Made by a program: the position numbers and the translations under genes. From Tubiluchus corallicola (lineage: Eukaryota > Animalia > Priapulida): 15,196 nucleotides of DNA. Below are positions 1-15,196 of this stretch, piece by piece. How positions within the stretch are numbered: position 1 is the first letter of the stretch; each line of letters begins with the position of its first letter. The notes beneath the pieces are model-generated. The model ran no database searches and was not told where the DNA came from. It saw only the letters and a list, made by a program, of their open reading frames with translations. The stretch is taken from positions 1 through 15,196 of the forward strand of contig JAQGDQ010002510.1 in assembly GCA_030141605.1 (NCBI GenBank). The letters run 5' to 3'.

Positions 1-1
1 C

Positions 2-112
2 TCACAGCAAATATCCATAGAACAAGGAGCTAAATACACAGGAGCTTGTAAAGTAGGAGAAAAACCTAATCAAAAAACAACCGTTCCTGATAATGAAAAA
101 GAAAACAACTAA
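2..112 (+). CDS. 3' end of a bactofilin / polymer-forming cytoskeletal protein (5'-truncated by the window edge)
   Basis: Not in the ORF track. Frame 2 reads SQQISIEQGAKYTGACKVGEKPNQKTTVPDNEKENN*, with TAA at 110-112. ISIEQGAKYTGAC resembles the bactofilin C-terminal motif (lsIExGAxfxGxc). Overlaps the next ATG at 93. Confidence 0.65.
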   Translation, partial: SQQISIEQGAKYTGACKVGEKPNQKTTVPDNEKENN

Positions 113-311
113 TAACTTAAAAAAAGATATTAATACTTACTTAAAATACTCCACCATAGCATTTCAAATGATGGGAACTATTGTTATTGGAGTACTCGTA
201 GGAATAGCGATAGACAAATGGTTGGCAACAGGTTTTCCTATATTTACACTCATCCTTACAGTATCTTTTGTCATCCTGTCGATATACAATATCATTAAAG
301 ACCTTGTTTAA
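93..311 (+). CDS. AtpZ/AtpI family small membrane protein (ATP synthase gene 1-like)
   Basis: 72 aa with two hydrophobic helices and the pattern YSTIAFQMMGTIVIGVLVGIAIDKW...FPIFTLI; first gene of the atp cluster. Confidence 0.8.
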   Translation: MKKKTTNNLKKDINTYLKYSTIAFQMMGTIVIGVLVGIAIDKWLATGFPIFTLILTVSFVILSIYNIIKDLV

Positions 312-698
312 ATGGGAAAGTTCTTAATCAATATTTTCATCTTCACTGCAAGTATCTTTATTTTAGAAATAGTTTTATTCAAAGTCATATTTACTCAATA
401 CTATGTTCCTATTTATTTTTATCTGCCTATATTCTTAGGTATTGTAACCATTTTATCCCATTTTTTCTTGACCACGGCTCTTCACAAAAAAGCTGCTGTT
501 TTTATACGAAGGTTTATGATAGTTACTATTGTAAAACTATTGCTATATATAACTGTTTTTATTACATACATTTATTTCAACAAAGAACAAAAAATCTTAT
601 TTTCAATTACTTTTTTATTGCTTTATATTTTGTTCACATCTTTTGAAATAATATCTTTGCTTAAAATTATGAAAAAGAATACTCGTTTAAAGTTATGA
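312..698 (+). CDS. AtpI-like 4-TM membrane protein of the atp cluster
   Basis: 128 aa, about four TM segments, FIRRFM..KLL and F..LY..FT.FE patterns; abuts the upstream stop and overlaps the atpB start (ATGA). Confidence 0.7.
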   Translation: MGKFLINIFIFTASIFILEIVLFKVIFTQYYVPIYFYLPIFLGIVTILSHFFLTTALHKKAAVFIRRFMIVTIVKLLLYITVFITYIYFNKEQKILFSITFLLLYILFTSFEIISLLKIMKKNTRLKL

Positions 699-1746
699 TG
701 CTTAAACATACATTTTTTTACATATTTTTATTTCTTGTTATAACAGCACCTCTTAGTGCTGCTGAAAAAGGAAATGAAAAGTTCAATCCTGCCGCCTTTG
801 TACTAGACCATATAGGTGACGAACACGAGTGGCATATCGTTACTTGGCAAGGAAAACACATCAGTATACCTTTACCCGTAGTATTATATAGTAAGCACCA
901 AGGACTGAATGTTTTTATGTCCAGCAAACTTGCTCACGGACATTCTTATAAAAACTTTGAAATCGTACACGAAGGAGATAATAAAGGAAAGATAGTTGAA
1001 AAGCTACCAGACGGAACAATGGTTAAGCCTTTAGATTTATCTATTACTAAAAACGTAGCCGCACTTTTCGTTAGTCTTATACTTATAATGTTTATATTCT
1101 TCAGCATAGCAAGAGCCTACAAAAAAAGAGGGTTAAAAGCCCCAAGGGGGTTGCAGTCATTGCTCGAGCCTATTATCATCTTCGTAAGAGATAATATAGC
1201 CAAACCTGCCATAGGAGCAAAAAAGTTTGAAAAATTTATGCCTTTTTGTTAAGCATATTTTTCTTTATTTGGATAAACAATTTGATGGGGTTAGTACCCT
1301 TTCCTCCATTTGGAGCAAACCTTACAGGCAACATAGCAGTAACTCTAGTGTTAGCTCTATTCACATTTATAATAACAACAATCAATGGCAATAAAAACTA
1401 CTGGCAACACATTTTTAATCCTGCTGGCGTACCTTGGTGGCTCAAATACCCATTGCCACTCATCCCATTAATAGAGGTTGTAGGAATGTTGACCAAGCCC
1501 ATAGTTTTGATGATTCGTCTCTTTGCAAACATCACTGCTGGGCATATGGTTATATTAGTATTCATAAGTCTTATATTTATTTTCGGACAACTGAGCTCAA
1601 CAGCAGGTTATTCGGTAGCACCCATATCACTTATATTTTCGATATTTATGCTATGTTTAGAATTGCTGGTAGCAGTTATACAAGCATATGTATTTACTCT
1701 TCTATCTGCCATATATTTTGGTATGGCAACAGAAGAACACCATTAG
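695..1746 (+). CDS. atpB: F0F1 ATP synthase subunit a, interrupted by a 1-nt frameshift at ~1243-1247
   Basis: N-part 695-1252: HIGDEHEWH, IPLPV, DLSITKNV, PRGLQSLLEP. C-part 1246-1746: NNLMGLVP, NLTGNI, IRLFANITAGH (essential Arg), ELLVAVIQAYVF. Adding one T to the T5 run restores KFMPFLLSIFFFIW. Confidence 0.95.
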
Positions 1747-1766
1747 TATTAAATTAATAACTTTAA

Positions 1767-2042
<276 letters not shown>

Positions 2043-2061
2043 ACTGTTTTACTGACAGAGC

Positions 2062-2106
2062 CTCTCTTGTTTGTTGCCACACGCAAGAGGGTGTTTTGTT
2101 TTTTTG
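2062..2106 (+). terminator. Intra-operon hairpin plus U-rich tract between atpE and atpF
   Basis: CTCTCTTG (2062-2069) pairs with CAAGAGGG (2084-2091) with one G-U pair, extendable inward (TGT/ACA), followed by TGTTTTGTTTTTTT. Confidence 0.55.
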
Positions 2107-2122
2107 TTAAAAATTACAAATT

Positions 2123-2617
2123 ATGAGTCTTATTACACCAGACATAGGCTTAATGTTTTGGATGTTGTTATCTGTGTCCATAGTATTTTTTATCCTTAAA
2201 AAATTTGCTTGGAAGCCTATACTTTCTGCACTTAAAGACCGGGAAAATTCCATTTCTGAAGCTTTGCAATCAGCTGATAGTGCAAAAAAAGAAATGGAGC
2301 AGCTTACAGCTAAAAATCAAGAAATAATAAAAGAAGCTCAACTAGAAAGCAAAAATATATTAGATAAAGCCAAAGAAACTAAAGACAACATAATAGCAGA
2401 AGCTAAAAAAGCAGCTACCACAGAAAGCAACAAAATAATAGACAAAGCCAAAAGAGAAATTGAAGCAGAAAAAACTGCTGCCATAGAAGATATAAAGAAA
2501 GAAATAGCCAGTTTGTCAATAGATGTTGCAGAAAAAATATTACAAGAGAACCTATCTGATAATGATAAGCAAAAAAAGTTGATAAACAATCTGCTGAATA
2601 ATGTTAAACTTAACTAG
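2123..2617 (+). CDS. atpF: F0F1 ATP synthase subunit b
   Basis: MSLITPDIGLMFW, single TM, LKKFAWKPIL, then a long Ala/Glu/Lys coiled coil ending in AEKIL. Confidence 0.96.
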   Translation: MSLITPDIGLMFWMLLSVSIVFFILKKFAWKPILSALKDRENSISEALQSADSAKKEMEQLTAKNQEIIKEAQLESKNILDKAKETKDNIIAEAKKAATTESNKIIDKAKREIEAEKTAAIEDIKKEIASLSIDVAEKILQENLSDNDKQKKLINNLLNNVKLN

Positions 2618-2682
2618 GAGTAGTTCATTGTAAGCAAAGTTGTTGTTTCTTTAAACTTTCGTTTAAAATAAAATATAAGGTT

Positions 2683-3564
2683 ATGAAAGCATTTGTGTTT
2701 CCAGGACAAGGTAGTCAGTTTTCAGGTATGGGTAAGGATTTGTATAACAACGATCCTAAATCAAAGAGTCTATTTGAGCAAGCAAATGATATTTTAGGTT
2801 TCAATATCACAGATATAATGTTCAACGGTTCTGCGGATGATCTGAAACAAACAAAAGTAACGCAACCTGCTGTGTTTCTTCACTCTGTAATTACCGCAAA
2901 GGCACTAAATACTGATGTAAAGCCTGATATGGTAGCAGGACATTCGTTGGGAGAGTTTTCAGCCTTGGTAGTTAATGGAACACTTTCGTTTAAAGACGGT
3001 TTAAAGTTAGTATCAGCTCGTGCCTTAGCGATGCAAAAAGCATGCGAAAAAACTCCCTCTACAATGGCAGCAATTATAGGAATGGAGGATGATAAAGTAG
3101 CGGAAATATGTAAGGAAATTTCAGAGGAGGTTGTTGTGCCTGCTAACTTTAATTGCCCTGGACAGATAGTTATATCTGGTTCTATAAAGGGTATAGATAT
3201 AGCAATGGAAAAATTGCAAAAAGCAGGTGCAAAAAAGATGGTGAAACTGCCTGTAGGAGGAGCATTTCACTCTCCACTAATGGAACCAGCAAAAATAGAG
3301 TTAGAAGCAGCTATTAACAATACAGAGTTTCAAGTACCAAATTGCCCTGTATATCAAAATGTAAATAGCAAGCCAAGCTCTAATCCTACGGAAATTAAAA
3401 AGAATTTGATTTTACAGTTGACTGGAGCTGTACTGTGGACACAAACAGTCCAAAACATGGTGGCAGATGGTTGCTTATCGTTTGCAGAATTGGGGCCTGG
3501 CAAAGTTTTACAAGGACTTATAAAAAAAATAGACCGAAGTGTAGAGGTTTTAGACTTAACCTAA
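2683..3564 (+). CDS. fabD: Malonyl-CoA:ACP transacylase
   Basis: FPGQGSQ, TQPA, GHSLGE (catalytic Ser), NFNCPGQIVISG, GAFHS, ELGPGKVL. Confidence 0.97.
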   Translation: MKAFVFPGQGSQFSGMGKDLYNNDPKSKSLFEQANDILGFNITDIMFNGSADDLKQTKVTQPAVFLHSVITAKALNTDVKPDMVAGHSLGEFSALVVNGTLSFKDGLKLVSARALAMQKACEKTPSTMAAIIGMEDDKVAEICKEISEEVVVPANFNCPGQIVISGSIKGIDIAMEKLQKAGAKKMVKLPVGGAFHSPLMEPAKIELEAAINNTEFQVPNCPVYQNVNSKPSSNPTEIKKNLILQLTGAVLWTQTVQNMVADGCLSFAELGPGKVLQGLIKKIDRSVEVLDLT

Positions 3565-3630
3565 TGATTAAGCATAAAACTATAAAAAAAAACAGCACTT
3601 AGTTACACCTTTTGAAACCTCGTTTAATAC

Positions 3631-4752
3631 TTAAACTTTTACTATTCTTCCTCGCCAATGATAAGTATTAAAGCTATTTAAAAACAAAATCAAACAAACA
3701 TAAAAAACATATATAAACTGAAATACAGGGAAAAAAAGCAATAATCGTTTATTAATCTGTAAAAACTTTATTCCACTCCACAATAGCATAAAATCTATTA
3801 TGCATTTTATGGCAAATAATAAACCAAAGTAGCTCAAACAAATAGGGAAGAAAATAGACAGTACAAGTAAAAACATTAATTTTAAATTCATCACACTTAC
3901 TACACTCCCTACTAATAAGCTATCTTTGTCTTGGTAAAATTTTACTTTAGATGCCCACCTTACTCGTTGGTGAAGGAATGTTTTCAAGTTACTACAAGCT
4001 TGTGTTTGCACAATAGCAGTAGTAGACTTTAAAAAAGTGATTTTTTTTCTGTTTTTTTCTTTTACACTATGCAAAAGAAAAATATCGTCGCCTGACTGTA
4101 TTTCTTTTTTTAATGGATTATTCAACTTTATAAAGGTTTCTCGCTTAAAACCTAAATTAGCCGCATTACACGTTATAGGTCGCCCTAAGCCTATTGCTCC
4201 ACCGGTGGAAACTAATATGCCTGCAAATTCTATCGTCTGAAACCAGCTCAAGAAGTTACCCCCAACCAAATAAATAGGTGCTACTATCACCGAAGGTTTT
4301 TTTTCTGAATATATGCTGCAAAAATTTTGTAACCAAAATTTTCCTACTCTACAGTCAGCATCTGTGGTAACAATAAGTTCATTTTTTGCATACTGAATTC
4401 CATTTATAATGGCTTCTTTTTTGCCTTTCTGACTCTGTGAAAGTTTTAATAGGGTAACATTTTTATATTTTTTTTTGTGTGTGTATATTTTATTATAAGT
4501 ATTGTCGGTAGAATGATCGTCAGTGATGATTATTTCGTAACAACTATTGGGATAAGTTTGTAGTTGTAAATCATTCAACAGGTTTAATATGTTCTTCTCT
4601 TCATTCCTTGTGGCTATTATTACTGATATTTTAATGTGCTTTTGTGGAGAAATACTTGAAATAGGAGTCAGCTTTTGCCAGCCTATAATAAGTAAAACTA
4701 TAATAATTGTATAAGCTATACCTATAAGAACTACAAGTGAGGCAAATAACAT
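3631..4752 (-). CDS. Membrane-anchored family 2 glycosyltransferase
   Basis: ISVIIATRNEE, DDHSTD, GKK, TDAD (DxD), GDD, QRVRW (QxxRW); N- and C-terminal TM helices. Confidence 0.92.
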   Translation of the reverse strand: MLFASLVVLIGIAYTIIIVLLIIGWQKLTPISSISPQKHIKISVIIATRNEEKNILNLLNDLQLQTYPNSCYEIIITDDHSTDNTYNKIYTHKKKYKNVTLLKLSQSQKGKKEAIINGIQYAKNELIVTTDADCRVGKFWLQNFCSIYSEKKPSVIVAPIYLVGGNFLSWFQTIEFAGILVSTGGAIGLGRPITCNAANLGFKRETFIKLNNPLKKEIQSGDDIFLLHSVKEKNRKKITFLKSTTAIVQTQACSNLKTFLHQRVRWASKVKFYQDKDSLLVGSVVSVMNLKLMFLLVLSIFFPICLSYFGLLFAIKCIIDFMLLWSGIKFLQINKRLLLFFPVFQFIYVFYVCLILFLNSFNTYHWRGRIVKV

Positions 4753-4822
4753 TAGTTAAATTTTTAAATGCTTTTGTGGGTTTATTGTTTATTAAAAAGG
4801 TATGGCAGCTTTTTGTGTTATT

Positions 4823-6211
4823 CTAGGTTTTTATACTCCTGTGTTTTTTATAACGTGCTTTGAAAGATTTTTTTATTTCAGGTAGATTTCTTTTATTTCC
4901 CCAGTACTTTTTAAAAAATAGTTGAAATAAGAAATTTCTTAATGTTATAGGTATAATATTTATCAAATATTTTTTTGTAAGCAGGCTTTTAAATAGTTTT
5001 ATTCCCTTTCCCCAGTTTTTAGAGTATAGTTCCTGTTCTACTGTCTTTCTTCTATTTACAAGTAGTAGTTTGTGTAGGTTTATTTGTACAGGACATTTTT
5101 CTGTGCACTTTCCACATAGTGAACAAGCATAATTTAAATGGTTGTAATCCTCCATATTTTTGAGATATGGGGTAATAATTGAACCTATGGGGCCTGTGTA
5201 GACTGTATTATAAGTATGTCCTCCCACATTCTCATAAACAGGACAAGCATTAAGACAAGCTCCGCATCGAATACAAGCAAGAGATTCTTTAAGTTCTATG
5301 TCATTATATATATTGGTTCTTCCATTGTCTAAAAGTATAACATACATTTTTTCTACACCATCTGTTTCTTTTTTTCTTTTGGGACCAAAGAAAAGACTAT
5401 TGTATACTGTAATATTTTGTCCTGTACCGTGTGCTGCCAAAATGGGCAATAAAGTGGATAAATCTTTGATAGAAGATATTGCTTTTTCTATACCTACTAT
5501 AGCTATATGTATTTTTGAAAGAGAGTTAGCTAACAGAGCATTTCCTTCGTTTTCAGTAATAGATACAGCTCCTACATCAGATACAAGAAAATTACCTCCT
5601 GTGATAGATACTGTGTTTTTTTCAAATTGTTTTCGTAGTTTTTTTCTCACAAACTTAGTTATATCTTCAGGCGTAGAGTCTTCTGGTATATTAAATTTCT
5701 TTTTAAACAATTCTTTTATATCTTCCTTTGACTTATGCATTGCAGGAGTTACTATATGATAAGGTTTTTCATCGGCAACCTGCACTATAAATTCACCCAA
5801 GTCTGTTTCTGTAACTTCTATTCCTGATTCTTTTAGTCTTTCATTAAGTTCAATTTCTTCAGAAATCATAGATTTACTTTTAAGCACTTGCTTTACCTTG
5901 TTGTCTTTTATAATGTCTTTTACGTGCTTTACTGCTTGATGAGCATCATCTGCCCAAAGAATTTTTCCTCCATTTTTTGTAAAATTTTTCTCAAACAATA
6001 ATAAACATTCATCTAATTTATTTATAGCTTTATTTCTTATATATGAAGCTCTATCTTTTCCTATTTGAATATTTTTATAAAACTTTCTACCTTTTTCTAC
6101 CGCATTATTGTATTTAGACATATTAAATTTTAATATTTTTCTATGCTTAATATCAAATGCAATTTTGTTTGAGTCAAAAATAAATTTATTGTACTTACTT
6201 TTAGTAGTCAT
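4823..6211 (-). CDS. lutB: LutB/LldF-family lactate-utilisation iron-sulfur protein
   Basis: KSKSMISEE, ETDLGEFIVQ, PYHIVTPAMH, ENEGN, LDNGR, and two ferredoxin motifs CIRCGACLNACP and CSLCGKCTEKCP. Confidence 0.9.
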   Translation of the reverse strand: MTTKSKYNKFIFDSNKIAFDIKHRKILKFNMSKYNNAVEKGRKFYKNIQIGKDRASYIRNKAINKLDECLLLFEKNFTKNGGKILWADDAHQAVKHVKDIIKDNKVKQVLKSKSMISEEIELNERLKESGIEVTETDLGEFIVQVADEKPYHIVTPAMHKSKEDIKELFKKKFNIPEDSTPEDITKFVRKKLRKQFEKNTVSITGGNFLVSDVGAVSITENEGNALLANSLSKIHIAIVGIEKAISSIKDLSTLLPILAAHGTGQNITVYNSLFFGPKRKKETDGVEKMYVILLDNGRTNIYNDIELKESLACIRCGACLNACPVYENVGGHTYNTVYTGPIGSIITPYLKNMEDYNHLNYACSLCGKCTEKCPVQINLHKLLLVNRRKTVEQELYSKNWGKGIKLFKSLLTKKYLINIIPITLRNFLFQLFFKKYWGNKRNLPEIKKSFKARYKKHRSIKT

Positions 6212-6280
6212 TTTTAATTAAATTATGGATAATCATATTTTAAATAGTACTTAAAAAAATATAATTTTGTTCATTATAAT

Positions 6281-6721
6281 TTACTTTATAGCTATTTTTT
6301 CTACTCTTTTTATATGTCTTCCGCCTTCAAAGTCTTCTTTTAAAAACTTTTTTACTATTTCCAATGATTCTTCTTCACTTACAAACCTTGCTGGTATAGA
6401 GCACACATTAGCATTGTTGTGCTGGCGTGCTAATTCTGCTATTTCCACATTCCAACATAAAGCAGCTCTTACGCTTTTGTACTTATTTACCGTCATATTA
6501 ACTCCATTCCCACTTCCACAAAAAATTATACCAAATTGGTATTCTCCACTTTCTATAGCTTTTGCCAATTTATGTGCATAATCTGGATAATCGCAGGGTG
6601 TATTAGAAAAAACACCAAAATCTTTTATTTTGGTGTTTTGTAGTGCAATATGATTTTTTACATATTCTTTTATCTCATATCCTGCATGATCAGACGAAAA
6701 AGCAAGTGACGTAATATTCAT
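6281..6721 (-). CDS. rpiB: Ribose-5-phosphate isomerase B
   Basis: SDHAG, DYPD, CGSGNG, ARQHNNAN, FEGGRH. Confidence 0.96.
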   Translation of the reverse strand: MNITSLAFSSDHAGYEIKEYVKNHIALQNTKIKDFGVFSNTPCDYPDYAHKLAKAIESGEYQFGIIFCGSGNGVNMTVNKYKSVRAALCWNVEIAELARQHNNANVCSIPARFVSEEESLEIVKKFLKEDFEGGRHIKRVEKIAIK

Positions 6722-7112
6722 AAATAAAAAACTTATAAAGTGTTAATAATTCAACTATTTATTTTAAAAAATATATTTGGTTTATTATAAGATGATATTC
6801 TTTTATTAAAAAAAAAGTTATTACAAAATTTATTTCTTATTTTAAACCATATTTTATTTAACATAAATACAACTATTTATAAACAGGTATTAAATAAAAA
6901 ATTATTAATAATCATTGTTTTCAACAATTGTTTACTTTTGTTTAAAATAAACAGTTTATAAAATAAAACACTGTTAATTATTTATTGATAAACTAAATAT
7001 TTTAAAAATAAAAACAAATTTAAAACAATTTATAAATAATATAAACAACACATAATAATCATTATATATTATTAAGTTATAAATTAATATATAATATTAT
7101 GTGTTTAAAACA
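6722..7112. other. Very AT-rich divergent intergenic region, candidate replication origin (oriC)
   Basis: Cluster of TTWTMAAYA-like 9-mers on both strands: TGTTAATAA 6741, TTATAAACA 6877, TTTTCAACA 6918, TGTTTAAAA 6939 and 7102, TATTGATAA 6983, TTATAAATA 7030, ATATAAACA 7039. Flanking genes diverge. No perfect TTATCCACA. Confidence 0.5.
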
Positions 7113-7120
7113 TACATTTG
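7113..7120 (+). promoter_or_regulatory. Bacteroidota housekeeping promoter -7 element (TAnnTTTG) for ruvB
   Basis: TACATTTG is an exact consensus match ending 9 nt before the ATG at 7130; no clear -33 TTTG. Confidence 0.55.
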
Positions 7121-7129
7121 TCTTTATTT

Positions 7130-8155
7130 ATGCAATCTGATAGTTTTAATATTAGGAATAATAATCTTTCTTTAAAAGATGAAGAATATGATAAGAAAAT
7201 AAGACCATTAAATTTTAATGATTTTAATGGTCAAAAAAAGATTTTAGAAAATTTAGAAATATTTGTAGAAGCTACTAAAATAAGAAAAGAGGCTTTAGAT
7301 CACTTATTGTTACACGGGCCTCCCGGGTTAGGAAAAACTACATTGGCAAATGTTGTAGCAAACGAATTAGGAGTAAATATAAAAGTGACTTCTGGACCTG
7401 TTTTAGATAAGCCGGGAGACTTAGCAGGTATTCTTACTAGTTTAGAGGAGAAAGATGTGTTGTTTATAGATGAGATACACAGATTAAGTCCTTTGGTAGA
7501 AGAATATCTTTACTCTGCAATGGAGGATTATAAAATAGATTTACTGATAGATAAAGGACCAAGTGCAAGGTCGGTTCAATTGGAATTAAGTTCTTTTACG
7601 CTTATAGGTGCTACTACAAGAGCAGGTTTACTTACAAGTCCTCTAAGAGCAAGATTTGGTATTAACTTTCATTTAGAGTATTATGATGTAGAAACTATGA
7701 GAGATATAGTGAGTAGGTCTTCTAAAATATTGAATATAGAAATATCGGAGGATGCTGCTTACGAAATAGCTTCTAGAAGTAGGGGAACGCCAAGGATAGC
7801 AAATGCACTTTTACGAAGAGTGAGAGATTATGCGCAAGTAAAAGGTAGTGGAAAAATAGATTTGAAGATAACAAAGTATTCTCTTGAGGCTTTAAATATA
7901 GATAAGTATGGTTTAGATCAAATGGATAATAAAATATTAACAACAGTAATAGATAAATTTAATGGAGGGCCTGTGGGATTATCTACCATATCTACTGCTG
8001 TTTCGGAGGATACGGGTACTGTAGAAGAGGTATATGAGCCTTTTTTAATTAAAGAAGGTTTTTTAAAAAGAACGCAAAGAGGAAGAGAAGTTACCAATAA
8101 AGCATATGAACATTTAGGTAAAAAGAGACATAACAATTCAGATACACTATTCTAG
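7130..8155 (+). CDS. ruvB: Holliday junction branch-migration helicase RuvB
   Basis: [12 protein letters not shown] (Walker A), FIDEIHR (Walker B), [27 protein letters not shown]. Start moved from the track's TTG 7118, which lies inside the promoter motif, to ATG 7130. Confidence 0.97.
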
Positions 8156-8161
8156 TTTTTT

Positions 8162-9154
8162 ATGAAAAAAAGAATAATAAACATAGTAAAAATAGCTACT
8201 TTTCTAATAATAGGTATTTTTCTTTTTTGGTTGGTATATAAGGATATAAGTGTAGAAGAGTTAACTGATGTAATAGAGCAAGATATACAATATAGATGGA
8301 TTTTTGCAGCTGTAATTATTGGTATATTAAGCCATGTGGCAAGAGCAGTGCGCTGGATACAACTAATAGAACCCTTAGGTAAAAAAGCTAATTACATAAA
8401 TAGTTTCTTTGCTATTATGATAGGATATTTTGTTAATTTGGCAGTACCACGTATGGGAGAGGTAACAAGATGTGGAGTAATGAATAGGTATGAAGAAGTA
8501 TCCTTTACTAAACTTGTAGGTACAGTAGTTTTAGAAAGATTGATAGATATAATTATTTTATTATTAATTACCTTAGGCATTTTAATTACTCAGTGGAATT
8601 TTTTTATTAATTTTTTGAATGAAAATCCCGAAATAGAAGAAAAATTAGCTATTATATCCAATTATAGAGTAGTAATATTACTTTTATTATTAATGCTTGT
8701 TTTAGGCTTCGTATTAGCTAAAAAAACAAAATATGGTGATAAGATAAAGGAAGTTGTAAAAAGGTTCTTAGAAGGAGTAAAATCGATAAAAAAAGTAAAA
8801 AATAAATTTCTATTCATTGTTTATTCTTTATCCATTTGGTTTTTATATTTTATGTCTTTTTATTGTATTTTTTTAGGTTTTAATCAGTTACGTGATATAA
8901 ATATTATAGTAGGTCTTACAGCTTTTGTAATGGCAAGTTTTGGTATGGTAGCACCTGTCCAAGGAGGTATAGGTGCGTGGCACTTTATGATAATAGCTAC
9001 GCTTACTATTTATTTAAGGGATATGGAAAATATAGACGTTGTATCAAGAGCCTTTGCTTTTATTTCTCACTCTTTTATGACTATAATGCTGATAATAATA
9101 GGGTTTACTTCAATGATGCTATTGCCTATTTACAATAGAGGATATAAGAGGTAG
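8162..9154 (+). CDS. Lysylphosphatidylglycerol-synthase TM / flippase-like (UPF0104, YbhN) membrane protein
   Basis: RAVRW, GYFVNLAVPRMGEVTR, GTVVLER, APVQGGIGAWH; multiple TM helices. Confidence 0.85.
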   Translation: MKKRIINIVKIATFLIIGIFLFWLVYKDISVEELTDVIEQDIQYRWIFAAVIIGILSHVARAVRWIQLIEPLGKKANYINSFFAIMIGYFVNLAVPRMGEVTRCGVMNRYEEVSFTKLVGTVVLERLIDIIILLLITLGILITQWNFFINFLNENPEIEEKLAIISNYRVVILLLLLMLVLGFVLAKKTKYGDKIKEVVKRFLEGVKSIKKVKNKFLFIVYSLSIWFLYFMSFYCIFLGFNQLRDINIIVGLTAFVMASFGMVAPVQGGIGAWHFMIIATLTIYLRDMENIDVVSRAFAFISHSFMTIMLIIIGFTSMMLLPIYNRGYKR

Positions 9155-9163
9155 TTATTTCAT

Positions 9164-11080
9164 ATGATATTGTTTTTTAAAAATATACGTAATATAATTT
9201 GTTGCATTTTTCTTTTAGGAATGTTGTATTACTGTGCCAATCCGGGAAGTCCTCCAGGTGGTAAAAAGGACATAATACCTCCCAAAATGATAAAAAGCAA
9301 CCCAGGATATAAAAGTTTAAATTTTAGTGGTAAAAAGGTAGTGATAGAGTTTGACGAATTTATAGTATTAAAAGATGTTAATGCTCAGCTAGTAATATCA
9401 CCTCCTCTAGAAAAATCACCTGTAGTAAAAGCAATACTTGAAAAATTAACGATAGATTTGAGAGAAAGTGAATTACAGCCTAATACAACTTATTCCTTTG
9501 ATTTTGCTAATGCTGTTACAGATAACAATGAAGGAAATATTTTAGAAGATTTTACTTTTATACTTTCAACAGGTGATAAAATAGATTCTTTGCAGGTAAG
9601 TGGAAAAGTATTAAATTCGTTTAACCTAGAACCAGAAGAGGGAGTGTTAGTAATGCTTTATGATTCCATAGCAGACTCTATACCATATTTAAAACTACCT
9701 GTTAAGATAGCCAAAACAAATGAAGAAGGCTCTTTTACTATTAAATGTATAAAAGAAGGAGTATATAAGATATTTGCTTTGAGAGATGGTAATAGAAACT
9801 ACAAATTCGACTTGTATGATGAAGCGATAGCATTTTCAGATACTTTAATAACTCCTTTTTTTGAAAGAAGAACAAGAAATGACACTTTTTTTATAGATAC
9901 AAGCGTTCAAGAAATAAAAATAGATACTATCATAAATGTAGGATATACAGAGTTTATGCCTAATAATTTAAACCTTTTTTTGTTTGTAGAAAACAAAGAA
10001 CAACAATACATAATAGATAAGAAAAGAGAAGAAAAAAACAAATGTGAATTTATATTTAATCAGCCTCTGAAAGAAAAACTACAAATGGAACTCTTGAATG
10101 TAAAAGAAAACAATGATAGTTGGTATGTGGAAGAAAAGAATTTAGAAAATACTGAAATAATTTATTGGGTTACAGACTCTAATATATGGAAAAAAGACAC
10201 TTTAAAATTTGAGATAAAGTATCATATAAGAGATTCTCTTTATAACTATGAATTAAAAACAGATACCATACAATTAAGATATAAGTTTGAAAAAGAACCA
10301 ATAAAAATAACAGAAGATAATACAATGCACCCAAAAGATGAGCTTGAAGAAAATATAACAGAGAAGAAGAGAAGAAGGAGAAGAAAAAAAGAAGAAGAGG
10401 AAGAGGAGATAGTAAAAATACCAAAAACACAATTTCAAACAAATATATCTGGTACTTTTGATATGGAACAAGATATTGTTTTATCTTTTGATGTTCCGAT
10501 TATTACAAAAAATAATAAACATATATACTTATATGAAAAAGTAGACAGTCTGAATCAACCATTGGAATATGAAATACTCCAAGACTCTAACTACATAAGG
10601 CAGTATTACATAAAATATAATTTTGAGCCAGAAAAAACTTACGTGCTTACCTTAGATTCTTTGTCATTTATAGACATTTCTGGTTATACAAATGATAGCA
10701 CTACTCAGGAATTTACAATAAAGGCAGAAGAAGAATACGGAGCTGTATTTATAGATATACAAAACTTAACAGAAACAGCCATAATACAATTATTAGCTGA
10801 AAACAAAGAAGAGAAAGTAGAAAAAGAGATAATTGTCAAATCAGGCGAAGAAGTGGAATTATATTATATTAATCCAGCTAACTATAAGATAAAGATGATA
10901 CTGGATAAAAATAATAATGGAAAATGGGACACAGGAGACTACCTAAAAGGAATACACCCAGAAAAAGTATTATACTATCCAGAAATAATAGAAGTAAAAG
11001 CCAATTGGGATATGGAGCTCACTTGGGACTTAAATAAAGGAGAATGGATAACAAAGCCAGCTCCTCCAACTTCTCCCTAA
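9164..11080 (+). CDS. Bacteroidota lipoprotein with Ig-like (Big_5-type) domain
   Basis: Signal-peptidase-II-like LLGMLYY-C followed by CANPGSPPGGKKD..PP; FDEF, PNTTYS.DF..AV.DNNEGN, and C-terminal DKNNNGKWDTGDY..PE / KANW. Confidence 0.8.
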   Translation: MILFFKNIRNIICCIFLLGMLYYCANPGSPPGGKKDIIPPKMIKSNPGYKSLNFSGKKVVIEFDEFIVLKDVNAQLVISPPLEKSPVVKAILEKLTIDLRESELQPNTTYSFDFANAVTDNNEGNILEDFTFILSTGDKIDSLQVSGKVLNSFNLEPEEGVLVMLYDSIADSIPYLKLPVKIAKTNEEGSFTIKCIKEGVYKIFALRDGNRNYKFDLYDEAIAFSDTLITPFFERRTRNDTFFIDTSVQEIKIDTIINVGYTEFMPNNLNLFLFVENKEQQYIIDKKREEKNKCEFIFNQPLKEKLQMELLNVKENNDSWYVEEKNLENTEIIYWVTDSNIWKKDTLKFEIKYHIRDSLYNYELKTDTIQLRYKFEKEPIKITEDNTMHPKDELEENITEKKRRRRRKKEEEEEEIVKIPKTQFQTNISGTFDMEQDIVLSFDVPIITKNNKHIYLYEKVDSLNQPLEYEILQDSNYIRQYYIKYNFEPEKTYVLTLDSLSFIDISGYTNDSTTQEFTIKAEEEYGAVFIDIQNLTETAIIQLLAENKEEKVEKEIIVKSGEEVELYYINPANYKIKMILDKNNNGKWDTGDYLKGIHPEKVLYYPEIIEVKANWDMELTWDLNKGEWITKPAPPTSP

Positions 11081-11115
11081 TAACGAACTAATAATGAACC
11101 TAAAAACCTTTAAAA

Positions 11116-12732
11116 TTGAAAAACCTAATATTGTTACTAATTTTTATTATTAGTATAACCTTAAAATCACAAACAGTATATTACAGTCATTTAAACACTG
11201 AAGTATATGAATTTTTAGATGAACTTGCTAATAATAAAGTTATTGAAATTAACTCAGCAATAAAGCCTTATTCAAGGGAATTTATTGCAGAAAAACTACA
11301 AGAGGCTATCACTCAAAAGGAAAAACTTACTTCCCGACAACAGAAGGAGGTGGAGTTTTATTTAAAAGACTTTAATAAAGAACTTAAAAAAGATAAAAAC
11401 TTTAAAAAAAGATGGGATGCTTTATATTATAAAGATTCTTTGTTTTCCTTTACACTTAACCCTATTATTGGCGGCGAATTATTAAAAAATAAAACAACCA
11501 GCTTACAAAGAAGATACTGGGGAGCAGAATTTTTTGGATATATAGGCAAAAATGTAGGAATATATGGAAGCTTGAGAGATAAAAATGAAGGGGAAATATT
11601 AGCACTTCCTGATTATTTTACTCAACAAAAAGGAGCAAAATATAAACATAAAGATGTTACAGATGGGGATAACACAGTAGGTGACCACAGTGAGGCACGA
11701 GGAGGAATAACAGTAAGTTGGAATTGGGGTACAGTAGCTATTGTAAAGGACTATTTTACTTGGGGCAACAACAACAACGGAGCTAATATCTTTTCAGACA
11801 AAGCCCCTTCTTTTGGGCAAATAAAGCTATATCTCAACCCTGTAAAATGGTTTGAGTTTAACTATGTGCATGGTTGGCTTGTAAGTGAGATAATAGATTC
11901 TACTCGCAGCTATGAATACGAATATGCAGGTGAAAAATTTCCTAGAAATGTTTTTCATAGTAAATATATAGCTGCTAATATGTTTACTTTTATACCTACA
12001 AAACATTTAAATATATCCATTGGTAATTCCATTATATATAGCGACATAGCAGTGCAAGCAGCCTATCTTGTGCCTTTTTTGTTTTATAAATCAGTAGACC
12101 ACTCTATTGGAGGGATGAATAACCATAGTGGGCAAAACTCTCAAATGTTTTTTGATATTAGTTCACGACAAATAAAATACTTGCATCTTTTTACCTCAGT
12201 ATTTATAGATGAAATAGCACTTCAAAATATGTTTGATGATGAGAAAAGCTCTAATTACGTAAGTTTTAAAATAGGAGCAAGACTGTCTAACTTAATACAA
12301 GATGCTCTCTTCACAGTAGAGTATACTCGTACCAACCCTCTTACTTATCAACATATAGTAGCAACAACAGACAATACTTCTAATGAGTATAATCTTGGGC
12401 ACTATTTACGGGATAACTCACAAAACATATATTTGTCGGCTAAATATAAGCCTATACGTGGACTGTCCTTCCTGTTGGAATTTTCTTATTCAGAACATGG
12501 GCCTAATTATTCGGAGTTTACAGAACAAAGAGAGGGCCTAGCTTTTTTAGAAACAGTAGATTGGAGTGAGCGAGATATAAAGTTTACTAGCAAATATCAG
12601 ATTATTAACGATGGATATATCTATGTTGTTTATAATTATAAAAATACAGAAGGAGAAATAGAAAGATATACTCCTAGTTTTTATTGGGGTAAAACTAATA
12701 CCTACACATTGGGCTTTAATTTTGGATTTTAA
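11116..12732 (+). CDS. Secreted, probably outer-membrane beta-barrel protein (Wzi-like capsule-assembly family is plausible)
   Basis: TTG start, Sec signal peptide, N-terminal KPYSR segment, alternating aromatic strands, EYTRTNPLTY..LGHY, C-terminal YTLGFNFGF beta-signal. Confidence 0.65.
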   Translation: MKNLILLLIFIISITLKSQTVYYSHLNTEVYEFLDELANNKVIEINSAIKPYSREFIAEKLQEAITQKEKLTSRQQKEVEFYLKDFNKELKKDKNFKKRWDALYYKDSLFSFTLNPIIGGELLKNKTTSLQRRYWGAEFFGYIGKNVGIYGSLRDKNEGEILALPDYFTQQKGAKYKHKDVTDGDNTVGDHSEARGGITVSWNWGTVAIVKDYFTWGNNNNGANIFSDKAPSFGQIKLYLNPVKWFEFNYVHGWLVSEIIDSTRSYEYEYAGEKFPRNVFHSKYIAANMFTFIPTKHLNISIGNSIIYSDIAVQAAYLVPFLFYKSVDHSIGGMNNHSGQNSQMFFDISSRQIKYLHLFTSVFIDEIALQNMFDDEKSSNYVSFKIGARLSNLIQDALFTVEYTRTNPLTYQHIVATTDNTSNEYNLGHYLRDNSQNIYLSAKYKPIRGLSFLLEFSYSEHGPNYSEFTEQREGLAFLETVDWSERDIKFTSKYQIINDGYIYVVYNYKNTEGEIERYTPSFYWGKTNTYTLGFNFGF

Positions 12733-12946
12733 AGAAAAGTTATTTTATTATATGTTATAATTAAGAAAAACTAATTATGTACAATTTTACACTGTGTTGC
12801 TTGTATTGTGTTAATCCCTTTCAAACTTGGGGTAGAGAGGAGATAGCAGTTGGAAAAGAGTGCTAAATAAAGGATAAATGCCATATCATTTTGCTATAAG
12901 CTCACTTTTTTTTAATTTCTAATATTTCCTTTCAACAAATAACCCC

Positions 12947-13567
12947 TTACCATATTTTTTTGTATACTTCTAAAAATTCACTTAAAATCATTGCTGTAGC
13001 CCCCCATACAAAGGTTCCATTTATATCAAAATAAGGAACAGACACCTCTATGCTATTGATAAGTTTGCTTGTCTTTTTTATAGCCATAGGGTTGATTATT
13101 TCATTTACATTAATGTTTATTGCTTTGTTTACTTCTTTAGTGTTTAAAGCAAATTCAGGAGTAAAATCAATAAATCCGACAAAAGGAAAAACCATAAAAT
13201 TACTTACAGGAATGTACAAAGGAGTTAGCTTACCAATATATCTTACATCGTTTTTATTTACACCTATTTCTTCTTCTGTTTCACGCACAGCAGTTTCAAA
13301 AAGCTTATCATCATTTTTTTCATACTTTCCTCCTGGCAAACTTATTTCTCCGCTATGAATAGTATTATCAGCAGTTCTTTCTATTAGAACAAAATTTAAC
13401 CTTTCTTTTATAAAATAGAGTAAAACAAGCACACCACTTTCGACAGGAGGATGAGCAAAGTAGTTATTATTGGTATTTCGCACAGAGGGCGACATTAGTT
13501 TTTGAGCCTTCTCCCCCGGCAGGCTTTTTGCTAATTGTTCTTTTAATTTTGTTATAAGCTTATTCAT
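12947..13567 (-). CDS. NUDIX hydrolase, CoA pyrophosphatase (NudL/PCD1-like)
   Basis: HSGEISLPGGK, Nudix box ETAVRETEEEIG, V.PFVG, VWGATAMIL. ATG 13567 preferred over the track's TTG 13585, which lies in a promoter-like TTACTTTG. Confidence 0.92.
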   Translation of the reverse strand: MNKLITKLKEQLAKSLPGEKAQKLMSPSVRNTNNNYFAHPPVESGVLVLLYFIKERLNFVLIERTADNTIHSGEISLPGGKYEKNDDKLFETAVRETEEEIGVNKNDVRYIGKLTPLYIPVSNFMVFPFVGFIDFTPEFALNTKEVNKAININVNEIINPMAIKKTSKLINSIEVSVPYFDINGTFVWGATAMILSEFLEVYKKIW

Positions 13568-13670
13568 TACAGTATATATAGACAAAGTAAAAAGTAATGA
13601 TAAAAAAATAAATACATTTCGTTAAAATAGCAAAAAGAAGGAGGCAATATATGAAGAATAGAGTATATAT

Positions 13671-13704
13671 AAAAAAAACATGGTGCCTCGCGAGAGGCAC
13701 CATG
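13671..13704 (-). terminator. Strong intrinsic terminator on the minus strand
   Basis: Perfect 11-bp stem CATGGTGCCTC (13679-13689) / GAGGCACCATG (13694-13704), 4-nt loop; A8 at 13671-13678 gives U8 on the minus strand. Confidence 0.85.
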
Positions 13705-13805
13705 AAAACCTAAACCTAATATGTAGTCAACGTGTTGACTACAGCCTGCTTGCTTTATTGTTAAAAGTCAAAAATCAACAAAAAACCTTTAACGGCTCAC
13801 AGGCA
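13671..13805 (-). ncRNA. Candidate ~135-nt small RNA with three hairpins
   Basis: Bounded by a sigma54-like promoter and a terminator. 5' stem closed by GCCUG/CAGGC (13804-13800 / 13748-13744), perfect 9-bp hairpin 13722-13743, single-stranded UAUUAGGUUUAGGUUUU linker. No credible ORF. Confidence 0.6.
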
Positions 13806-13815
13806 CTAAGTATAA

Positions 13816-13832
13816 AACAATAAGTGTGCCAG
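13816..13832 (-). promoter_or_regulatory. sigma54 (RpoN)-type -24/-12 promoter
   Basis: Minus strand CTGGCACACTTATTGTT versus consensus YTGGCACGNNNNTTGCW: exact GG-N10-G spacing, with C at -12 replaced by T. Predicted +1 near 13805. Confidence 0.55.
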
Positions 13833-14344
13833 AAATATGTAACATACTTTTGTTCATAACGATAAGATAAATGTAATGCCTTGTTTTATAGTGATTTAAG
13901 TTGTTTTTGCAAAAAAGAAAGAAATAGCCTTTTAACAAAAAATTTTTTCTTCTATCAAAAAATAAATTCATAATGAGCTGACAGTAAGGAGCTTGCGAAA
14001 TTTGCGTAAATTTAGATATAATATAAAACTATTTTTATGTTTGTTTTAAAATGAGAATGAAATGATTTTTTTGAGATTTTTATGATTTTTGATAAAAAAG
14101 ACTATTTAATTTGAAGTTAAATAAATTTAAAAATACTAAGCATAAAATAACTAACAAAAATTTGATTTTTTATTCTTTGAAGCACGAGTTAAAAAAAGAA
14201 AACAGCAATTTTGATTAACTTTATATTAAATTAGAAATGCATTTTATTAATTCTTCGTCTTTTGTTTTAACGTACTATTTTAATTCTAAGAATAAGAAAG
14301 TACTTCTACAAGTATAACCGTTTATTCAAACTCTTCTCCTTTTG

Positions 14345-14445
14345 CAACTTGCAACTTTAGTCGTAGGCTAAATAGAAAATGAGAACAACAAGTACCCCAA
14401 AAATCCATCAACTTTTATATTAAAACTTAAAACTGTATATCGTTA
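14345..14445. repeat. ~100-bp direct repeat, copy 1
   Basis: Aligns with 14653-14753; 33-bp identical core AAAATCCATCAACTTTTATATTAAAACTTAAAA at 14400-14432, plus shared AATGAGAACAACAAG and GCTAAATA. Confidence 0.9.
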
Positions 14446-14652
14446 TCCTTGCTAATATCTCATGCCTTAAAACAAGGAAGTTAAACAACAGTTGATAAAA
14501 CAAATAGAATGTAATATTTATGTAAAAAAACAATACAAGATCATTTGTATTGCATTACATAAAAAATGTATTAAAATGAGAAAATAGAAATATTTTTGAT
14601 ATTGCTTTAAGATAGTAATGTGCTTTACTTCCCCTTGTTTTTAGCTTTGTTT

Positions 14653-14753
14653 CAACCTACAATTGCTAATCGCAAGCTAAATAAAAGAATGAGAACAACA
14701 AGCATCCAAAATCCATCAACTTTTATATTAAAACTTAAAATTGTATACTGTTA
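14653..14753. repeat. ~100-bp direct repeat, copy 2, next to the permease stop codon
   Basis: Identical core at 14708-14740 (offset 308 bp from copy 1); ends 1 nt from the stop codon at 14755-14757. Confidence 0.9.
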
Positions 14754-14754
14754 C

Positions 14755-15195
14755 TTATTTTAATTTATTTATTTTCTCAAACCCTGTTTTTATTATTATA
14801 AAACAAGGAATTAAAAGAATAGCTACAATAGAACTAAAAGTTATTATATTTAAAAAAATCACATTTGATAAATTTAAACTTACTGGAACATAAGATAACT
14901 CATAAGAATCAGGATTTAGTTTTATAATCTTTAAATGAGACTGCAACAAACAAGTGATAATACCCAATAAACTTCCCCAAAACAGACCTTTAAAAATAAT
15001 GAAAGAAGATTGATAGATAAACATCTTACAAATATTCCAGCTACTATAACCAAAAGTTTTTAGTATTTTCACCATTTGTATCCGCTCTAAGATAATGATT
15101 AGCAAATTTGAAACCATTATCACCCCAGAAACTAAAATCATAAGTATAAGAATGGTATAGACATTCATATTTATTAGCTTCAGCCAATCGAAAAT
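14755..15195 (-). CDS. 3' end of a LolC/LolE (FtsX-domain) ABC transporter permease (5'-truncated by the window edge)
   Basis: The frame stays open upstream of the track's ATG to the window edge: IFDWLKLINMNVYTILILM...ILER...LK..G...F..Q...IIKLNPDSY.LSYVPV. Confidence 0.9.
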   Translation of the reverse strand: MFDWLKLINMNVYTILILMILVSGVIMVSNLLIIILERIQMVKILKTFGYSSWNICKMFIYQSSFIIFKGLFWGSLLGIITCLLQSHLKIIKLNPDSYELSYVPVSLNLSNVIFLNIITFSSIVAILLIPCFIIIKTGFEKINKLK

Positions 15196-15196
15196 T

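Follow-up and report, generated by a model that had tools for sequence, protein, structure and literature searches.

The window, by which we mean the whole 15,196-nt stretch of DNA analysed here, encodes a RuvB protein whose best identity among 251 genomes, all of the order Bacteroidales, is 74–76%, no near relative among them, and it probably belongs to a deep-branching Bacteroidales bacterium. Near one end of the window, between an ABC permease gene and a NUDIX hydrolase gene, lies an element with the following features:

14755..15196, minus strand: 3′ end of an FtsX/LolE-like ABC permease gene, the upstream neighbour
13817..13832, minus strand: sigma-54-type −24/−12 promoter box in non-coding DNA, with the −24 GG and exact spacing; predicted +1 at ~13805
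13671..13805, minus strand: predicted ~135-nt non-coding RNA (fold z −5.63; match to covariance model R1)
13804..13744, minus strand: long imperfect stem at the 5′ end (stem 1; z −2.8 on its own)
13743..13722, minus strand: perfect 9-bp hairpin, from the fold
13705..13723, minus strand: putative seed, consisting of CAU (anti-AUG, partly in the hairpin foot) and the unpaired linker; unpaired probability 0.6–0.9
13721..13705, minus strand: unpaired 17-nt linker, from the fold
13699..13708, minus strand: possible second seed, 10 nt identical to the FopS 5′ seed consensus (by eye, against the RF04319 consensus line)
13671..13704, minus strand: intrinsic terminator from a terminator scan, with an 11-bp stem (13704–13679), a 4-nt loop and U8 (13678–13671)
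12947..13585, minus strand: NUDIX hydrolase gene, CoA-pyrophosphatase-like, the downstream neighbour; start at 13585 or 13567

The preliminary description of this locus had named the −24/−12 box with its exact spacing, the long imperfect stem with its 5′ end (13804) beside the predicted +1, the perfect 9-bp hairpin, the unpaired 17-nt linker and the 11-bp terminator with U8, and all of these were recovered at the same coordinates. It had also counted three copies of AGGUUU, which are present; however, the first (13788–13783) is paired inside stem 1, and only two are unpaired. The RNA segment contains no open reading frame on its strand, with stops in all three frames. Folding of the whole RNA gave −49.4 kcal/mol, with none of 200 shuffled sequences as stable, and the fold is still unusual when the terminator is removed (z −3.1). 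The plus strand of the same segment folds as unusually (z −6.46), so the strand cannot be read from folding alone. Within this structure, the putative seed is the only part homologous to relatives, and the 10-nt match to the FopS 5′ seed is half hidden in the terminator stem.

Strain variation within the sample supports both the structure and the minus strand, as seen in a second haplotype represented by one contig (depth 8.2, covering 13516–13774) from the one sample that contains the window DNA. This contig differs from the window at 25 positions, eight of which are listed inside the RNA (13671–13774); the other 17 would lie below the terminator, because the contig of a second run has 17 differences over 13514–13676, or about 17 in the 160 nt of flank below. 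Four of the eight changes, at 13690–13693, coincide exactly with the terminator loop, which becomes GUAA, a GNRA-type loop. The changes at 13727 and 13738 hit both partners of a single base pair in the 9-bp hairpin, turning U-A into C-G and thus compensating each other. Those at 13697 in the terminator stem (C-G to U-G) and at 13744 in stem 1 (G-C to G-U) produce wobbles that pair on the minus strand only; on the plus strand, both positions would be mismatched. No change is listed in the linker, none of the eight breaks a stem, and by a hand estimate such a stem pattern would arise by chance with a probability of ~0.02. We have little doubt that the element is a real structured RNA gene. That it is a chance juxtaposition or a decayed, non-functional element strikes us as most improbable: chance would supply about one such box per window and no orthologue was found in 401 genomes, but the fold z of −5.6, the compensatory and wobble-only variation and the family-like linker all argue against it.

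The surroundings of the element required correction. The NUDIX gene on the same strand, whose start lies 86–104 nt below the RNA terminator, had been overlooked, and the nearest upstream minus-strand gene, which had been placed more than 1 kb away, is the lolE-like permease, with its stop at 14755, 923 nt above the promoter, across a spacer of 24% GC. That the terminator lacks an obvious mRNA is also less secure than first stated, since a simple consensus scan, which can miss terminators, predicted no other terminator between 14755 and the element; read-through from the permease gene could therefore also end here. On this account the terminator would mainly end a long transcript, and the RNA would be its 3′-end product, either processed or made only in part from the sigma-54 box. 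Besides the missing terminator, several linker-bearing RNAs elsewhere are of a 3′-UTR type (L321, L322, L339, L358, L390), the permease lies near the NUDIX gene in 4 of 30 relatives, and FopS-14 is 3′-derived according to the available part of PMC11697453. The length and composition of the spacer, the position of stem 1, which begins 1 nt after the predicted +1, and the terminators that such a scan can miss nevertheless make this account distinctly unlikely, and a role in terminating lolE transcripts can coexist with the explanation that we prefer, a stand-alone RNA that masks start codons.

Several other observations were made in the window. Two diverged direct repeats of ~130 nt (14358–14491 and 14667–14822, plus strand) stand 308–310 nt apart, the second containing a 24-codon frame by eye; one contig joins 14396 to 14706, omitting 309 nt, and a further copy may exist elsewhere, to judge by loose contig ends at 14686/14747. 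We regard these as a dispersed repeat. On the plus strand, 11116–12732 encodes a protein of 538 aa that seems to carry a signal peptide and matches nothing in Pfam or NCBIfam, and at 1243–1252 a gene that we take, by its translation, to be atpB-like is split into two overlapping open reading frames (695–1252 and 1246–1746), possibly through a frameshift or an assembly error.

Comparison with other genomes placed the linker, though not the whole RNA, among relatives. A search of Rfam, proposed in the preliminary description along with BLASTn, returned no credible family match on the element, and BLAST of 401 genomes found no full-length orthologue of the two-hairpin 5′ end, only AT-rich matches of 20–43 nt. 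A pattern requiring a sigma-54 box followed within 140 nt by a AGGUUUAGGUUU linker had 91 matches in species genomes and 27 in metagenomes; among those listed, 9 and 6, respectively, were judged by eye to be intergenic units of box, linker and terminator, and most matches were rejected as chance coding hits, many in histidine-kinase-like frames. The window has the same arrangement of box, linker within 140 nt and terminator in intergenic DNA, a resemblance that is partly circular, as the class was gathered with the same pattern. A stricter pattern in metagenomes, a search of plasmids and a search of viral contigs for promoter plus linker found nothing, and among the viral 15-mer matches listed none has a box upstream.

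Two layouts recur among these units. Type A consists of a 5′ seed, a hairpin, a second seed and the terminator; type B consists of two hairpins, the seed and the terminator, in the same order as in the window. Linkers are nearly invariant. Covariation, another of the proposed checks, was found: double changes occur in 4 of 18 stem pairs of type B and 12 of 28 of type A, alongside the compensatory pair of the second haplotype. Three type A loci match the FopS model RF04319 at 33–35 bits, below its cut-off of 56. Of the models built without the window, an nhmmer profile matches it in the linker only (E 0.0075), the type B covariance model R1 has the RNA as its only window match (22.3 bits, E 0.004), and the type A model R2 does not match the window; the two matches are partly circular, because the members had been collected with the window's own linker. 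What sets the window RNA apart is its unique two-hairpin 5′ domain, a truncated seed placed internally and, possibly, a second seed in the foot of the terminator.

Among the relatives themselves, the box of the type B RNAs L132, L143, L177, L196, L246 and L452 lies 51–53 nt behind a clpC-like gene (assigned by Pfam on L132), a tRNA lies ~130–200 nt below in L132, L143, L177, L196 and L210, and L177 has an integrase after it. A second linker-plus-terminator unit at L361:635-741, ~90 nt below the first, forms a tandem copy. Four Desulfovibrionaceae genomes (L154, L168, L178, L198) combine a sigma-54-like box, two hairpins and a AGGUUUAGGUUU linker before a gene start; they are probably an unrelated structured leader.

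The proximity of the NUDIX gene, 86–104 nt below on the same strand, raises the possibility that the element is its 5′ leader or attenuator, for example a riboswitch or thermometer. In none of the 30 best NUDIX homologues, however, does a sigma-54 box lie within the 500 nt upstream (a single locus offered only 69 nt), and the only linker-like word upstream of them is inside a coding frame. Moreover, no Rfam cis element matches the RNA, antiterminator folds are not competitive (−38 to −43 against −58 kcal/mol), and in 6 of the 7 type A loci checked the next gene is convergent, so that those RNAs cannot be leaders. We consider a leader function very unlikely, and by these sequence comparisons the RNA is not a conserved leader of the NUDIX gene. 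In the 4 of 30 relatives in which the permease lies near the NUDIX gene, abutting it in two, the arrangement suggests that the RNA unit was inserted between them. The stand-alone ~135-nt minus-strand RNA put forward in the preliminary description is supported by structure-preserving strain variation and by relatives with the same promoter–linker–terminator layout.

The evidence for sigma-54 control is comparative. A sigma-54 +1 is placed 12 nt downstream of the −12 element, which here leads directly to stem 1. No second match occurs in the window at one mismatch or fewer; since chance predicts a mean of 1.0 per window, the box is not significant alone. At −12 it carries T rather than the usual C, a feature of 12 of 22 aligned boxes. 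The box and its distance from the start of the RNA are alike in 21 related loci, all of them chosen because they possess a box. The predicted +1 falls at a FopS-like 5′ end in type A and at the first stem in type B and the window. We also performed a search that was blind to the promoter, using a 14-nt linker core in 401 genomes; the core occurred 95 times, in 78 of them, which does not exceed the frequency of the reversed control. After exclusion of three same-locus repeats, one known member and one unfetched locus, 90 matches were examined and 19 were classed by eye as terminator-ended, RNA-like units. A sigma-54-like box 25–150 nt upstream accompanied 9 of these 19 compared with 1 of the 71 others (Fisher 1e-6, with hits that are not independent); the nine include two boxes inside a coding end, two duplicate loci and four type B loci of one clade, so the count is inflated and amounts to about four independent lineages. 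The boxes of L170, L172, L321 and L322, located in a coding end, were rejected as promoters and treated as chance. The remaining linker-bearing units have housekeeping, PM2-like or 3′-UTR settings.

An rpoN domain was found in 5 of 5 other Bacteroidales genomes and in the Bacteroides thetaiotaomicron control, which, with the conserved box geometry in relatives, supports by comparison the RpoN control originally proposed. In 5 of 5 RNA-bearing genomes, a TGGCA box whose −12 part is variant lies 60–75 nt before the start of the top groES-family match; three second groES-family copies, located behind another gene, have no sigma-54 box. In its available text, PMC12316311 counts chaperones and ATP-dependent proteases among the predicted sigma-54 targets of Bacteroidia.

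Upstream of the box, GAAC (13855–13852), a 16-nt spacer and TCTG (13833–13830) form an element that, by eye, we take to match the sigma-E consensus. If an overlapping ECF-type promoter of this kind drove the real RNA, its start would lie ~18 nt further upstream. GibS and one linker-bearing RNA do use a TGAAC-type promoter; the −10 part in the window, however, is unlike the TGTT of true GibS promoters, GAAC is by eye not at that position in the sigma-54-type relatives, and the structured 5′ end fits the sigma-54 +1. We therefore give this promoter very little credence and regard the RNA as likely to be sigma-54-driven and stand-alone. A near-palindrome directly upstream of the −24 box (13838–13856, minus strand; by eye), overlapping the partial ECF-like element, is a possible regulator site. 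In L132, L143, L181, L186, L187 and L208, a direct repeat resembling TTAAC-N6-TTAAC was seen by eye 45–140 nt above the box; the window has it at chance level only. Next to L186 and L244 lies a divergent histidine kinase gene.

Among known systems, FopS, a set of paralogous sRNAs in B. thetaiotaomicron (PMC11697453, as far as its available text goes), proved the right lead from the preliminary description with respect to kinship of the linker, but the RNA is not a member of that family. Unpaired and U/G-rich, the linker in the window is similar to the 3′ half of the region conserved in FopS, and both RNAs have an anti-AUG CAU before the seed element and an intrinsic terminator. Nevertheless, RF04319 has no match on 13640–13860 at E up to 10, nor anywhere in the window at E up to 1 (gathering score 56 bits). 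The R1/R1′ seed of FopS is single-stranded at a free 5′ end, whereas the window RNA begins with a stem and carries its seed internally, behind two hairpins, and the U-run or U-rich half of FopS R1 is absent from its unpaired region. FopS uses a housekeeping promoter (PMC11697453, available part), the sigma-ABfr type with TAnnTTTG at −7, which by inspection is absent before 13805, where the sigma-54 box stands instead, and present before FopS- and BTnc231-like loci. The window RNA is likely to resemble FopS in its action, by analogy, while lying outside RF04319.

GibS (RF04182) and BTnc231 (RF04180) share with the window RNA a similar length (~145–154 nt), several hairpins with a terminator, and the same seed superfamily, but their seeds are 5′ rather than internal, and neither Rfam model matches the window. 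According to the accessible text of PMC7366714, GibS uses a PM2 promoter, of which the window has only the partial GAAC element upstream. A sigma-54 reading of that promoter was rejected: three GibS matches over the cut-off show TGAAC...TGTT, and none of 20 GibS-model loci has a sigma-54 box. BTnc231 was likewise rejected as a sigma-54 RNA, as no box was found in the 13 loci examined of 16 matching its model. The sigma-54 FopS-like RNAs of other Bacteroidales, types A and B, are like the window RNA in box geometry, linker and terminator, and type B, which lies behind clpC, also has the same order of parts and yields the covariance model that matches the window; the hairpins of both types, however, have no sequence likeness to those of the window, their neighbourhood differs, and the R1 seed is truncated in the window. 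The Qrr sRNAs of Vibrio are sigma-54-driven, Hfq-dependent quorum-sensing RNAs with several hairpins that act by base-pairing. They share promoter type, hairpins and mode of pairing with the proposed RNA, but belong to another phylum and have no Rfam match here, making them an analogy only. In the literature, supplements and figures aside, no sigma-54-driven FopS-like RNA was found, and none was found by term in the available text of PMC10994844, PMC13750123, the FopS preprint or the SrcF preprint.

We propose that this structured RNA gene, with its sigma-54-type box and own terminator, would yield a stand-alone ~135-nt RNA whose unpaired linker pairs with an A/C-rich stretch before the AUG of target mRNAs and represses their translation, as FopS does. 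The 5′ hairpins may be protective, and the targets, by analogy with FopS, would probably be exported or outer-membrane proteins. Transcription would rise through RpoN in heat or protein-folding stress, a trigger that we infer counting in its favour the groES-family boxes and the regulon predicted in the available part of PMC12316311. Linker and CAU together are complementary to an A/C-rich run ending in AUG. Of the 71 non-RNA linker-core matches, 7 lie antisense 3–14 nt before a start codon, compared with 20 of 1420 random positions (1.4%; p 7e-5), and one opposite-strand match lies near a start; this enrichment is relative to random rather than composition-matched positions, and A-rich words are expected near Bacteroidota starts anyway. 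Several of the proteins behind those seven starts begin, by eye, with signal-like peptides. In the exact anti-AUG register, 4 of 43 AUG-ending matches are starts, against 119 of 3625 background ATGs (3.3%; p 0.052), and linker words are not commoner than reversed controls. As the exact register is barely enriched, masking of the start region rests mostly on kinship with FopS, which pairs with translation-initiation regions and represses translation of SusC-like transporters (PMC11697453, in the part available). The gene of the 538-aa protein (11116) gave the best duplex of 15 window starts (−15.6) and was rejected as a target, since coding positions score alike.

The same motifs could instead serve a protein. 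On this account the RNA would mainly titrate an RbpB-like RRM protein through repeated UAGGUU motifs rather than pair with mRNAs, as might be expected from the binding of RbpB to the single-stranded part of FopS (PMC11697453, available sections), the five or more tandem motif copies in some relatives (L170, L172, L364), the RRM genes found in 4 of 5 relatives and the weakness of the exact anti-AUG register. Yet only two copies are unpaired in the window RNA, and in most relatives the motif is still immediately preceded by the anti-AUG CAU; sigma-54 co-regulation of RRM genes was also rejected, with a box upstream of none of nine. We consider titration unlikely to be the main function in the window. 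The 3′-UTR-type RNAs L170, L172, L321, L322, L358 and L364, with many tandem UUAGGUUU repeats before the terminator, are themselves candidates for protein-binding decoys. For the window RNA, we lean towards the full explanation given above, with masking of start codons as its main function.

A broader picture can be offered tentatively. In non-gut and deep-branching Bacteroidales, sigma-54 would be the heat-shock factor driving a widespread class of start-codon-masking RNAs, which would form the RNA branch of the stress response and halt the synthesis of exported proteins while chaperones rise. The window copy would have been built separately, its 5′ end shielded, and would have two seeds: the open linker, covering the bases before AUG, and the half-hidden terminator foot, covering AUG-AAA-AC, which the target would open.

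Bacteroidota manage without Hfq and without Shine-Dalgarno-led initiation, according to the available parts of PMC7366714 and PMC11697453; few of their regulatory RNAs have been characterised, and sigma-54 is a poorly studied sigma factor in the phylum. From its sequence features, the group of sigma-54-driven FopS-like RNAs may constitute an undescribed class, although the mode of action proposed for it is already known from FopS and the surprise is accordingly moderate. If true, the FopS/GibS seed would be a portable module, wired to at least three promoter types as well as to 3′ UTRs, and through its connection to sigma-54 it would become part of the predicted heat-shock regulon, providing that regulon with a testable post-transcriptional arm.
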